From: a virus
Taxonomy: Duplodnaviria; Caudoviricetes
Virus record (IMG/VR): IMGVR_UViG_2061766007_000586
Location: 64,001 to 128,000 of that record
Length of the DNA: 64,000 bases
Reading direction: 5' to 3' (one strand)
Shown here: positions 1 through 64,000 of the stretch, one piece after another
Position numbering within the stretch: the stretch's first letter is position 1
Layout: every line of letters begins with the position of its first letter
The notes under the pieces: generated by a model
Databases searched by the model: none
Told to the model about the DNA's origin: nothing
What the model saw: the letters and a program-made list of their open reading frames with translations, nothing else
Made by a program: the position numbers and the translations under genes

Positions 1-1811
1 TTTTAAAACTACTCCAAGATAATAAATCAACTGAGAGTTTCAAAGATAGTGAACTTATGGTTGATCGAATTACAAATCAAGAAAAAGTAATTCAAAATAC
101 AGTCAAAGAACAAGAAGATGCCGCTAGAGCTTTAAAAGAAGAAATCGACCAGTGTCAAAAAGTTCTTGCTACCGATACAGAAGCTCTTATTCGTGAATAT
201 ACAAATAAGATTCAAGTTCAAGATAAGATCATACGTAACACGCCAATCAATAATTACTTTCCTGCTCTTAGTAATATTGAACTTGATGAATTACGAACAA
301 ATCACAAATCAATCTTAGAAAAACTTGAACTTATTCGTGGATCTAGTGCACCGTATTTATCTGAATTCGAATATCAAGAACAAGAACAGAAATTAGCTAG
401 TCTTAAGCAGCGTAATAATAAGCTCTACTTTGATCTAGAGCAGATCGACAAAGAACTTGAAGCTTTATTAAGACGAATTAAGTCATATGACTTACATTCT
501 TGGCCTAGTGATTGTGCAAGACCTTGTGATATAAAAGAAACTTGTCAAAACGCAAAGAACTCTCTCAATTGCGAATTAAACCATATTCGAAAAGAAAAAG
601 AACAAATCGAAAAAGAAATTGAAGAAAACAAAGCTCTCATTACAAATCAAGAAGATGTATTGAAAAGTAAAAATACAATTCGTGTTACTTTAAGAGAACT
701 TGCTAAATTCTTCAATGGTGTAAACTGGAGCCCATTTGTTTTAGACAGCCTGTCCTTTATAGAAGCTTTAAACAAAAACATAACTCAAGTTTACAACAAG
801 ATTAGTCAATTATTAGTCAATGCTGAGAATGAGAAAATAGTTAATGAAGCAAAAAATACAAAACAACTTCTTGAAACGAAATTAAAGAATCTTCAAGAAG
901 GAGATAATCCTGCTCGTCAACTTATCAAAGAATCAGTATTGAAAAAAGAAATTCAACTTAATGCATTTATCCAATCTGTAACAGAATCAAGAGAAAAATT
1001 ACTTTCTTTAGATAAGCAAAAATATCAATTAACCAAATATATTGATATTAAGCAAGAGTTGGATACATTAGGAAGACAATATGAGATTTGGAAAAAATAT
1101 CATTTCTCTCAAGCAGAAATTTCTTACTTTAAAGATTTAGCTGAGCAACTTGCTGCTAGCAAAATCAAGATTGATGAGAAAATTAGAGAGCTTGATGTTA
1201 TCATTCAAGATCAAGACAAATACTTAATTAGGCTTAGGGAAGAGATATTACCAGAACTTGCTAAATTACAAAAACTACAAGAGGAACTCTCCATTGTAGA
1301 AGGGCAATTAAATCCCACAAAAGGGATCAGTCACAGATATGTGGTTCGTTACATCAATGCAGTTTTTAGTTTAGCTAATCAATTCATTGCTCGTGTTTGG
1401 TCTTATCCGATGCAACTTGATTATATCAATGAAGATGATGAATCTTTTGATTATCAATTTAAATTGATTATTAACGAAACATCTAGTATCAAAGATATTA
1501 ATATTGCATCAGCTGGACAAAAAGCAATTATTAATCTTTGTGTCATGTTAGCTGTTTGTATCTTCAGAGATTACGGAAAAACTTATCCTATTATTCTTGA
1601 CGAAGTTACAGTTAACATGTCATTAAATCATCAGAATAGTTTAATTCAATTCTTAAATGAATTGTTCTCCCAAAACGATTTATCTCAAGTCTTTATCGTA
1701 GACCATTGTATCGATGTTTGTAGTTCTTTTGCAAGCATTGCTGAAATGGTTTGCTTATCTAGAGACTTTGATATAGGTCAAGAGTGGAAACGTATTGGAA
1801 CTATTGAATAG
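1..1811 (+). CDS. sbcC: SbcC/Rad50-like SMC-family ATPase, C-terminal part (5'-truncated by window)
   Basis: Frame is open from position 3. Long coiled coil with central Cys cluster (DCARPCDIKETC, zinc-hook-like), ABC signature (ASAGQ), Walker B (IILDE) and H-loop (FIVDH). Confidence 0.85.
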   Translation, partial: LKLLQDNKSTESFKDSELMVDRITNQEKVIQNTVKEQEDAARALKEEIDQCQKVLATDTEALIREYTNKIQVQDKIIRNTPINNYFPALSNIELDELRTNHKSILEKLELIRGSSAPYLSEFEYQEQEQKLASLKQRNNKLYFDLEQIDKELEALLRRIKSYDLHSWPSDCARPCDIKETCQNAKNSLNCELNHIRKEKEQIEKEIEENKALITNQEDVLKSKNTIRVTLRELAKFFNGVNWSPFVLDSLSFIEALNKNITQVYNKISQLLVNAENEKIVNEAKNTKQLLETKLKNLQEGDNPARQLIKESVLKKEIQLNAFIQSVTESREKLLSLDKQKYQLTKYIDIKQELDTLGRQYEIWKKYHFSQAEISYFKDLAEQLAASKIKIDEKIRELDVIIQDQDKYLIRLREEILPELAKLQKLQEELSIVEGQLNPTKGISHRYVVRYINAVFSLANQFIARVWSYPMQLDYINEDDESFDYQFKLIINETSSIKDINIASAGQKAIINLCVMLAVCIFRDYGKTYPIILDEVTVNMSLNHQNSLIQFLNELFSQNDLSQVFIVDHCIDVCSSFASIAEMVCLSRDFDIGQEWKRIGTIE

Positions 1812-1825
1812 AACCAAAAAGAAAA

Positions 1826-1857
1826 ATCACCTGGAGTCGCTTACGACTCCAGGTGAT
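1826..1857. terminator. Intrinsic terminator hairpin between convergent genes
   Basis: ATCACCTGGAGTCG-ctta-CGACTCCAGGTGAT, flanked by an A-run. Confidence 0.8.
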
Positions 1858-1873
1858 ACTTAAATCAGATTTG

Positions 1874-2851
1874 TTATGCGACAATCCAGGTTTTGCCGTC
1901 TTCGATATACGTGCGGAAAGATCTGTCAGTGGTGATATCAATACCATCCAAATCTTCACCGTAGATTCTTCCACCAGCGTGGAGATGGATTGTACAAACA
2001 GAAGATCCTTTACTGATGTATACTGTTCCACTGCAGCACATGTGATTAACATCGCAGCAAACTTCTGCAACTGCTGTTTTATCAACAACCAAAACACCAA
2101 TGTTGCATCTGTATAAACTAGCAGTGCCATGAATCTCAGCACGATCGATATCGACCGGAAGATCATTCTCATCAACCATTCTGCAATTTACATTGAGATG
2201 GTTAGCTTTACCAATGACAATTGCATCGAGATGAGCACCATTGATCACTTCAATCGTAGTACGATTTTCAATACATTCATCAGTATTGATACCATCATCA
2301 AAGGTAACTTTGTTATATGCACCGCCATTAATACCAACGGAGACACGACCAAGAGAAATATCTTCGTTCATGTAGCACATATCGAATGCGATCTGTGTAC
2401 CTTCCGATATAGCATTTTTGATGTTTTCATACTGCTGTTTTGGAAGATCAACAGTAAATCCATCATAAATGATCAGACTATTGCTCTTAATTTCAATGAC
2501 CGGATTAATGTCATTGCGGAGCTTCAGAGTTCCATCATCAACGATGAATTTTTCTCCATGCCAATTATTTTCACCGAAAGTAGATTCATCCATACCAGTA
2601 ACAGTGATGGTCTTAACATCTTCTTTCTGATCAGAAACAGGTTTAACGCAACTGAGAATTTTTCCCTGAGCTGGTTTAAAGTTCACTTTCGTGAAATCAA
2701 TATTATTTGATTCCGCAAAATTTCTAATAATCTGTTCTGATTCCTCTGGAGTGTGTTTTCCGATTATTGCCTTTCCTTCATCATTAAAATGAATGTGAAG
2801 TGTCTGCTGTTTGTTAGTGTGTAAATCGGTTACTGTAAGTTTAGCTTTCAT
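1874..2851 (-). CDS. Hypothetical early protein with C-terminal beta-solenoid-like repeats
   Basis: ORF 1874..2896; start moved to ATG 2851 (MKAKL), which follows an AAGGAGA RBS. C-terminal half is short V/I-x-V/I-x-x-G strands. Confidence 0.7.
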   Translation of the reverse strand: MKAKLTVTDLHTNKQQTLHIHFNDEGKAIIGKHTPEESEQIIRNFAESNNIDFTKVNFKPAQGKILSCVKPVSDQKEDVKTITVTGMDESTFGENNWHGEKFIVDDGTLKLRNDINPVIEIKSNSLIIYDGFTVDLPKQQYENIKNAISEGTQIAFDMCYMNEDISLGRVSVGINGGAYNKVTFDDGINTDECIENRTTIEVINGAHLDAIVIGKANHLNVNCRMVDENDLPVDIDRAEIHGTASLYRCNIGVLVVDKTAVAEVCCDVNHMCCSGTVYISKGSSVCTIHLHAGGRIYGEDLDGIDITTDRSFRTYIEDGKTWIVA

Positions 2852-2913
2852 AGCTATCTCCTTGGTTAAATTAGGGTTTGCTTGATCTTTATACAAAGAT
2901 CTATATCAATGAT

Positions 2914-2923
2914 GTAATATATA
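2914..2923 (-). promoter_or_regulatory. phiKZ-type early promoter TATATATTAC
   Basis: Contains the phiKZ early consensus TATATTAC; AT-rich intergenic site upstream of 1874..2851. Confidence 0.7.
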
Positions 2924-2958
2924 AATAAAAAAATAATCAAAAAAAAATCTCGGAAGCA

Positions 2959-3732
2959 TTAAGCTTCCGAGAGGTTAAGTTTGAATTTGTCCAACTCAGA
3001 TTCGAGGGCTTTCGCGATCTTCATGTGACGACTGAGAGCTTTTCCGCGCAGAGGTTTTCTGTCGAAATGCTCACGCATATACTGCTTCTTGATGACAGCA
3101 GGCATTTGCATCTGATCAGCACAATGGAGATCTTCGATCGTCGGATAAGACGCTTGCACGTCTGCTCCAGTTTCGTACCACACCGTTCCAATCCAAGGAT
3201 TGAATTTCCGATATCTCATGTCGGCGCGAACAATGAGCTTCGCTCCTTTTTCGACATAGATGTTTGGAATTCTGGAACCACCAGTGATGATAGTGGTTGA
3301 TCCTTTGTGAAGGTAAAGGGAATGGTAGAAGCATGTGTCCAACGTTGCCGGAAGCTGAGTTTGACGAATGTGGACGGTCCGGTGATCTCGCTCGAACCGT
3401 TTAATCCTACGACGACGGCGATTCTCCTGCCGACGATAACGTTTGGATTTCGGATCGGCGAATCCAAGAAAACGAAGAAGACGTCTCGTCTGCCCACTCA
3501 CAGGCTGATCGCCTTTCTTGTGAGCATTACGATCCTTCTTTTCAATTTCGTAAAGTTGCCCACTGATAGCGGAGTATCTCTTTTTGAGATCCCACATTTC
3601 ATCAGTGAGCTGGTCAAGAACAGGAGTCGACGCTTCGTCGAATTCATCGACTGCTTCGATCTTTTCGCTGAGTTCTCCCATCTGTTCTTCGAGGTTGTCG
3701 AGTTCATTGTTCAGTGTAACGATTGCGCTCAT
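2959..3732 (-). CDS. Hypothetical protein (acidic coiled-coil N-terminus, Arg-rich middle, short beta-solenoid)
   Basis: 257-aa ORF with AAGGAGA RBS and strong C/G-ending codon bias. Confidence 0.75.
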   Translation of the reverse strand: MSAIVTLNNELDNLEEQMGELSEKIEAVDEFDEASTPVLDQLTDEMWDLKKRYSAISGQLYEIEKKDRNAHKKGDQPVSGQTRRLLRFLGFADPKSKRYRRQENRRRRRIKRFERDHRTVHIRQTQLPATLDTCFYHSLYLHKGSTTIITGGSRIPNIYVEKGAKLIVRADMRYRKFNPWIGTVWYETGADVQASYPTIEDLHCADQMQMPAVIKKQYMREHFDRKPLRGKALSRHMKIAKALESELDKFKLNLSEA

Positions 3733-3743
3733 GGTGTTTCTCC

Positions 3744-4118
3744 TTATTCAAAATCGTTGGTGTTTGATGCGACGTATTTGTTATGGATCATCTCGTACTT
3801 GAAAGTCACAGCCAAACTGAAATTAAGCCAGATGGCTTCATGACGTTTCTGAGGACGAGTACGATGTGTCTTTTCTGCCTTCATAGACAGATGTTTCACA
3901 TGATCCGTGTACTTGGCATACGAACGATACCATTTCTGGTCAAGTGCAAAAGCTTTGCTTCGCAGTTCCTCGTAGGCCTTGACGTCACCTTTGGCGTACA
4001 AATTATCTGATTCTTTGTACAGCCTTTCAAGTTCCGGAAGAGTCTTCGTCAAACTCTTCACATAGAACATGACACTCTGGCTCCAAAGGTAGCAAAGGGA
4101 TTTGTTCTTTTTCTTCAT
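3744..4118 (-). CDS. Hypothetical basic protein
   Basis: 124-aa ORF with AAGGAGA RBS, coupled to the downstream gene. Confidence 0.7.
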   Translation of the reverse strand: MKKKNKSLCYLWSQSVMFYVKSLTKTLPELERLYKESDNLYAKGDVKAYEELRSKAFALDQKWYRSYAKYTDHVKHLSMKAEKTHRTRPQKRHEAIWLNFSLAVTFKYEMIHNKYVASNTNDFE

Positions 4119-4160
4119 GGCAAATTCTCCTTATAAATTTAGTTAATTGTTTCTATGTTA

Positions 4161-4170
4161 GTTATATATA
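4161..4170 (-). promoter_or_regulatory. Early-type promoter variant TATATATAAC
   Basis: One mismatch to TATATATTAC; upstream of the 4118-2959 operon. Confidence 0.5.
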
Positions 4171-4200
4171 TTTTTATAAATTTGATAATCATGATTTTAG

Positions 4201-4210
4201 CATTTTATGC
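4201..4210 (+). promoter_or_regulatory. Late-type promoter motif CATTTTATGC
   Basis: Same motif recurs upstream of most virion genes and contains the phiKZ late core TATG. Confidence 0.6.
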
Positions 4211-4239
4211 GCTTAAATAAACTAACAAATGAGGTGTGT

Positions 4240-5052
4240 ATGAACTCTGCATTAGAAGTTGCATTTGTTAAAATACATTCATCAATACCTCCTGAAATTC
4301 TGGAATATGGATTCTCAGATCGAGACACGAGAGATGAAGTTGTATCAATAGACGAAATGATTTACAAGAAAGTAATTCATTATCGTGTTATGAAAGATAT
4401 GAATATTGATGGTGGTAAATTTAAAGAGATTTTACTCCGTCGTGAATACATGGAAAAAATGACTCGCAATAAAGATGATGTTCATCTTCATACAGGAAGA
4501 TGGAGTATCTATCGTATTCCACCACAAGCACGTGATGGATTACCAATTGCTGAAGTTATGAGTTTAAAATTTAGAGGAGCATATGCAGGATATCAACCTT
4601 ATAGTCCTGGGTATGTTGGTGGTGCTAATCTTACTACATTGGCTCAAGGTGTACTAGATGCACATACATTCCAATCTGCTCCGCCTACTCCTAATATTGA
4701 ATTACTAGCTGGAGATCTTGTTAGGCTCTGGCCTTCTCAGCACCACGGAACTATGTGGGCAATGAATTGTAGATTATGTTACGATGATCGTTTAACAAAT
4801 CTTAACACTTCAGCCATTATTCCATTTGCTGATTTATGTGTATTGGCAGTTAAAGCATACATCTATATTCAAATGACTGTACAACTCGATAAAGCATATA
4901 TTCAAAATGGTTATCAGATCGGACAGTTCAAAACAATCATAGATAGTTATGCCGATGCAAATGACAAATATGATGAAAAATATAAGGAACTTGCTGGAGC
5001 TATGTTCTTAGATCCTGCAAGACTCAATTCTATTCTTCCTTACATGCTTTGA
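4240..5052 (+). CDS. phiKZ-like virion structural protein
   Basis: Start MNSALEVAF at 4240 after GAGGTG. The N-terminus (IPPEIL) and C-terminus (IIDSYADANDKY) resemble a conserved phiKZ-group structural protein (recognised, not searched). Confidence 0.65.
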   Translation: MNSALEVAFVKIHSSIPPEILEYGFSDRDTRDEVVSIDEMIYKKVIHYRVMKDMNIDGGKFKEILLRREYMEKMTRNKDDVHLHTGRWSIYRIPPQARDGLPIAEVMSLKFRGAYAGYQPYSPGYVGGANLTTLAQGVLDAHTFQSAPPTPNIELLAGDLVRLWPSQHHGTMWAMNCRLCYDDRLTNLNTSAIIPFADLCVLAVKAYIYIQMTVQLDKAYIQNGYQIGQFKTIIDSYADANDKYDEKYKELAGAMFLDPARLNSILPYML

Positions 5053-5063
5053 TGAAAAAAAGA

Positions 5064-5092
5064 AACCACTGGAGCATAATGCTCCAGTGGTT
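5064..5092. terminator. Bidirectional terminator hairpin
   Basis: AACCACTGGAGCAT-a-ATGCTCCAGTGGTT between convergent genes. Confidence 0.8.
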
Positions 5093-5102
5093 CTTAAATT
5101 AT

Positions 5103-5768
5103 TTAGCCAACGATGTAATCCTGACGGATCGGTTGATTGTCCGTTTTCCGACGAATTGTGTGAACTTCAGACCAGAAGTTTCTTCCAGCTTCAGCACGAA
5201 CAAATTCGACTTTACAATTGTGAAGCTTTTTCACACGTCCACCCGGATAAATCTTGCATGTTTTAACATCACAATTATCCAGAGTAACCGTACCACGAAC
5301 ATGCAGCATCTCAATCACTGCACCGTCCTTGATATATGCTTCACCTGTTTCATCAATGACCGCATTTTTGGTTCTAGATCCAGGACCAAACGTAATGTAA
5401 CCATGGCACATCACGTTTTCAAGTTCTGAATTGTCGCCCACCCATGAGATAGTGTCTTCACGGGTGATGAAATTATTGAGCTTTGTGTTCGTGATAATAC
5501 ATTCATTACGAACTCTGGCCGGAATGTCAAGATCCTTCGGCTCAATATCAAACACATTGAGTTGAGAATCCATGATTTCAACATCAACATGTGACATCAA
5601 CCTTGCAGGTGAAGTACAATTTACAAGTTTGATTTTATTGAACTTTTCAGTCAAATCATAGAACGCTTCATCTGTTTCGATGTGCGTATTATGAATTGTG
5701 ATTTTCAAAGGATTTTTATTCTGATCGTATTCTTCGATCGGATAGTTGTTTTTTTCGTAAAGCGGCAT
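5103..5768 (-). CDS. Hypothetical protein with beta-helix-like repeats
   Basis: 221-aa ORF with AAGGAGA RBS; repeated short beta-strands (IxNTK, LENV, TLDNCDV). Confidence 0.7.
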   Translation of the reverse strand: MPLYEKNNYPIEEYDQNKNPLKITIHNTHIETDEAFYDLTEKFNKIKLVNCTSPARLMSHVDVEIMDSQLNVFDIEPKDLDIPARVRNECIITNTKLNNFITREDTISWVGDNSELENVMCHGYITFGPGSRTKNAVIDETGEAYIKDGAVIEMLHVRGTVTLDNCDVKTCKIYPGGRVKKLHNCKVEFVRAEAGRNFWSEVHTIRRKTDNQPIRQDYIVG

Positions 5769-5790
5769 GATAATTTCTCCTTATTGTGGT

Positions 5791-6198
5791 TTAATAATTT
5801 TCAGCTTCCTTCTTAGCTTCAGCTCGACGGAAGCTTTCGATCGCTTCTTCAACACGACCAGTATAGTAAATAAACAGTTTCTTATTCTCCTCTATTTCAA
5901 CAACCTTATATCTGTTGTAAATAGTAAAAATATCGATATTAATTTCGATATTCTTAGGAAGAACATCTTTGTTGTTCGTAAACTTACCTACTGCAATTTC
6001 TGTTTCAATATTGTAGCAAACAGGAATACGTGTTTTTCCATTTTCATCTCGGAAAATCCCATCAAGAAATGTCCCAAAGATTGGAAGAATTTGGATAACA
6101 TGATTTGCAGTAACCACACCAATTAAATCTGAAACAAGTTTTTCTCTCAGATTTAAATAATAAGTATCATGTATGAAATCCCGTGGTAATGTTTTCAT
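5791..6198 (-). CDS. Hypothetical protein
   Basis: 135-aa ORF whose start overlaps the upstream stop (ATGA coupling). Confidence 0.65.
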   Translation of the reverse strand: MKTLPRDFIHDTYYLNLREKLVSDLIGVVTANHVIQILPIFGTFLDGIFRDENGKTRIPVCYNIETEIAVGKFTNNKDVLPKNIEINIDIFTIYNRYKVVEIEENKKLFIYYTGRVEEAIESFRRAEAKKEAENY

Positions 6199-6656
6199 TT
6201 ATACCATCTCCAACCTGTAAGTTTAAGAATTCCTTTAGGACGAGGAATAGGTGTCCAGATAAAAGATCCAAACCGAAAGGCATGTTTCTCTTGCCAAACA
6301 TATCGATCCTTTTTCTGAGGATGAATATTCACACAATATTCATGAACATTATTGTTTTCAAGAACAGTAATGTAAGCGCAATCATGAATACCATTTTGAA
6401 GATCATATCGTACATCTTTCCACGATAAACCATCAACACCAGAATTCCATTCCCATTTGTTACTCTTCCTATAATCATCTGATTCTATTGTAGGAAACCA
6501 TTCCTTACGCTCAAAATTAGTGATTAATGATTTCCAACGTATATCTTTCGAATTAAACGGATCTTGTTCAATACGAATTAATTTATCAGATATATTTAGA
6601 AAAGCATATTTTTTCTCTCCTGATAGAATAGCTTTTTTAACTGTTTGAAAGTTCAT
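6195..6656 (-). CDS. Hypothetical Trp-rich protein
   Basis: 153-aa ORF with GAGGT RBS. Confidence 0.65.
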   Translation of the reverse strand: MNFQTVKKAILSGEKKYAFLNISDKLIRIEQDPFNSKDIRWKSLITNFERKEWFPTIESDDYRKSNKWEWNSGVDGLSWKDVRYDLQNGIHDCAYITVLENNNVHEYCVNIHPQKKDRYVWQEKHAFRFGSFIWTPIPRPKGILKLTGWRWYK

Positions 6657-6694
6657 ATGTACCTCATGGAGTGAGAAGTATCAGGGATTCAAGG

Positions 6695-7288
6695 CTACCA
6701 ACTAAATTCCTCATGACTATTGTCTACGCCAACTGGGTGTTCGAGCTTGGCTAACGTTTCCTTAGTGTATCTATCAATAAGAACCTTTAGGAAAGGATTT
6801 ATTGTCTTACCTTCCATGGAAGCCTGGAACTGCATAATCTTAACTGCGTCTTTCATTGTCTTATTATCAGCATTACTAATCTCTCCACCAAATATTTGTT
6901 CGAAAGTTGTAAGCTGATCAAACATTTCACTAATCGGATCTTTGACTACAGCGTCCTTCATCTCCTTTAATCTTTTGTAATGATCTGGTTTTGCTCTCAG
7001 ATAAGCCTCTTTAATTTTTGTAATCTTATCAACAGTAGCTTGATCGGTTAAAGAAACTTCTTTCTTGAATCTCTCATAAGTAAATTCATAAGATTCGTCG
7101 TAGTGAACTGGCCCATAATAAGAACCATCTCTACCAAAGTTATGAACTTCTCTATCAAAGATTTCAATAGTCTTCTCTTCTTTATTGTTTATAACGCTTT
7201 CAACGACAATGTAGTATGTCGCATCTTTTGACCTGACAGTAATAAACGTGCCAGGAATTTCGAGTTTGTTGATTTCGGACAGTTTCAT
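6695..7288 (-). CDS. Hypothetical protein
   Basis: 197-aa ORF with AAGGAGA RBS. Confidence 0.7.
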   Translation of the reverse strand: MKLSEINKLEIPGTFITVRSKDATYYIVVESVINNKEEKTIEIFDREVHNFGRDGSYYGPVHYDESYEFTYERFKKEVSLTDQATVDKITKIKEAYLRAKPDHYKRLKEMKDAVVKDPISEMFDQLTTFEQIFGGEISNADNKTMKDAVKIMQFQASMEGKTINPFLKVLIDRYTKETLAKLEHPVGVDNSHEEFSW

Positions 7289-7313
7289 AATTTGTTTCTC
7301 CTTAAATTTAGTT

Positions 7314-7595
7314 TTAATTCGTTATTCCAAATTCCTCAAGTATTTCAGAATTGGCTTTAGAAACCCTTTCTGTAAATGTACTTTTCAGCATATCTATCGG
7401 TTCATCATAATGAGATTTTTTCCAACGAGGATCATAAGTACCAGGTCTACGAAAAATACATTCATCATAAATTCCGATAATATCTTTTAATATTTCAATT
7501 TCCTTAACAAGAACAACATAGTCTGACGTACTACCTTCGCCTTTAACAAAAAGATAGTCACCAGGCTTAACAGTTCTAGGATTTAATTTTTTCAT
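7314..7595 (-). CDS. Hypothetical protein
   Basis: 93-aa ORF with GAGGAGA RBS. Confidence 0.65.
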   Translation of the reverse strand: MKKLNPRTVKPGDYLFVKGEGSTSDYVVLVKEIEILKDIIGIYDECIFRRPGTYDPRWKKSHYDEPIDMLKSTFTERVSKANSEILEEFGITN

Positions 7596-7638
7596 TTTGG
7601 TTCTCCTCTGCTAGTAGTTTAGTAAATTGTACTACAAC

Positions 7639-7899
7639 TTACTTAGTAAAATAGAAACCTGCAAACACCATTGCAACCAAAAGAATCATACTAAATAAAA
7701 TAAAGCAAACAAGTGTAACTTCCTGTTTAAAATCTTCTTTCTCTAGTTCAGCTTCCTTCTCTTTCAAATGTTCCAAATAAGCATCAGTTTTATGATACTC
7801 CTTCTCAAGCCATTCGAGATAAGTATCAGTTGAACCAGAGTTTTTATATTCCTCTTCCAACTTTTTCAGATAGCTTTCACGCTTGACAATTCCAAACAT
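7639..7899 (-). CDS. Small protein with C-terminal transmembrane helix
   Basis: 86 aa; charged coil followed by hydrophobic VTLVCFILFSMILLVAMVFAGFYF; AAGGAGA RBS. Confidence 0.7.
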   Translation of the reverse strand: MFGIVKRESYLKKLEEEYKNSGSTDTYLEWLEKEYHKTDAYLEHLKEKEAELEKEDFKQEVTLVCFILFSMILLVAMVFAGFYFTK

Positions 7900-7910
7900 G
7901 ATTATTCTCC

Positions 7911-8354
7911 TTAATCTTTATGAAAAATTGTTGAACGATCAAAGACAACATCTTTGAACTTACAATTTGTAAGATCAGCTCCTGCAAACATAGCATCAGT
8001 TATATTTGCATAACTGAAATCACAATCTTTCAGAATCGCATTTGTGAAGTTAGCAGAACGAATATCAGCAAAACTAAAATCGGTACCAGTTAAATCTGCT
8101 CCGGTAAAATCTGCTCCATCAAGTTTAGCTTTATATAAATCGGTATAGGTAACTTTTGCATTTCTGAAATCCGCATTCATCGCAGCAATGTTGCGAAAAT
8201 CAGCATGATCTACAGTGAGACCTTGGAGGTCTACACCAAGTCCAAACATGCCATGCTGAAAAGATTCACAATTAGCATATTTTTCAAGTGTTTCTTTAAT
8301 GGAATGGTGAACAATAATAACCTTGTTCGTAAAACGAAATGGAATAATAGTCAT
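7911..8354 (-). CDS. Pentapeptide repeat protein
   Basis: Tandem A(D/N)(F/L)xx repeats (ADFRN, ADFTG, ADLTG, ANFTN, ADLTN). Confidence 0.9.
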   Translation of the reverse strand: MTIIPFRFTNKVIIVHHSIKETLEKYANCESFQHGMFGLGVDLQGLTVDHADFRNIAAMNADFRNAKVTYTDLYKAKLDGADFTGADLTGTDFSFADIRSANFTNAILKDCDFSYANITDAMFAGADLTNCKFKDVVFDRSTIFHKD

Positions 8355-8387
8355 TGTGGTTGTTTCTCCTTATGTTTTATTTATTAA

Positions 8388-8397
8388 GTAATATATG
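8388..8397 (-). promoter_or_regulatory. phiKZ-type early promoter (C)ATATATTAC
   Basis: TATATTAC directly upstream of the seven-gene 8354-5103 operon. Confidence 0.7.
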
Positions 8398-8418
8398 CTT
8401 AACTAAATGATGATAAAA

Positions 8419-8448
8419 TCATAGTGCCCTGATGTCAGGGCACTATGA
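8419..8448 (-). terminator. Intrinsic terminator hairpin
   Basis: TCATAGTGCCCTGA-tg-TCAGGGCACTATGA just after the stop of 8452..9714. Confidence 0.75.
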
Positions 8449-8451
8449 GAA

Positions 8452-9714
8452 TTAGCGAGATTTAAAAGATAAGAGAATTACATATAAGATAAAACCTAAA
8501 CGTAGTCCTACTAACGTTCCAGCTCTAGTATATTTAGTATGAGTTGTAACAAAGTTATCAACACTGTTCTTGATACAAAGAATATCAGCATCAATAACAC
8601 GAGATGCTGTAAATGTGTTCTTAGCTAATTGTAGAATAGCAAGGTTGTTCTTCATATCAATACCGGATAATGCTGCACGTCTATAGATCTTCTGAATTAG
8701 TTCTTCTAGAAGTTTAGCATAACCTATGTACAGAGTATTATTAGTTTTATCTTTTACAATTTCATAAGACGTCTTATCACGAACCTGCTGTGTTGCCATA
8801 GCAGAGAACGCAATTAAAAGCGTATTAATCATGTCTGGTCTTGTATTCGCTGCTAACTTAGCTGCTAGCTTTACAAACTTTGGATCAAGGAATTCATTTG
8901 TATTGAGAACAATCGAAGTAATACGAGAGATCATAACATCAATCGTACCTTGTAAGTTCCCAAGCATCTTACCTTTTTCTTGATCTTCTGTAACTAAACT
9001 AGTTGCTACATAAGCATTACCTTTTGCGTTATTCTCGTAATATGATTCAGACACTAATACAATTTTACGACAAAGTCTTGTATGAATATCTGAGATTGAT
9101 TTTACAATAGCAGCATCAGGTCCAAAGTTTTTGAATACATTCGCATAAATACTGTTTGGTATTAAAGCAGCATTTGCATGTTTATAAATTAGTTTCTTCC
9201 AAGTATCTGTTTCACTATTCTTGATATCAGACTTTGCTGTTAAATTATCAATTGTGTATTGCATAACTGCTTCTTTAGCTCCATATGGAAATTGCATTGC
9301 TACTTTCCCACAGAAGAATTTATAATTCAACAGTTTCAATAAGTCTAAGCAAGCTTGATAACAGAGTTGTTTTGTCATCGCATGAACTACACCTTCGTTA
9401 TGGAGATGATAGATCAACCAGATAACAAGAAGATTAAATTCATTGGAAGTCACATTGAAATTCTTATCAACAGCAGGACTGCTTTTAATACACTGCATAA
9501 ATGTACGTTTATCTACACTGAAGATAGAGAAGATAGCATCTGCATCTTTGGGATACCAGTATGCTTTTACTACCCCTAACATCGGCGTATTAAACGCTAG
9601 AGGATTCTTGTCACGAACTTCATACATTGCTGTAAAACGAGACAGCTCCATTAAGACCTGTCTCGTTATTGTTGGTGCACAAGCCTCTGAAAATAATTCT
9701 TTCAAAGTGGCCAT
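8452..9714 (-). CDS. phiKZ-like virion structural protein
   Basis: 420 aa; motifs FNVTSNEFNL, LNYKF, SDIHTRL, ASR and terminal R.G..LY.IL match a conserved phiKZ-group structural family (from memory). Confidence 0.65.
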   Translation of the reverse strand: MATLKELFSEACAPTITRQVLMELSRFTAMYEVRDKNPLAFNTPMLGVVKAYWYPKDADAIFSIFSVDKRTFMQCIKSSPAVDKNFNVTSNEFNLLVIWLIYHLHNEGVVHAMTKQLCYQACLDLLKLLNYKFFCGKVAMQFPYGAKEAVMQYTIDNLTAKSDIKNSETDTWKKLIYKHANAALIPNSIYANVFKNFGPDAAIVKSISDIHTRLCRKIVLVSESYYENNAKGNAYVATSLVTEDQEKGKMLGNLQGTIDVMISRITSIVLNTNEFLDPKFVKLAAKLAANTRPDMINTLLIAFSAMATQQVRDKTSYEIVKDKTNNTLYIGYAKLLEELIQKIYRRAALSGIDMKNNLAILQLAKNTFTASRVIDADILCIKNSVDNFVTTHTKYTRAGTLVGLRLGFILYVILLSFKSR

Positions 9715-9735
9715 ACATCAATCACAATCTATACC

Positions 9736-12132
9736 TTAAACAGGTACGGTTTCAGATTCTTCAATATAGCGGCGAATGTTAGAAACATTCACATGCTTTT
9801 CAATTTTACCATTATGAATGACAACTAAAGTAGGAGCTTGCTGAACACCATACTTCTTTGTCATTTCTTGTTCTTCATTAGCAATTACAATTTCATATTT
9901 GATGTTTGCACGATCTAAGAAACGAATTGCCATCTTGCAATTGGGACACGTACGAGTTGAGAAAAGAAGAACCTTGTCTTCGCCTACTTCTTGTGGCTTA
10001 ATTTCGCAAGCAGCACACTTCTTTTCTTCTTCAACTTTTACACCTTTATTCTCTAAAGACTTATCAACATTGTAAGTCTGACGGTCTTTATATTCCTGCA
10101 GCTTACCATCGTTCCAGTTTTGTACAGGACGATAATAACCAGTAATACGACTATAAACTTCAGTATTTTCACCACACTTGTCACATTTCGGTTTTTCACC
10201 AGCTATGTAACCATGGTTCTTACAAACTGAATAAGTCGGGGAAAGTGTATAGTACGGAAGTTTATAATTTTCAGCAATCTTGCGAACAAGCATTGCTGCA
10301 CTCTTCCAGCTAGGAAGCTTTTCACCTAAGAAAGCATGGAATACTGTTCCTGAAGTGTAGAGTGTCTGGAACTTATCTTGAATATCCAGCGCAGCAAACA
10401 CATCATCAGTATAGCCAACAGGAAGATGCGAACTATTTGTATAATAAGGTGTATCATTATCTCCGCTCACAGCTGTGATAATATCAGGGAATTGCTCTTT
10501 ATCGTGTTTTGCTAAACGATAAGAAGTAGATTCAGCAGGAGTTGCTTCAAGGTTATACAGATCACCATATTTTTCCTGATAATCAGAGAGGCGTTCTCTC
10601 ATGTGATTCAGAACAGCTACAGTAAAATCTTGAGAAACAGGATCTGTCAAATCTCTTCTAATCCAGTTAGCATTTAAGCAAGCTTCATTCATACCAACTA
10701 ATCCAATTGTGGAGAAGTGGTTATCTAACTTACCAAGATAACGTTTGGTATAAGGATAAAGACCTGCATCAAGGAAACGAGTAATTGTTTTACGTTTGAT
10801 ATGCAACGAACGAGCTGCAATATCCATCAGTCTATCTAAGCGCTTATAAAAATCTTTTTCATCAGTAGCCTGATAAGCAATACGAGGCATATTGATTGTA
10901 ACAACACCAATACTACCAGTACTTTCACCACTACCAAAGAATCCACCAGATTTCTTTCTAAGCTCACGAAGATCAAGACGAAGTCTGCAGCACATGCTAC
11001 GAATATCACTCGGCTCCATATCACTATTTACATAGTTAGAGAAATATGGAGTACCATACTTCGAAGTCATTTCAAACAGGAGTCTATTATTTTCAGTGTC
11101 ACTCCAATCGAAGTCTTTTGTGATTGAGTAAGTAGGAATTGGATACTGGAAACCACGTCCATTTGCATCACCTTCAATCATGATTTCAATGAAGGCTTTG
11201 TTAATCATATCCATTTCTTTCTTACAATCTTTATACTTGAAATCCTGTTCCTTACCACCAACAATAGCAGGAAGCTCTGCTAAGTCATTTGGCACAGTCC
11301 AGTCAAGAGTGATGTTGGTGAACGGAGCTTGTGTTCCCCAACGTGACGGTGTATTCACACCAAAAATAAATGACTCAATACATTTCTTAACTTGATTGTA
11401 ACTGAGATTATCAACTTTCACGAATGGTGCAAGATAAGTATCGAATGATGAGAACGCTTGAGCTCCAGCCCATTCATTCTGCATGATACCTAAGAAGTTA
11501 ACCATCTGATTACAGATTGAAACAAGGTGAGATGCGGGAGCACTTGTGATCTTTCCAGGTACTCCACCAAGTCCTTCTTGAATCAATTGCTTTAATGACC
11601 AACCTGCACAATAACCAGTGAGCATTGATAAATCATGAAGATGAATATCAACGTTTCTATGAGCGTTTGCAATTTCATCATCATAAATTTCTGATAGCCA
11701 ATAATTTGCTGTTAATGCACCAGAGTTAGATAAAATTAAACCACCAACTGAGTAAGTTACAGTCGAATTTTCCTTTACTCTCCAGTCAACATTTTTCAGG
11801 TAGCTATCAATCGTGGTTTTGAAATCAATGATAGTTGACTTCGTATCACGTAATTTGGTACGCTGACGACGATACAGAATATATGCTTTTGCTATATCAG
11901 CATATCCTGCTTGGATCAGCACTTGTTCCACGCAATCCTGAATATCTTCTACTGTGATAATACCATCCTTGATTTTAGAATCAAAGCTTGCTGTCACCTT
12001 CAAAGCTAAGAAATCAATAACATCAGGATGATAATTTTTCTCCTGCGCATCGAACGCCGATTTGATTGCATTTGTGATTTTTGTAATGTCGAAATCAACG
12101 GTACGTCCGTCACGCTTTTGCACTTGATACAT
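9736..12132 (-). CDS. nrdD: Anaerobic (class III) ribonucleoside-triphosphate reductase with ATP-cone and C-terminal glutaredoxin-like domain
   Basis: N-terminal ATP cone (VQKRDGR), GYCAGW, finger loop SMCCRL, Zn site CKNH...CDKC, glycyl-radical motif YSRITGYY, C-terminal CPNC...QAPTL. Confidence 0.95.
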   Translation of the reverse strand: MYQVQKRDGRTVDFDITKITNAIKSAFDAQEKNYHPDVIDFLALKVTASFDSKIKDGIITVEDIQDCVEQVLIQAGYADIAKAYILYRRQRTKLRDTKSTIIDFKTTIDSYLKNVDWRVKENSTVTYSVGGLILSNSGALTANYWLSEIYDDEIANAHRNVDIHLHDLSMLTGYCAGWSLKQLIQEGLGGVPGKITSAPASHLVSICNQMVNFLGIMQNEWAGAQAFSSFDTYLAPFVKVDNLSYNQVKKCIESFIFGVNTPSRWGTQAPFTNITLDWTVPNDLAELPAIVGGKEQDFKYKDCKKEMDMINKAFIEIMIEGDANGRGFQYPIPTYSITKDFDWSDTENNRLLFEMTSKYGTPYFSNYVNSDMEPSDIRSMCCRLRLDLRELRKKSGGFFGSGESTGSIGVVTINMPRIAYQATDEKDFYKRLDRLMDIAARSLHIKRKTITRFLDAGLYPYTKRYLGKLDNHFSTIGLVGMNEACLNANWIRRDLTDPVSQDFTVAVLNHMRERLSDYQEKYGDLYNLEATPAESTSYRLAKHDKEQFPDIITAVSGDNDTPYYTNSSHLPVGYTDDVFAALDIQDKFQTLYTSGTVFHAFLGEKLPSWKSAAMLVRKIAENYKLPYYTLSPTYSVCKNHGYIAGEKPKCDKCGENTEVYSRITGYYRPVQNWNDGKLQEYKDRQTYNVDKSLENKGVKVEEEKKCAACEIKPQEVGEDKVLLFSTRTCPNCKMAIRFLDRANIKYEIVIANEEQEMTKKYGVQQAPTLVVIHNGKIEKHVNVSNIRRYIEESETVPV

Positions 12133-12190
12133 ACATGTACTCCTTTGTGATTTTGAGGTGAATCGCGTATAAAATATCCAGTCAAAACTT

Positions 12191-14287
12191 TTATCTCTTT
12201 AACATGAATCTCAACTTTGTTAAGAAGTCTGTATCGACTACATTTTGAGATTCCGTTTCTTGTTGAATAGCTGAAACAGAGACGTGATCTTCCTGGATCA
12301 TATTCGGATTAAAGATATCTTGAAGTGATTTTAATTCACGTTCATATGTGGCTTTACGAATTGGATTTGCTTCCAGTTGTAAAATGCCTCTTAACTCTTT
12401 AATTCGTTTATCAATTTGTTGATGTCTTGCTTTAACAGAAGGATCAACTGATTCACCGGTGTTTGTTACACCTTGTAAAATCAGATTATTAGGAATACCA
12501 TACATGTGATGATTCTTGCCATACAAAGCAAACCATCCTGCTAACATCATAGACATAGTTAAGTCATCGTGTTGACCAATGATGTGATCGATACGTCCGT
12601 TACGAACTGAAAGAGCTTTGATTTCTTCTGAAAGGTTATAGTCAAAAACACGATCAGCCATAATGTTAAGTTGATTGATCAAGACCTTTCCATATAAATC
12701 ATCACGAGATGCAGCAGTTGTATTATAACCAAAATGCTTGCGATTAATACCCGATGACAGGTCAATTCTATCTAAGTCTTTTGATGTAGTTGACCAATCC
12801 TGTATAAATGTATTGTAGATACGTCTATAAGGAGATTCATGATGAGAAATCATCTTATCAATCAGAACATCAACAAGAACTGCACCATTCTTATTACGTT
12901 CAGGAATAATAACAGAGTTTGGTAATTCTTCCATTAAATCGATTACACATTGTGCAACATGAGTAAAGGATGGTGTATTAACACGACAAGTTGCAATGAC
13001 ACCAAGATCAGTAGGATCAAGAACGCAAAGTGTTGTAAAGTCTTCACCCACATTATCTGAAGTATCACAACCAATAATGTAATGCTTATTTCTATTATCT
13101 TCATTTAAAATAATGGACTTGGATACATACCAGTTCACCGTTAATGTTCCATAAGTACTGTAATCAATTGGCTCGATAACAGAAGCAGCAACTCTCTTCA
13201 ACAACGCTGCAGGAACAACACTGGATCCGGTACCAACCTGCCAAATATTCAAATAGTCTGTTTCAATTTCTACCTGAGTCTTATCTGCAGTAACTCTCTT
13301 TAACCATTCATCGGTTTCACCGAGTTGCTGGTAAGAATACTCTAAGTAGAACATATTGTTTGTAGATTCCCTATCCAAGAATGCTTGTAATGCTTGTCTA
13401 TCAGGAAGATCATACAAAGTTTCTTTAAATCTAGCAGCATGTGATTTAATGCGATAGGCATATGCACCAGCTGGTGAAGCTAACTGACCTGCAGTTGTAG
13501 TAATAATCTTACAAGTAGGTAATCCCATTTCATGTGCAATCTTACTTGCCATATCCATAGAAGCTGCTGCTGATGGATAACTCAAATCAATGTTACGATA
13601 GTAAGCGAACTCGTCCCAGTGCTGTAATGGAATTGTAGCACCACGAGCCTGCTTAGCAGCTGCCAATCTATCGCCTTGAGCTACATAAGTTTTATATTCA
13701 TTATTAAGAGCAGCGTAGCTCAAACCCTCTTTATTATCTGTATCACGTACAGATCTGGACACAAGAAAATCAGGGAGATTATTTCTCATATCTTTCATAC
13801 GTTTAACGTTATCCTGAATCAGGGTATCGTCTTTTGCGAACATTGCTATTGTAGCATTGGTATAACCAAAGTACATAGCCCATGAGTCTAAGGATATAGT
13901 ACCAATCGTTTTACCTTTCTGACGAGGCATTGTGATAAACGTATTGACACTATTTGCAAAGCACCAAGATAGTGCTAAATTAGCACGATTTAACTGATAA
14001 GGAATTGGTGCAGAACCAGGAGCACTGATTCGTATCACTTCTCTTAAATAATACCAAATATTGATTTTACACTCGTGCGCTATTCGCGCAACGAGCTCAC
14101 TACTTGGATCGGTTAAATTATGAGGATCGTACTTTGCCAGTTCAGGCTGACTTAAATGCAGAAAGAATTTGTTATTTTTAATTCCCATACGTTCCAGGAG
14201 GAATACCATACGAATAAAAGATCTATTCTTTGTATTCGTCTGGAGCATTCCTCCCTGTGTCTGATAATCAGCTTGGAACAATAACAT
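12191..14287 (-). CDS. terL: Terminase large subunit, phiKZ type
   Basis: Walker A MPRQKGKT, Walker B WDEFAY, motif III ITTTAG, nuclease residues IGCDTS, IPERNK and HDD; N-terminus TKNRSF is typical of phiKZ-like TerL. Confidence 0.92.
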   Translation of the reverse strand: MLLFQADYQTQGGMLQTNTKNRSFIRMVFLLERMGIKNNKFFLHLSQPELAKYDPHNLTDPSSELVARIAHECKINIWYYLREVIRISAPGSAPIPYQLNRANLALSWCFANSVNTFITMPRQKGKTIGTISLDSWAMYFGYTNATIAMFAKDDTLIQDNVKRMKDMRNNLPDFLVSRSVRDTDNKEGLSYAALNNEYKTYVAQGDRLAAAKQARGATIPLQHWDEFAYYRNIDLSYPSAAASMDMASKIAHEMGLPTCKIITTTAGQLASPAGAYAYRIKSHAARFKETLYDLPDRQALQAFLDRESTNNMFYLEYSYQQLGETDEWLKRVTADKTQVEIETDYLNIWQVGTGSSVVPAALLKRVAASVIEPIDYSTYGTLTVNWYVSKSIILNEDNRNKHYIIGCDTSDNVGEDFTTLCVLDPTDLGVIATCRVNTPSFTHVAQCVIDLMEELPNSVIIPERNKNGAVLVDVLIDKMISHHESPYRRIYNTFIQDWSTTSKDLDRIDLSSGINRKHFGYNTTAASRDDLYGKVLINQLNIMADRVFDYNLSEEIKALSVRNGRIDHIIGQHDDLTMSMMLAGWFALYGKNHHMYGIPNNLILQGVTNTGESVDPSVKARHQQIDKRIKELRGILQLEANPIRKATYERELKSLQDIFNPNMIQEDHVSVSAIQQETESQNVVDTDFLTKLRFMLKR

Positions 14288-14289
14288 AA

Positions 14290-14784
14290 TTAAATTTCAT
14301 CAACACTATTAATAATTGCAGGACGCAGGTTTGCAATCGCACCTGGTTTTGATAATAGAGCTTTGTTACGCTCTCTTAATCTACGACGATTTCTTGCACT
14401 AGCAAATGCTCTCTTCTCATCTGTTGTCAGATAAGCAGAACCATATACTTTACTAATGTGTTTTGTATCTCTATTATAAGAAGCAAGATACCAATTATCT
14501 TTATAATAGATTGCGAATTTTGTGATTGAGAAATTAACCGAACCAATCGCAACAGCATCTCTGAAACGTTCACACTGATCTGCCATATTGATATAGTCTT
14601 CTTTAGTTAATTCCGGCTTAGAAGTATCTTTAATACCAAGCTCTTCTTTAATCTTCTCAATCTTCTTAGCCTTCTTCTCTTTAGGAGGAGTTGGCGTTGC
14701 GTCGACATCTACTTTTGTTTCTACAGGTTCTACAGGTTTAATAACCTTTGATTTAGAACTCTTTTTACTTTTTTTAGAAGCCAT
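14290..14784 (-). CDS. Hypothetical Lys-rich basic protein directly upstream of TerL
   Basis: 164-aa ORF with AAGGA RBS, ending 2 nt before the terL start. Confidence 0.7.
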   Translation of the reverse strand: MASKKSKKSSKSKVIKPVEPVETKVDVDATPTPPKEKKAKKIEKIKEELGIKDTSKPELTKEDYINMADQCERFRDAVAIGSVNFSITKFAIYYKDNWYLASYNRDTKHISKVYGSAYLTTDEKRAFASARNRRRLRERNKALLSKPGAIANLRPAIINSVDEI

Positions 14785-14807
14785 AATAAAAATCCTTTAA
14801 AAAAGAA

Positions 14808-14837
14808 ATAGAGATAGGGGAGAATCCCTATCTCTAT
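14808..14837 (-). terminator. Intrinsic terminator
   Basis: ATAGAGATAGGG/CCCTATCTCTAT inverted repeat followed by a U-tract on the minus strand. Confidence 0.75.
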
Positions 14838-14842
14838 CTATG

Positions 14843-15472
14843 TTACGCTTGAGCGAAAATGTCGTCATCAGGTGGGAGGTTACTTCTTCCACCTGATTTA
14901 TTGCCAAAATCACTCTGGCTGTTATAAGACGATCCACCACCTCTATTACCGCCACTATATCCACCACCCTGATTTTCCATCGGGAAGGACGAAAGCTGAA
15001 CCTGCACCGGAACAACATTTCGAAGATGATGAATTAAATGACTGAAAGTAGTTTCACTCTTCTCATCGGGCGGAATCTCACCCGTACCAAAAGCGATTGC
15101 ATTGATATTGACAATCGGGAAATCATAGTTCTGACCATTTGCCTTCAGAATGATGTGATAAACTTTCTTCTCATCTTTCTTCAGGACTAGAATGTAATCA
15201 AGCTTTCTCTGCTTCTCTTTATAATCATACGTATTATAAACCAGAGAATACTCTTTGCCAGGATCTGCTTTCAGAAGATTTGTCATGTAACGACTAACCA
15301 AGAAGGTTTCATCCTCTTTCAACGACTTGTTGAACAGAGGTTTCTGATTACGATCCGGACCATAAACCGACATCATCAGATGTCCCATCCAGACGCGGAA
15401 TTGTAACGTGCCATCTTTCGAACGATAGCTCGGACCTTTAAGTCTAAGGTCATCAATGTTGTATTTTCCCAT
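14843..15472 (-). CDS. Conserved phiKZ-group protein (gp67-like position) with SSB-like Gly-rich and acidic tail
   Basis: Ends in a Gly-rich linker and PPDDDIFAQA; second gene after SbcD, as in the phiKZ gene order. Confidence 0.55.
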   Translation of the reverse strand: MGKYNIDDLRLKGPSYRSKDGTLQFRVWMGHLMMSVYGPDRNQKPLFNKSLKEDETFLVSRYMTNLLKADPGKEYSLVYNTYDYKEKQRKLDYILVLKKDEKKVYHIILKANGQNYDFPIVNINAIAFGTGEIPPDEKSETTFSHLIHHLRNVVPVQVQLSSFPMENQGGGYSGGNRGGGSSYNSQSDFGNKSGGRSNLPPDDDIFAQA

Positions 15473-15493
15473 TCGTGGGTTCTCCTTTACGGG

Positions 15494-16357
15494 TTAAATA
15501 TGATAAGGTAATAAAATTTGGTTTTGATGAAGTTTGGTTTCTATATCTTTTTCTGCTAACAGATACCAAGTCTCTTTTGTCATAGTCTCTATTAGTTTTC
15601 TTTTAGCTCCTCTTTGCAGAGCAGCTTTCATATCTACTTTATCCCCAAGCAAGATATGAGTAGATTGATTAAACGGCAATAAGGGTTTGTTGAATACCAT
15701 CTCACTTAATGCTTCTGCAGTATGTTTAGCTCCAGTGAAGGAAGAGACTAAAATCCACTTATTCATATTAGAGTGAAGGTGATAATCAATAGGATGATGA
15801 CTCACCATCAAAACATTATGAAGATTTTCTGCACTAAGAATATCCTCTTGTAAATGGATGTATGGTGGAATTTTGCCTTCGAAATAAAGCTGAGCAAAAT
15901 TTAATTTCCAATTACCATGTCCATTCTGAGAATACTTAATACGATCTCTTACAATCTGTTCCACTCGAGCAACAAACTGATCAGTAGGAAATCTATAATA
16001 AGTAGAAGGTATGATTGTAGAATAATCTGCTATGTATACTCGAATATATCGAACCATAGGTGTAGTTGGCATACATGCAAAATCTGCTTCAATATTTGAA
16101 ACTAGAATCTGAAGTGTTCGCATGACATTATCAGCTACTGCTTCTAATGTATTTTTAGCAACCATATCTTTTTTCAGTTCAGTTGAGTAAACTGTACTAC
16201 AGACATTTCGACAAATTGTGGAAGCATTAATTAAAATAGTATCAATATCACAATTGGGTGATAATAAAATATTTTGAATTGTTTCACTAACGGGTTGACT
16301 ACCTAAGTCTAATGTACTACCATCTAGACTCATGGTATTAATCAGTTCCTGTTCCAT
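15494..16357 (-). CDS. Conserved phiKZ-group protein (gp66-like position), possible degenerate nuclease fold
   Basis: 287 aa, overlapping the sbcD stop; motifs ILINASTICRN, SHHPID, SFTG, LPFN...LLGD. Confidence 0.55.
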   Translation of the reverse strand: MEQELINTMSLDGSTLDLGSQPVSETIQNILLSPNCDIDTILINASTICRNVCSTVYSTELKKDMVAKNTLEAVADNVMRTLQILVSNIEADFACMPTTPMVRYIRVYIADYSTIIPSTYYRFPTDQFVARVEQIVRDRIKYSQNGHGNWKLNFAQLYFEGKIPPYIHLQEDILSAENLHNVLMVSHHPIDYHLHSNMNKWILVSSFTGAKHTAEALSEMVFNKPLLPFNQSTHILLGDKVDMKAALQRGAKRKLIETMTKETWYLLAEKDIETKLHQNQILLPYHI

Positions 16358-17462
16358 CTAAAATCTCCTTGATTCTATCCCTAGTGAGCTCGGGATATTT
16401 TTGATGGACGTTGTCATAAATCAGATCAGGTAGATTACTTACTGTTATTAAAGGAAGATCATGCGTAATATCAGTTTGATACATCATGTCTTCTTTCTTA
16501 GCTTCAGTAATATGTTTTTCTGTGAAAACTGCATAAGGATATTTATCCTTCATTGCAGGCATTACAGCACTACCATCTCCGATTAACCGGATATGCATGA
16601 CGCGATTTAAAGCATTCTCGTAAATGAATGCTTGTTCAACGCGTCTATCTAAATACGACATTACCTCTTCTGTCGACGGATGTAAACTTAGATCAATTGT
16701 AATAAAAGGAACTGCCTCTTTATTCCTTATAAATCTAACAATTGATGTATGTTTATCAGGATCGTACTCTGCTGTCCAAAACCCTTTATCTTCTTCTTCA
16801 GCGTGTCTGAATCGTTCAAAGCTTCCACCAGAGATTACTTTATTCCAAATGCTAGGACTATGTACATGACCATTAAAAATATGACAACGTACTTTTGATT
16901 CTAACTTATTGTAGTCCAAACAATCATGTGGTCTAGTCGGTATCGTAGAAGGAAGTAAATGATCCCAAAAACCATGACAACAGAAATAATCTACAGCATC
17001 AAGATGATTTGCATCTAATACATCTAAGATAGCTTGTGTCACATCTTCATGTGGTTGATCATCTGGACAATACAAAATGTCAAGATTATACGGTGTAAAT
17101 CTCTCTACTTCAATCTTTTCAATAATCCGAATAAGTGGAATATCTTTGTACATAGGTATTTCTCTTGCACGATCAATAAATAAACGATTTTGATATCGAT
17201 CATGGGAGAATGTACCACGCAATACTCTAACGTAAATATGATTCTTGACTGCTAATTCAATTAATTCATCGATGATAAAGAGTGCAATGATGCCAGCATC
17301 AGAATTGAGGTTCAGAAGACAATCAAAGAAATCTCCACCCAACAATAGTAATTGTGCAGTTTCAATTTCTGGATACGCATACTTGCGTAAACTTTCATGT
17401 ATTCGATCAAGATAAACTTTTGGAGCACCAATATGAATATCTGTCAAGAATACAATTTTCAT
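16338..17462 (-). CDS. sbcD: SbcD/Mre11-like metallophosphoesterase nuclease
   Basis: DIHIG, GGDFFD, LRGTFSHD, HG, GHVH, GSFER...EEEDKG motifs. Confidence 0.9.
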   Translation of the reverse strand: MKIVFLTDIHIGAPKVYLDRIHESLRKYAYPEIETAQLLLLGGDFFDCLLNLNSDAGIIALFIIDELIELAVKNHIYVRVLRGTFSHDRYQNRLFIDRAREIPMYKDIPLIRIIEKIEVERFTPYNLDILYCPDDQPHEDVTQAILDVLDANHLDAVDYFCCHGFWDHLLPSTIPTRPHDCLDYNKLESKVRCHIFNGHVHSPSIWNKVISGGSFERFRHAEEEDKGFWTAEYDPDKHTSIVRFIRNKEAVPFITIDLSLHPSTEEVMSYLDRRVEQAFIYENALNRVMHIRLIGDGSAVMPAMKDKYPYAVFTEKHITEAKKEDMMYQTDITHDLPLITVSNLPDLIYDNVHQKYPELTRDRIKEILDGTGTD

Positions 17463-18124
17463 AAGAATTCTTCTACCTCTTCCGAACCTGGATTTACTGG
17501 AGTATTATTTCCTTGATATTGCCTAATGATTTCTTCAGATAATTCTTCTCCTGAATCTTCATTCTGCTGAACAGTTTTACCTGACTGAGCTAATGCTTGA
17601 GCTGCCATCTCTTGAGCTTGTTTCTTATTTGTATCAAGCTTATTCTGATCAGTCATGAGATTAATCGCAGTCTGTAAACTTTTGCTATAAGTTTGTTTCT
17701 TACGATCAAATCTATCATCAATGTCTGTTGCCGCAAGATTGTTGAATGCTTGCATGATATTCACACCATCTTTTCCAAGATTGTTCACAACACCAATCTT
17801 GTTATAAATGGCAGGTAGAGTTAAAACAACATTATCAGGTTTCAATAATTCCTCTACTGTAGAGAAACTCATATCTTTTACAATATAGACAGGATGATAA
17901 GGATCAATCCTATTCATGTATTCAAGAGACAAACCTCTTAATTCCTCTGCATTGATATCGCCAGATGTTTCAAACAATCTCTTGTACTGTTCAAAATCTT
18001 CTGTACTCATAATGTTCTTACGATATACTTGAAGATTGAACAAATGTGCCAGCTTCTTCGATTCTTCTGGGTCATCTAATCGATCAAAATCGACTGTACA
18101 ATTATCGTTGTTCTTTAAGTTCAT
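17459..18124 (-). CDS. Hypothetical protein
   Basis: Start moved to MNLKNND (18124) after AAGGAGGT; the longer ORF would begin inside a terminator. Confidence 0.7.
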   Translation of the reverse strand: MNLKNNDNCTVDFDRLDDPEESKKLAHLFNLQVYRKNIMSTEDFEQYKRLFETSGDINAEELRGLSLEYMNRIDPYHPVYIVKDMSFSTVEELLKPDNVVLTLPAIYNKIGVVNNLGKDGVNIMQAFNNLAATDIDDRFDRKKQTYSKSLQTAINLMTDQNKLDTNKKQAQEMAAQALAQSGKTVQQNEDSGEELSEEIIRQYQGNNTPVNPGSEEVEEFL

Positions 18125-18178
18125 GTGTACCTCCTTGTGTGTATAAAGTATATAATAAAAATTATTTAAAATTTTTAA

Positions 18179-18206
18179 TAGGATGTGCTCAGATGAGCAC
18201 ATCCTA
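18179..18206 (-). terminator. Terminator hairpin
   Basis: TAGGATGTGCTCA-ga-TGAGCACATCCTA. Confidence 0.7.
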
Positions 18207-18211
18207 CAAAA

Positions 18212-18601
18212 TTAATGAGCAAGCACAAATAAACCACTATGATCTTTTTTAATACGTTCCATTTGAATAACTGGATTTCCGATACTATCAATAATACGAA
18301 GATCCATAGTGTAACATGTTGGGTCGTTTTCATCAGGAATTACCTTGATATCACAAGTATATTCAGGATAATAATGATGAATAGCCTCGTTCAATAATTG
18401 CTGAATACCTGGCACGAGCTTAGAGCTATCTTCAGTATATTTTGCCATGCTCTTTCTCATACTCAGTAAACTATCATCATACCAAGATGAGATCCATCCT
18501 GGATTAAACATAAGAAATTTTAATAAACTAATCATCTTGTCTGATTTATTCTCAGCAAGTGGATGATTAATATCAAGTTGAGGTACAACTGCTTTTGCCA
18601 T
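18212..18601 (-). CDS. Conserved small phiKZ-group protein (gp62-like), probably virion
   Basis: Start MAKAVVPQL at 18601 after AAGGAGA; has its own late-type motif at 18626-18634 and flanking hairpins. Confidence 0.6.
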   Translation of the reverse strand: MAKAVVPQLDINHPLAENKSDKMISLLKFLMFNPGWISSWYDDSLLSMRKSMAKYTEDSSKLVPGIQQLLNEAIHHYYPEYTCDIKVIPDENDPTCYTMDLRIIDSIGNPVIQMERIKKDHSGLFVLAH

Positions 18602-18625
18602 AATTCTATCTCCTTCAATAAGATT

Positions 18626-18634
18626 CATAAAATG
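18626..18634 (-). promoter_or_regulatory. Late-type promoter motif CATTTTATG
   Basis: Identical core to the sites at 4201 and 48353. Confidence 0.6.
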
Positions 18635-18645
18635 AAAAAACAAAG

Positions 18646-18676
18646 CTGTGCTGCATGGAAATTCCATGCAGCACAG
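18646..18676 (-). terminator. Intrinsic terminator
   Basis: CTGTGCTGCATGGA/TCCATGCAGCACAG followed by a U-rich tract. Confidence 0.8.
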
Positions 18677-18682
18677 TGAAGT

Positions 18683-19324
18683 TCAGACAGAAATGGTATT
18701 ACTTAAATCAGTAATATCTCTTCTTTGTCCATCCTCGCCAAGTTCTCTGGCTAATTCTTCCATTAAGAACTTACGAGATTGTTCGAGAATATCCATTTGC
18801 TCTTCCGTCATCTGGAAATCTATCTCTGCCGTATCATAGGTAGAGACGATAGCTTCAGGAAGATTGTCAGCATCGTCTGGATGAATTGTAATTCTACCAT
18901 TCTCAAGCTGTTTGCCATAGACATCCTCATCTGGGAATGTTGCTGGATCCCAGTTCCAAGCAGACAGTTTACCTTCTTTGAATAATTCAAATACGCCTGG
19001 TGTCATCAGGAGTGCAGGTTGCATACAAGCTGGCGCTGCAGCTAGTGCTTCTTCACTATCTATCACACGCCAATGTTCAGGATACAGAACACTTTGTGTA
19101 ACTTCACGTATCAGATTATCAGTTCGAGCAATTTGTCCTTGGATCAATCCCATGAAATTGCGATAATGCTCATTCATAGGATTTGAAATTTGGCCAAAGG
19201 CCACAGAAGCCGTACCACCCCATTTAGAATTGATGTTATCAAGCACAACTTGGCTTTGTACTCCACCAATCAATCCATAAAGTGTAGGTACGTTATCTAT
19301 TTGTTGTAAGGGTGCTACGAACAT
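18683..19324 (-). CDS. Conserved phiKZ-group hypothetical protein (gp59-like position)
   Basis: 213 aa; AP..MQ..L...P motif and terminal DIT; located downstream of the beta-prime gene. Confidence 0.55.
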   Translation of the reverse strand: MFVAPLQQIDNVPTLYGLIGGVQSQVVLDNINSKWGGTASVAFGQISNPMNEHYRNFMGLIQGQIARTDNLIREVTQSVLYPEHWRVIDSEEALAAAPACMQPALLMTPGVFELFKEGKLSAWNWDPATFPDEDVYGKQLENGRITIHPDDADNLPEAIVSTYDTAEIDFQMTEEQMDILEQSRKFLMEELARELGEDGQRRDITDLSNTISV

Positions 19325-19350
19325 GGTAGATCTCCTTGTACGTTGCCCTC

Positions 19351-19746
19351 TTACTCAATTTCTTCCATGGTTACAGTTTCAGCAACCGTCGTCTGTTCCT
19401 CAGGTTGTGTTTCACCTTCAGTAGCAGAAGCTGATTCTTCTGTTGTTTCAACAGAGATCTTAGTTTCAGCAGCCGCTTTCTCTGCTGCTTTCTTCTTATC
19501 AATCTCTGCCTTAACTGCGTTGACAAGATCTTTGATTGTATGGATCGATTCAATTGTCGGATCATCAATATCGATGAAATAGTTTTCTTCACACGACATG
19601 ATGAGTTCCTGAATTTCATACACATCAAGTTTCAGATCATCAACTAAATTTGAGTCCATGGTAATCGAATCGTTCAAGAGTTTATCGTTTGCTTGATAGA
19701 ACTCCTGAATAATCGATTTAATGAGATCGAAGATTTGTTTTGACAT
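19351..19746 (-). CDS. Acyl carrier protein-like protein lacking the phosphopantetheinylation serine
   Basis: ITMDSNLVDDLKLDVYEIQELIMSCEENYFIDIDD...IHTIKDLVNAV aligns without gaps to AcpP, but DSL is DVY; acidic tail. Confidence 0.8.
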   Translation of the reverse strand: MSKQIFDLIKSIIQEFYQANDKLLNDSITMDSNLVDDLKLDVYEIQELIMSCEENYFIDIDDPTIESIHTIKDLVNAVKAEIDKKKAAEKAAAETKISVETTEESASATEGETQPEEQTTVAETVTMEEIE

Positions 19747-19758
19747 AACGCGTCCTTG

Positions 19759-21228
19759 TTATGAATTGTAAATGTAATCTGGATCGGGTTTGGCTTGAGT
19801 CTGATCAAGTAACCAAGCATTCATAGCTAATGAAGCCTGATCAGTGATCTGAATATCCGAAGATATCAATGATTCGGATGATGCGAGCAGAACGTTAGTC
19901 GGATGAATACCCATAAACTTAGGTGCTTCAGCCATTTCTTTCAAGAACAACATGTGCATTGCATCACCATCAAAATCATAGTTCGGTGCTGCTGAAGCAA
20001 GAGCACTGATAGATACAGTTGCATCTTCATACTCAGGTTTCACACGTGTCGCATAAAGAAGGAAGATTGCACCAAGTCTTAATGACGGATTTCGACCCAT
20101 CAGGATTGGTAATCCTTTATACGGACATTCTGCTATAAGGATATTAATGATTTCATAGATCATAGGATCAAATTGGGCCAGAGCTCTTTCATGTAATTCC
20201 AGAGCTTGTGGACCAGTATAACCTTTACGATTCATGAGCACATTAACAATTTCCAATTTCAATTCCGCAACTGCCATAAGCCACGGAATATAAATTTCGT
20301 CGTAATTGTGTATATCTGAAATCGGCACAATCACAGCACGAGCACTACAATACAGACGAGCACCTAAGAGTTGCTTACGAATGAATCCTATCTTCTTCAA
20401 CAGCTTCTTATTCAGAATTGCTAAAGTATAATCAAGGAATGCATTATAGATAACCCACATGCGTTCGTCAATATACGATTTGCTATATGTGCTATTATGA
20501 TACACATAAATCAGATGACACATTTCCAACTTGGCTTGGATGATATATCCTACAACTCCATCGTTATACGAAATAGTTCCACTCTTTGTTCCTAAGTGTA
20601 AGCTACTGTTTAATGCTGGAATATGTCTGGTAAACATCCTATCACGATACTTTGCAACAAACTGAAGAGCTGCTTCAGTTCGTGGTTTCTCTGTTGGAGT
20701 ATTATACTTCTTCAGAGATGCAAAATACTGAATGATGTTATCAAAGTTATTGTAGAAATACCAGAAGCCTTGACTAAGAATGCCTTGGTACTCTGCAGGA
20801 AGAGGCTGGTTAACATTCATTAACGCAGGCAGAAGTCCTTGTTTTGGATGTAGCCAATTTTCCAAGACTCGATATGCTCCAGGATGAAGAACAGGTGGAA
20901 GGAAATCAGGGATCTCTAACCATCTTTTAAACTTCAATTCTTCAGCAAAGTTTGTCTTGACTATTGTACCACACTTAGGACAACAGATCCCTTCCATGTA
21001 GTTTCCTGACAAATGACCGCAATCACAAGATGCAATATTGGTCAAATCTCGTGATCCATCTTGGAAGAACAGTTGCTTATTCTTAGCCATCTGATCTTTA
21101 ACAAGAACCGAATCTTCGGTATATTGAATCACAAGTGCACCTTCATCTTCAGCAAACAATTGATCATAGTTCACTAAGGATAAGGATGCTAATTCAAAAA
21201 ATTCTTGTAGACTGCATCTTTCGTCCAC
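19759..21228 (-). CDS. Non-virion RNA polymerase beta-prime subunit, N-terminal part (phiKZ gp55-56.1-like)
   Basis: GTG start; Zn finger CDCG...CPKC, ARAVI, RNPSL, catalytic DFDGD. Confidence 0.92.
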   Translation of the reverse strand: MDERCSLQEFFELASLSLVNYDQLFAEDEGALVIQYTEDSVLVKDQMAKNKQLFFQDGSRDLTNIASCDCGHLSGNYMEGICCPKCGTIVKTNFAEELKFKRWLEIPDFLPPVLHPGAYRVLENWLHPKQGLLPALMNVNQPLPAEYQGILSQGFWYFYNNFDNIIQYFASLKKYNTPTEKPRTEAALQFVAKYRDRMFTRHIPALNSSLHLGTKSGTISYNDGVVGYIIQAKLEMCHLIYVYHNSTYSKSYIDERMWVIYNAFLDYTLAILNKKLLKKIGFIRKQLLGARLYCSARAVIVPISDIHNYDEIYIPWLMAVAELKLEIVNVLMNRKGYTGPQALELHERALAQFDPMIYEIINILIAECPYKGLPILMGRNPSLRLGAIFLLYATRVKPEYEDATVSISALASAAPNYDFDGDAMHMLFLKEMAEAPKFMGIHPTNVLLASSESLISSDIQITDQASLAMNAWLLDQTQAKPDPDYIYNS

Positions 21229-21266
21229 TTGTCACCTCCACATGTGCTTAGGATTATTGGAAAAAG

Positions 21267-21303
21267 AACATCAGGTACAGTTTATTCAACCATACCTGAT
21301 GTT
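21267..21303 (-). terminator. Terminator after the chimallin-like gene
   Basis: AACATCAGGTA/TACCTGATGTT inverted repeat followed by a U-tract. Confidence 0.65.
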
Positions 21304-21314
21304 ACAGAATTCAA

Positions 21315-23006
21315 TCAATGATAAGCCATGTAGATTCCGTTGTTATAGCCCTGGCTCATGAGACCGTTGGTCAGCGGCACATTCGTCATCTGGCTAATGA
21401 GAGACGGAAGAGTGATCGGAGTATCGAGAGAAGTCGGAGTGACATACTTCACGACACTGGCAAGGAGCTGAGTCAGATAATTGATATAGCCATTGTTGAA
21501 GAACACGCCAGTGGAACGATACGTGATCTTAGCGGAATCTTCGCCGAGCAGCGAAGCAATGGCCTTCATGCGATAATCAGACTGAGCATACTGCTCGAGG
21601 AAGGAGTTGATGACCGGAGTCTGCGTCTTAGTCGCAGTGACAAAGTTGAGATAATCGCCGAAGCGAGTATCGAGACGCTTACCTTCGAAGAGCATATTGC
21701 CTTCATAATTCGTGAAGATGTACTCGGTATTGATAACGTTGTAGTTAAATCCGAGACCAGGAGTAGTGAGTCCATAATAATCAGCAGTGCATTCGCACAT
21801 CGTGATCTGATTGTTAGCAACCCAAACCGGATTCGCTTCAGTACCAATATTCGACTTACGAACATCATAGAGAAGTTCGAGCTTCGGAAGGTGTGCACGA
21901 CCTTCCGGAATATCGATCATGATACCAGCAGGCAGAACATGAGGAGTCATCTCAATATTCATTTCTTCAGGAGAACTGAAGAACTTGAGAGTCTTGTTCT
22001 GGACATCCTGGAACAGATAACCGAGGTTCGGCTGATCCTTGGCGAACGTTGAATACGGCTTCTTCCAAAGGTTCATAGAAGCAATATGATTTGCAACGAT
22101 CGGCAGAGCGATATTGAGTGCTGCAAGAACCGGAACTTCAGCCGTGATATTGGTTATCACAAGAACTGGATAGAACTTCGCAACATTGTCGATATTCGTC
22201 TTAATGAAGCGAGTATAACCACCGACTGCCAGCATAGGAGTACGGAGATAATCCTGCGTATACTGATAACCCTGGAAGTTGCGAGAAGTATCATCGAACT
22301 CCAGGAGAACGCCCCAGTCAACACGATCCTGGATGACATGAGGAGACTTACGATCGATGTAAGCCTTAACAGCGTTGACGTTCGTATTAGCGGAAATCTT
22401 CATGTCACGATAGACAGAAGCGTTGATCTTGATGCTCGGATCATAAGCCACGAACGTATTGTAGATGTGAGCACCCATGCGATCTGCACGAGTATAGTCA
22501 CCAGCTTCCTTGTCAACGACAATGGACTGGACCAGATTAAGCTTGTTGCTAGTCTGGATAGCCGGAACACGGTCGATCAGAGGAACAAGGCACGGATTGT
22601 AAGATTCCGTGAAGAGGAGCAGGATAGCATTTCCTGTACTCTTGTCGATAAGCACACGATATTCACCCGCGATGCTGTCGGTACCAGGCATGACATCAAC
22701 TTTGCGAGGATGCATCTTGATACTGTCAATCGTATTGATGATATCTTCAATGTACTTCGTTCCTTCAGGACTCAGAGAACTGATCTGATGGAAGAAACCG
22801 ATAACATCTTTACGAGTTGCGGTAGATTCCACATTTGCAGTTTCCTGGATCGGCGGAGGAGGTGGCATTACCGGAGGTGCAGGCGGTGCAGGAGGAACTA
22901 CCGGTGCAGTGTTCACGGTTTCATCGGACGTCTCGATCTGGACAGAGAGACCTTTCTTGCTCGTTGCAGCTGTAGCTGCAGACTTCGTCTTGACGACTTT
23001 ACCCAT
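21315..23006 (-). CDS. chmA: Probable chimallin (phage nucleus shell protein)
   Basis: 563 aa, immediately upstream of nvRNAP beta-prime-N as in Chimalliviridae; early promoter; very strong codon bias; disordered Pro-rich N-terminus; VGGYTRFI...FYPVLVITNI segment resembles ChmA as I recall it. Confidence 0.7.
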   Translation of the reverse strand: MGKVVKTKSAATAATSKKGLSVQIETSDETVNTAPVVPPAPPAPPVMPPPPPIQETANVESTATRKDVIGFFHQISSLSPEGTKYIEDIINTIDSIKMHPRKVDVMPGTDSIAGEYRVLIDKSTGNAILLLFTESYNPCLVPLIDRVPAIQTSNKLNLVQSIVVDKEAGDYTRADRMGAHIYNTFVAYDPSIKINASVYRDMKISANTNVNAVKAYIDRKSPHVIQDRVDWGVLLEFDDTSRNFQGYQYTQDYLRTPMLAVGGYTRFIKTNIDNVAKFYPVLVITNITAEVPVLAALNIALPIVANHIASMNLWKKPYSTFAKDQPNLGYLFQDVQNKTLKFFSSPEEMNIEMTPHVLPAGIMIDIPEGRAHLPKLELLYDVRKSNIGTEANPVWVANNQITMCECTADYYGLTTPGLGFNYNVINTEYIFTNYEGNMLFEGKRLDTRFGDYLNFVTATKTQTPVINSFLEQYAQSDYRMKAIASLLGEDSAKITYRSTGVFFNNGYINYLTQLLASVVKYVTPTSLDTPITLPSLISQMTNVPLTNGLMSQGYNNGIYMAYH

Positions 23007-23069
23007 TGTAAGGGTCCTTTCTTTGGTTTTGTGATATCACATTTAGAGGAAGTTCATTCCTCTAATATA

Positions 23070-23079
23070 GTAATATATA
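23070..23079 (-). promoter_or_regulatory. phiKZ-type early promoter TATATATTAC with a 5'-leader hairpin (23043-23065)
   Basis: Exact motif, followed directly by a TTAGAGGA/TCCTCTAA hairpin. Confidence 0.7.
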
Positions 23080-23110
23080 TTTGTTAAAAAAATGAATCGA
23101 ATCTTTTTGG

Positions 23111-23120
23111 CATTTTATAC
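23111..23120 (+). promoter_or_regulatory. Late/middle-type motif CATTTTATAC
   Basis: Identical to the minus-strand site at 35754-35763; upstream of 23159. Confidence 0.5.
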
Positions 23121-23158
23121 CGGACAAGTACGATATATTATTTATAAGGATAAGCACC

Positions 23159-24313
23159 ATGCTTAGTACAATCTTAAACCTTACAACAACAGGAAATGAA
23201 AAGCCTATTGTTGCTTGGCTTAGGATGTTATCATACATTTCGTTAAAAACTAACATGTATACAGATGCCGTAATTCACGGAACTACTGTTATAACACCCT
23301 GGGTCAATAAGATCTTAAAAATTCTAAACGCGATTGATGCTGAGTCACTTAATAAACTTCCACCAGCACAAAGATACGCTAAGATACTCATGGATTGTGA
23401 CATCCGATTGATCAACCAATTAGCTCCTAATTATAGTGTATCAAGTTTACAAAACTGTTTTGCTAATCCTGTTACAGGAGAAGTAGTTCAGGAATACATG
23501 ATACCATGCAGAAGCGAATTTCCTTTAATGGATTTACCATTAGGAAAAAGACTTGATCAATGGAAGGATGTAAATCCAATCAATATCATTTATAACGACT
23601 CCACAGAATTATGTAGTTATATTCTAAAGATGCAATATCAATACAAACGTTCCGCTCCGAAGATGATAATTGCGGCAATAGATTTACCAGCATTAGCTAT
23701 GAAGTATTGTGTCTATGTGGATGAAATGCAACAGACTGGAAAGTCTTATAACGCATCGTCCTTCATAAAAGAATATCTGATGAATAATTTTTACAATGAT
23801 TGTGTACGTTGTTATATCTTTACATTAATCAAGAACTTCTTTGATAATGAAGATTTAGAACCCACATCTTCTTTAATTGTAGATTTTGCTGCAGTCAAAT
23901 CTGCACAAGAAAATCTAGATCTTTTTTATCACCAACTTAAGAAAAAGAATTACTCAGTCAATGACTTCATTTACACCAAATGGATTCCTGACTTATCTGG
24001 TCCTATCTCCATATATAAATATATGAAGTGGTTTGATCGTCATATCACTTTACCAGATTTTGCACAAGCAAGATATTTAAAGTTCTTAACTCAATATCCA
24101 CTTCTGTATATTCTGGTTAAATTGTATAACTTATCAGACAAACCGAATGATAAGATTATTAAACGTGCACTTTACTTTAAACTTTACAACTTAAATCGCT
24201 CAGGTGTTTTATCGCTGTGCAATAATAGAAAGTTGAAAAGTAAACTTCATCACGATATTAGAGAATTGATCGATCTTTGCAGACCGGACGAATTCTCCCC
24301 GTCGCTAAGCTAA
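23159..24313 (+). CDS. Conserved phiKZ-group protein divergent from chimallin (gp52-like position)
   Basis: 384 aa; W....PI.I, DS.EL and IDLPAL.MKY motifs; position matches the phiKZ-group arrangement. Confidence 0.6.
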   Translation: MLSTILNLTTTGNEKPIVAWLRMLSYISLKTNMYTDAVIHGTTVITPWVNKILKILNAIDAESLNKLPPAQRYAKILMDCDIRLINQLAPNYSVSSLQNCFANPVTGEVVQEYMIPCRSEFPLMDLPLGKRLDQWKDVNPINIIYNDSTELCSYILKMQYQYKRSAPKMIIAAIDLPALAMKYCVYVDEMQQTGKSYNASSFIKEYLMNNFYNDCVRCYIFTLIKNFFDNEDLEPTSSLIVDFAAVKSAQENLDLFYHQLKKKNYSVNDFIYTKWIPDLSGPISIYKYMKWFDRHITLPDFAQARYLKFLTQYPLLYILVKLYNLSDKPNDKIIKRALYFKLYNLNRSGVLSLCNNRKLKSKLHHDIRELIDLCRPDEFSPSLS

Positions 24314-24371
24314 GTGATTTCTCACTTAACTCGCATAATATATACTAATATCAATACAAAAAAATTTGTAT

Positions 24372-24402
24372 CACAAGCTACTCCAAGTCGGAGTAGCTTG
24401 TG
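24372..24402. terminator. Bidirectional terminator between the CDS and the tRNA cluster
   Basis: CACAAGCTACTCC-aagtc-GGAGTAGCTTGTG. Confidence 0.8.
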
Positions 24403-24415
24403 TTATTTATTAATT

Positions 24416-24491
24416 TGGTGCTCTGGCTGGGACTCGAACCCAGGACTCACGCCTTAAAAGGGCGTTACTCTACCGACTGAGTTACCAGAGC
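24416..24491 (-). tRNA. tRNA-Lys(UUU)
   Basis: 76-nt cloverleaf; anticodon arm ACGCC-CT TTT AA-GGCGT; TTCGA T-loop; encoded CCA. Confidence 0.95.
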
Positions 24492-24494
24492 AAA

Positions 24495-24579
24495 TGGTGG
24501 TAGGGGATGGATTCTAACCATCGAAGGCTGAGCCGGCGGATTTACAGTCCGCTGCATTTGAACACTCTGCAACCCTACC
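24495..24579 (-). tRNA. tRNA-Tyr(GUA)
   Basis: 85 nt; GCGGA-CT GTA AA-TCCGC; long variable arm; encoded CCA; atypical T-loop TTAGAAT. Confidence 0.93.
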
Positions 24580-24590
24580 AATGAATCAAG

Positions 24591-24666
24591 TGGTGCCTGT
24601 GATACGATTCGAACGTACACTACACAGATTCTAATTCTGTTGCCTCTGCCGTTGGGCTACACAGGC
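24591..24666 (-). tRNA. tRNA with UAG anticodon (nominally Leu), short variable loop
   Basis: 76 nt; ACAGA-AT TAG AA-TCTGT; TTCGAAT T-loop; discriminator A and CCA. Confidence 0.85.
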
Positions 24667-24740
24667 AATCGATGTATAAGATATACTACTATACACAATA
24701 AATATAACAACTCATCCTATAGCCAATTAAGGAGGTTCAT

Positions 24741-25277
24741 ATGGAAGACATTTCTGATTTAATGAATAAGAAAATGTTTTATGTTTCTATTCCTGAAGTT
24801 TATACTAAAGTTATACCTAAATATTTTTTACAAAAATCAAAACCAGATTTACCGAGATTAAATGGAAGACCTGTTTCGGTTGAAGAATTCAACGAGAAAT
24901 TCCCGGACTATCAATTCGAAGAAGGATTCATTCCAGACATGGTGTACAATCCCCCAGAACAAAATGTAGCTACAGCTTTCGATTCAGTTGCCGACATGGT
25001 AGATATGATCGATAACAATACTACATTTTGTTTATTTAAACCAAGAGAAAATTATCCAAAGGTAATCGAAATATTAGATACCTATATTTACGAATTACAA
25101 CGTGTTGCTCCGGGTCATCCAGAACTAGAAGTCTATTTGAAAAAAGCAGAAGCAGCAGGACTTCTATTTCATGATAGTTATGAAAGATATAAAAACCATT
25201 ACTCTTATCGTGCTACTGGTGAACCAGATCCTGACTTTGACAACAAATATGGCATGATAGCTCGCAACTTCGTATAA
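24741..25277 (+). CDS. Hypothetical protein, probably late/virion
   Basis: 178 aa with AAGGAGGT RBS; CATCCTATAG motif at 24713-24722. Confidence 0.7.
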   Translation: MEDISDLMNKKMFYVSIPEVYTKVIPKYFLQKSKPDLPRLNGRPVSVEEFNEKFPDYQFEEGFIPDMVYNPPEQNVATAFDSVADMVDMIDNNTTFCLFKPRENYPKVIEILDTYIYELQRVAPGHPELEVYLKKAEAAGLLFHDSYERYKNHYSYRATGEPDPDFDNKYGMIARNFV

Positions 25278-25288
25278 GGTAATCGACT

Positions 25289-26977
25289 ATGCAAAATTTA
25301 ACTAATATATCACCTCAGCTTCGAGCTAATATTGAAGCAATTTTAAATCCTGTTCTAAGTGATAACTATAATTCTGTTAATGGTGTTTCTACAAATATCA
25401 AAATTACTGAAGCACCTAAACCTATTAGTTATTACATTGAAGTTACATTTCATAACCAACTTAAAGATGGTTTAAAGTATACTGATCCTAATACAAAAGA
25501 AGAACGTGATTATTTTGAATTTACGCCTATTCGTATGAATGGATTTCGTATTCAACAAAACTTTACTACAAATTATTTAAATCATTATGAAATCAATTGT
25601 AAATTAACAGTTGATCAATATCAATTGCTATTCTACAACTATAAAGATCTTCGTTGTAATGTTATCCTTTATTCCATGGATATCAATACTGGTGCTATTT
25701 ATGGAAAGACTGCTCCTGGAGAACCTATCTTGTTTATTGAAAATGCATATTGTATTTTCAAAGATAAAGTAGATCTTCTTAAGAAAAATCCACGTGGAAG
25801 TATTATTCCTACAGAAGAAGGAATGAATATTTCACATCAGGGACAATTATTAGACAACATTAGTTTTCAGTTAATTCCTGAAGAAGATTATCTTTTCAGA
25901 ATTGAAGACTGTAATGCTATTTTTACAAAGAGTACAGTAGCAGATGCTATCTGGGGTATTGCTAAAGTAGCTGGATGTGTTGATGCTATCATGCTTATTG
26001 ATCCAGATAATAAAACAGTTTATAATAATTTAATCATTCCACCTGTTTTGTCTATTCCTGATGCTCTTGAATTTTTACAAGAACATTATGGTGTTTATAA
26101 CAAAGGTTTAGGATTCTTCTTCCAGAGAAAAGCGTTATATATTTATCCTAAATTCGAAACTAATCCGATTATGCCCAAAGATAAAACGGAACAAAACGAT
26201 TGGAAATCTGAAAAAGATTCTGCAGTCTTAGCATCTCGTTCTATCTCAAGTACTTCTACTGTACGTGGTGAAGTTACTTTAAATACTCTTGGTGATGGTG
26301 GTATGGTACACATCTATATAGCTGGTGAAAATAACTACACTGGTATGCAATGTTATCATGGATTTGAAAATCAAACTATTCATATTGTCAGTAACGATGA
26401 AGCAACATTCCAGGATTTAGCAGATACTGGATTAGAGAATACAGGTTATGGTTATGTCATACATCATTCTGATCGTGATATTGATGTAGGTCGTACAGTA
26501 CTTGAAGCTGATGATCCTGAAAGTGCTAAATACGGAGTGTGGCCGATCAATATTCACGAAACGCCTAATAATGCATATCTCACTCAAGATCAGCAAAATA
26601 CACAAATTGGCATTACAAGTACTAAGTCCAATTTACAATATATGGATACAAAAAGTAATCCGTTTACAATTCAATCAGCTTTAAATTCTTACAGAAGAAG
26701 TATTGCTATCTTCTCTTGGAATGCAGCAATACCGTTTACCTTTAGACCTGGTTATCGTATCTGTTGTCACTATGATGGTGAAGATGAAACAAAACGTGAT
26801 CTTTCATCTAAAACTGGTGATAGTTTACAATACATGACTAGATCTGGTGTAATTGATGAAGTTGATTATACTTTTACAGTAACCAAATTTATTGGTCCTA
26901 TAACAAATTATTTCTGCAAAGCTCGTGTAACAGCTTCACTCGAAGTGGAAAAAACAAAGCATTTAGAATCGATATAA
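25289..26977 (+). CDS. phiKZ-like virion structural protein (baseplate/hub-like)
   Basis: 562 aa; PDN...Y.NLIIPP, LQEHYGVY.KG, YIYP and W....P....PG motifs resemble phiKZ-group structural proteins. Confidence 0.55.
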   Translation: MQNLTNISPQLRANIEAILNPVLSDNYNSVNGVSTNIKITEAPKPISYYIEVTFHNQLKDGLKYTDPNTKEERDYFEFTPIRMNGFRIQQNFTTNYLNHYEINCKLTVDQYQLLFYNYKDLRCNVILYSMDINTGAIYGKTAPGEPILFIENAYCIFKDKVDLLKKNPRGSIIPTEEGMNISHQGQLLDNISFQLIPEEDYLFRIEDCNAIFTKSTVADAIWGIAKVAGCVDAIMLIDPDNKTVYNNLIIPPVLSIPDALEFLQEHYGVYNKGLGFFFQRKALYIYPKFETNPIMPKDKTEQNDWKSEKDSAVLASRSISSTSTVRGEVTLNTLGDGGMVHIYIAGENNYTGMQCYHGFENQTIHIVSNDEATFQDLADTGLENTGYGYVIHHSDRDIDVGRTVLEADDPESAKYGVWPINIHETPNNAYLTQDQQNTQIGITSTKSNLQYMDTKSNPFTIQSALNSYRRSIAIFSWNAAIPFTFRPGYRICCHYDGEDETKRDLSSKTGDSLQYMTRSGVIDEVDYTFTVTKFIGPITNYFCKARVTASLEVEKTKHLESI

Positions 26978-26984
26978 ATAAAGA

Positions 26985-27018
26985 GATACTCCTACGACCG
27001 AAAGGTCGTAGGAGTATC
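26985..27018. terminator. Bidirectional terminator
   Basis: GATACTCCTACGACC-gaaa-GGTCGTAGGAGTATC. Confidence 0.85.
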
Positions 27019-27026
27019 GAATAACA

Positions 27027-27572
27027 TCAATAACCAGTAAATATACCAGCATTACTCAAAACGTTGTACAGTAATCCAACAACAGCAGCAGCTGTAGGAA
27101 CAACATACGAACAATCTGCACAACTTGCTTCTGCATAGTTCAGATTGTTACGATACGATGCCCATACATTGTGTAAATCATTGGCACACATTGTTTTAAC
27201 AACACCTGCTGATCCTCCGCCACCACCGGAACCGGTGCCGCCAAGAGACCCGCAATACTGTGCATAACCTACGCTGCCACCACCGCTCATGCCAGATTGT
27301 GCAGAAGAGATAATTTCAGCTTTAGTAGCACCTCCGAGCTTATCAGCATATGCACACCAAGAAGCCTTTATAGGCCAATACGATGCAGATGCAATGCTAG
27401 AACTTTGTACAATCGGAGTAATACGTCCTGAACTTGCTGCAGCAGTCTGAGCGGTAAAATACCTTGTATCAAACTGCCTTGGATGAAGCTCAGGGTACAC
27501 AAGATTCTGCACCCAACCGGTAGCAGAACTAACCCACTCTGTAAGTTGAGTTAAATTAATTTCACCAGCCAT
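27027..27572 (-). CDS. Small Gly/Cys-containing protein ending the fibre operon
   Basis: 181 aa with AAGGA RBS; Gly-rich stretch GGTGSGGGGGSAG. Confidence 0.65.
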   Translation of the reverse strand: MAGEINLTQLTEWVSSATGWVQNLVYPELHPRQFDTRYFTAQTAAASSGRITPIVQSSSIASASYWPIKASWCAYADKLGGATKAEIISSAQSGMSGGGSVGYAQYCGSLGGTGSGGGGGSAGVVKTMCANDLHNVWASYRNNLNYAEASCADCSYVVPTAAAVVGLLYNVLSNAGIFTGY

Positions 27573-27589
27573 AATCTAAGTGTCCTTTA

Positions 27590-30500
27590 TTATAATTTTC
27601 TAGTAGATTTAAAGCTAACAAACGCCGTAGCAGCAGCGGTGACATTTATCACAGACTTTCCACCATTTGATAACGCTGCAGCGATTGCAGTACTTGCAGT
27701 TACACCAGCACTGATTTCAAACTGTGGTGTTGCATCAACAAGATCTGTACCATTCCAGCAATATAATGTTAAATCTTGCATATTAAATGCTAATGCAAAC
27801 GGAAGAGTAACTCCTCTATAACCAGCTGCTACTGTTCCATTTGGATTCTGTGATGTGTCGGTACAATACTGGAACTTCTTGTTTGTTGCGTCAAAGTACC
27901 AACATCCTGAAGATACAAGACTATTTGGCGGAGTTAAATCAGAGAAGATGCATTTAAGAACAAAGCAAGATCCAGCTATTCTTTCAGCACGATAGTCATA
28001 AACTATATTAGAATTATTTCCTTCATAGACTGAAGGATATTTCGTATAGTAAACACCCGTATCGTCTCTGTTAAATATTAACTGCTGCTTCCACCTATCA
28101 TGATATTCTGATGAACAGACGCTATCGGCTGTGAAATAATAAATTCCGTTACTAGCAGATGTATCTGTAAAATGGAAGAATACACGGTCTCCTGATCCAC
28201 CAAAACTGACACGTTTTGCATATGTTGTGTCAACAATTTTGTTGATATTGATCGGACCCTCATCCTGGAACCTACTCCAAACTGCATTCATGGTAGGCAC
28301 AACACATGTGTTACCACTTGTTGCAACAGAAGTTATACCACTATAAGTTTTAACAGCACCACTACCGTAGTTACCATTAGCAAGAACGTGACTATGGTTA
28401 GTACTCAGCTGTGCTGCTGTGTAAGAAGTATTACTAGTAGCATAACCAGTATGTGTATGAGTATATGGAGCATATGTATTAGCTGGGATTGTAGCTTGCT
28501 TACCTTCAAGTGAATTATTAAGTTCAACAATTGCATGCGCAAATCCCATAAATGTAGGAACAGCACATGCTGAGAAGAAGGATTGAACATTAATGTTCAC
28601 ACTAGCATTTGAAGCATATCCTTTACAATAATTGAAAAGGTTAGTAATCTCAGTAACGCCTGTAGCCGTAATAGGAGCAACCCAGCCAGGATAAGTTCCT
28701 GAACCACCACTATGTGTCCAAAGTGTAGATTCATACTTACTTCTCATAGCAGAGCATTCACTCAAGCCAGAGAAGAAATATCCATCAACAGCATAAGCTG
28801 CCTGATTACGTATATAACCGCTATGTGTATGACCAGTATCTGCTTTACTATCAAGTGCAGTCTGAAGACCTACAACCTTAGCAATTGCATGACTATGGTT
28901 GGTGCTAAGATTTGCAGCAGTATACGAAGTATTACTAGTTGCATAATTGTGAGTATGGTTAGACACAGCATACGTATCTGCATATACTTCGGATAAAGTA
29001 CCATGAGCAGAATCAAATCTGTACAGCTTACCATTTTCCATGCATGCCCATATTGCAGAATTCTTTGCACTTACTTTCTTACCCGTGTAATAGAAACCAT
29101 TCAGGGCTGAACTTCCAGTACAAGAAATAAAGACTGTCGCGTTATTTTGCGCAATAGCAGATACATTTGCTGATGTCGCACATACACTTGTTTTATAGAA
29201 CTGCTGTACAAACAAATCACCTTTAATATGATCAGCTCTAACATACTTTGCGCTCTCAGTATGTAATATGACATCTTCAATACCACAATTACCAATGTTA
29301 GCATTAGCAACACTTGACGATACTCCATCAAGCTTATTAGCTACATTAGTTAGTTGTAAAGATGTAGCATAATTACCAGATGTCTGCTTGCCATCAAGAG
29401 CAGTCTGAAGATTAGTTACATCAGAGATAGCATGTTGATGCGAAGTAGGAGCATAGTTGTGAGTATGTGTAGCAGCAGCATAGTTGTGCGTATGGTTTGT
29501 ACTAAGTTGTGCAGCCGTATAAGAAGTATTACTAGTAGCATAGTTGTGAGTATGACCAATATCTGCTTTGCCTGAAACTGCTGTACTAAGATCAGAAACA
29601 GTTGTTGCAAAAGTCATGAATGTAGGAACAGCACAACCACTCAGGAATGAACCGAAATTAGCAATACTGTATGAACCAGAACCACCAGAAATGGTATAAC
29701 CTCTACCAAGACTGAAAGTATTTAACACTTCGGTCATACCATCAGCGGTAATAGGAGCAAGCCATCCAGGATATAGACCAGTAGAGTTGGTATTACTATC
29801 AAACCAAGATGCATTTTCATATCTTGATCTCATAGCAGGACAATTAGATAATCCAGAGAAGTAGTATGCATTAACTGCAATACCAGCATTTCTGGATATA
29901 TAATTAGTGTGACTATGTGCAACAGCTGCTTTACCGTCAAGAGTAGTTTGTAAATTGCTAATTTGTGCAATTTTGTGACTATGTGTAGCAGCGGCATAGT
30001 TGTGCGTATGGTTATAAGCAGCATATGTATTAGCTGCGATAGTAGCTTGCTTACCATCAAGTGCAGTTTGAAGACCAGTTACATCAGAGATAGCATGTTG
30101 ATGTGATGTAGCAGCATAGTTGTGAGTATGTGTCTTAGCAGCATATGCAGTATCATGGTTGTGACCAGTAGCTGCTTTGCCTGCAAGTGCATTATAGACA
30201 GCAAAGTTATTAGGAACAGAATTATCTCCTGGTAACTTTGAAACAACTGTACTAGTCCAATAAACACCACCTTGTTCAGTCTCTGTAGCAGGTCTAACAT
30301 AATGGACATTTCTGAGTGCATAACAATCTGTCCAGGAAGTATTTCCACTGGTAATTGTTGAATATATGGTTGAATATATCAAACCCATAGGTTCTATCCA
30401 AAGCTGACCATTTTTAAAAGTAAGCCTGGAGCCAGTACCACGCTGATAAAAACCATCTAGCTTGTGGTTATTTGCAACTGTAGCAAATATGATACCTGCT

Positions 30501-31990
30501 TGATCACCTGTAGTTACTCCGGAACTCAATGCGGCAGAAGTTGCGTATCCAAATGTACCTCCAAAAGCTCTAACTACTGGAGCAAGACCTAAAGCTTTAG
30601 GTGTTATGTATTTCGTAGTATTTTCAGCAAGAGCAACATCAGCAGATGTTGCAGCAGTGTACGTAGAATTAACTGTACTTACATAATAAGTAGTAGTAGT
30701 ACCGTTGACAGAAGAACCAACTGTAACATTGTCATTACCTTTAGACACAACAGTCACATGATCTTGAGCAGCATAGTTGTGAGTATGACCAGTATCTGCT
30801 TTACCTGCAAGAGCATTGTACACTGCTCTCATGGTAGGAACAATGTTCTTCGTCTCTTTCAGAGATTGCGGCCCATTTGTCGCATTAGAAGTAGTAGAAG
30901 TAATACCATTACTTGTGATAATTACACCAACAGTAGTACCATCACCAGTACAATCAATACCAGATACAACTGGGGTTCCTGTTTTGACAGCATTTGACAT
31001 ACCAACACCGTTGGTAGCCGAAACAGCCGAAACTGCCCAAGTATTAGTATCAGTAGTACTTACATAGTAAGTAGTTGTACTACCATTAACTGCTGAACCA
31101 ACTGTAACATTATTATTACCTTTAGATACAACAGTAATATGATCTGATGCTGCATAATTGTGTGTATGATTAGTTGCAGCTTTGCCTGCAAGAGCTGTAT
31201 AAATAGCGTTCATTGTAGGAACTACAGAAGTATTACCACCTGCATTAGAAGTAATAACACTAGTTGTAATAACCACACCCTTGGTAGAACTATCACCTTT
31301 AGTATCTATGCCGCTAATAATGACATTACCAGTAGATGCATTTTGGGTTAAACCATTAGCGCCTTTAACAGAAGAAACAGCCCAAGTATTGGTATCAGTT
31401 GCATTAATTGTGATTTCACCACCTACTCCTGTAGTAGGACTCAGTGTAATGTTAGTACCAGCTACAATCTTGGAGACATATGTTCCATTATGATTGTGAC
31501 CAGTAGCTGCATAATTTCCCTTTGGCTGGAAATATGCAGTAGTAGCTGCTACAGTAGGAACAAACTCATTTGTATTCGTATTGGTATTGATTGCAGATGC
31601 CATAGCTTTAGGCAGAACAATCTCCACAAGGTTGGTACCATCCCAACGGAAGGACTTACCATTAGAAGTATACAGAGTGGTCGTATTAAGAGCAGAACCA
31701 CCGTCCCAAACGAAAGAAGTTCCATTATGCACAGTTGCATAAATCTTCTTAGACGTAACGTTAATGTAGTGATAATCAGCTTGCTGAGAAACTGTTGCAA
31801 CACCTGCATTAGACGTCACGGCTGCATAAGGAACAATATCATCCACAGCGTTTGGGATAAACTGAGGACGAATTTTTTCACCATCGAATAGTTTGACATT
31901 CCCTGCGGAATCTGTCATATCGATGGTACGGACTTTCGGGAAAAGATTATTACCCGCACCGTCCTTTATTTGAATTTTACCATTAGCCAT
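27590..31990 (-). CDS. Tail/head fibre protein with HxH and phage-tail repeats
   Basis: 1466 aa; many HTHNY motifs and HxHxIxxVTGLQTALDGK repeats; an internally duplicated globular domain. Confidence 0.8.
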   Translation of the reverse strand: MANGKIQIKDGAGNNLFPKVRTIDMTDSAGNVKLFDGEKIRPQFIPNAVDDIVPYAAVTSNAGVATVSQQADYHYINVTSKKIYATVHNGTSFVWDGGSALNTTTLYTSNGKSFRWDGTNLVEIVLPKAMASAINTNTNTNEFVPTVAATTAYFQPKGNYAATGHNHNGTYVSKIVAGTNITLSPTTGVGGEITINATDTNTWAVSSVKGANGLTQNASTGNVIISGIDTKGDSSTKGVVITTSVITSNAGGNTSVVPTMNAIYTALAGKAATNHTHNYAASDHITVVSKGNNNVTVGSAVNGSTTTYYVSTTDTNTWAVSAVSATNGVGMSNAVKTGTPVVSGIDCTGDGTTVGVIITSNGITSTTSNATNGPQSLKETKNIVPTMRAVYNALAGKADTGHTHNYAAQDHVTVVSKGNDNVTVGSSVNGTTTTYYVSTVNSTYTAATSADVALAENTTKYITPKALGLAPVVRAFGGTFGYATSAALSSGVTTGDQAGIIFATVANNHKLDGFYQRGTGSRLTFKNGQLWIEPMGLIYSTIYSTITSGNTSWTDCYALRNVHYVRPATETEQGGVYWTSTVVSKLPGDNSVPNNFAVYNALAGKAATGHNHDTAYAAKTHTHNYAATSHQHAISDVTGLQTALDGKQATIAANTYAAYNHTHNYAAATHSHKIAQISNLQTTLDGKAAVAHSHTNYISRNAGIAVNAYYFSGLSNCPAMRSRYENASWFDSNTNSTGLYPGWLAPITADGMTEVLNTFSLGRGYTISGGSGSYSIANFGSFLSGCAVPTFMTFATTVSDLSTAVSGKADIGHTHNYATSNTSYTAAQLSTNHTHNYAAATHTHNYAPTSHQHAISDVTNLQTALDGKQTSGNYATSLQLTNVANKLDGVSSSVANANIGNCGIEDVILHTESAKYVRADHIKGDLFVQQFYKTSVCATSANVSAIAQNNATVFISCTGSSALNGFYYTGKKVSAKNSAIWACMENGKLYRFDSAHGTLSEVYADTYAVSNHTHNYATSNTSYTAANLSTNHSHAIAKVVGLQTALDSKADTGHTHSGYIRNQAAYAVDGYFFSGLSECSAMRSKYESTLWTHSGGSGTYPGWVAPITATGVTEITNLFNYCKGYASNASVNINVQSFFSACAVPTFMGFAHAIVELNNSLEGKQATIPANTYAPYTHTHTGYATSNTSYTAAQLSTNHSHVLANGNYGSGAVKTYSGITSVATSGNTCVVPTMNAVWSRFQDEGPININKIVDTTYAKRVSFGGSGDRVFFHFTDTSASNGIYYFTADSVCSSEYHDRWKQQLIFNRDDTGVYYTKYPSVYEGNNSNIVYDYRAERIAGSCFVLKCIFSDLTPPNSLVSSGCWYFDATNKKFQYCTDTSQNPNGTVAAGYRGVTLPFALAFNMQDLTLYCWNGTDLVDATPQFEISAGVTASTAIAAALSNGGKSVINVTAAATAFVSFKSTRKL

Positions 31991-32020
31991 AAGTTATATC
32001 CTTATTTAAATATTAAAAAG

Positions 32021-32048
32021 TCAGGCTATCCTACATAGGATAGCCTGA
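32021..32048 (-). terminator. Terminator
   Basis: TCAGGCTATCCTA-ca-TAGGATAGCCTGA followed by a U-tract. Confidence 0.8.
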
Positions 32049-32082
32049 TTATCAATTTGAATATATAACTCAGACTGAGTTA

Positions 32083-34308
32083 TTAATCAATAGCAGTATA
32101 GAACAGGCAAGAAACCCAAACTGCATTTACGGTAGGAGTGACAAAAGTATCACCGGATGTAGCTACAGATGTGATTGTCTTTGTTGTAGCAACAACACCC
32201 TTCGTGGTACCGTTACCTGTAGTATCAACGCCACTTACTTTTACAACACCCGTTGTTGGGTTAGCACTAAGACCATTATAACCCGTTACACTGGATACTA
32301 AGTTAGTATTTGTAACTGTGTTACTGACTTGATAAATTACTGTCGTACCGTTGACTGTAGAAGTAACTTTGATACCAGCATTACCAGAAACAACAGAAGT
32401 AATATGATCGTTGTCAGCTTTAGCATTCAGTGTGGAACTCATGTTCCAAACTGCCTGCATTGTCGGAACAACAAAAGAAGTACCACCAGTAACACCAGAT
32501 GTAATAGCATTAAGAGTTGCGACAACACCAACGCCGGTACTAGTACCAGTAGCATTAACACCACTGATAATAACCTTACCTGTAGTAGCATTCTGAATAA
32601 GACCATTTGTACCAGATACACTGGACACTAAGTTAGTATTTTTCTGTCCAGAAACAGCGTAAGTAATAACATTACCAGCAACTGAAGATGTAACTGTAAC
32701 ATATGCACCTGCTGCAACCACTGTAGACTGTTGAGCCGAGATAACATTTTCAGCAAAATCAGTTATATCTGTAACCGCGTGACTATGAGCGATAGCAGCA
32801 TATATAGTATCATGATTGTGATTTGCAGCAGCTTTGCCATCAAGTGCAGTCTGAAGACCACTGATATTAGCGATAGTGTGACTATGATTTGTATTGGCTT
32901 TGCCACCAATAGCTGCGTTAAGAGCGGAGCTAACAGTTGAAAGCTGTGCAGACGTTGCATAATTACCAGATGTCTGTTTACCATCAATAGCCGCTTGTAA
33001 TGTAGAACTTGCAGTACTTAACTGTGCCGATGTTGCGTAATTGCCTGCTGCTTGTTTCGTACCAATAGCAGCATTAAGCGTAGAACTCATGTTCCAGACA
33101 GCACGCATCGTAGGAACGATGTATGATGTTTCAGCAGCATTAACAGTACCAGTAGCAGCATTAGTTGAAGTCGTAGAAACAATAGCATTACTCGTTACAA
33201 TTACACCAACCGTGGTACCATCACCTTTAGCATTGACACCAGAAATAATGATATTACCAGTTGAACCGTTTTGTGTAAGTCCATTTGCACCCTTGACACT
33301 AGACACAAGATTAGTATTAGTGTCGGTTGCAGAAATTGTAACTTCACCAACGCCAGTGTTAGGATTAAGTGTAATATTCTTACCAGCTACAATCTTGGTT
33401 ACACCAAAATCATGTGTATGACCAGTAGCTGCCTTACCATCAAGTGCTGTTTGAAGACCAGTTACGTCAGAAATAGCATGGTTGTGAGATATTGCTGCAT
33501 ATACAGTATCGTGATTATGATTTGCAGCAGCCTTTGTACCGATAGCTGCGTTAAGTGTAGAACTTGCAGCGGAAAGCTGTGCAGATGTAGCATATGTTCC
33601 AGCAGCTTGCTTACCAGCGAGTGCTGTGTAAATTGCATTCATTGTCGGTACTACATTACTATTACCACCAGCATTGGATGTGATCACACTAGTCGTGATA
33701 ACAACACCCTTCGTAGAACTGTCGCCCTTAGCATCAATACCAGAAATAATTACAGTTCCTTGTGAACCATTCTGAGTAAGGCCATTTGCACCCTTAACAG
33801 AGGATACAAGATTGGTGTTGCCAGCAGTAACTGCAGAATCAATAGCAGTACGAACAGCAGCTTCAGTAGGAACTAATGTATTTACAGCTGTACCCGCAGC
33901 ACGAACTGTAGTCGTTGAAGCAATAGCCTGATCGATAACAGCCATAGCTGTTCCTGTCCAGCGATAAAGTTTACCACCGGATGTATAGAGAGCAGCACCA
34001 GTAAGATTCTGTGCAGGAGCCCAAACATACGACGTACCATTATACATGGTACCATAGATCGTCTTACTTGTCGTATTAATGTAGTGAGCAGCAGAATCTT
34101 GTTCAGGAGTCGGGACTGTAGTACCCGTCACCGTAGAAGTAAACGGAAGAATTTCATCCACAGAACCAGGGATAAACTGCGGACGAATCACATCGTTTTC
34201 ATCAAAAATGGAGATATTAACATCACCATTCATGATATCAGTTGTTCTTACGCGTGGGTATAACGCATTCGCTGCGCCATCCCTAATTTGGATTTTTCCA
34301 TTAGCCAT
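32083..34308 (-). CDS. Fibre protein, paralogue of 27590..31990
   Basis: 741 aa; same N-terminus (MANGKIQI.DGA.N.L.P.VRT) and same repeat modules. Confidence 0.8.
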   Translation of the reverse strand: MANGKIQIRDGAANALYPRVRTTDIMNGDVNISIFDENDVIRPQFIPGSVDEILPFTSTVTGTTVPTPEQDSAAHYINTTSKTIYGTMYNGTSYVWAPAQNLTGAALYTSGGKLYRWTGTAMAVIDQAIASTTTVRAAGTAVNTLVPTEAAVRTAIDSAVTAGNTNLVSSVKGANGLTQNGSQGTVIISGIDAKGDSSTKGVVITTSVITSNAGGNSNVVPTMNAIYTALAGKQAAGTYATSAQLSAASSTLNAAIGTKAAANHNHDTVYAAISHNHAISDVTGLQTALDGKAATGHTHDFGVTKIVAGKNITLNPNTGVGEVTISATDTNTNLVSSVKGANGLTQNGSTGNIIISGVNAKGDGTTVGVIVTSNAIVSTTSTNAATGTVNAAETSYIVPTMRAVWNMSSTLNAAIGTKQAAGNYATSAQLSTASSTLQAAIDGKQTSGNYATSAQLSTVSSALNAAIGGKANTNHSHTIANISGLQTALDGKAAANHNHDTIYAAIAHSHAVTDITDFAENVISAQQSTVVAAGAYVTVTSSVAGNVITYAVSGQKNTNLVSSVSGTNGLIQNATTGKVIISGVNATGTSTGVGVVATLNAITSGVTGGTSFVVPTMQAVWNMSSTLNAKADNDHITSVVSGNAGIKVTSTVNGTTVIYQVSNTVTNTNLVSSVTGYNGLSANPTTGVVKVSGVDTTGNGTTKGVVATTKTITSVATSGDTFVTPTVNAVWVSCLFYTAID

Positions 34309-34341
34309 AAAAAATCTACCTTATTTTGTTAAATTAAGTTA

Positions 34342-34368
34342 CCCACGAGATTCCAAGAATCTCGTGGG
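34342..34368 (-). terminator. Intergenic hairpin (terminator or processing site)
   Basis: CCCACGAGATT/AATCTCGTGGG; weak U-tract. Confidence 0.55.
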
Positions 34369-34381
34369 CATAAATTAAGAA

Positions 34382-35692
34382 TTAGTCAATGTAGCTAAAT
34401 GCTAAGTAACTGGTGATCAGAGAAGTATGTTCAGCAGTAATCTTAGTATCAAGAGCACCGGAAGCTGTACCGATTGCAGTATTCAGAGCTGAGGAGTTAG
34501 CAGTAACTGTACCGGTAAGTGTAGTAACACTGCCATTCAGAGCACTAGAAACCTTGGTGATTGATGTCTGAAGTTCAGTCTTGAGAGCAGTCGTATTACC
34601 AGCAGCAGTAATAGAAGCTGCAAGAGTAGAAGACAGATTTGCAACCGCTTGCATGGTCGGGACAACATAAGTTGAACCATTAGCCAGACCAGAAGAAATA
34701 CTGTTGACAGCAGCAACCGTACCAATAGTACCAGCAGTACCATCAGCAACAATACCAGAAGCGATCAGGCCACTAGCAGTACTCTTGAGAGCAACACCAT
34801 TAGCAGGTGTCGTACCATATTTCAGAGAAACGGTAACAAGACCAGCATCGGTACCTGCACTGATAACACCATCACCATTAACTGCATTAACAATGTTGGC
34901 AGGAATCTTAGCATCTACTGCAGAAATAGCAGCAGCAACTGCACCAGCGGTAGGAACGGTGTAAGCAGCCTTAGCAGTAGCAACACTTGCACTCACAGAA
35001 GCAACAGTTTCAACACCACCGAGTTTACCTGTACTAGCAGTATCAAGACCGATTGTTACAATACCAGCACCACCACCGGTAATACCAGCTTGAGCTGTGA
35101 TCGTCTGAACACCAGCAGAAGCACCCATTGCAGAATTGAATGCAGATTTGGCTTCAAGAACTGCTGCAGCAGATGCTGCATTAACAGCAGCTGCGACTGC
35201 AGCTTCAGTAGGAACAGCATTGTCATCTGCACCTGTTGTACGAACAGATGTGGTAGATACAATATCTGTACCAATCTGATTCAGAGAAGCACCATTGTAC
35301 TTATAGGCTTTAGGAGTGCCGTTTTCTTCGATAAGATAGAGCTTATCCTTAGAGAAATCAGCATACTCAACCCATGAACCACCAGAGCAGAAGAAGATCT
35401 TCTTTGTATTGGTGTTAGCAAAGTACTTGCCTTCCTGAATTCCAGGAAGAGAAGTGCCTTTACCACTGAGTTCGATAATATCCTTCACTTCGATCTGAGC
35501 TAAGTAGCCAGGAAGGAACTCAGGTTTAACTGTCTGAGTTGCACTATCGAAAACCTGCGTAACATTGGATGCATACGCGGTTGCAGCATCAGTACCAGCC
35601 TTGGATGCAACAAGGTCAATCGTTCTTACGCGCGGGAAAAGAAGATCGCTGTTTGCATTCTTAATTTGAATTTTTCTTTGAGAAGTTGCCAT
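34382..35692 (-). CDS. Fibre protein, third paralogue
   Basis: 436 aa; KIQIKNANSDLLFPRVRT N-terminus, VPTEAAV and VPTMQAV motifs, C-terminus FSYID (compare FYTAID). Confidence 0.75.
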   Translation of the reverse strand: MATSQRKIQIKNANSDLLFPRVRTIDLVASKAGTDAATAYASNVTQVFDSATQTVKPEFLPGYLAQIEVKDIIELSGKGTSLPGIQEGKYFANTNTKKIFFCSGGSWVEYADFSKDKLYLIEENGTPKAYKYNGASLNQIGTDIVSTTSVRTTGADDNAVPTEAAVAAAVNAASAAAVLEAKSAFNSAMGASAGVQTITAQAGITGGGAGIVTIGLDTASTGKLGGVETVASVSASVATAKAAYTVPTAGAVAAAISAVDAKIPANIVNAVNGDGVISAGTDAGLVTVSLKYGTTPANGVALKSTASGLIASGIVADGTAGTIGTVAAVNSISSGLANGSTYVVPTMQAVANLSSTLAASITAAGNTTALKTELQTSITKVSSALNGSVTTLTGTVTANSSALNTAIGTASGALDTKITAEHTSLITSYLAFSYID

Positions 35693-35753
35693 AATAAACC
35701 ATCCTTTGTTATGATAATTAGGTTAAACTTGTACTAGCAACAATAATTATTAG

Positions 35754-35763
35754 GTATAAAATG
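35754..35763 (-). promoter_or_regulatory. Late-type motif CATTTTATAC
   Basis: Lies between a terminator and the fibre gene start at 35692. Confidence 0.55.
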
Positions 35764-35794
35764 AACTGCACGCCCTGTTAGAGGCGTGCAGTTC
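35763..35794 (-). terminator. Terminator
   Basis: GAACTGCACGCC/GGCGTGCAGTTC. Confidence 0.75.
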
Positions 35795-35811
35795 CCAACT
35801 TACATTTCGTA

Positions 35812-38800
35812 TTAGGGAGTGACACGTCCGTTAATATCGATATCACCATAATGATACTGTGTAACGACAACCGAATTCGTCTCGGAATCTTCATGTACTA
35901 CGCCAAGAACTTTGTAATATCCTTGAGCTGAAGTTGCCTGAGCAGGAAGAACATTGTGTAAGCAATATCCGCTTGAGAAAGCAGACGATTCGTAATAAAG
36001 ATAGAAACAAATACTTCTGTCGTTTTCTGTAATAGTACCAGAAACATCAGAACCAGCAATAGTCATCATAGACGTACCTAATTGGACACGTCCCCCAATA
36101 CAAGATAGTGTAGAAGAATCTACATCATAGAACACTTTGAATGGTCCATTATAAGTTAATTCTACACTATAAGATGTCATATTCGACTCCATTGTCGAAA
36201 TGACAATATCACTGACTTGAGATTCAGTGATGCCACCTCCACCAATAGATGCACTACTAATCTGTGCACTTACATAGGAAGTGAGAGATGTTGTAATATC
36301 AGTCGATTGAGTATCAAGTTCTGAAGTCACATAAGCTTCATATTCACTTGTGATCGTTGCAGAAAGTGTACTATTCTCAGATGTTACAATATCACTAATT
36401 TGTGTTAACGTTACAATACCAGCTGTATCACTTGTTGCTGCAGGAACTGTTACATTACCAGCACTCGTCGCATAAGCCACAGATGTAGTAGTATAATCAA
36501 TAGCAGCAATAGCTGACATATATTCAGATGTAATAGTAGTTGAAACACTAGCTACTACTGATGTTGCTTGATCAGATGCTATCGAAGTAACAGAGTCAAG
36601 AGTTACACCACCAAGTGTGTCAGATGTAGCAGCTGGAAGTGTGTAATTCGACAGTCCATCCACTGCACTTGCAATCTTGGAAGTATAATCATCAACCAAC
36701 GCTGAAGACAGTGTATTATCTGCATCAGTATAAGCACTAGTAATTTCAATTGATAACGATGTATCGAGAACACCAGTACTTGTAACAGCATCGGCAGCAT
36801 AACTACTAGCAATATTGCTAATCGTAGTTAATGTTACACCACCAAGACTGTCTGCTGTAGCAGAAGGTAACACATAAGTTTCAGGAACTTCAAATGCATC
36901 CAAAGCACTAGAAATAGCACTCGTATAAGCTTCAGTAATTGTAGCAGTAGCTGTACTAACTTGAGCAGAAGCTTGTGCAGAAGCAATCGTACTTACAGTC
37001 GTTAATGTAATACCACCTAAACTATCAGCTGTAGCTGTCGGAAGTGTATACGCTGCATCAGCAATTGCAGAAGTGTATGCTTCTGTAATCGTTGCTGATA
37101 AAGTATTATCAGCAGATATAGCAATTTCACTTACTCTAACTTCAGTGACTCCAGGATCTGGCAGGTTATTAATAACAGAAGTAATCTTAGATGTATAATC
37201 TTCAACTATCGCAGCAGACAATACTGTATCAGCAGAAGCATAGCTTGTTGTCAGAAGTACAGACAAGGCATTATCTAACGATGTAGCACTTGTTACTGCC
37301 ACTGTTATTGTTGAAGTATCACCTGCTGTGATTGCTTCATTCAAATTAGACGATAATGCAACAATTGATGTATTCATCAATCCAGATAAAGCTGTATCTG
37401 CAGATACATAAGCCTCAGCAACTGTAGCAGCCGAAGCAGATGCATAAGCATTTGCAATTGTACTAATCTGAGTTAATGTTACTCCACCTAAGCTATCCGA
37501 TGTTGCAGCAACAAGTGTGTAATCATGGGAAGTTGCCATCTCATCTGCAATTGTAGAAATTGTAGTAAGAGTGACTCCACCAAGAGTATCACTTGTAGCG
37601 GCAGGTAAGGTATAAGACGCATCACTAATAGCTGATGTATAAGCTTCAGTGATTGTTGCACTTAAAGTAGTATCTGCACTCGTAGCGATAGAACTTGCGA
37701 TCGAACTTATGGTCGTAAGTGAAACACCGCCGAGAGAATCAGAAGTAGCAGCAGGTAAAGTATAGACAGGTATTGCATTAATTTCAGAAGTAACATAATT
37801 CACCATCGATGTATGTTCTGCACTAATTGCATCTGTATATTCAGACGTAATTGAGACAGACATAGCATTTGCTTTACTTGTAGCAATCGTACTGATGGTT
37901 TCTAATGTAACACCACCCAGCGTACTTGTGGTAGCTTCAGGTAATGTATAATTAGATAATCCACTAACAGCATCTGCAATCTTAGAAGTATAATCTTCCA
38001 CTAATGTACTGGACAGTGCGGCGTCGAGAGACGTTGCACTTGCTACAGCAACGGTGATAGCAGATGTCTTCTGTGTAGCGATTTCAACAGTAAGATCAGA
38101 AGTAAGAGTTGTATCAAGACCATCAGCAATACTACTTGCAATTGTACTAACAGTTGTGAGTGTAATACCGCCTAAACTGTCTACAGTTGCAGTAGGTAAT
38201 GTATAAGGTTCAATACTATTAATTGCTTCATCAATGGCTGAAGTATATTCATTCGTAATCGTTGTAGACATTGCATTAACAAGAGATGTAGCGCGATCAG
38301 TTGCGATACTACTTACAGTTGTCAATGTGATTCCACCTAACGAATCATTTGTAGCAGCAGGAAGTGTATAAGTAGGAATATTGTTAATTGCACTTGTGTA
38401 AGCAAGTGTGATATTACTAGAAAGTACAGCATCCGCTGATGTAAACTTATTCGTAAGTGAAGTGTCTAATTCAGTATCTGCATCCACATAGGCGCTTGTA
38501 ACAGATTCCTCAACTGCTCCAGCATAACCAGATGCAATCGTACTAACTGTAGTAAGAGTTATACCACCAATTGTATCAGCAGTAGCTGAAGGAAGTGTAT
38601 AACTCGGAATTGCTGCAATAGCACTCGTGTATTCTTCTGTAATAGTTGCAGATAATGTATCATCCGCATCTTCATACGCACTAGTGAGCACTTCAGATAA
38701 AGTATCGTCAAGAACTCCAGCACTCGTTACTGCATCAATTACTGCAGATGTTTTAGCAGTTTCAATAGCAGTATTCAGAGTAGAAGAGGCATTTGTAATA

Positions 38801-41800
38801 GATGTAATAGCAGTTACAGTATAAGCATCTGCAATACTACTAATTGTACTAAGTGTAACTCCACCTAAACTTGTCGTAGTGGCTTCTGGGAGAACATATA
38901 TCGACGATGTTATCGCTTCTGTATATTCACTTGTTATGGAAGTATACAGCGCAGAATCAGCATCTTTATAATTACTCGTAATGGTAGTTGCAACATTTGT
39001 TAAATTAGAACCCATGGTAGCATAATTGTTTGCCATCACAGATTGTAATCCATTAATGTTTGATCCCATTGCAGAATTTAATCTACTTTCCAGAGCACCG
39101 TCTAATGATGTAGCTACACCAGTCGCTAATCCACTCACTGTTGATAGCGTGACACCACCTAAAGAATCCATTGTAGCTTCAGGTAGTACGTATTCAGGAA
39201 TATCATTAATAGCTGAGGTATAACCTTCAACTAAGTCAGCCGATAATGTTGCATCAGCATCAGAATAGTCTGAAGTAATAGCATCAGTCATAGAAGTAAT
39301 AGCTGCTTTATATGCAGATGTTACCGTATCGGATACACTAAGAGCAGAAGTAGATGCTTGAGTGTTTGCAATGCTTGTAACCTGATCTAATGTAACACCA
39401 CCTAAAGTGCTTGTAGTAGCTTCAGGTAATGTGTACAGAGAATCAGAAATAGCAGATGTAAACTGATTCACTAATGCAGTAGATAATGTATCATCTGCAT
39501 CAATGTAACCACTTGTAATTGCTTCAGTTAATCCACTATCAAGGGCAAATGCACTTGCAACAGCTGTACTTACAGCAGAAGTTTGAGCATTAGCGATTAA
39601 TGTAGGAATGTCACTGGTAGCATTTGTGATAGATGTAGCAAGTAAACCAAACAGAGTCTTATCAGCTTCTGTATATTCACTTGTCACTGTATCATAATTA
39701 TCCGCAACATAACCACTTGCGATATTACTGACTGTCGTTAATGTAACTCCACCCAATGTATCAGATGTAGCTGCAGATAACGTGAATTCAGGAATATCGT
39801 TAATAGCGCTCGTATATGCTAACGTAATTGTAGAAGACAGAACAAGATCAGCAGATGTATATGCATCTGTAATATTGCTTGTAGCTGTATCTACAAAACT
39901 CTGAGCAACTGTAGAAGCAATTGTACTTACATTCGTAAACTCAGGTTTAGCATTCCAGGATGTACGTTCATCAGCTGTAATATGAATAACAACATCAGAA
40001 GTATGTACTTCAACTAAATCAGTTAAATCACTTACAGTAGATGTGACCTGACTATCAGTGTAATTCTTAGCCATGCTAATCACTGCACTAACATCAATAT
40101 CGTGATCTATCACTGCACTTGTGACTGCTTCATTAGCGAATGCAATTGCGGAATTATAAATATTTGAAACATCGCTTACATGCAGAGTAATAGCTGAGCC
40201 AATCTGATCATCGATGTATGTACTCACATCAGCATAAACTTCAGAGGTGAAGGTATCAGCAGATGTAAACTTTTCATCAACGAGAGATGTTAACTCTGTA
40301 GACAGTGTTTCAATTGAAGTAGTAGCATTTGTACCAGCAAGATTAATCTGAGAAACTAATGTTGCACTAAGTGCAGTATCAGCAGAAATATAAGCTTCTG
40401 TAATAGAAGCTGACAGATCTGTATCTGCAGAAGTACGAGCATCTTCTTCATCAGCAATCTTACTTGTATAATCCTCAACTAAAGTAGAAGAGAGAGCATT
40501 AACAGAAGTTGTAGCAAGAGATGCAGCTATTGTACTAACCGTGGTAAGTGTAACTCCACCAAGATCAGATGTAGTTGCAGCAGGGAGAGTATACGCAGGA
40601 ATATCACCGATTGCTTCAGTATATTCACTCGTAATCTTGTTGTACATAGAAGTATCAGCTTCTGTGTAGTTGCTAACTAATGTTTCTGTTAAACCATGAT
40701 CTAAATTGAATGCACTAGTTACAGCTTCTGTAACTGCCGATGTCTTCATATCAGCAATAGAAACACTCAATGCTGAAGAAGCATTCGAAGCAGCAGTAAG
40801 AGCAGTATCAGTGTATCCACTTGCAATATTGCTTACAGTATTTAACGTAATACCACCCAGCACAGAAGTTGTAGCTTCCGGTAGAGTGTATTCAGGTATT
40901 TCGTTAATAGCACTTGTGTACTCCTCTGTAATTGTAGCAGAAAGTGTATTCAGAGCTGAAGTACGATTTTCTTCTTCGTCTGCAAACTTAGAAGTGTAAT
41001 CAGCAACTAAAGTACTTGAAACTGCTAATGCTGAAGTAGATGCGTATCCTGCAGCAATAGTACTAACTGTTGTTAATGTAACACCACCTAAAGTTGTTGA
41101 TGTTGCAACAGGAAGTTCATATTCAGGAATTGCGTCAATCATACTTGTTACAGATTCCATTAATTCTGCATCAGCTGAAACATATGCTTCAGTGATAGTA
41201 GCAGATAATGTAGTGTCTGCAGCAGTATAATCACTTGTTAACTGTACTTCTAATGCACTATCAAAAGTAATAGCACTTGTTAAAGCATCTGTAATAGTTG
41301 AGGTCTTAGTATCGGCTATCGAAGCAGCTAAACTTGTAGAAGCTGCTGTAACAGAAGTAATCGCAATATCAGTATAAGTACTTGCAATGTTGCTGACTGT
41401 AGTCAGTGTAACACCACCAAGTGAATCAGCCGTAGCTGCTGGAAGTGTATAAGCAGGTATCGATTCTATTGCACTTGTATATTCTTCTGTAATCGTAGCT
41501 GACAGCGTTTCATCTGCATCAACATAGGCACTTGTCATAACTTCTAATAAGTTCTGATCAAGAGCTTCTGCACTTGTCACCGCATCAGCAATACCAGATG
41601 TAATGCTTTCAGTTAATTGAGAAGTCTTAGAAGTGACAAATCCACTGAGAGAAGTATCCGCCGAAGTATATGCATCTGTAACTGTCGTGGATAACGTATC
41701 AATAGCATCGAGATAATCGCTTGTAACAGAATCCATTAAGTTCTGAGCAATTGTACTTGCACTCGTCACTGCTTCAGCAATGTCAGAAGTACTAGCAGTA

Positions 41801-44800
41801 GCAATACTTGCAGAAACTTCAGCTAATTCTGCTGCCAGAGATGTCATCGACTCGCGATCAATCGTAAACTCAGATGTATAATCTTCTGTAATTTCTTCTC
41901 TAACCACAGCAATATTAGAAGTACTAAGATCATTAGCAACACTACTGACTGTTGTAAGTGTAATTCCACCAAGCGTAGATGCTGTAGCAGTCGGAAGCAC
42001 ATATGCAGATGTGCTAATAGCAGCTAAGTACTCAGATGTAATATTACTTGAAGTTGTATTCAGTGTAGTCGTATCAACATACGAAGTTGTAAGACTTGTA
42101 AGAAGCTTATCATATTTTTCTGTATAGTCAGATGTTAAGAGATCTGACATATCGTTCAGCTGAGATGTGAAATCTTCAGGAAGTTGTGAACTAATAGTAT
42201 CGATTAATTCACTCAGCTCGCTATCAGCTGACACATAAGCGTTCGTGATAGATGTAGTTGCATCTGTGATAGCAGATGTACGTGCCACTGCTTCTTCCGC
42301 GATTGCAGAAGTATATCCATCTACTAATGTAGTAGACATAGTTGTAGTAGCTGAAGTCGCTTCTTCAGTAGCAATATCCTTAACCGTAGTTAAAGTTACA
42401 CCACCTAAAGTATCATCAGTTGCTTCAGGAAGAACATATTCATCAATACTACTAATAGCAGAAGCAATTGCACTTGTATAAGCACTTGTAAGTGTTGCAC
42501 TAAGCTCACTATCTGCTGATGTATAATCTTCTACTAAAGCTGCACTTAAAGTTGTATCAGCTGCAATATAACTGGTAGTAAGGTTAGCTGATAACAGATT
42601 ATCAGCAGAAACAAATGCACCAGCAAGTACAGAAGAAATCGTATTAACTGAAGTTGTGAAATCAGATGTTAACTCACCATCAGCTGCGATATAAGCACTT
42701 GTTAAACCAGTACTTAATGTAGTTGTATAGCTCTGAGCTATTGTACTAACAGTATTCAGAGTGATACCACCGAGTGTATCTGAAGTAGCTTCAGGTAATG
42801 TGTATTCTGGAATAGCATCAACTGCTGCATTAATAGCAGATGTATATTCATCTGTAATTGTAGCAGATGCTGCATTCAGTGCGGATGTAAATGTTTCATC
42901 TTCAACTGTAATTGCTGAAGTGAATTGATCAATTAAAGCTGAAGAAAGTGTATTAATAGAAGATGTACGAGCTGTAGTTTCAGCAGTAATCTGAGAAGTA
43001 ACTTCATCAGACAGATCAGAAATTGCTGAAGTTCTAGCTGCAGTTTCTACAGAAATTGCATCTGTGTAAGCTGATGTAACAGTTTCAACAGAAGCATCTA
43101 CAATAGAAGTTGCTATCGTACTAATTGTCGTAAGTGTTACTCCACCGAGACTATCTACGGTTGCTGCAGGAAGTACATAAGTTGCATCTTCAATAGCAGA
43201 AGTAAACTGATCAACTAAAGAAGCAGACAGAGCAGTATCAGCAGCAATATAAGCAGATGTAACTGCAACGATCTTAGAAGTATAATCTTCAACAAGACCA
43301 GCAGATACTGTATTAATAGATGTAGTAAACGTACTGACTAATTCTTCATCAGCAAGTGTATATGCACTTGTGATTACATCATCGAGAGTAGCTGTGAAAC
43401 CTTGAGCAATACTACTAACAGTAGAAAGTGTAATTCCACCAATTGTAGAGGTCGTTGCTTCTGGTAAAACATACTCAGGAATATCAGCAATAGCACTTGT
43501 ATATGCTTCTGTGATAGAAGCAGAAAGTGTATTATCAGCAGAAGTATATGCTGCAGTAATAGAAGTTTCTAATTCTGTATCAGCAGCAGTATATCCTGAA
43601 ACAAGCGTTTCACTAAGTGTAGTATCAGCAGTTGTGTAGCTTGTTGTGATTAATGTAGTACTCGAACTAATGACTTCAGCAATAGCTGACACAGCTTCAT
43701 CTATAATAGCAGAACTTGTGCTATCAACAAGATTTGTATAAGAAGTTGTAATATCAGCAGAAAGTGTTTCATCCGCAGTAGTATACGCAGATGTCACTGC
43801 TTCTTCAGTTGTAGTAGCATATGTACTAGCAATATTACTAATGGTGGTTAAAGTAACGCCACCCATCTTATCACTAGTAGCAGGTTCAAGTACATATTCT
43901 TCAATACTGTTAAATGCTGAATCAATAGCAGAAGTATAAGCACTCGTAATACTGAGTGTTAAAGCTTCATCAGCAGCTGTATATGCACTCGTAAGAGCAA
44001 TACTCAAATTCGTGTCGGCTGTTGTATAAGCAGATGTAACACTTGTAACAGTTTCTTCTTTTGTAGTAGCAATAGCACTTGTGTATGCTGTCGTTACAGA
44101 AGTAACTTGTTCAGTAATAGCATCAGTATAAGCAGATGTAATAGAAGCAGTAGCTTCTGTATCTAAGTTAGTTGCAATAGCTGTAGCAATTGAGCTAACA
44201 GAAGCTGCATCTGTTTTAGCATTCCAAGCTGCTCTTTCTTCTGAAGTAATATGAACAACTTCATCACTTGTGTGACTATCAGTATAAGCATGAGCCATAC
44301 CGAGAACAGCACTTACATCAATATCGTGATCAATGATAGCTTCACTTACAGCAGCAGAAGCATAAGCAACAGCAGAATCATAAATATTAGAAATATCAGT
44401 GATATGCTGACTAACAGCTTCTTCTACTTTACTATCAATGTAAGTACTTACAGTAGAATAAACTTCAGATGTCTGATTTGTAGCAGATGTAAACTTCTCA
44501 TTCACAGTAGAAACTAAAGTATCAGATACTGTTTCAATAGAAGCATTTACATTACTGATTGCTGAAGTAAGATTATTATCTCTTGAAGTGAATCCTTCAG
44601 TAACAGAAGTTACTAAAGTATTATAATCACTCACTGTAGCAAATCCAGAAAGGCTATTACTAACTGCTTGAATTGCAGTAGAATTAGCAGAAACACGAGT
44701 ATCCAAGCCTAACACATTATCAGCTACAATACCTACTTCAGATGTAACCTTATCATCTAATTCAGCAATGCTGGAAGCAAGAGTTTCATCAGCAGCGATA

Positions 44801-47800
44801 TATGCTGTTGTAATAGTTTCACTAAGACTCTCTGTGTAACCCTGAGCGATATTGCTTACAGTGTTTAATGTAATTCCACCAAGACTATCAGCTGTTGCAG
44901 CTGGTAATGTATAGGAAGGAATTGCATTGATAGCAGACGTATATTCTTCTGTAATAGTTGAATGAAGATTCGTATCAGCTAATGTATAAGCACTTGTAAT
45001 GCTTGTGATATTTTCTACAACCAGATCAGCTATTTCACTTGTATAATCATTTACAATAAACGATGTTAACTGAGTGATAGCGGAACTTCTTGCTTCAGCT
45101 TCATCTGCAACAGCAGATGTATAATCTTCAGTGAGAGAAGTACTGAGATCAGCAGTATAAGCTTGTGCAATACTGCTTACAGTTGTAAGAGTAATTCCGC
45201 CTAAAGAATCGGCTGTAGCTTCGGGAAGAACATAAACAGGAATGTCTTCAATAGCACTTGTATAAGCTTCTGTAAGATTGGCCGATAGAGTATCAATTGC
45301 TCCAATACGATTTGATGTCTCAAGCTCAATCTTATTATTGAGATTGGTAGACAGAGCATTTACAGAAGCAGTCAAGGTAGACACAACTGTTTCATCTGCA
45401 AGAATATAAGAACTTGTAATACCTTCATTTGCTACTGTAACAGTACTTGTTGCAATATCAAGAACTGTATTTAGTGTTACACCACCAAGTGTGAGTGCAG
45501 TAGCTTCTGGTAATACATATTCAGGAATATCATTAATGGCACTTGTGTACTGATCTACTAATGTCGTAGAAAGAGTATTAATAGCAGTTGTATATGCGCC
45601 AGTAATTGTGGAAGATAAAGCTGTATCAGCTGCTTTATATTCAGATGTAATATTTGTAGAAGTCGTAGCAATTGCTTCAGTATATTCAGATGTAACGATC
45701 GCAATATCATCGTTCACCATACTGACTACACTATCGATTCTAGAACCAAGAACAATATCATCAGCTAAAAGATCAGATACAGTACTTGTCATAGTTTCGA
45801 GATGACTACCTAAAACATCAGCAATAGCACTAACCGATGCAGTCGTAGCTTTAGAATTCCACGTATCACGTTCTTCAGAAGTAATATGAATTACTGCATC
45901 AGAAACATGAGTATTAATATCATCGATCTGAGATGTGATCTTTGCTACTTCACTATCGGTATAATTTTTACCCATAGAGAATACAGCACTCACATCAATG
46001 TCATGATCAATCACAGCACTTGTAATCGCTTCATTTGCATAAGCCTTTGCAGAATTATAGATATTGGAAATATCTGTAATGTGATTTTCAACAGCAGTAC
46101 TAACTTGTTCATCAATGTAAGTACTAACCGCCGCATATGCGCTAGAAGTTTGATTTGCAGCTGAAGTAAATTGTTCATCAATAGAAGCAGATAGATCTTC
46201 AGATACAGTTGTAATTGATGCTGCAAGAGTTGAACTGATATTATCAAGATCAGATGTACTTGCATAATCAGCAAGAGATGCACTTACTTCAACCGCCGTA
46301 GAAAGAGCGTCAGTAGCAACTGAAGTAGTTGCTTCAATAGCACTTGCATTCGCTGTAACACTTGTTTGAACTAATTCTAATGTTGCTGTATGAGCACTAA
46401 GATTAGATGTAACAAGTTCAAGTGTAGCTGTCGTTGCTGAGATATCAGAAGCAATGAGATTCAGACTAGTTGTATTAGCTGTAATATCAGAAGTAAGTAC
46501 AAGTGAAGTATTAGCAATACTTGTATTGATATCTGAGAAAAGCTCATCAACACCTGAACCTAAAAGATTGAGTTTATTTTCTACCCAATGAATAGAAGTT
46601 GATAAAGTAGTATAGTGACCATACTCTAACTGTCCCTGTGCTAAAAGACTAGAATCAACTTCATTCGATAACACTGTAATCTGACTTGCTAAATCAGTAG
46701 ATAAAACATTATCAGCAGAAATGTAAGCAGAAGTAACTCCAGTTACTCCCGAAGAAACACAATAATTAATCTTGGAAGTAAGTACTGTGTATGCACTTTG
46801 ATCAGCAGATTCAAAAGCAGTTCTTAAAGATCCGGAGATTGCACTAATAGCCGAAGATGTCTTCGTCATAATAGAGTCAGACATACCACTAATTGCATAT
46901 GTGTATGCTTCTGTGATATCTTCTGTATTTGCTAATAAAGCACTATTTACGGCAGACATGCAATCTATCATAATACCACTACTAAGAGCAGTGTCAGCTG
47001 AATTAAAAGAAGCTGTTAAAGTATTTGATAGTGCAATATCAGCATTGGTGTAATTAAGAGTAAGATCAACTGCCTGTTGATTCAGTTCAGAAATACAGTT
47101 ACTCATAACTGCGTCATTAGCTGAAACAATAGCAGCAGTATACTCATCAGAAATTGTATTTGAAACAGCAGTTAATGCTGAATTGAAATTGCTTGTAAGA
47201 CCAAGAGAAACACTCTGATTTGCAAGTGTAATTGATGTATTTGCAATAGTCAGTATTGCATTACGTGCTGAAGCAATTCCACTTGTTAAAGCAGTAGAAA
47301 GAGCAAAGTCCGCTGAAGAATACCCAAGTGTTAAAGTGCTAGAAAGAGTATTTAGATTTGTGTTAACTGTAGAATCAACCATACTCTGGATGGTATTTAA
47401 AGTAATACCACCAAGTTCAGAATCAGTTGCTACAGGAAGCACATATGTTTCAATCTCACCTAAAGCAGAAGAAATCGCAGCATTGTAAGAAGTTGTAATC
47501 GTAGATGAGAGATTAAAATTAGCGGAATTTACAACAGTAAAAATAGCAGAACGTGTACTGTCAATAGCTTGTGATGTTCTGAAATCCGTAGACGTAATTT
47601 GATCGTCAGTATAGTCTTTTGCCATACTGAAAACTGTACTTACATCAATGTCATGTTCAAACACAGCACTAGATACCGCTACTCTAGCAAACTCAACCGC
47701 CGAGTCATAGATAGAACTAACATCAACATCATGGTCTGCTACAGCAGCAGCTACTGTTGAATCAATGTAAGTTGAGACATTAGCAAATTTGGCTGTGTAA

Positions 47801-48309
47801 TCATTAACTAATGAAGTTTTCGTCTCATTAATAAGAATAGTAGTACTTTCAGAATCAGCATCTAATCTACTATTCATTGCACTGACGGCAGATTGAACTG
47901 CCTCAGTCTGTTTCGTATCAACCTGGTTAATAGCAAGCGTAAGTGATGTTGTTTGATCATTCACATAAGCTATGACATCACTGGTACGAGCTATATCAGA
48001 AGTAACACTAATAATGTTTTCTGAAATAGAAATACCAGCTCCTTCAAAAAGCTTATCTTGTTTTTGATCAACTTCTATCATAGCAGTATTCAGTTCCTCC
48101 GGAAGAACATCAACTGTTATTTTACCTTCGCTGTCGGTGTAAACAACATTGTCAGGTAAGAAGTTTTCACTTAGTCTACCGCCAGGAGCAAGATACGGGA
48201 CAACAACAGGTTTTCTGTTACTTACAGAAAGAACCAGATTGTCCAATGTAGCCTGCGGGAATACGAAATTCCCCGACTTATCGACTAGTATAATTCTTTT
48301 GTATTTCAT
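35812..48309 (-). CDS. Giant Thr/Ser-rich repetitive fibre protein
   Basis: 4165-aa uninterrupted ORF; about 29 Y(T/V)LPxATxxxLGG(V/I) repeats separated by helical segments; three HITxEERxxWN-type motifs. Confidence 0.85.
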   Translation of the reverse strand: MKYKRIILVDKSGNFVFPQATLDNLVLSVSNRKPVVVPYLAPGGRLSENFLPDNVVYTDSEGKITVDVLPEELNTAMIEVDQKQDKLFEGAGISISENIISVTSDIARTSDVIAYVNDQTTSLTLAINQVDTKQTEAVQSAVSAMNSRLDADSESTTILINETKTSLVNDYTAKFANVSTYIDSTVAAAVADHDVDVSSIYDSAVEFARVAVSSAVFEHDIDVSTVFSMAKDYTDDQITSTDFRTSQAIDSTRSAIFTVVNSANFNLSSTITTSYNAAISSALGEIETYVLPVATDSELGGITLNTIQSMVDSTVNTNLNTLSSTLTLGYSSADFALSTALTSGIASARNAILTIANTSITLANQSVSLGLTSNFNSALTAVSNTISDEYTAAIVSANDAVMSNCISELNQQAVDLTLNYTNADIALSNTLTASFNSADTALSSGIMIDCMSAVNSALLANTEDITEAYTYAISGMSDSIMTKTSSAISAISGSLRTAFESADQSAYTVLTSKINYCVSSGVTGVTSAYISADNVLSTDLASQITVLSNEVDSSLLAQGQLEYGHYTTLSTSIHWVENKLNLLGSGVDELFSDINTSIANTSLVLTSDITANTTSLNLIASDISATTATLELVTSNLSAHTATLELVQTSVTANASAIEATTSVATDALSTAVEVSASLADYASTSDLDNISSTLAASITTVSEDLSASIDEQFTSAANQTSSAYAAVSTYIDEQVSTAVENHITDISNIYNSAKAYANEAITSAVIDHDIDVSAVFSMGKNYTDSEVAKITSQIDDINTHVSDAVIHITSEERDTWNSKATTASVSAIADVLGSHLETMTSTVSDLLADDIVLGSRIDSVVSMVNDDIAIVTSEYTEAIATTSTNITSEYKAADTALSSTITGAYTTAINTLSTTLVDQYTSAINDIPEYVLPEATALTLGGVTLNTVLDIATSTVTVANEGITSSYILADETVVSTLTASVNALSTNLNNKIELETSNRIGAIDTLSANLTEAYTSAIEDIPVYVLPEATADSLGGITLTTVSSIAQAYTADLSTSLTEDYTSAVADEAEARSSAITQLTSFIVNDYTSEIADLVVENITSITSAYTLADTNLHSTITEEYTSAINAIPSYTLPAATADSLGGITLNTVSNIAQGYTESLSETITTAYIAADETLASSIAELDDKVTSEVGIVADNVLGLDTRVSANSTAIQAVSNSLSGFATVSDYNTLVTSVTEGFTSRDNNLTSAISNVNASIETVSDTLVSTVNEKFTSATNQTSEVYSTVSTYIDSKVEEAVSQHITDISNIYDSAVAYASAAVSEAIIDHDIDVSAVLGMAHAYTDSHTSDEVVHITSEERAAWNAKTDAASVSSIATAIATNLDTEATASITSAYTDAITEQVTSVTTAYTSAIATTKEETVTSVTSAYTTADTNLSIALTSAYTAADEALTLSITSAYTSAIDSAFNSIEEYVLEPATSDKMGGVTLTTISNIASTYATTTEEAVTSAYTTADETLSADITTSYTNLVDSTSSAIIDEAVSAIAEVISSSTTLITTSYTTADTTLSETLVSGYTAADTELETSITAAYTSADNTLSASITEAYTSAIADIPEYVLPEATTSTIGGITLSTVSSIAQGFTATLDDVITSAYTLADEELVSTFTTSINTVSAGLVEDYTSKIVAVTSAYIAADTALSASLVDQFTSAIEDATYVLPAATVDSLGGVTLTTISTIATSIVDASVETVTSAYTDAISVETAARTSAISDLSDEVTSQITAETTARTSSINTLSSALIDQFTSAITVEDETFTSALNAASATITDEYTSAINAAVDAIPEYTLPEATSDTLGGITLNTVSTIAQSYTTTLSTGLTSAYIAADGELTSDFTTSVNTISSVLAGAFVSADNLLSANLTTSYIAADTTLSAALVEDYTSADSELSATLTSAYTSAIASAISSIDEYVLPEATDDTLGGVTLTTVKDIATEEATSATTTMSTTLVDGYTSAIAEEAVARTSAITDATTSITNAYVSADSELSELIDTISSQLPEDFTSQLNDMSDLLTSDYTEKYDKLLTSLTTSYVDTTTLNTTSSNITSEYLAAISTSAYVLPTATASTLGGITLTTVSSVANDLSTSNIAVVREEITEDYTSEFTIDRESMTSLAAELAEVSASIATASTSDIAEAVTSASTIAQNLMDSVTSDYLDAIDTLSTTVTDAYTSADTSLSGFVTSKTSQLTESITSGIADAVTSAEALDQNLLEVMTSAYVDADETLSATITEEYTSAIESIPAYTLPAATADSLGGVTLTTVSNIASTYTDIAITSVTAASTSLAASIADTKTSTITDALTSAITFDSALEVQLTSDYTAADTTLSATITEAYVSADAELMESVTSMIDAIPEYELPVATSTTLGGVTLTTVSTIAAGYASTSALAVSSTLVADYTSKFADEEENRTSALNTLSATITEEYTSAINEIPEYTLPEATTSVLGGITLNTVSNIASGYTDTALTAASNASSALSVSIADMKTSAVTEAVTSAFNLDHGLTETLVSNYTEADTSMYNKITSEYTEAIGDIPAYTLPAATTSDLGGVTLTTVSTIAASLATTSVNALSSTLVEDYTSKIADEEDARTSADTDLSASITEAYISADTALSATLVSQINLAGTNATTSIETLSTELTSLVDEKFTSADTFTSEVYADVSTYIDDQIGSAITLHVSDVSNIYNSAIAFANEAVTSAVIDHDIDVSAVISMAKNYTDSQVTSTVSDLTDLVEVHTSDVVIHITADERTSWNAKPEFTNVSTIASTVAQSFVDTATSNITDAYTSADLVLSSTITLAYTSAINDIPEFTLSAATSDTLGGVTLTTVSNIASGYVADNYDTVTSEYTEADKTLFGLLATSITNATSDIPTLIANAQTSAVSTAVASAFALDSGLTEAITSGYIDADDTLSTALVNQFTSAISDSLYTLPEATTSTLGGVTLDQVTSIANTQASTSALSVSDTVTSAYKAAITSMTDAITSDYSDADATLSADLVEGYTSAINDIPEYVLPEATMDSLGGVTLSTVSGLATGVATSLDGALESRLNSAMGSNINGLQSVMANNYATMGSNLTNVATTITSNYKDADSALYTSITSEYTEAITSSIYVLPEATTTSLGGVTLSTISSIADAYTVTAITSITNASSTLNTAIETAKTSAVIDAVTSAGVLDDTLSEVLTSAYEDADDTLSATITEEYTSAIAAIPSYTLPSATADTIGGITLTTVSTIASGYAGAVEESVTSAYVDADTELDTSLTNKFTSADAVLSSNITLAYTSAINNIPTYTLPAATNDSLGGITLTTVSSIATDRATSLVNAMSTTITNEYTSAIDEAINSIEPYTLPTATVDSLGGITLTTVSTIASSIADGLDTTLTSDLTVEIATQKTSAITVAVASATSLDAALSSTLVEDYTSKIADAVSGLSNYTLPEATTSTLGGVTLETISTIATSKANAMSVSITSEYTDAISAEHTSMVNYVTSEINAIPVYTLPAATSDSLGGVSLTTISSIASSIATSADTTLSATITEAYTSAISDASYTLPAATSDTLGGVTLTTISTIADEMATSHDYTLVAATSDSLGGVTLTQISTIANAYASASAATVAEAYVSADTALSGLMNTSIVALSSNLNEAITAGDTSTITVAVTSATSLDNALSVLLTTSYASADTVLSAAIVEDYTSKITSVINNLPDPGVTEVRVSEIAISADNTLSATITEAYTSAIADAAYTLPTATADSLGGITLTTVSTIASAQASAQVSTATATITEAYTSAISSALDAFEVPETYVLPSATADSLGGVTLTTISNIASSYAADAVTSTGVLDTSLSIEITSAYTDADNTLSSALVDDYTSKIASAVDGLSNYTLPAATSDTLGGVTLDSVTSIASDQATSVVASVSTTITSEYMSAIAAIDYTTTSVAYATSAGNVTVPAATSDTAGIVTLTQISDIVTSENSTLSATITSEYEAYVTSELDTQSTDITTSLTSYVSAQISSASIGGGGITESQVSDIVISTMESNMTSYSVELTYNGPFKVFYDVDSSTLSCIGGRVQLGTSMMTIAGSDVSGTITENDRSICFYLYYESSAFSSGYCLHNVLPAQATSAQGYYKVLGVVHEDSETNSVVVTQYHYGDIDINGRVTP

Positions 48310-48352
48310 AGTCCAAACCTTATATAAGAGTGATGACTAACACCGTTTAAAC

Positions 48353-48362
48353 GCATAAAATG
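48353..48362 (-). promoter_or_regulatory. Late-type promoter CATTTTATGC
   Basis: Identical to 4201-4210; directly downstream of a terminator. Confidence 0.6.
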
Positions 48363-48370
48363 GCCAAAAA

Positions 48371-48399
48371 AACCTACCTGGGAAATTCCCAGGTAGGTT
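48371..48399 (-). terminator. Terminator
   Basis: AACCTACCTGGGA/TCCCAGGTAGGTT followed by a U-tract. Confidence 0.85.
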
Positions 48400-48408
48400 A
48401 ACAATTAA

Positions 48409-51400
48409 TTAAGCATTGAATTCAATAACAGCACCTTCATCAGCCGATATGATTGCTCCTGCATTACTTGTTACATTCAATGCAGAACCATCACTGGCAA
48501 CATAAAGTGTACCATCAGAACTTACAACAATATTAGTTACTGAAGCATTTGCAGAAATATGAAGTTCACCATGATCGTGAATAGTAACACTATCTATTGT
48601 ACAACCAGGATTGCAGAACATAGCTCCAGTATAGATATTGACATTTGACACTATACTACTAGTAATTCTAGCAGTGCATGCACTATCAATATCTAAACCA
48701 TTAATCGTACCGTTAACAAGTTGTAAATACCCTTCGCATTTAACATGATCCATATGGACATTATCAGAAGCCATAGTCCATGTTGCTATACGAGCACTCG
48801 TAAAAGATCCTCCATTTAGATAAACATTACCTCCTAATATAGCAACATTGCTTGCTACATTACCGTTTAACATTAATCTATACGGAGCACCAGAGAATGT
48901 CACATTACTCAAATATCCACTAGTAAGAACAGCATAATCAATTCTTAATGTCGCATCAAGAATAGTACCACCCGTCACATAGCAAGATATTGTCCAACCA
49001 GGAGTAGGTGTTAAATTCGCACCACTTAGTGTAGTATTCGAATGTATTGTTACTATACTCAGATTACTTGTTGTATGATCGATTACATGAGACGCAAATG
49101 TAACACTTGCACCAGTTGCTATCTCAACATATCCACCATCTTCAACAATATCCGTAGCTGTTGCACCCGAAGATACAATAAGTCTTGTACACTCACCTAC
49201 AACAACATTAGAGGCCGAAGCTAATGGATATAAAGTCATACAACAATATCCCGTTATATTGTTTGTCATTGAAACACTTTCAAACAATCCATGGGCAAAT
49301 CCATACAAATATGCAGCATCATTACTAACACTAACTGAAGCATTGCTTACAACACCACCTGATCTAGCAAATAATCTTCCTCCTGTCATGCTAACATTTT
49401 CAACAACACCATTATCCATAGCACAAACAATATAAATTGTAGACCATGCGACTGACACATTACTTAAGGAGTCAACTATATATTGCGAATCTTCTGAATT
49501 ATAAAGTACACCACTATACTGACTTGTATAAGTAATATATGCACCCGTACGAGATATAATCATACCTGTGCCTGTTGGAGGATAATCAACGTTAACAGCA
49601 GTACCGCCAGAAGATACTTCTAGCATTCCTGTATTTACCATAACATTCGAGCATATACCATTAGAGTATACGTAAAGATTACCTGCACTTAATGTGATAT
49701 CTGTTGCAGTTGTTAATTCATGAACTGTCATTCTAACACCTGAACTGAGAACCAGCCCAGAAGTTAATGTAGAAGCAAAAGTAACATTTGCATTTTCATC
49801 AGCGGAGACATAACCACCATTTTCACGAATATTAGTAACAATACCACCGCTAGAGATAAATATACCACCTTTTGCTTTAACTATAACGTTATCAGCAATT
49901 CCACTAGAAAGAACATGCAGATATCCACTAGAAATAGTAAGATTACTTGCAACTGTGTTAGAATGAATTGTGGCTGAGCCACTTGATAATACTCCACTAA
50001 ATACATGTGAAGCAAATGTAGCAGTTGCACCAGATACAATACCAACATAACCACCATTTTCGATGATATCATTTGCTACAGCACCTTCAGATACCACAAG
50101 ATATCCACCATTAACTACAGTGATAGTACTAGCAATACCACCTGCATGAATACCAGTACTCCATGTACAAACGGTAGTATTGTACACAACACCGCCAGAA
50201 TTAACATGAAGATCACCGCTTACATTTACATTACTGGCTGTACCACCGGAGCTAATATAGAGGAAAACTTGTCCTCCAGAGACTGTGACATTGTTAGCAA
50301 TACCACCATTCTTAACACTCATACTACAGAGATTTGCTACAGTAATATTGTCTACAACACAGCCTTCTAATACGTCTAAGTAATCCCACTGAGTAAGTTT
50401 AAAATTAGAACCACTACCATTTCTAAATTCAATAGCAGAGCCAGCATATGTTCCTGCAACACAAGTATCAGATGCAATAGTTAATTTTAACGCAGCACCT
50501 GCTTTTGCGTTAATACCAGTAGCTGTACCACCGCTATAAACATAGAAATAACCGCCAGAGTTGATAGTTGTGCTATTAGCAACACCACCACTAGAAATAA
50601 ATATATCTCCGCCGACGTTAAGTGTAGTATTACTTAATATACCATTAGAATTTATATAAGCAGATCCACCTCTACTAATATTAGTATTAGTAGCGATACC
50701 AGAATCAAATACTTCCATGACTACAGTTGAACCTAAAGTTTTACCAGTCATTGAATCAGTATGTGATAATAGTGTACCATTTGATCCATAATAAACTCCA
50801 GTGAACAGAATATCAGTAGCATATGTTACATATGCACCAGCTTGCGAAACAACTCTACCTTCAGTTGGTGTACGTGAAATATTTAATGCAGTTCCTCCAG
50901 ATGAAACACAGAGATATCCACCGGAGCTAACCACAGTATTACTCGCTATCCCACCGGAAAGAACATATACATTACCTCCAACCAGGTATATATCATTCGC
51001 TAATCCATCAGAATATATGGTTGCATTAGCACTAGAATAAAGTGATGCCGAGTTCATTGTACCACCAGAAGATATGTACAAAGAACCACCAGATGCAGTA
51101 GTATCATTAAGTATACCACCATCTCTAACATTTATTCCATAGTTGTATACTACACCAGGACTTGATACACATACGGCTGAAACACCAGTAGCTTCACCAC
51201 CACTAATGACTAAACCACCGGCTATAAGTTCAGTATCACTAGCTATACCACCAGAACTGACAACTAGAGTACCATAAACTTTATTGCCTGATACCACACC
51301 ATTTTCTTTTACATGCAGTACACCTTCAACCTGATAACGTGAATCTGTTGGCTCTGTTACTATAGCAACACCACCACTAGAAATATACGTATAGTTGAGA

Positions 51401-54400
51401 TACAATACAGTAGCTCCTGCACGAGAATCAACAACACCACCTTGACTATCTATATCAACAGCAGAACCACCAGACATGACTGTTAAAGTACCACCACTCA
51501 TTATAGGATAGGTTAATATTCCACCTGCACTGACAGTTATAGCACCACCTGTCATAGTGATATCTTCAGCACTGCCACCAGATAAAATGGTTACACTATC
51601 TAATCCACCTCCAACATTACTTAAGACATGACCAGAGAAATAAGCATTTTCCATGGTCCTCCAACCATAAGTGTAGTAAGCGTTGATGTATGTATTCGGA
51701 GCAACTGTAACTCTAATGCGACCAACTTGTGGCATAACGTGAGAAATATAGCATCCAGATTTACCATCAATTGATAGTGCGATTCCAGAAGCGTTAACAA
51801 AAGAACCACCGCTATAAACTGTAACAGTGTTGTATTTGCCAACACAGCTATTTCCACCATCGTAAATAGCACCTGATGAAATATTAACACGTCCATTATT
51901 GTTATAATCCGAATTACCAATCTTAGAAATAGTAGCACTATCAGCTATATTGACTACGCCACTATAAAGTGTTATTAAATCTACAACACCTTGTGATATA
52001 GTTGCTGTACCTTTGTTAAGATCTATGTGTGATGCAGAAGCATTGGAAAGAACATTTACAACGTTATTTGCACCAAATACTGATACATTAGAAAGAATAG
52101 CACCACTTGTTGCATTTAAAGTACCAGACTGCATGACCAGATATTCTGCACTAGTCATATCAGTATCAACATTAGACACACCAGAACTAACTACTATTAA
52201 ATTGCCTTCTTCATTAATCCACTCAATATAAGCACCGTTGGTGATGGTAACTCTTTCAAGGTATGCAGTACTAACATGTAGTGCAGTACCACCAGAAGCT
52301 ATTGCAAACGCATTACCTTGCGGTACAGTTGGATTAATTATAACGCCACTAGGATTAACAGTAAATTCTCTGAAATTCTGAATAACAGGATTAACAACAG
52401 AAGCACCCGAGAAAACTCGTACGTAATTACTATTCACACCTGTAATACCAAATAGTGTTGTACCAGAATGTAATTGAATATTTTTTCCACTTATCATCTG
52501 GAGACCAGAAATATAATTAGGTGTAAAATGCTTAACCTTAGATACTACACCCGGTTCTATATTCCCACCATGTTCTGTACAATTACTGATAGTTGTATTG
52601 CCATTGCCGCCAGTAACATAGCCGCCATACAGTACCTGAAGATTATCAATAGTCGTACCATTGAAACATGACAAATCACCTAATCTAACCAATACATTAC
52701 CATAAGAACAATCAGATATACTTACTTTACTATTATTGTCGATAATTAAATCCCATTCTCCTTTACTAAAAACAAGAGAAGTATCATCAATAACATCAAG
52801 TGCATATCTAGCTGAAGCTGATGCATAATCAACACCTACAGCCATATGATTAAATTCAACCCCAGATGTATCCTGTAAATGAATATAATCATGGAATCCT
52901 TCTGATGTTACACCATCAGCAAGATTGTAAACTCCTGAAGATAATTCTTCATCTGGCATTGTTAATGTATAAATAGGTGTACCACTAACCATAGATATAG
53001 GAGAAAGTAACCTACTATTATCTGGTACTAAACTTGTTAAATCAAAGTTAATAACACCACCAGATTGTACGTCAAATCCCTTATACTGATTGGTACAAAC
53101 CATACTACCTGTTATTGTACCACCTAAAACAAGTATTCCAACACCCCAGTCGTATCCAGTTCTCAATGCAACATTACTAGCATATCCATATACACGTACA
53201 TTAGCAGCCGTACCAGTTGCACTGACATTAACTGCTGAACCACCAGATGATATAATTGCACCACCATAGTTAGTCGCATTTAAGTCATAGCCATAACCAC
53301 CACTAAGTATAAGGATGCCTCCGTGATTTATTCTTCCGGCACTAAGGACACCACCTGAATGAACCCTAATATCTATATTAGAACCACCAATATCAATACC
53401 TGTTGTACCTGAGTGCATTGTGCAATTACCAACACTCAAACCAGAAAATGTATTAGGGATATAATTAACTAATGCTGATTCGTGCGCTGAAACATTACCA
53501 CCATTCTCTGTAACATTAATAGCAGAACCACCTATAAAAACGCTTAAATGACCATATGGATTAACAACAACATTACTAGCTATACCAGAGTATTTAACCC
53601 CAAGCTTTCCAGAATTATTTACTATGATATCAGTAGCTGTTGTACCAGAATGTACGGTAGCATAATTACTTTCTATTGTAAGTTCGGAAAACGCATTTGG
53701 AACAAAAGTTGCATTACCTGCATGATTGTTATTATCGAAACCGGTATTAACATAACCTCCGTTTTCTACAATCAATTTTGCATGGCTATGAGCGTTAGAA
53801 CCAAGTGTAAGCGAACCTCCATAGTTAACTACAGTACTTGTAATTCTACCCATTGATGACACATACATAGAACCACCACTATTAATAGTTGTATCTGTAT
53901 ATCTTTCATCTGGTAATACTGTAATAGTCTGACCATTATTAATAATTGTACCAGAAATAGGAATACTGTAGTTATCTAATATAAACATTAAACGACTAGT
54001 AGTATTATCGATTTCTAATGTAATCTCTCTATCTTCACAAACAACTGGATTTCCGAGAGTAAGAACACAAGCACTTACTCCGTCTTTATAGACAGTAACA
54101 GGATATTGTGAAAACTGAGATCCAGGCCAAGCAAGTCTATACGAACCTTGTGAATTAGCACTTGTAAAATGAAGAGTACAGATAGGACTATCATCAATAT
54201 CAATAGTACCATTATTACTATATCTAGTAGAAGTAGTATTAACAGGCGTTAAACCTACTAAATTATAATCAAGAATAGCACCAGATCTAACTAATGCACT
54301 TGCACCAGATCCAACACTGACGAATCCTTTTAATGTACCACCTGATGATACAACTAACCCATAGCCACTTGATTTAGTTATAGTAACCGAATCAGCTACA

Positions 54401-57400
54401 GCTCCATCTCTAACATACACCATACCTGTAGCAATAGTTGTGTCATATGCTGAACCACCAGCCATAATGTTAGCTACACGATCCTTGGTGAATTTAAGAC
54501 GTCTGATACTTCCTCCAGAATTAACTTGGACATACCCACCATCACCGATATTAGCGATATCTACACTTCCACCAGAATAGATTTCTAATCTTTTACTTAC
54601 TGGTAAATCATAATCGCTAACACCAGCTATCTGATCAGCTATTTGACCTTCATAGCCATAATAAACACCAGAAAGGTTACTAGTATAAGTAACTGAAGCA
54701 CCAGCATGTGAAAATACCAATGCGGTAAATGGTGTGTTTTCAACATTAAGAGCTGTTCCTCCGGAAGATACTTCAATATACCCACCTGAACTAAGTCTTA
54801 CGTTGTTAACATATCCATCTAATCCAACAAAGATTTCACCAGTACCATCTTGCGCTGAAACATTATTAGCAATAGCACCAGAATTGATAAGTAATTTCGC
54901 ACTAGATATTAATGATACATTATCAACTATTCCGCTAGAATAAACATCTAATTTATCATCAACAATGGTAGCATCACTGACTATAGTGTTAGAATGAACG
55001 GTGATACCATTCCAATATCCTGAACCTATTGATCCAGTTATTGTATTCGATGCTATTGCGTAAACAGCTCCTTCTTCAGGTCTGAATGATCCACCATTTT
55101 CTACAATGTTCAAAGCAGTACCACCAGAAGAAACAGTTAATTCGTTTCTATAATGTAAAGTTACACTATTTACAATACCAGAATTATAAACATATCCAGA
55201 ATTTCCTGTAATATCTATTAATGTTGTTCCAGAATGTACAGTATACTTATTTGTTGAAACACCAGATACATGATTAGGAGCAATAACAGATGTGGAAATA
55301 TTTTGGTTATCTAATAAACTAAAATATCCGCCATTTTCAGTAATGTTGTAGTAACTTCCATGATCACCAGTAAGAGATGCACCAGGATTAACAATCACAT
55401 TAGATACTGTACCATAATTAGATACTACCAGTGCAGCACCTGAATTTAAAGTAATATCAAACACATCGGCACGAGCATTTATAAGGAGAGATCCTTCATT
55501 TACCTCAATATTAGAAGCAATACCGTCACCGTAAACATACATTCTACCACCAGAAGTGATAGTTGTATCTACACATGATCCTCCACTACTTACGTCTACA
55601 AAAGCAGAATTACCATTGATAATACTACTTTCTAATACAGTACCTGAATGTAATGTAGCTGAATTCTTACCAGTGATTTCTAAATCAGTAATCGTGTTAG
55701 GTGCAAATGTAACAGTAGCATCACTTATATAAACATAACCACCATTTTCTGTAACTTTCGGTAATACAGCACCACTACTAACATTTAATCTACCGCCATA
55801 ATTAACAGTAATATCATCAGGGCTAGTACTATTTCCTGTAACGGTAATAACTTGACCATAAGCAATTATCATGGTATCTAAATCAGATAAAGAAATAGCA
55901 AAGTATTCTTCTTTACCTTTCACCTTTAACTGATTAAAATACTGATAAGCGCAATCTAATGGTTCTGCTGCTTGGAACATTGTACTATAAGTAGTTCCAC
56001 TTAAATTAATATTGGTTCCACTTGATACAAATGTAGCAGGATCTATAATAGTAATTTCACCGGCAGGTGTACCATCAGCATAAGCAACACCAAATTTAAG
56101 CTCAGTGGCTGCAATTCGATCATATTTAAATTTGATTAAATTTACATCAAGTTTGTAGTTATGACCAGCTATACCGATGTTATCACCGGTTAAAATACTA
56201 CTTACATTGTTTGCATAACTAAGTTCTTCAGTCAGACGAACATATCCAGATGCTGATGGAAATGCTGTTATACTTTCATCGAGATATCCACCAATTGATC
56301 CATCAGGGAATCTTGTCCAGATTGTATTCTTATTTGCGGCAAATTTCTTATAGCCTGTTAATGCACATAAGAACTCCTCTAATACGCCACCATGATAATC
56401 CAAATTAGCAAATTTCTTAATACCAACTCTAACTGTATAATTGTTAAACTTGGTACCTTTCTTCATCTGAAATCCCCATGATACCAAACGAATACCATCA
56501 GTATTCGTCATCGATTTGCAATACTTTTCTCTATCAGTATCATCAGGAGATGTATATTTCGCTTGGATCTTTAGAATTTCTGTACCGTTATGGTTAATAA
56601 CATAAAGCTCGTGTGAAACAGAACCACCAGTAAATGTACTAGTACCTTCTATTGATCCAGAAACATATTCCCACCAAAGCAGCCAAGTACCAGAAATACC
56701 TTGTCTAGGGAAGAACACATTCCACACGGTTTTACTATTACCTAATGGCCAAATAACGTTGCGATAATACGAAGTATCATTATTTGTTGTTGTACCATTA
56801 AAAGTAATAGTTCCATCAGCGTTATGCTTAATAGTAATACCACCTTGAGAATATGTCTTTTGACTTATTTTAACAAGATTAGCTACCATGTTATCGTCTT
56901 GTGCATAATAGCACATAGCAGTAACACTTGCACTAATTGAAGGAGTTTTAACAGACGTTGCTGTAAATGTACATTCACCATCTGAATGAATAGTGATATG
57001 TCCATTCTCATCTACTGTAGCGATTTCATCATTAGAACTTGACCAAGTTAATGCAGAAGCTGTAGGACTACCTATAATAGCAGCAGGTTCATACACAACT
57101 TTAATATCTTGCTGATTTACAATCTTACTATCTGCATATAACGTTAAGTTTTCTAAATCTAAATCATCAATGCTGATTTCTTCAAGATTAAACGCTACTC
57201 TAAATCTACCTTGCATCGTAGCGTTTATAATTGTAGCTAATCCTAAAAAGTCAACAACTTTTTCCGATATAAAAGAAGTACTAGCTATATCGTTACGGAA
57301 CTGATCCTCAGATGTTAAATTAATAGTTGTTGCTATTGTTCCATCGCTATAATACAGATTGAAATAAGCAGGAGCATTTTTAAATATTGTTGTTGTATTT

Positions 57401-58803
57401 TCAGGCTTTTCAACAATCTGAACAGTGAATCGATATGCTTTTCCTATTTCTGTAATACGATCACCTGTTACAATTGTAGCAGGACCAGAATTTGTACTTG
57501 TGTAAGAACGGCTATAACGATAAACAGCAGCAGCAGTATTAAGTCCAAAAATTGAAAATGACCCGTCGCATATTCTTGTGTGTGGACCATTTCCCATATA
57601 CTGAGCAAATGTATTAGGTGCAAGCATATAAGGTTCTAATAACCCAAAGTTATACACCTGACCATTAGTCGGATATTTTTTAATACCAATTCGAATTTGA
57701 TAATTGTTAAATACAGTTCCAGATGATGCAAAGATACGGATACCATAAATATTTTTAGTATCATTATGAATTAACTTAGCATGTGTATGCTGAGCAATCT
57801 GTAATGTATTATACAATTCAAGCTGATATTCGGATACTGTTATATTCGAAGAAGAAGGATGTTTAGAACAAAAATCAATATACACACGACCTGATGACAC
57901 AGTACATGAACCACCTAATTCTTCACACCATAAAAGAAGATTTCCTTCTATATCAGAACAATCAAAATAGGTTGGAACTTGAGCGTTATTGGCTAATGGT
58001 GATACAGTAAACTCAGCATTTTGAGTCATTGTTCCATTCAGTGTGAGAACACCTTGATTACTCATCTGAATGGTAACACCATAGGTTGTGTCTGTTGATG
58101 AATATGGTTTAGCAACAGCACAATTTTTCACAACATTAACATCAGGTTCTAATAAACAATAAGCTGTTATTGAACCACTATTCGTAGGATCAGAACCAGT
58201 AAATGTAAAACTACAGGCACCATCAGATACAACAGTAACAACGTCATTTGACATCGTAGCTACTGTAACATCCTGCGATGCCCAAGTTCCTGTTTGATCT
58301 TCTGCATATGCTTCTGTCGGTAAAATCACTTTAGCAGATTTTACGATACAAGGCATAGTGTAAATATCCATCGCAGGGGTTACAAAAAGATTCAGCATAG
58401 CTAATCTTTGAGTAATATAAGCAGAAGAAATTGCTACACTATAATCCGCTAATGGACTACCATCGGATTGATAAGTAACAACTTGTTCATCACCAACCAG
58501 ATTAGCTAAGACCTCAAGGTCTCCTGCAAACGGTTCATCATTTGAATCTAAAAAATTAGGAGCAAGTTCAGCAATAGCCTGGTCAAATTTAGTGCAAAAA
58601 TTTTTATCCATAGGAGCAAAAATAGTTGCATAAGCTGTACTAGGATCAATTGATAACGTAATACCTGCTTCTGTTTCTTTTTCGTTTAAACCTTCAACTA
58701 AGGTTTTAGCAGCAGTATCTTCTGTAAGAAGAATACCGCCACCTTCTAATAAAAGCTGCCAATTAGATGCTGATCTGTCAGCTCCAAGTAAAGCACCAGC
58801 CAT
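48409..58803 (-). CDS. Giant adhesin-like virion protein with an Ig-like domain and AIDA-type beta-helix repeats
   Basis: 3464 aa; Big_2-like LTWSSSNDEIATVDENG; two GITxxxNxDGTITFNGT-type modules; dozens of VSSGGxAxxxxVxxGG and ENGGYV repeats. Confidence 0.8.
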   Translation of the reverse strand: MAGALLGADRSASNWQLLLEGGGILLTEDTAAKTLVEGLNEKETEAGITLSIDPSTAYATIFAPMDKNFCTKFDQAIAELAPNFLDSNDEPFAGDLEVLANLVGDEQVVTYQSDGSPLADYSVAISSAYITQRLAMLNLFVTPAMDIYTMPCIVKSAKVILPTEAYAEDQTGTWASQDVTVATMSNDVVTVVSDGACSFTFTGSDPTNSGSITAYCLLEPDVNVVKNCAVAKPYSSTDTTYGVTIQMSNQGVLTLNGTMTQNAEFTVSPLANNAQVPTYFDCSDIEGNLLLWCEELGGSCTVSSGRVYIDFCSKHPSSSNITVSEYQLELYNTLQIAQHTHAKLIHNDTKNIYGIRIFASSGTVFNNYQIRIGIKKYPTNGQVYNFGLLEPYMLAPNTFAQYMGNGPHTRICDGSFSIFGLNTAAAVYRYSRSYTSTNSGPATIVTGDRITEIGKAYRFTVQIVEKPENTTTIFKNAPAYFNLYYSDGTIATTINLTSEDQFRNDIASTSFISEKVVDFLGLATIINATMQGRFRVAFNLEEISIDDLDLENLTLYADSKIVNQQDIKVVYEPAAIIGSPTASALTWSSSNDEIATVDENGHITIHSDGECTFTATSVKTPSISASVTAMCYYAQDDNMVANLVKISQKTYSQGGITIKHNADGTITFNGTTTNNDTSYYRNVIWPLGNSKTVWNVFFPRQGISGTWLLWWEYVSGSIEGTSTFTGGSVSHELYVINHNGTEILKIQAKYTSPDDTDREKYCKSMTNTDGIRLVSWGFQMKKGTKFNNYTVRVGIKKFANLDYHGGVLEEFLCALTGYKKFAANKNTIWTRFPDGSIGGYLDESITAFPSASGYVRLTEELSYANNVSSILTGDNIGIAGHNYKLDVNLIKFKYDRIAATELKFGVAYADGTPAGEITIIDPATFVSSGTNINLSGTTYSTMFQAAEPLDCAYQYFNQLKVKGKEEYFAISLSDLDTMIIAYGQVITVTGNSTSPDDITVNYGGRLNVSSGAVLPKVTENGGYVYISDATVTFAPNTITDLEITGKNSATLHSGTVLESSIINGNSAFVDVSSGGSCVDTTITSGGRMYVYGDGIASNIEVNEGSLLINARADVFDITLNSGAALVVSNYGTVSNVIVNPGASLTGDHGSYYNITENGGYFSLLDNQNISTSVIAPNHVSGVSTNKYTVHSGTTLIDITGNSGYVYNSGIVNSVTLHYRNELTVSSGGTALNIVENGGSFRPEEGAVYAIASNTITGSIGSGYWNGITVHSNTIVSDATIVDDKLDVYSSGIVDNVSLISSAKLLINSGAIANNVSAQDGTGEIFVGLDGYVNNVRLSSGGYIEVSSGGTALNVENTPFTALVFSHAGASVTYTSNLSGVYYGYEGQIADQIAGVSDYDLPVSKRLEIYSGGSVDIANIGDGGYVQVNSGGSIRRLKFTKDRVANIMAGGSAYDTTIATGMVYVRDGAVADSVTITKSSGYGLVVSSGGTLKGFVSVGSGASALVRSGAILDYNLVGLTPVNTTSTRYSNNGTIDIDDSPICTLHFTSANSQGSYRLAWPGSQFSQYPVTVYKDGVSACVLTLGNPVVCEDREITLEIDNTTSRLMFILDNYSIPISGTIINNGQTITVLPDERYTDTTINSGGSMYVSSMGRITSTVVNYGGSLTLGSNAHSHAKLIVENGGYVNTGFDNNNHAGNATFVPNAFSELTIESNYATVHSGTTATDIIVNNSGKLGVKYSGIASNVVVNPYGHLSVFIGGSAINVTENGGNVSAHESALVNYIPNTFSGLSVGNCTMHSGTTGIDIGGSNIDIRVHSGGVLSAGRINHGGILILSGGYGYDLNATNYGGAIISSGGSAVNVSATGTAANVRVYGYASNVALRTGYDWGVGILVLGGTITGSMVCTNQYKGFDVQSGGVINFDLTSLVPDNSRLLSPISMVSGTPIYTLTMPDEELSSGVYNLADGVTSEGFHDYIHLQDTSGVEFNHMAVGVDYASASARYALDVIDDTSLVFSKGEWDLIIDNNSKVSISDCSYGNVLVRLGDLSCFNGTTIDNLQVLYGGYVTGGNGNTTISNCTEHGGNIEPGVVSKVKHFTPNYISGLQMISGKNIQLHSGTTLFGITGVNSNYVRVFSGASVVNPVIQNFREFTVNPSGVIINPTVPQGNAFAIASGGTALHVSTAYLERVTITNGAYIEWINEEGNLIVVSSGVSNVDTDMTSAEYLVMQSGTLNATSGAILSNVSVFGANNVVNVLSNASASHIDLNKGTATISQGVVDLITLYSGVVNIADSATISKIGNSDYNNNGRVNISSGAIYDGGNSCVGKYNTVTVYSGGSFVNASGIALSIDGKSGCYISHVMPQVGRIRVTVAPNTYINAYYTYGWRTMENAYFSGHVLSNVGGGLDSVTILSGGSAEDITMTGGAITVSAGGILTYPIMSGGTLTVMSGGSAVDIDSQGGVVDSRAGATVLYLNYTYISSGGVAIVTEPTDSRYQVEGVLHVKENGVVSGNKVYGTLVVSSGGIASDTELIAGGLVISGGEATGVSAVCVSSPGVVYNYGINVRDGGILNDTTASGGSLYISSGGTMNSASLYSSANATIYSDGLANDIYLVGGNVYVLSGGIASNTVVSSGGYLCVSSGGTALNISRTPTEGRVVSQAGAYVTYATDILFTGVYYGSNGTLLSHTDSMTGKTLGSTVVMEVFDSGIATNTNISRGGSAYINSNGILSNTTLNVGGDIFISSGGVANSTTINSGGYFYVYSGGTATGINAKAGAALKLTIASDTCVAGTYAGSAIEFRNGSGSNFKLTQWDYLDVLEGCVVDNITVANLCSMSVKNGGIANNVTVSGGQVFLYISSGGTASNVNVSGDLHVNSGGVVYNTTVCTWSTGIHAGGIASTITVVNGGYLVVSEGAVANDIIENGGYVGIVSGATATFASHVFSGVLSSGSATIHSNTVASNLTISSGYLHVLSSGIADNVIVKAKGGIFISSGGIVTNIRENGGYVSADENANVTFASTLTSGLVLSSGVRMTVHELTTATDITLSAGNLYVYSNGICSNVMVNTGMLEVSSGGTAVNVDYPPTGTGMIISRTGAYITYTSQYSGVLYNSEDSQYIVDSLSNVSVAWSTIYIVCAMDNGVVENVSMTGGRLFARSGGVVSNASVSVSNDAAYLYGFAHGLFESVSMTNNITGYCCMTLYPLASASNVVVGECTRLIVSSGATATDIVEDGGYVEIATGASVTFASHVIDHTTSNLSIVTIHSNTTLSGANLTPTPGWTISCYVTGGTILDATLRIDYAVLTSGYLSNVTFSGAPYRLMLNGNVASNVAILGGNVYLNGGSFTSARIATWTMASDNVHMDHVKCEGYLQLVNGTINGLDIDSACTARITSSIVSNVNIYTGAMFCNPGCTIDSVTIHDHGELHISANASVTNIVVSSDGTLYVASDGSALNVTSNAGAIISADEGAVIEFNA

Positions 58804-58840
58804 TTTAACCTCCGGTGTTAGTTGTTAACGTTCTAAAATT

Positions 58841-58849
58841 CATATCATG
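58841..58849 (-). promoter_or_regulatory. Late-type motif variant CATGATATG
   Basis: CATnnTATG pattern between the terminator and the 58803 start. Confidence 0.45.
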
Positions 58850-58867
58850 GCCGGCAAAAATGAAGAA

Positions 58868-58897
58868 ACACAGAGCCAGGATATCCTGGCTCTGTGT
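58868..58897 (-). terminator. Terminator
   Basis: ACACAGAGCCAGGA/TCCTGGCTCTGTGT. Confidence 0.8.
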
Positions 58898-58903
58898 AAG
58901 CTT

Positions 58904-59131
58904 TTAAATTGCAGATAAAATGAATTGAATAATTTCAATTATCTTTAACCAAACAGTTTGCCACCATTTCGGCTTAACTTGCTCATCAGAAGTTTGTTCT
59001 TCAATCTGAGCACTACCTCCTTCTGAAGCATTAATGCTAATAGGAATAGTGTGATCCATTTCATTCCCATCATCATCTAATTCTACAGCATGAAGTTGAT
59101 TTTGATTTACAATTTCAATATCATCAGGCAT
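58904..59131 (-). CDS. Small acidic protein with C-terminal amphipathic helix
   Basis: 75 aa, starting 2 nt after the upstream stop; KWWQTVWLKIIEIIQFIL. Confidence 0.6.
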   Translation of the reverse strand: MPDDIEIVNQNQLHAVELDDDGNEMDHTIPISINASEGGSAQIEEQTSDEQVKPKWWQTVWLKIIEIIQFILSAI

Positions 59132-59133
59132 GA

Positions 59134-60936
59134 TTAATATCCTTCAGGGTCATAGGAATCATCAGGAAGGTCTACAAACTGCAGACCATCGATACCATCG
59201 ATACTCTTGATGGTTCCATCTTCTTCATCATAGTAGAACATATCGTCTACATGATTACATCCAGGCCTATTATCCTTAGGTGGAAGAGGCGGATGATCAC
59301 AAGGAATAGGTGTTTTTCCAGGACCGTACATAGGAATCCTCTTAGGTGGTATTCTTGCTAAGTCTTTATGATAACGTCTATAATCTTCTTCTAAGAAGAA
59401 TCTAGAGTCTTTACGGAATAGCATCGGATAACTATTAGGATCTGAACTGCATCCACCACAAGGTGGAATGAAGATTGTATTGCATCTCTTATCGAAAGAG
59501 CAGCTATGATGTTGATGACCAGGACATCTTGGCATGTTCTTCAGATGAGGAGGATTACAATTGAAAATACAATCGCTACAATCACAGATACAGGTCGAAG
59601 GTTGTTCTTCTTCCTCTTTAGGATCTTTGTAGATAATATTTCCATTACCAGATTGTAATGCTGCAAGTAATTTCTTTAATAAGAAAATTACAATCGGGAT
59701 AAAGTAGAACGCAGCAATACGTCTAACAGTTAAGAGTTGCTTCGATAAAGTTAATAGAGCAGATGGAAAGACTTTTCGTTGATCAAAGTAAAGGCGAACT
59801 TGCATTGGAACTGTTACTTCATCTTTATCCCATTCTTTTGGAATTGTGAATGGTGGATAATTATAAGTAGCAATCAAGCAATTATCAATTTGAATGAAGC
59901 ATCGATTAGACAATGCATTCACTGTTGTTGTTCTATAATTGATTGCTTTATTTAACTTCACTGCTCGTTTGATTACAATCTCAGGTGGAGTATAATCAGG
60001 ATCCAGCAGAGCACTCCAGAAACACTCATTCCAGTGTAATGGATTAGGAACGAGTTGCTGTGGATAAATAGGTAAATCTTTACAATCAAATAGTTTTAAG
60101 CAAAATTCAACAAGATAAGGATCATACAAACATGCATCTTCAATGAATGAACGATAGATCTGTTGTTCCAGGAAGTCAGCAATATAGCGATGTGTTAAAA
60201 CATCAATTGCTTTCTTAGTTTGATTTGCTAAAGTTTCTTCATCAGAATTTAATAGAGTACCTTGACCATTCAAGAAAGTCTGTAAATCAAAGTACGCTTC
60301 ATCAACAACACACGCATTGAGTTTAGTTAATATTTCGTCAGTCACCCAAGTAAGTAAGATAAACTTAATGGAATGACTCGTTGTATTAGAAAGAGATAAT
60401 CTCTGAGGGGGTTCAGTAATCTTAAATAATCCAAGTTTGTTCGCATTGGTTTGATAAATAAACATATCACCCTGATACGGACAGAAATATGGATAAAGAA
60501 GAGCTTCACCATTAACCTGAGATTGTGTACCTTCTAAATTATAATTAAATGCAACGGCTTCTTTCAGCTTCATCTGGAAATTATTAATCTTTAAGAAATT
60601 CTGATGAATAGAATCCAGAGTTTCAGAGAAAGTATTATAAGTTGATCTTCCATAAGTATCAGAAGTCAGTTGGTGATAGAACGTAACAGTAATCACACTA
60701 CCTTCAGCATATGCAGCAAGCAAAGCATTCTTTTTATCTTCAGTACTTACTGTACCTAAATCTGAAACAGATCTAGCCACATACTGTTCTGCATTCACTG
60801 CATTCGTTGGTTCTGTATTAACTGGAACTGTACTATACTGGACTTGCTTCGGATCGATAGGCGGAACATCAAAGCATCGTTTTGCCGTGTTGCGTACTGG
60901 GGGTGGTAACGACCCCCTGCTTTTGGCCATTGGCAT
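59134..60936 (-). CDS. phiKZ-like virion (baseplate-region) protein with Cys/His-rich C-terminal extension
   Basis: 600 aa; EGS.ITVTFYHQ, KINNFQMKL, GEALLYP...P..GDMFI and YDPYLVEF motifs recalled from phiKZ-group structural proteins. Confidence 0.65.
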   Translation of the reverse strand: MPMAKSRGSLPPPVRNTAKRCFDVPPIDPKQVQYSTVPVNTEPTNAVNAEQYVARSVSDLGTVSTEDKKNALLAAYAEGSVITVTFYHQLTSDTYGRSTYNTFSETLDSIHQNFLKINNFQMKLKEAVAFNYNLEGTQSQVNGEALLYPYFCPYQGDMFIYQTNANKLGLFKITEPPQRLSLSNTTSHSIKFILLTWVTDEILTKLNACVVDEAYFDLQTFLNGQGTLLNSDEETLANQTKKAIDVLTHRYIADFLEQQIYRSFIEDACLYDPYLVEFCLKLFDCKDLPIYPQQLVPNPLHWNECFWSALLDPDYTPPEIVIKRAVKLNKAINYRTTTVNALSNRCFIQIDNCLIATYNYPPFTIPKEWDKDEVTVPMQVRLYFDQRKVFPSALLTLSKQLLTVRRIAAFYFIPIVIFLLKKLLAALQSGNGNIIYKDPKEEEEQPSTCICDCSDCIFNCNPPHLKNMPRCPGHQHHSCSFDKRCNTIFIPPCGGCSSDPNSYPMLFRKDSRFFLEEDYRRYHKDLARIPPKRIPMYGPGKTPIPCDHPPLPPKDNRPGCNHVDDMFYYDEEDGTIKSIDGIDGLQFVDLPDDSYDPEGY

Positions 60937-62707
60937 CTTTTGTTACTCCTTCGCGTTCAGCAATAATTAAAAAGTCAAGGAAGAAAAAGAAAGGATGAGA
61001 ATATACTTCAATATGATTTGGATTGTCTGGATCATAACCCTGTCTCCATGCTGCTGATTGGTCAACTTTTCTAGGCGGTGTATAACCAATTACCAAGCGA
61101 TAGATATGATTACTTCCCAAACGATTTGGGATCTTTAAAGTAGTACCATCAAATTCTAACAATTCAGGATTTACTTGTCTATCATCTTGGAACACAGAAA
61201 TATGATAAACAGACTCAGTGAATAAAGCCGTTTCTTTTCTATCTTTAAAATAGTTTAATAAACGAGGCTTTAACCGATACATATCTAAATCTTTGGTAAT
61301 ATCAATATTTGTTGTAGCATGCTTCCAGCAATAACAAGGACATGGTTCTTCATACGGATTAGGTTCCGGTCTCTGACGAGGATTTAAAATGTCATATTGA
61401 GCTTTATGATACGGACATTCATGACAATTCGGTAATCTAGAAAGATCTGCATACGGGTCAGCATACGGATCCTCATAAGGGTCTTGATAAGGATCAGCAT
61501 ACGGATCTGCGTAAGGATCTACTTCGTCATATGGATCTGAATGATGATGACAATTACAAGAACAATCAGCGTTACATCTACAATTAGGTCCACAGGTCTT
61601 AGTATGTCCAGCATATTTACTCTCCGAGTCACATGGACAATCTTTACAATCAACCTCGTCTAATGTAAGAGCACCAATAAAAATTGGAATACTACCAAAC
61701 GCTTTATACTGACTGTAATAAATACTCGGTAACCAATCGTCATACCAAGGATTACGTACAGGTTGATATGTTAAGAATTTTTGATATTGATAAACAGGAT
61801 CTAAGAATCGATTTGGATTCTCTAAGAATTCATAAAGACCTTTTTGATAAGAAGTATCAACATTAACAATATCACCAGGAACTAGTGTATTATTAATAAT
61901 GATAGGATAATCAACATAGATTACAGATGGTCTAGAACTGTGTAATGTGACAGTGAAACGTAATGTATGAGCTTCAGCATTATCCATACCAGTTTTGTCT
62001 GGCTCGCCAAAATCATATTCAATCTTACATAACGTTTCAAATACTCTACGATCGATTACCCATTCATATCGTTTATTTTTTGCAGCAGTAGAAACAAGCG
62101 TTTTAATTTGATGATTAGAATATTCTTCCAACCAATGCTTAAAGCACTCTTTTTCGACACCGACTGTTGAAGCCAGTGCCCATAAAGTCTGCATAATCTG
62201 ATACGGTATTGGATAATTATAAGACAAATTTGGTAATGAGATAAGTTCACCACGATTGAATCGTAAAAGAAAACGATCAGCAATATCGTGAGCACGAATG
62301 TAATCTCTAAAGTGTAACTCACAGTTTAACGTAATGTTAAACGGAATTAAACTATCATACATTGTGATATTGTGTTGAGCTACACGTAAGATAGGATAAC
62401 GAGTTCTCCAATCCCTACGATGTCGAACTGCATCCATATGCATCCCAATATCCGTCGTGTCATATGTTAACCCTGTAGCAGGATGTTTCATATCGTACGT
62501 ACAGACAAACTTATCTTCGACTAGAATAGCATTCTTATTTTGATCAGAAGACTTAGAAGGATTATAGATATTAGAATTGATATAGATTCTGTTATCTAGC
62601 ATCTCTAAGATTCCTAATTCTTGTAAGATGTGTCTAGCTACTTCATTTGCCATTACCATATAGACATGATAAGCTGATTCGCTTACTGCAGTAGCAGTTG
62701 TTAGCAT
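60869..62707 (-). CDS. phiKZ-like virion protein with a Cys-rich/DPY-repeat insertion
   Basis: 612 aa; LSYNYPIP, YPIIINN.LVP and PWYDDW motifs; AAGGAGA RBS and late-type motif upstream. Confidence 0.65.
   Translation of the reverse strand: MLTTATAVSESAYHVYMVMANEVARHILQELGILEMLDNRIYINSNIYNPSKSSDQNKNAILVEDKFVCTYDMKHPATGLTYDTTDIGMHMDAVRHRRDWRTRYPILRVAQHNITMYDSLIPFNITLNCELHFRDYIRAHDIADRFLLRFNRGELISLPNLSYNYPIPYQIMQTLWALASTVGVEKECFKHWLEEYSNHQIKTLVSTAAKNKRYEWVIDRRVFETLCKIEYDFGEPDKTGMDNAEAHTLRFTVTLHSSRPSVIYVDYPIIINNTLVPGDIVNVDTSYQKGLYEFLENPNRFLDPVYQYQKFLTYQPVRNPWYDDWLPSIYYSQYKAFGSIPIFIGALTLDEVDCKDCPCDSESKYAGHTKTCGPNCRCNADCSCNCHHHSDPYDEVDPYADPYADPYQDPYEDPYADPYADLSRLPNCHECPYHKAQYDILNPRQRPEPNPYEEPCPCYCWKHATTNIDITKDLDMYRLKPRLLNYFKDRKETALFTESVYHISVFQDDRQVNPELLEFDGTTLKIPNRLGSNHIYRLVIGYTPPRKVDQSAAWRQGYDPDNPNHIEVYSHPFFFFLDFLIIAEREGVTKDANGQKQGVVTTPSTQHGKTML
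61445..61537 (-). repeat. Degenerate 12-bp tandem repeat encoding (DPYx)n
   Basis: Encodes DPYDEVDPYADPYADPYQDPYEDPYADPYAD. Confidence 0.9.
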
Positions 62708-62742
62708 AGAGCTCTCCTTCTATATATTAAAGTAATATTGGC

Positions 62743-62752
62743 GCATAGGATG
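62743..62752 (-). promoter_or_regulatory. Late-type motif CATCCTATGC
   Basis: CATyyTATG pattern upstream of the 62707 start. Confidence 0.55.
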
Positions 62753-62765
62753 TTTCCAAAAAAGA

Positions 62766-62792
62766 AACACAAGGCTCTTAGAGCCTTGTGTT
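62766..62792 (-). terminator. Terminator
   Basis: AACACAAGGCTCT/AGAGCCTTGTGTT followed by a U-tract. Confidence 0.8.
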
Positions 62793-62820
62793 ATTTAAAT
62801 TTCGTATATGATGAATCTTC

Positions 62821-63147
62821 TCAATGCTTAAGATAGGTAATAAATGTAATATAAAGAATGATAAGAAGTCCCCAATGAAGAAGAATATATTTTTTTACTT
62901 TCTCTACATCTAGTCTTCCTTTCGAACAATCCTTCGTCACATTGATTCTTGCGGCTTCCATTTTTTCATCCCACGTTTTGCATTTCTTAACTTTAGCTTT
63001 GAACTCTTCAATTTCCTCTTCGTCTTTATCTTGTTCAGCTCTATTAAAAAGAACAACAGCATACCCGAACAGAGTATACAAAATGAAATCAATCACAATG
63101 CCTCTGATAGTTTTTCCGATTTTCTGTGAAAACGATTTAGTTTCCAT
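62821..63147 (-). CDS. Small early membrane protein with two transmembrane segments
   Basis: 108 aa with AAGGAGA RBS; hydrophobic N- and C-terminal helices around a charged loop. Confidence 0.7.
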   Translation of the reverse strand: METKSFSQKIGKTIRGIVIDFILYTLFGYAVVLFNRAEQDKDEEEIEEFKAKVKKCKTWDEKMEAARINVTKDCSKGRLDVEKVKKYILLHWGLLIILYITFITYLKH

Positions 63148-63183
63148 ATTAATCTCCTTTATTAATTATGGATTATTTATTTA

Positions 63184-63193
63184 GTAATATATA
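63184..63193 (-). promoter_or_regulatory. phiKZ-type early promoter TATATATTAC
   Basis: Exact motif upstream of 63147. Confidence 0.7.
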
Positions 63194-63212
63194 CCTAAAC
63201 AAAGAAAGAAAA

Positions 63213-63293
63213 TGGTGGAGCTAGTGGGGATCGAACCCACGTCTTGCGGCGGCACTTTGGCTTTAACCGCAATCGACACCATGTCATAGCCCC
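63213..63293 (-). ncRNA. Mini-tmRNA: tRNA-like domain only (alanine acceptor), no mRNA-like domain
   Basis: GGGGCTA-TGACATGGTGTCGA-TTGCGG-[17 nt]-CCGCAA-GAC-GTGGG-TTCGATC-CCCAC-TAGCTCC-ACCA; G3-U70 pair, TCGA before helix 2, GAC linker, no anticodon loop. Confidence 0.8.
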
Positions 63294-63304
63294 ATTTGAA
63301 AGAT

Positions 63305-63595
63305 AAACTCCTTTCTCAGGTGGAACACTATCCAGATCTTTGTGTTCCGGGTTAACCCAGTCATTACTGACTGTCTCCTTTTTCACGCCTGTGACCGAAC
63401 AATAGCATCGCTGTCTTCGGTCTACTGCTCATCACAGTATCAGGAGCGAGGGACGTATATCGTGATCAGGGTCTTGTCGCGATCAAGAACCCCACCGGAG
63501 CTACACGTTAATATGCTTGGTAGAAGCACCGTGTCTCTTCCCCTCCACACTGGACCACCTGCTTTTCCATACAGATGGCGGAGATTGGTTAAAGA
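63305..63595 (-). ncRNA. Unidentified highly structured non-coding RNA candidate
   Basis: GC-rich intergenic segment with long-range closing helices (63317-23/63555-61, 63308-11/63580-83) and at least seven nested hairpins. Confidence 0.6.
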
Positions 63596-63619
63596 TTAGA
63601 GTTTATTTTTATCATTATA

Positions 63620-63629
63620 GTCATATATA
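63620..63629 (-). promoter_or_regulatory. Early-type promoter variant TATATATGAC
   Basis: One mismatch to TATATATTAC; lies between a terminator and the structured RNA. Confidence 0.55.
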
Positions 63630-63659
63630 ATCGATAAATTTTGAACAACACTTTTAAAA

Positions 63660-63687
63660 GATCCTGGAGCATTTATGCTCCAGGATC
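63660..63687 (-). terminator. Terminator
   Basis: GATCCTGGAGCAT-tt-ATGCTCCAGGATC. Confidence 0.8.
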
Positions 63688-63694
63688 ATAACTT

Positions 63695-64000
63695 TTATCT
63701 CTTTCTATGTTGAACAGCTTCAGCAGCTTTTTCAGCATATGACATATCAGCAGGCTTCTTAGCATGCTTGTTAAGATATTCACGTGCTTCTTTCTCATCA
63801 ACGATAGCAATACTACCTACTCCGATTTTATCAGTAGAAGGAATTTCTTTTCCTTCATTAAAATCTTTAATGATCTTACTTAAAGGACCTGGTTCTTGAT
63901 AATCAAACTTGTTGATTTCCGTATCCTTCTGTCTATTGACTAAATCATTAATAGGAGTAGTCTTATATGTTTCATGCTCAAGGTTGACAATGTAATGCTT
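63695..64000 (-). CDS. Partial CDS (C-terminal end), hypothetical protein
   Basis: Open frame KHYIVNLEHETYK...AAEAVQHRKR* running off the window edge, followed by a terminator. Confidence 0.65.
   Translation of the reverse strand, partial: KHYIVNLEHETYKTTPINDLVNRQKDTEINKFDYQEPGPLSKIIKDFNEGKEIPSTDKIGVGSIAIVDEKEAREYLNKHAKKPADMSYAEKAAEAVQHRKR

Follow-up and report, generated by a model that had tools for sequence, protein, structure and literature searches.

A jumbo-phage protein with the acyl carrier protein fold lacks the cofactor serine and may serve as a protein-binding adaptor

We describe a phage gene whose product is homologous to acyl carrier proteins (ACPs) but has no serine at the position where ACPs bear their phosphopantetheine cofactor. 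The gene lies in a window of 64,000 nucleotides, by which we mean the whole stretch of DNA that was analysed (bases 64001-128000 of a 318.6-kb virus record with the completeness rating complete), and it occupies a fixed slot between a gene for a non-virion RNA polymerase (nvRNAP) and a second conserved phage gene, which encodes a 213-residue protein (Table 1). Since the cofactor serine is lost, this ACP-like protein most likely acts by binding other proteins, and the fixed slot suggests that its partner belongs to the phage and not to the host. With moderate confidence, and on the basis of that slot, we propose that a former ACP has become a non-carrier protein-binding module or adaptor that would work with other proteins of the phage.

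Table 1. The ACP-like gene and neighbouring features, in positions of the window
Feature	Position	Strand	Basis or remark
Serine-less ACP-fold protein P0001, 131 aa	19351..19746 (stop codon included)	-	ORF and translation, ACP homology, dN/dS
ACP-like four-helix domain, residues 1-85	19492..19746	-	AlphaFold2 model and Foldseek
GTG codon, Val42, at the phosphopantetheine-bearing Ser36 position	19621..19623	-	HMMER alignments to solved ACPs
Acidic C-terminal extension, residues 86-131 (46 aa)	19354..19491	-	charge, pLDDT
nvRNAP beta-prime N-terminal half, 489 aa	19759..21228	-	phrog_2987, PF00623, PhiPA3 gp054
Conserved 213-aa protein gene	18683..19324	-	always adjacent; identity 50-100% across relatives
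Terminator-like hairpin, 16 pairs and T-run, between the 563-aa gene and beta-prime N	21267..21303	-	
Terminator-like hairpin, 14 pairs (8 G-C) and T-run, directly 3' of the 213-aa gene	18646..18676	-	

The gene is preceded by a Shine-Dalgarno sequence (AAGGA) 6 nt 5' of its ATG and contains no tandem repeats. Compared with the NCBIfam ACP models, its product P0001 gave E values from 8.4e-12 (the best, for an ACP subfamily) to 1e-6, and it also matched PHROG 5934 'acyl carrier protein' (E 3.6e-8) as well as 113 solved ACP sequences (HMMER, best E 2e-8). A profile built from 18 family members, run against the PDB, returned ACPs only (68 sequences, best E 6.8e-8). Nonetheless, every curated cut-off for the ACP family was missed: P0001 scored 38.4 bits against TIGR00517 (E 8.3e-10, curated cut-off 70.45), 44.8 bits against NF002148 (curated cut-off 71) and 14.4 bits against the Pfam PP-binding model PF00550 (E 0.045, cut-off 20.8).

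At the level of residues, positions 3-82 align to residues 4-79 of Thermus ACP (1x3o) with a single insertion of four residues in loop I. The alignments to residues 17-75 of Aquifex ACP (2ehs; residues 24-82 of P0001) and to residues 18-72 of E. coli ACP (1acp; residues 24-78) are free of gaps. Identity to genuine ACPs reaches about 47% over 55-60 residues. The first 85 or so residues of P0001 are a true ACP homologue, descended from a type II ACP. Among phages, a megablast search of the gene region against phage records gave no match, tblastn against 50,697 phage records gave only four weak matches, and neither the family profile nor a profile of the 213-aa protein found a match in viral contigs.

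The structural prediction is consistent with this assignment. Using a 127-sequence alignment dominated by genuine ACPs, AlphaFold2 modelled the core with a pLDDT of about 87-93 and placed helices at residues 2-16, 42-56, 62-66 and 71-95. The top PDB matches of this model in Foldseek were all ACPs (target-normalised TM 0.75-0.89, rmsd about 2 A). As modelled, the core is an ACP four-helix fold. Prediction from the 18 family sequences alone yielded a pLDDT of 54, and that model was unusable.

The alignment to 1acp sets an offset of six, so that residue n of P0001 corresponds to residue n-6 of the E. coli protein and Val42 stands at Ser36. Where ACPs read L-G-A-D-S-L-D, P0001 reads L-K-L-D-V-Y-E. 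The substitution is shared by all relatives that we found, about 26 sequences in total, comprising 18 aligned family members, five near-identical copies and three distant positional orthologues. In the 18-sequence alignment, the Ser36 column holds proline (13), valine (2), threonine (2) or asparagine (1) and never serine, compared with serine in 102 of the 109 other ACP matches. Nine copies at 86-100% identity carry V, T or M at this position. A profile search added orthologues at 29-40% identity, and three more distant ones (L014, L015 and L016, with K, E and E at the site) were found via the neighbouring gene; one of these three matches the family profile in hhalign with an E value of 2.5e-5. 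The old serine position drifts freely in this family.

No serine is conserved across clades at any other position, the complete 318.6-kb genome has no match to the phosphopantetheinyl transferase family PF01648, and no acyl-transfer enzyme is encoded next to the gene. P0001 cannot be a canonical carrier. A preliminary description of this DNA, made from the letters alone, had already reported the change from serine to valine at the GxDSL site and the gapless alignment to AcpP, and both hold in the alignments to solved ACPs. The homology on which it relied withstands comparison with ACP models, even at scores below the curated cut-offs, and structure comparison, in which no non-ACP fold was found. 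The serine loss is also not the one-off decay that might have been feared, as it extends to every homologue found, with no DSL-retaining homologue and no alternative serine conserved across the clades. As to its stronger statement that the protein cannot be phosphopantetheinylated, the missing serine and the lack of a PF01648 match in the phage genome are in line with it.

The ACP-like gene is clearly under purifying selection. Against three close relatives its dN/dS is 0.10-0.23, which is 3-10 times that of four neighbouring genes (0.00-0.09, with a single pair at 0.17), making it the fastest-evolving gene of its block. For example, the protein shares 28% identity with its counterpart in the distant relative L003, compared with 72% for beta-prime N, 71% for the 213-aa protein and 77% for an SbcD-like protein.

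Across all clades, I9, L38, E44, M50, C52, E53, E54 and D73 are invariant or nearly so; L38, E53 and D73 are near-invariant in ACPs in general as well, and M50, C52, E53 and E54 are the equivalents of M44, L46, E47 and E48 of ACP. By contrast, the recognition helix of ACP has not been kept in its N-terminal half: 14 of the 18 members have lost D35, and the acidic residues E41 and E49 are replaced by a basic one (Arg/Lys), again in 14 of 18 in each case. P0001 itself retains five of the six acidic residues of helix II (the equivalents of D35, D38, E41, E47 and E48) in addition to M44. The window's clade is the most ACP-like of the family. TIGR00517 is matched by 12 of the 18 members only, and ACP models find no match in the distant positional orthologues. 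A tree from 85 columns, made with a quick search, is poorly resolved; a single origin of the family is not contradicted by it, as far as such an alignment can speak to the question.

Compared with bacterial type II AcpP (PF00550, TIGR00517), P0001 is thus alike in its four-helix fold, in homology over about 80 residues, in acidity and in the equivalents of M44, E47 and E48 on helix II. It differs in the loop I insertion, the acidic tail and the scores below cut-off, and the family as a whole differs in the absence of Ser36, with D35 gone and the charges of E41 and E49 reversed in most relatives. With respect to serine-less ACP look-alikes of other phages (PHROG 5934 and its relatives), the distinguishing features are the fixed slot behind nvRNAP beta-prime N, the acidic tail and a helix that has drifted from the docking helix of ACP.

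The acidic tail of about 45 residues that had been noted earlier is borne out. It has a net charge of -10, contributing to -21 for the whole protein (pI 4.1). Beyond residue 95, the end of helix IV, the model has no secondary structure and a pLDDT of 38-66, and the extension past this point is probably disordered. Acidity is general in the family: the net charge of all 18 members ranges from -18 to -35 and their pI from about 4.05 to 4.2, with 28-45% Asp plus Glu in the tails. The orthologue tails measure 38-80 residues (net charge -14 to -28), and they are long and polyanionic throughout clades 1 and 2 (-10 to -28). In clade 3, the most distant, the extensions are short and mildly acidic and the long acidic C-terminal tail is absent; it therefore cannot be a universal functional element. 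The best-kept element of the clade-2 tails is D-D-Q-L-P-P-P-P-E-[ST]-I-E-I-P-D, which persists even in L014 despite a strongly diverged domain; the window's clade lacks this motif.

We next consider the genomic setting. The gene immediately upstream ends 12 nt 5' of the ACP-like start. It matches phrog_2987 'RNA polymerase beta subunit' (E 5e-86) as well as the Pfam domain RNA_pol_Rpb1_2. Among characterised proteins its best match is PhiPA3 gp054, whose annotation gives a similarity to phiKZ gp055, the N-terminal half of nvRNAP beta-prime. The ACP-like gene thus indeed lies directly behind nvRNAP beta-prime, as the preliminary description had stated. On the other side, the 213-aa gene starts 26 nt 3' of the ACP-like stop, and just 3 nt from it in clade 2. 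The 213-aa protein has no match in Pfam, PHROG, PDB sequences or phage records. It is itself acidic (pI 4.3), which makes simple charge pairing with the ACP-like protein unlikely.

Every contig examined has the same gene order: a gene for a protein of about 570 residues, beta-prime N, the ACP-like gene, the 213-aa gene, a 129-aa gene, a 221-aa gene and the SbcD-like gene. The ACP-like gene is in place in 16 of 16 such contigs, nine of which were reached via the ACP-like protein, four via a metagenome scan with the 213-aa protein and two via distant 213-aa proteins, the window being the sixteenth. The slot is kept even when identity between the 213-aa proteins falls to 53%. Two terminator-like hairpins flank the beta-prime N, ACP-like and 213-aa genes, with none between them, both in the window and in L003, where they lie at equivalent positions (6465-6497 and 9144-9174) and differ in sequence from those of the window. 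The promoter of the three-gene segment was not identified, so read-through from the upstream gene is possible.

PhiPA3 has chimallin, beta-prime N, other genes and SbcD in this order and no ACP-like gene. Accordingly, the gene is a lineage-specific insertion into a conserved block. Two PhiPA3 candidates for counterparts were rejected. A correspondence between the 213-aa protein and PhiPA3 gp055 (phiKZ gp59), which follows beta-prime N there, finds no support (BLASTP E 1.9, hhalign probability 1.4%), and the ACP-sized gp056 (89 aa) shows no DSL-type motif or other ACP-like feature when its translation is judged by eye.

This hairpin-delimited slot, shared with beta-prime N and the conserved 213-aa protein, speaks for a phage partner at least as much as for a host target, although adjacency of genes is weak evidence of binding. 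In the adaptor reading, the ACP-like protein would be made together with these two proteins, and its partner would be a phage protein, either the 213-aa protein or the nvRNAP. A putative docking face can be drawn from the conserved residues: it would consist of the C-terminal half of helix II (M50, C52, E53 and E54) together with E44 and D73. The acidic disordered extension could act as a flexible polyanionic arm or, in most relatives, carry a short docking motif (L-P-P-P-P-E-x-I-E-I-P).

A host target was the original proposal. The preliminary description had cast the protein as a permanent apo-ACP decoy of host AcpS, FAS, SpoT or MukB; more fully, such a decoy would tie up PlsB/PlsX, Fab enzymes, AcpS, SpoT, MukB or an ACP-dependent defence protein and so disturb lipids or signalling. 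P0001 taken by itself would suit this role, given the acidic helix-II residues and M44 that it keeps and its identity of up to about 47% to genuine ACPs over 55-60 residues. The fast evolution of the gene also fits a host-directed or arms-race role, since rates above those of the neighbours are frequent in host-interaction genes. Keating, Carey and Cronan reportedly found in 1995 that overproduction of apo-ACP is toxic in E. coli. However, most orthologues in the same slot lack D35 and have a basic residue (Arg or Lys) in place of E41 and of E49, and ACP models no longer match the distant ones at all, which means that the surface needed by a mimic is not preserved. If one of the most conserved bacterial surfaces were being mimicked, it should not drift in this way, and judged by these sequences a faithful mimic of host ACP does not fit. 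Moreover, the gene belongs to a conserved core segment of the phage, and not to a variable accessory or early host-takeover island. We therefore consider the host decoy unlikely. The suggestion that the protein instead serves the phage's own SMC-like protein finds no footing either, as the SbcC-like ATPase is encoded about 17.5 kb away and nothing links it to the ACP-like gene.

The other readings fare less well. As a polyanionic mimic of nucleic acid, domain and tail together would compete with DNA or RNA for a basic groove, on the model of Ocr/ArdA-type anti-restriction, of T7 Gp2-like inhibition of the host RNA polymerase or of a delta-like clearing of the phage polymerase. The strong negative charge of all 18 members, the Asp- and Glu-rich tails and the location beside an RNA polymerase gene are in line with this idea, but the extensions of clade 3 are short and only mildly acidic and the small, globular ACP fold is unlike known DNA-mimic shapes, so that we regard such mimicry as rather improbable. 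Still carrying an acyl or other group on a non-canonical residue would be another way to explain a retained ACP fold. Cys52, which all members of clades 1 and 2 share and which also occurs in clade 3, would be a candidate attachment point, or else another serine. Against this, 16 of 109 ordinary ACPs likewise have cysteine at this core position (ACP L46), the L014 orthologue has valine there, no serine is conserved across clades, and the phage has neither a phosphopantetheinyl transferase nor an acyl-transfer enzyme adjoining the gene. Continued carrier function is accordingly very improbable. Least credible of all is that a captured ACP gene is decaying here and has no function left. Its substitution rate is the highest in the block, but none of the approximately 26 sequences has a broken reading frame, dN/dS is 0.10-0.23, the motifs of helix II and of the tail are kept, and the position is held across phages whose 213-aa proteins have diverged to 53% identity.

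Within the range of phage partners, a more specific proposal is that the jumbo-phage nvRNAP, or a complex that contains the 213-aa protein, has taken on the ACP fold as an accessory or assembly subunit peculiar to this lineage, with the tail as a delta-like arm. The delta subunit (RpoE) of Firmicute RNA polymerase combines a small folded N-terminal domain with a long polyanionic disordered C-terminal tail. The ACP-like protein resembles it in architecture only, and its gene is co-located with that of a polymerase subunit, whereas the folded domain of delta is not an ACP fold. Put this specifically, the proposal is doubtful; if true, it would give the ACP fold a new role, in transcription.

For an ACP that works without its cofactor, the closest established precedent, by analogy, is the mitochondrial ACP of Plasmodium falciparum. 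This protein, which has no phosphopantetheine, is a structural subunit that binds the LYR protein Isd11 together with Nfs1 (Falekun et al. 2021, PMC8547962). Our protein is like it in having lost the serine while being retained under selection, as the dN/dS values and synteny in three clades show. The two differ in their independent origin, and the LYR family (PF05347), to which Isd11 belongs, finds no match in the phage genome.

The annotation of the ACP-like gene is solid. One eukaryotic case is known of a cofactor-free ACP fold used as a binding subunit, and a search of the literature for phage serine-less ACPs found no relevant paper. The beta-prime N, ACP-like and 213-aa genes provide a concrete, testable setting, as they are small and can be co-expressed to seek a complex. 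If the partner were the phage RNA polymerase, the protein would represent a new type of accessory subunit for a poorly understood group of multisubunit polymerases, those of nucleus-forming-like jumbo phages. If it were a host enzyme, a new mechanism of host takeover aimed at lipid metabolism would result.

The same genome contains a second serine-less ACP-like ORF about 12 kb before the window (L001:1249-1725, minus strand, about G000:C1:51741-52217). It encodes 158 residues with the site D-L-G-V-D-G-L, in which serine is replaced by glycine, and a C-terminal hydrophobic anchor. It scores above the cut-off for PF00550 (22.8 bits) and matches an NCBIfam ACP model with an E value of 1.8e-6. We rejected it as a close paralogue of P0001: BLASTP between the two gave an E value of 1.4, and it falls elsewhere in the ACP tree. 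Serine is also absent from two remote metagenome matches. One (P0013) is a tandem two-domain ACP-like protein with the site A-T-L; the other (P0082) has 222 residues, the site F-D-V-F and hydrophobic segments at the N-terminus and C-terminally.

We made some further observations on the block and its surroundings. The most distant relatives have a beta-prime N gene that is split by an interruption about 65 codons from its end. In L016 the gap (L016:3107-3407) contains a group I intron (Rfam RF00028, 54.6 bits, E 1e-11), and L015 has a stretch of about 1 kb without an ORF (L015:1-1040).

The 563-aa gene upstream of beta-prime N (21315-23006, minus strand) holds the slot that chimallin (gp053) occupies in PhiPA3. 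Its product has a poly-Pro N-terminus and evolves fast, with 36% identity to the L003 copy. A pairwise comparison with gp053 gave a weak E value of 0.007, and gp053 searched against the genome gave no match. The 563-aa protein may be a very divergent nuclear-shell protein.

Downstream of the 213-aa gene, the longest-ORF calls at 18212-18667 (151 aa) and 17459-18202 (247 aa), both on the minus strand, are probably too long. Judging by the relatives and by the terminator-like hairpin at 18646-18676, the 129-aa gene starts at 18601 and the 221-aa gene at 18124. Finally, positions 3-1811 of the window (plus strand) are the C-terminal part of an 861-aa open frame that extends upstream to about G000:C1:63328. 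This frame has a weak match to AAA_23 (SbcC/Rad50-type; 22.4 bits, below the cut-off), and its product may be the partner of the SbcD-like protein, whose gene (16338-17462) lies about 15 kb away.

Follow-up and report, generated by a model that had tools for sequence, protein, structure and literature searches.

Among described tmRNAs, a form reduced to its tRNA-like domain (TLD) has a precedent in phages: the gene listed as "Mycobacterium phage DS6A (TLD only)" by Hudson, Lau, and Williams (2014; PMC4131195), with tmID 11587 on the tmRNA Website. The DS6A form appears again in a 2025 tmRNA database paper, together with plastid forms that lack a CDS (PMC11915505). According to the passages of both papers that cite Mao et al. 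(2009), a TLD-only molecule strongly inhibits E. coli tmRNA whether it is charged or not, perhaps by titrating SmpB. Full-text literature searches yielded no paper describing a TLD-only phage family as widespread. The preliminary description of the locus analyzed here had pointed to MLD-less tmRNAs of some protist mitochondria as precedents, and these do provide one; the phage precedent, DS6A, had been missed.

The locus lies in a window of 64,000 nucleotides, the whole stretch of DNA analyzed, which comprises bases 64001–128000 of a 318,604-bp IMG/VR record (IMGVR_UViG_2061766007_000586). CheckV rates the record as 100% complete, and it represents a jumbo phage of approximately 319 kb with a GC content of 36%; the public sequencing runs that contain the TLD stretch are bovine and sheep gut samples. 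The gene, 81 nt long, occupies positions 63213–63293 of the window on the minus strand and is flanked by open reading frames (ORFs) of 513 and 108 amino acids, both likewise on the minus strand. No Pfam family was found for the three ORFs that flank the locus, megablast and blastn comparisons of the locus with GenBank phages gave no match, and a search for related loci seeded with the flanking 513-amino-acid protein returned nothing. ARAGORN predicts 20 tRNA genes and no tmRNA in the phage genome, and an Rfam scan of the whole genome found nothing but tRNAs. Positions 63213–63293 encode a complete tmRNA TLD, with a correspondence far beyond chance.

Direct reading of the minus strand confirmed all of the TLD hallmarks that had been listed for the element (RNA position i corresponds to window position 63294 − i). 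The 5′ strand of the acceptor stem, GGGGCUA (RNA 1–7; 63287–63293), pairs over 7 bp with UAGCUCC (63217–63223), forms a G3:U pair at tRNA position 70, and is followed by a discriminator A and an encoded CCA (3′ strand through CCA, RNA 71–81; 63213–63223), a combination that constitutes alanine identity. The D region (RNA 8–21; 63273–63286) carries GG and ends in UCGA, in agreement with the tmRNA consensus GGaUUCGA, and is without a conserved D stem; D-stem-like pairing, judged by eye, was inconsistent across the phage family described below. Helix 2a is formed by UUGCGGU (RNA 22–28; 63266–63272) and GCCGCAA (RNA 44–50; 63244–63250). The preliminary description had given this helix 6 bp (UUGCGG/CCGCAA) and a closure of 17 nt, which is correct as counted; an added U:G pair extends it to 7 bp and reduces the closing loop to 15 nt. 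These 15 nt (RNA 29–43; 63251–63265), referred to here as the cap, begin with the family motif in the form UAAAGCC and replace the pseudoknots and tag ORF. The GAC linker (63241–63243) joins the T arm, a 5-bp stem (GUGGG/CCCAC) with a 7-nt loop (UUCGAUC), and linker and arm together span RNA 51–70 (63224–63243). With merely 15 nt between the strands of helix 2a, the element has no resume codon, tag frame, or stop; lacking these and the pseudoknots, it would be unable to complete trans-translation.

The Rfam tmRNA model RF00023 aligns to the element from end to end (model positions 1–374; 45.8 bits, E = 1.1e-16), with 308 internal positions, including those of PK1–PK4 and the long helix 2, replaced by 13 nt. 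Model positions 1–29 and 338–374 align with posterior probabilities of approximately 0.9 or higher, and the total score is 1.2 bits short of the gathering cut-off of 47 bits. This alignment of both ends with the body deleted bears out the structure first proposed, and the mt-tmRNA model RF02544 gave no match at the TLD locus at E ≤ 10. A permuted, two-piece tmRNA was rejected as a candidate: RF04321 gave a partial 18-bit match to the T arm and 3′ end alone, and the 5′ and 3′ halves of the TLD are contiguous and in the standard order.

A covariance model of the phage family (R1), built from 25 IMG/VR elements with the window left out, scores the window element at 69.8 bits (E = 1e-14) and the phage's true tRNAs at 29 bits or less. 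In DS6A, R1 detects an element at 28478–28560 (58.6 bits), in an intergenic gap and unannotated in GenBank; the two scores place both genes in one family. The TLD-only kind of tmRNA is thus already known from DS6A, and the window gene, on the grounds of its sequence, joins it, so that the novelty originally claimed was overstated.

The element might alternatively be an aberrant decoding tRNA, such as a tRNA-Ala-like molecule that has an intron or an enlarged anticodon arm, since the Rfam tRNA model RF00005 scores it at 29.9 bits, just over the cut-off of 29. No other tRNA-model score above the cut-off in the genome is as low, the rest ranging from 42 to 74 bits, and the scores from RF00023 and R1 are much higher; ARAGORN calls neither a tRNA nor a tmRNA at 63213–63293. 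The element lacks a D stem as well as an anticodon loop of 7 nt, its 7-bp stem closes a loop of 15 nt, and a normal tRNA-Ala(UGC), with a different sequence, is already present in the phage. A decoding tRNA is therefore disfavored, and we assign it next to no probability. The tmRNA and R1 scores set the element apart from an ordinary tRNA, with the qualification that the tRNA cut-off is just reached.

Close relatives of the phage provide a record of how the element has evolved. X8, a relative from the sheep gut, is approximately 94% identical at the TLD locus and has seven differences in the TLD, six of which combine, two by two, into compensatory changes of three helix 2a pairs (25:47, CG to GC; 26:46, GC to AU; 27:45, GC to AU); the seventh lies in the cap, adjoining helix 2a. 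In another relative, X7, helix 2a has changed from GC to GU and from UG to UA. For these two relatives and a third, X14, the listed differences all lie outside the acceptor, the D region, and the T arm. The compensatory changes in helix 2a are direct evidence of selection on the TLD fold. DNA contigs from other studies and other host animals, including X8 and X14, cross the element with zero indels; the short form is thus not an assembly artifact or a misassembled ssrA. We conclude that the 81-nt gene is real and under structural selection.

These observations also bear on the possibility that the element is inert, being a decayed ssrA fragment, an attP remnant in a host tmRNA gene, or the product of an assembly deletion. 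There is precedent for such relics: integration into tmRNA genes is common, and prophages can carry fragments of ssrA (PMC9004378). In the present case both halves of the TLD are intact, the substitutions in relatives are compensatory, the short form recurs in independent assemblies, no tyrosine integrase was found in the phage, and covariation across the family is strong. An inert relic is largely refuted, and only a trace of probability attaches to it.

A degenerate-pattern scan of IMG/VR identified 93 viral contigs with elements of 69–98 nt, 75 of them distinct. The scan pattern fixed GGGG, GG..UCGA, the T loop, and CCACCA, with the TLD halves 25–55 nt apart, and the invariance of GG and UCGA in all 75 aligned members must be read in this light, both having been required. 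Position 70 was left free, and G3:U70 is present in every one of the 93 elements; the acceptor stem is completely paired in 88 of them. The GAC linker, no letter of which was fixed by the pattern, is also well conserved over the 75 members (A in 75, G in 69, and C in 61). An unfitted MAFFT alignment covering 25 elements shows pairing in 96.6% of the cells of the three helices, compared with approximately 50% for control structures slid by 1–3 columns, and double-change cells number 137 versus 40 in shuffles. All three helices covary in the family alignment: helix 2a at 7/7 pairs, the T stem at 3/5 pairs with 100% pairing, and the acceptor with 100% pairing in family alignment A2. A search for TLD-only homologues with covariation in other phages had been suggested as a check in the preliminary description, and it gave a positive result.

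The cap is itself conserved in the family as U-A-A-(A/G)-(G/A)-C-C (A, 89% and 79%; CC, 72%), followed in most members by a capped hairpin of 2–4 bp that often has a GNRA-like loop. The cap is similar to the 3-nt bulge (NAA) and opening helix 2b pairs of the Rfam tmRNA consensus, which gives the family RNAs the look of tmRNAs cut short just within helix 2b. Forty-seven of 50 other family members pass the RF00023 cut-off, as matches of approximately 80 nt, and ARAGORN makes a correct call for none of the 93 elements. Two 324-nt ARAGORN "tmRNA" calls, over the family loci L027 and L070, were rejected as spurious, having a poor 5′ domain and the remark "Tag not identified." Two family members were also compared by BLAST with GenBank phages, with no useful result. 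Tag-less, TLD-only tmRNAs are common in phages, and the assignment of the window element to this type is well supported by model scores, covariation, compensatory changes, and independent assemblies.

Approximately one-third of the family elements belong to, or adjoin, a phage tRNA array of the same orientation, in some cases with only 1–12 nt separating them from a tRNA, a placement that fits tRNA-like expression and processing. No neighboring protein is conserved across the family. Neither SmpB nor a full-length tmRNA was found in any of 50 carrier records, and in the phage studied here we found no SmpB, full tmRNA, RF-1/ArfB, Pth, tyrosine integrase, or RtcB. The same pattern applied to 596 Gb of bacterial genomes gave 25 matches, 12 of them strong R1 members, mostly on contigs of metagenome-assembled genomes. 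Five bacterial assemblies with a mini element also carry a normal full-length tmRNA (106–152 bits), from which the mini differs in acceptor, helix 2a, and T arm alike; this identifies the minis as a phage-borne lineage, as opposed to recent local deletions of ssrA.

The predominance of viral matches (93, compared with 25 in the bacterial genomes) would also accord with a role directed against host defenses. SmpB-like domains are found in defense systems (CoCoNuT types II and III-A), where they are predicted to bind tmRNA (PMC11090510), and the TLD could act as a decoy for them, or alternatively as a nonribosomal donor of alanine. Such roles are purely speculative; no defense system of this kind was identified here, nor any conserved partner gene, and we regard them as highly improbable.

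What is new in this instance is the position of the TLD 22 nt downstream of an abundant, unclassified RNA of approximately 286 nt. By direct reading of the minus strand, the 22-nt spacer occupies 63294–63315, the 286-nt RNA lies at 63316–63601 and is probably part of the same transcript as the TLD, and a −10-like TATAAT is found at 63614–63619, after the phage motif TATATATGAC. This motif, searched as TATATATG[AT]C, occurs seven times, always on the minus strand, and is a weak phage motif; a consensus promoter scan did not call the TATAAT site. The motif and the TATAAT are the features that bear on the early expression proposed in the preliminary description. The ORF of 513 amino acids ends near 63695, upstream of a perfect 12-bp palindromic hairpin (63660–63687) that is likely a terminator insulating the RNA unit. 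On the minus strand no terminator-like site was found from 63600 to 63213.

Evidence that the 286-nt RNA is abundant comes from two rumen metatranscriptome runs of different studies, the contigs of which carry no information on strand or true ends. A 286-nt contig (X7 rec6) corresponds exactly to 63316–63601 at a depth of 64.6, with flanks at 3.9–10.3, and a second (X3 rec4) covers 63376–63579 at a depth of 34.8, compared with 4.96 for the neighboring gene; these depths may be inflated by the collapse of strains on an invariant segment, and DNA contamination of the libraries is possible. The first contig runs from 63601, 13 nt downstream of TATAAT, to 63316, where a long-range helix (CAGGUGG/CCACCUG) has its base; either position may be a strain branch point. 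RNA-library contigs leave the TLD of this phage uncovered, such libraries usually losing short structured RNAs; the sole TLD-bearing RNA contig belongs to an 85%-identical relative and is of low depth.

The 286-nt RNA has a GC content of approximately 50%, compared with 36% for the genome, and a fold z-score of −3.0. Searches against Rfam at E ≤ 10 gave no match, neither blastn nor nhmmer detected a homologue at any of the other 93 TLD loci or at a second place in the genome, and an exact-pattern search gave no match in IMG/VR or JGI metagenomes. Positions 63411–63621 are invariant over four runs, with flanks that vary by 3%–6%. In X14, a block spanning 63211–63673, and thus promoter, 286-nt RNA, and TLD, is approximately 97% identical, and similarity stops at both ends of the block, the lower end (63211) lying right past the CCA. 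Almost all of the seven substitutions in the 286-nt RNA of relatives fall at positions predicted to be unpaired, and these changes therefore neither support nor test the fold; in an overlapping plus-strand ORF the substitutions show no third-codon-position bias. We read the 286-nt RNA as a separate, lineage-specific noncoding RNA derived from the TLD precursor, the 3′ end of which RNA would plausibly be created by RNase P cutting at the TLD.

If that cleavage were the main purpose, the TLD would chiefly be punctuation, an RNase P site through which the 286-nt RNA acquires its 3′ end, and the released TLD a by-product. The lack of a terminator between the two RNAs would fit, as would an RNA-library contig that terminates at the base of the closing helix, with 22 nt left to the TLD, and a conserved block in X14 whose limits are the promoter on one side and precisely the 3′ end of the TLD on the other. 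Contig ends may, however, also reflect strain variation. The other 93 TLD loci have no homologue of the 286-nt RNA, many of the elements being located in tRNA arrays or alone, and UCGA, GAC, a compensated helix 2a, and the cap motif, none of which RNase P needs, are conserved. We consider a role chiefly in processing improbable.

The juxtaposition of the two RNAs also invites the view that the 286-nt RNA is the displaced message and pseudoknot body of a tmRNA in two pieces, with CUUUAACC at its 5′ end pairing with GGUUAAAG in the TLD. It is of a suitable size for a body, lies directly upstream in one unit, and is closed by the CAGGUGG/CCACCUG helix, and its 5′ end has 8 nt of complementarity to the conserved TLD cap. 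In X8, however, the TLD partner is altered at two of the eight positions with no differences listed in the 5′ end of the 286-nt RNA, and the helix 2a changes are compensated wholly within the TLD. By our estimate approximately 0.3 such 8-mer matches would be expected by chance. None of the reading frames in the 286-nt RNA closes with a C-terminus like that of a canonical tag, no local similarity to the Rfam tmRNA was detected in it, and the rest of the TLD family works without it. A divided tmRNA of this sort is, in our judgment, barely credible. More broadly, we give very little credence to the idea that 63211–63673 is one functional system in which the 286-nt RNA acts together with the TLD, and likewise hardly any to its specific versions, in which the RNA would be a tmRNA body or message supplied in trans, or a cargo or scaffold brought to SmpB and the ribosome. 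If true, this would represent a new tmRNA-like architecture in a jumbo phage.

The reading that we favor, and hold with moderate confidence, is that of a functional, stand-alone, TLD-only tmRNA gene of the DS6A family that most likely competes with host tmRNA for SmpB. Transcription would start from the TATAAT at 63614–63619, and the TLD would probably be the 3′ part of a precursor that opens with the structured RNA of approximately 286 nt. RNase P would cut before G63293, and the encoded CCA would form the 3′ end of the RNA. The G3:U70 pair and A73, with G1, G2, and G4 paired with C, would be expected to allow charging by host AlaRS, and GG...UCGA, helix 2a, and the GAC linker would be expected to allow binding by host SmpB and EF-Tu, compatibility with the host factors being assumed in both cases. 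The presence in the element of the alanine identity set and the SmpB-binding core is the basis for these expectations; charging and binding are reported for similar molecules (PMC4131195; PMC11915505). Host tmRNA would then face competition from the TLD, both for SmpB and for stalled ribosomes, with less ssrA tagging and rescue during infection.

We infer maturation by RNase P, alanylation, SmpB binding, and a benefit to the phage by analogy with known tmRNAs. Some phages need tmRNA, which counts against competition for SmpB as an advantage to a lytic jumbo phage, and the conserved cap motif has no part in such a model. Sequestration of SmpB had been one of the functions suggested in the preliminary description, and it agrees with the inhibition that the relevant passage of PMC4131195 attributes to Mao et al. 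(2009), a result obtained in E. coli and cited here at second hand.

The main rival to competition for SmpB is productive rescue without a tag, in which the alanine-charged TLD and SmpB would take the nascent chain and host factors would release the peptidyl-TLD; ribosomes would be freed for phage translation, and the product would remain unmarked for proteolysis. No bacterial mechanism is known by which a chain is released when the message offers no stop codon, and the phage itself encodes neither Pth nor ArfB/RF-1 nor SmpB with which a peptidyl-TLD could be resolved. Pure titration of SmpB would not need the alanine identity set and the encoded CCA, both strictly conserved, and this speaks for productive rescue, as does the view that CDS-less tmRNAs of jakobid mitochondria and some plastids aid incomplete mRNAs (PMC11915505). 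The inhibition reported for a TLD-only molecule is independent of charging, according to the passage cited (PMC4131195), which counts against rescue. We think tag-less rescue unlikely, and rank a processing signal, a decoy, a relic, and an odd tRNA below it.

The tag-less tmRNA of the DS6A type is thus not a curiosity of one actinophage; it is conserved and structurally constrained, and it is found in very different phages. The class is under-annotated, as indicated by the failure of ARAGORN on all 93 elements and by the unannotated DS6A copy. The present instance adds direct compensatory evolution in close relatives and physical coupling to an abundant 286-nt RNA. If SmpB is titrated or stalled ribosomes are occupied by these RNAs, phages would commonly manipulate bacterial ribosome rescue and protein tagging, and the class is experimentally tractable with standard reporters.

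The arrangement in the window can be set beside several known systems. In eukaryotes, tRNA-like elements of the MALAT1/mascRNA type are 3′-end processing signals of long noncoding RNAs, and the window TLD resembles them in its location right after an abundant, structured RNA, from which no terminator separates it; it differs in having a family of its own and tmRNA-specific features that are independent of the upstream RNA. With tRNA-Ala the element shares identical identity elements and a tRNA-like T arm, and its acceptor, GGGGCUA/UAGCUCC-A-CCA, is the same as that of E. coli tRNA-Ala, whereas a D stem, anticodon arm, and variable region are absent. The jakobid mt-tmRNA represented by RF02544 and the CDS-less plastid tmRNAs of approximately 65 nt are likewise reduced to a tRNA-like domain (PMC11915505). 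Those forms, however, are organellar and co-occur with nuclear SmpB, whereas the window element is a phage gene that operates beside an intact host tmRNA, and it has no match to the jakobid model.

Canonical ssrA is closer: the element is colinear with both ends of RF00023 and appears to have kept the NAA bulge together with the initial helix 2b pairs, but it is without PK1–PK4, a resume codon, a tag ORF, and a stop. The DS6A gene differs from that of the window in several respects. DS6A is a temperate actinophage of 60 kb and the window phage a low-GC rumen jumbo phage of 319 kb; the DS6A RNA ends in ...CACUA, in contrast to the encoded CCA of the window element; the structured RNA of approximately 286 nt precedes the TLD only in the unit of the window phage; and an RtcB-like ligase is present in DS6A and not in the window phage. 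The two genes nevertheless share a 7-bp acceptor with G3:U70, a GG...UCGA D region, a 7-bp helix 2a, and a T arm; both have a short helix 2a cap with an AAA(A/G)CC-type motif; and both are phage-encoded, with no integrase adjoining in either phage.

Directly upstream of the TLD-only tmRNA gene (window positions 63213-63293, minus strand) lies an unclassified GC-rich RNA of approximately 286 nt (63316-63601, minus strand), which in rumen metatranscriptome runs was assembled as separate contigs with depths of 64.6 and 34.8, compared with 4-10 in the flanks. Positions 63411-63621 show zero variation across four runs. The RNA had no match in Rfam at E<=10, and exact-pattern searches of IMG/VR and JGI yielded no homologue.

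The unit formed by this RNA and the TLD is preceded by a TATAAT, and just 5' of the latter is one copy of the motif TATATATG[AT]C. Seven copies occur in the whole phage record, all on the minus strand (whole-record positions 55256, 127629, 129829, 134907, 208087, 249681, and 309462) and none on the plus strand. The motif may represent a phage promoter element; by our own estimate about two copies would be expected per strand, so that its enrichment over chance is modest. Reading of the sequence also revealed, on the minus strand, an AAGGAG in the spacer between RNA and TLD (63294-63315) and a mini-frame, AUG GGG CUA UGA, overlapping the TLD 5' end (63284-63293). Because this Shine-Dalgarno sequence and the AUG are about 14 nt apart, their occurrence together is probably due to chance.

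At the other end of the gene, the match between the phage and its relative X14 (97% similarity) stops exactly at the TLD 3' end (63211-63213); of the two other relatives compared, X8 and X7, the latter has a TLD that is 85% identical and a different downstream flank. The 3' terminus of the TLD acts like a boundary between modules or a junction of recombination.

Among the TLD-only elements of 50 IMG/VR records (G006-G055), 47 pass the Rfam tmRNA gathering score as matches of approximately 80 nt, and Rfam-based pipelines would therefore name them simply "tmRNA"; ARAGORN misses the elements of these records. At two IMG/VR loci with TLD-only genes (L027 and L070), ARAGORN calls a "tmRNA" of 324 nt whose 3' end is that of the mini-TLD. 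We rejected a full-length tmRNA here, the 5' domain being poor and the tag reported as "Tag not identified"; the TLD-only gene sets off a false full-length call. ARAGORN made no call for two tRNA-model matches in the phage tRNA cluster, outside the window on the minus strand: one of 112 nt (47.2 bits; G000:C1:223440-223551) and one of 132 nt (42.3 bits; G000:C1:231775-231906). These look like tRNAs with insertions of 40-60 nt, possibly introns, in the anticodon region.

A Pseudonocardia sp. assembly (G004) combines two TLD-only elements (C99:7886-7968 and C30:36375-36457; 59.9 and 58.8 bits) with a full tmRNA in one actinobacterial genome. The published "TLD only" tmRNA of Mycobacterium phage DS6A (JN698994, 28478-28560, plus strand) lies between gp33 and gp34, in a gap that carries no annotation. 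Its last bases are ...CACUA, without an encoded CCA, and gp76 of DS6A is an RtcB-like RNA ligase.

Follow-up and report, generated by a model that had tools for sequence, protein, structure and literature searches.

The locus described here raises the question of what is made from ~310 nt of GC-rich sequence without an ORF, which lies in a large phage genome between an early-type promoter motif and a tRNA-like domain (TLD) of the tmRNA type, and whether this leader belongs functionally to the TLD that follows it. The original prediction was a new structured non-coding RNA forming one unit with the TLD. The window, that is, the whole stretch of 64,000 nucleotides that was analysed, corresponds to bases 64001-128000 of an IMG/VR phage record of 318,604 bases, which is judged complete and has a mean GC content of 36.2% and 20 tRNA genes. 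We propose that the leader is an uncatalogued folded RNA gene of ~310 nt, which would be co-transcribed with the mini-tmRNA, released by RNase P, and act in trans as an exchangeable accessory RNA, and we consider this explanation as a whole to be, on balance, probable.

The locus and its tag-less tmRNA

Read along the minus strand, the locus comprises, in this order, a 456-aa gene, a terminator hairpin, a promoter motif, the leader, the TLD, a U-rich tract, the next promoter motif, and a 108-aa gene, and virion genes including that of a head-tail joining protein are located directly downstream of the RNA unit on the same strand (Table 1). The terminator hairpin is present in every relative reaching that point, and each relative has a similar U-rich tract after the final RNA of its unit; transcription would probably terminate at this tract. 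The motif TATATATKWC has four sites in the window, all of them on the minus strand, and the site ahead of the leader, which had been predicted to be an early-type promoter, has a TATATAT(T/G)(A/T)C counterpart at the equivalent position in all seven relatives that extend that far (L118, L119, L120, L122, L126, L127, and L132). It probably works as a promoter, and its general form resembles TATATTAC, which we take to be the early promoter element of phiKZ-type phages. As had been noted originally, no terminator is predicted on the minus strand from 63620 to 63213, and leader and TLD are probably co-transcribed. The GC-rich island was also found as described: 100-nt windows at 63200-63600 have 45-53% GC against 25-38% in the flanks, and the leader has ~50% GC against 36% for the genome.

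Table 1 Features of the RNA unit, in the order of transcription (window coordinates)
Feature	Position	Strand	Remarks
Terminator hairpin	63660..63687	-	Ends upstream 456-aa gene; 5' boundary of RNA unit; 12-bp stem, 7 GC pairs
Phage promoter-like motif TATATATGAC	63620..63629	-	Presumed start of RNA unit
Leader RNA (cassette type A)	63294..63610	-	~310 nt, without ORF, compact fold
P0 5' strand (outer helix)	63598..63606	-	Partner 63303-63311; MFE; specific to window genome
P1 5' strand UCUCC	63580..63584	-	Partner GGAGA; consensus fold
P2 hairpin	63554..63579	-	Conserved loop UAUGGAAAAG; consensus fold, comparison
Pseudoknot strand GUCCAG (J2/3)	63550..63555	-	Partner CUGGAU 63330-63335
P3-P4 arm	63497..63543	-	CUACCAA in apical loop; consensus fold
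P5 hairpin	63464..63496	-	11 pairs, paired in all sequences
P6 three-way domain	63384..63457	-	Variable region of type A; consensus fold
P1 3' strand GGAGA	63374..63378	-	Shine-Dalgarno-like; consensus fold
P8 hairpin CAGUCA-GUAA-UGACUG	63358..63373	-	Consensus fold
P9 hairpin	63322..63348	-	Conserved 13-nt loop AAAGAUCUGGAUA; loop bases 63330-63335 in pseudoknot
P0 3' strand GGAGUUUAU	63303..63311	-	MFE
Linker	63294..63302	-	Ends A-U directly before TLD G+1; predicted RNase P site 63294/63293
TLD-only mini-tmRNA	63213..63293	-	G3:U70, A73, encoded CCA; Rfam tmRNA
U-rich tract	63195..63212	-	Closes RNA unit; read from sequence
Next promoter motif TATATATTAC	63184..63193	-	Ahead of 108-aa gene

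The TLD itself is readily classified. The Rfam tmRNA model (RF00023) aligns with it from end to end (45.8 bits, E 6e-17), its 81 nt matching the acceptor, D-analogue, T-arm, and CCA of the model, with 13 nt in place of 308 model positions, and the tmRNA-type arms, the alanine-type G3:U70 and A73, and a helix 2 capped by a short loop are those of a TLD-only mini-tmRNA. The TLDs of the relatives score 39.8-45.7 bits with the same model. ARAGORN does not call the TLD at 63213-63293, and the phage encodes neither a full or other tmRNA nor SmpB. A TLD-only (CDS-less) tmRNA of mycobacteriophage DS6A has been reported to inhibit host tmRNA (PMC4131195, PMC11915505). Moreover, a pattern scan of IMG/VR yielded 15 further TLD-only genes of 77-89 nt (L009, L015, L018, L026, L048, L055, L057, L058, L062, L063, L065, L076, L092, L097, and L106), which score 57-78 bits with the Rfam tmRNA model and none of which is reported by ARAGORN. 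Because TLD-only tmRNAs are thus known from DS6A and from these additional genes, we regard the mini-tmRNA as a known but under-annotated kind and the RNA before it as the finding.

Several side observations were made on mini-tmRNAs. In L015 the mini-tmRNA is placed after a run of tRNA genes, and in L125 it lies inside a tRNA array. The helix-2 loop motif of the TLD, GCCAAAGUGC, recurs in mini-tmRNAs of the unrelated metagenome contigs L124 (98-180) and L125 (minus strand, near 1044-1074), one of them in a tRNA array; it resembles what we take to be the AAACCCAAGGUGC stretch of E. coli tmRNA, and this likeness suggests a functional site kept from full tmRNA. A full tmRNA with the tag GENTYAMAA in an uncultured Chitinophaga MAG (L154:4016-4384, minus strand) shares a 31-nt 3' end with the phage TLD, differing at the single free position of the pattern only, and this is the sole such genome among 185,579 species; the match may be a weak clue to the host or origin. 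In L097, whose TLD (5456-5537, minus strand) is by eye the closest to that of the window, ~1.35 kb downstream of the TLD is without an ORF of at least 80 aa. Pistol ribozymes were found 0.3-2.7 kb from mini-tmRNAs in three phage contigs and a HEARO RNA on a fourth, these loci being L026:3130-3201, L055:5916-6012, L062:6292-6379, and L065:794-1003.

Folding, coding capacity, and conservation of the leader

Folded alone, the leader reached a minimum free energy (MFE) of -107.4 kcal/mol against -84.2 +/- 5.6 for shuffled sequences (z -4.18), and 0 of 100 shuffles was as good. A search of 63100-63750 with the covariance models of Rfam 15 at E <= 10, which covered RNase P, SRP, 6S, Y RNA, T-box, group I/II, GOLLD, ROOL, raiA, HEARO, OLE, and small ribozymes, gave no match to the leader, in agreement with the earlier view that it holds no RNase P, SRP, group II domain V, or hammerhead core, and eight relatives spanning five cassette types gave no leader match at E <= 5. 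In the same interval, ARAGORN called nothing tRNA-like within the leader, and the Rfam tRNA model had no match either. Neither copies of the leader nor other cassette types occur elsewhere in the phage genome, in which no antisense target of the leader was found.

The leader does not appear to encode a peptide of any kind. Its three-frame translation contains no tag frame with a resume codon and an Ala-Ala-type tail; all frames of the RNA strand have stops and none ends tag-like, as had been stated for ssrA-like AA-tag ORFs. Short frames differ among the window, L119, L120, and L127, and PHROG and Pfam gave no match to the leader frames. The mini-ORF after the Shine-Dalgarno-like strand has 2, 10, or 26 codons or is missing, depending on the variant, and is therefore not conserved. 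The longest open frame over the leader is on the opposite strand, where L119 and L122 have it broken by 1-nt indels in different ways; the GTG-started ORF of 85 aa that lies antisense to the leader (63342-63599, plus strand) and is frameshifted in both genomes is an artefact of GC-rich structured sequence. A 127-aa "gene" is likewise called across the leader in L120 and L121. Because 1-nt indels fall within the 5' half, the most conserved part of the alignment of the window with L119 and L122, and the frames are broken differently, we conclude that the leader is not coding, and no protein-coding pattern of conservation is seen. The idea that there is no RNA gene here, and that the sequence either encodes a small protein or is a GC-rich spacer that arose by chance, could draw on the 85-aa ORF and on the many other GC-rich windows in the genome, but it is scarcely credible in view of the broken frame, the lack of a family match, the folding energy given above, and the stems rewritten around conserved loops described below.

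The relatives came from metagenome assemblies. A blastn search of phage GenBank with the leader and TLD returned nothing, nor did searches of IMG/VR with the neighbouring proteins or with the exact TLD 3' end and a lineage-specific TLD pattern; the leader motif GGAGACAGTCA..TGACTG had 15 IMG/VR matches, which were rejected as chance ribosome-binding-site or coding sequences. The 612-aa neighbour protein has homologues in metagenome assemblies at 61-99% identity, and the contigs of these homologues together with one metagenome pattern scan supplied nine sequences of the same layout; contigs found through the 108-aa neighbour end before the leader. The nine contigs belong to one clade of ~300-kb phages and carry, in this order, the terminator, TATATAT(T/G)(A/T)C, a leader of 270-450 nt with 38-52% GC, a TLD of ~80 nt, a U-tract, and the next promoter motif.

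The window leader and those of L119 and L122, which we call type A, are 85% identical over 260 nt. In their consensus structure, 97.8% of cells are paired, a value that falls to 35-41% when the partners are slid. Both sides are changed in four pairs, which was equalled by 11 of 500 shuffles, and the compensatory changes are in P6 and the replaced hairpin P6b. The originally predicted hairpins at 63322-48, 63358-73, and 63469-92 and the long stem at 63497-63546 were recovered in both the MFE and the consensus fold, and the predicted pseudoknot GUCCAG/CUGGAU was placed at 63550-55 with 63330-35. Two other predicted helices did not survive the comparison. The long-range pairing CAGGUGG/CCACCUG is confined to the window genome, its 3' partner being missing in L119 and L122, where a local hairpin with CCAUCUG persists. 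In the multiloop closure 63375-79/63442-46, L119 and L122 lack one of the pairs. The purine strand 63374-63378 pairs better with the 5' UCUCC (63580-84) than with 63442-63446, and the UCUCC helix is also found in two other variants. Both strands of the 9-bp P0 lie in insertions, and L119 and L122 have no insertion on either side.

The stronger evidence for a conserved fold comes from leaders that can no longer be aligned. Type B (L120, L121, and L123) and type E (L127) have the architecture of type A, with primary sequence that is otherwise unalignable. Four unrelated P9 stems (GGAACAC, AUGGAAC, UGUGC, and GAGC) surround a 13-14-nt loop AAAGAU..GGAUA, and three unrelated P2 stems of 7-8 bp carry a conserved U-W-U-G-R-W-A loop, those of types B and E being CCAGGUU/AACCUGG and CCAUGAGU/ACUCAUGG. 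P8 in type E is the strand-swapped UGACUG-GUAA-CAGUCG, compared with CAGUCA-GUAA-UGACUG in type A, and the closing helix P1 reads UCUCC/GGAGA in type A, UCUCCUC/GAGGAGA in type B, and CCUCC/GGAGG in type E. The pseudoknot changes from GUCCAG:CUGGAU in type A to GUCCCA:UGGGAU in type B, which amounts to two compensatory pairs, and is not evident in type E. The apical loop of P3-P4 is kept as CUAYCAA in types B and E, and a loop-loop pairing L2:L4 has 7 bp in both of these types (chance ~0.004 each) and 3 bp in the window genome.

A covariance model (R1) that covers the 3' domain and was made from type A only located both type B (33.7 bits, E 8.5e-6) and type E (22.9 bits, E 0.004) at their expected positions, recovering the P9 hairpin in both; the rest of the 292 kb of loci and of the 318-kb genome gave no match. 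With filters at default or off, types B and E were not recovered by a model of the 5' domain (R2), the expected L120 site ranking second with 10.9 bits (E 0.62), and the homology of this domain between types is therefore based on manual comparison. The sample comprises ~10 metagenomic sequences of one phage clade with three independent lineages of the type A/B/E fold, and the covariation statistics are accordingly weak. At the level of sequence comparison, these data nevertheless demonstrate one conserved, folded RNA that is non-coding, and the prediction of a new structured RNA is upheld by its non-coding nature, its compensatory changes, and the absence of an Rfam match: the leader is a real RNA family matching no catalogued one, with unusual cassette behaviour. 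Another ORF-poor region, ~6.3 kb past the window end (L153, G000:C1:133800-135400), has no Rfam match at E <= 0.1 and none to model R1.

Several known identities were tried for the leader and rejected. The body of a standard tmRNA (RF00023) has no match beyond the TLD in the window or the relatives, and local alignment of every leader type with the full tmRNA of L154, as a source of a derived tmRNA body, was no better than that of shuffles. A permuted, two-piece tmRNA (RF04321) was discarded, as the TLD is contiguous and the model reached 18 bits against a cut-off of 47, on and downstream of the 3' part of the TLD. An array of tRNAs or tRNA-like modules was also dismissed, with no cloverleaf or acceptor/T-arm modules found by ARAGORN or Rfam.

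Exchange of leaders within a fixed frame

The backbone around the leader is far more uniform than the leader itself. The upstream gene is 94% (L127), 92.5% (L126), and 90% (L122) identical to that of the window genome, and the downstream DNA of L118 is 97.8% identical, yet the leaders of L127 (type E), L126 (type C), and L118 (type D) have no similarity to the window leader. The TLD has two alleles that do not follow the leader type, since type A occurs with both and the allele of the window genome occurs with types A and C; in the comparison with the window genome, only L126 and L132 have a similar TLD. The near-identical flanks around unrelated leaders and the TLD alleles that do not track the types indicate that the leader is an exchangeable cassette and that its partnership with the TLD is not obligatory. 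Upstream of the 15 other TLD-only genes, sequence free of ORFs is never longer than ~100 nt, except in one case behind a tRNA array, and this, together with the mixing of alleles and types, indicates that the leader is independent of a particular TLD, and the TLD of the leader. The leader slot is evidently a recombination hotspot with at least five leader types, some of which share modules with type A. Thus, the original view of one unit with the TLD can be kept for the common unit from promoter to U-tract but not beyond it, as leaders and TLD alleles were exchanged independently between near-identical backbones, leader-TLD complementarity is not conserved, and a comparable leader is lacking before the other TLD-only genes.

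These data also bear on whether the leader is a cis-acting pro-sequence that controls the folding of the TLD, the timing of RNase P release, or the accessibility or charging of the 3'-CCA, so that both form one device. The leader does stand before the TLD in every relative with a TLD at the locus, with a short linker of 13-28 nt; UGG in conserved loops could pair with the CCA end, and the 3' strand of P2, GGUGG, could pair with CCACC of the TLD 3' end. GGUGG is absent in types B and E, however, so that the GGUGG:CCACC pairing is limited to type A and is not conserved, and the leader types have no common TLD-complementary element. With the allele mixing and the upstream regions of the other TLD-only genes also speaking against it, we judge a cis role to be unlikely, although leader and TLD are strictly adjacent in all relatives, which could yet reflect a functional link.

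Other contents of the slot were observed in passing. The type C leader (L126:7420-7697, minus strand, and L132:748-1016) is a different structured RNA, in which a long-range helix contains two compensatory pairs and the element CCAGCGGAGGAAGCAUUGGC is conserved. In type B, an apparent C-like module stands before an A-like one, the 5' half (L120:4407-4668) resembling type C. In L113 (2498-2893) and L115 (3149-3349), which are relatives at ~65% protein identity, small protein genes of 131 and 66 aa with ribosome-binding sites lie behind the same promoter motif, and the TLD is absent. In L123 (533-642; Rfam tRNA 47.4 bits) and L132 (1107-1219), the TLD is followed by a tRNA-like gene of 110 nt that carries a long insertion inside; it is absent from the window, and at this place L119 and L122 have other non-coding sequence, ~160 and ~90 nt long.

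The modular look of type B and the mini-tmRNAs within the tRNA arrays of L015 and L125 would fit a string of separate small RNAs, in which the 310 nt comprise several independently processed modules, either tRNA look-alikes or small RNAs. We consider such a string quite improbable, because 200-290 nt lie within P0, P1, and the J2/3:L9 pseudoknot, the last two of which covary across types, and the leader contains no tRNA-like element by ARAGORN and Rfam and no internal T-loop or CCA-type ends.

Proposed processing and role, and known systems

In the structure that we propose, the pyrimidine strand and the Shine-Dalgarno-like purine strand would form P1 and close the fold, with P0 as an extra outer helix in the window genome. 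Several hairpin arms would lie inside P1, which would be followed by the GNRA hairpin P8 and then by P9, whose conserved 13-nt loop may form a pseudoknot with the junction that follows P2. Transcription would start from the early-type motif TATATAT(T/G)(A/T)C and read through into the TLD. The most likely next step, we infer, is cleavage of the precursor by host RNase P at U(-1)/G(+1), that is, at 63294/63293. U(-1) precedes G+1 of the TLD in 9 of 9 related sequences, and a conserved U(-1)/G(+1) context with a canonical acceptor stem, as in RNase P precursors, is seen here; leader and TLD are thus predicted to be separated. The cut would give the ~310-nt leader a defined 3' end and free a stand-alone mini-tmRNA, and the freed alanine-accepting TLD would compete for host SmpB and stalled ribosomes.

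If this cut did not occur, the transcript might be a chimera aimed at the ribosome, in which a Shine-Dalgarno-like anchor and a folded body are joined to the TLD as a new kind of pseudo-tmRNA. An AGGAG-type purine strand is indeed found 60-90 nt before the TLD in types A, B, C, and E (in type E as UAAGGAGGUGA), and the TLD bears alanine identity elements. We regard such a chimera as decidedly improbable, as the purine strand is sequestered in P1 or P0, the 5'-extended canonical acceptor stem with its conserved U(-1) is an RNase P substrate, there is no tag frame, and leaders are swapped independently of the TLD.

For the released leader, we suggest the role of a trans-acting RNA of early infection, which would serve as a protein-binding decoy or as a scaffold for host takeover or counter-defence; the TLD would be its constant neighbour and processing handle and not its functional partner. 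The wholesale replacement of leaders in near-isogenic phages and the presence of proteins in the slot are the pattern of accessory early genes and favour a trans-acting decoy or scaffold, which we put forward tentatively as a possible role. The cis role, the ribosome-directed chimera, the small-RNA string, and a ribozyme all rank below it. The last of these, a self-cleaving ribozyme or the relic of an intron- or retroelement-like mobile RNA inserted before the TLD, would account for the complex pseudoknotted fold and the cassette-like replacement between genomes, and Pistol ribozymes are found near mini-tmRNAs in three other phages. Its chances are nonetheless very slim: the ribozyme option contained in the original prediction is not borne out by any ribozyme, group I, or group II match at E <= 10 in the searches that spanned five cassette types, the phage has no reverse transcriptase, no homing endonuclease or transposase gene is nearby, and the cassette begins and ends at the promoter and the TLD. 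A wider reading of the decoy or scaffold role would make the frame from promoter to mini-tmRNA an RNA accessory hotspot, whose unrelated folded "payloads" of at least five types are matured by means of a tRNA-like handle and each capture or neutralise a different host factor; we consider this wider reading rather doubtful.

Large phage RNAs with complex folds are very few to our knowledge, and we know of none described beside a tag-less tmRNA. In one clade of giant phages, elaborate RNA folds are swapped inside a fixed frame from promoter to mini-tmRNA, which in more distant relatives holds protein genes. If the leaders are expressed and stable, accessory functions of early infection may be carried out by exchangeable structured RNAs, and if the payload reading is true, these would be RNA counterparts of the protein cassettes for anti-defence or host takeover and would form a new functional class among phage RNAs. 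Expressed and stable leaders would also make types A to E defined candidates for pull-downs of partners and for structure determination. In phages, the tRNA-like part of tmRNA, which is likely an antagonist of ribosome rescue, may possibly be a processing handle as well.

Among known systems, the TLD-only tmRNA of DS6A has an alanine-identity tRNA-like domain without pseudoknots or a tag frame, as at 63213-63293, and differs in that a structured leader is not mentioned in the two papers on it (PMC4131195, PMC11915505). The two-piece (permuted) tmRNA resembles the present unit in that the precursor of a tmRNA-related gene is cut into two RNAs, as predicted here, and a second structured RNA adjoins the tRNA-like part. 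Here, in contrast, the TLD is complete with both acceptor strands, the leader has neither a tag frame nor a resume-codon context, and no conserved pairing joins the pieces. Stable RNAs released by RNase P at an adjacent tRNA-like structure are known from the species 1 and 2 RNAs of phage T4 (rnaC and rnaD) and from MALAT1-mascRNA in animals, and the processing logic proposed here would be the same, although the leader has no sequence or structural relation to them. GOLLD and ROOL are large complex-folded RNAs of phages and prophages with no assigned function, which are often located beside tRNA genes. The leader shares with them the large complex fold and the phage origin, and it differs from them in having no Rfam match, in being about half their size, in belonging so far to one phage clade, in its position beside a mini-tmRNA, and in its exchange as a cassette.
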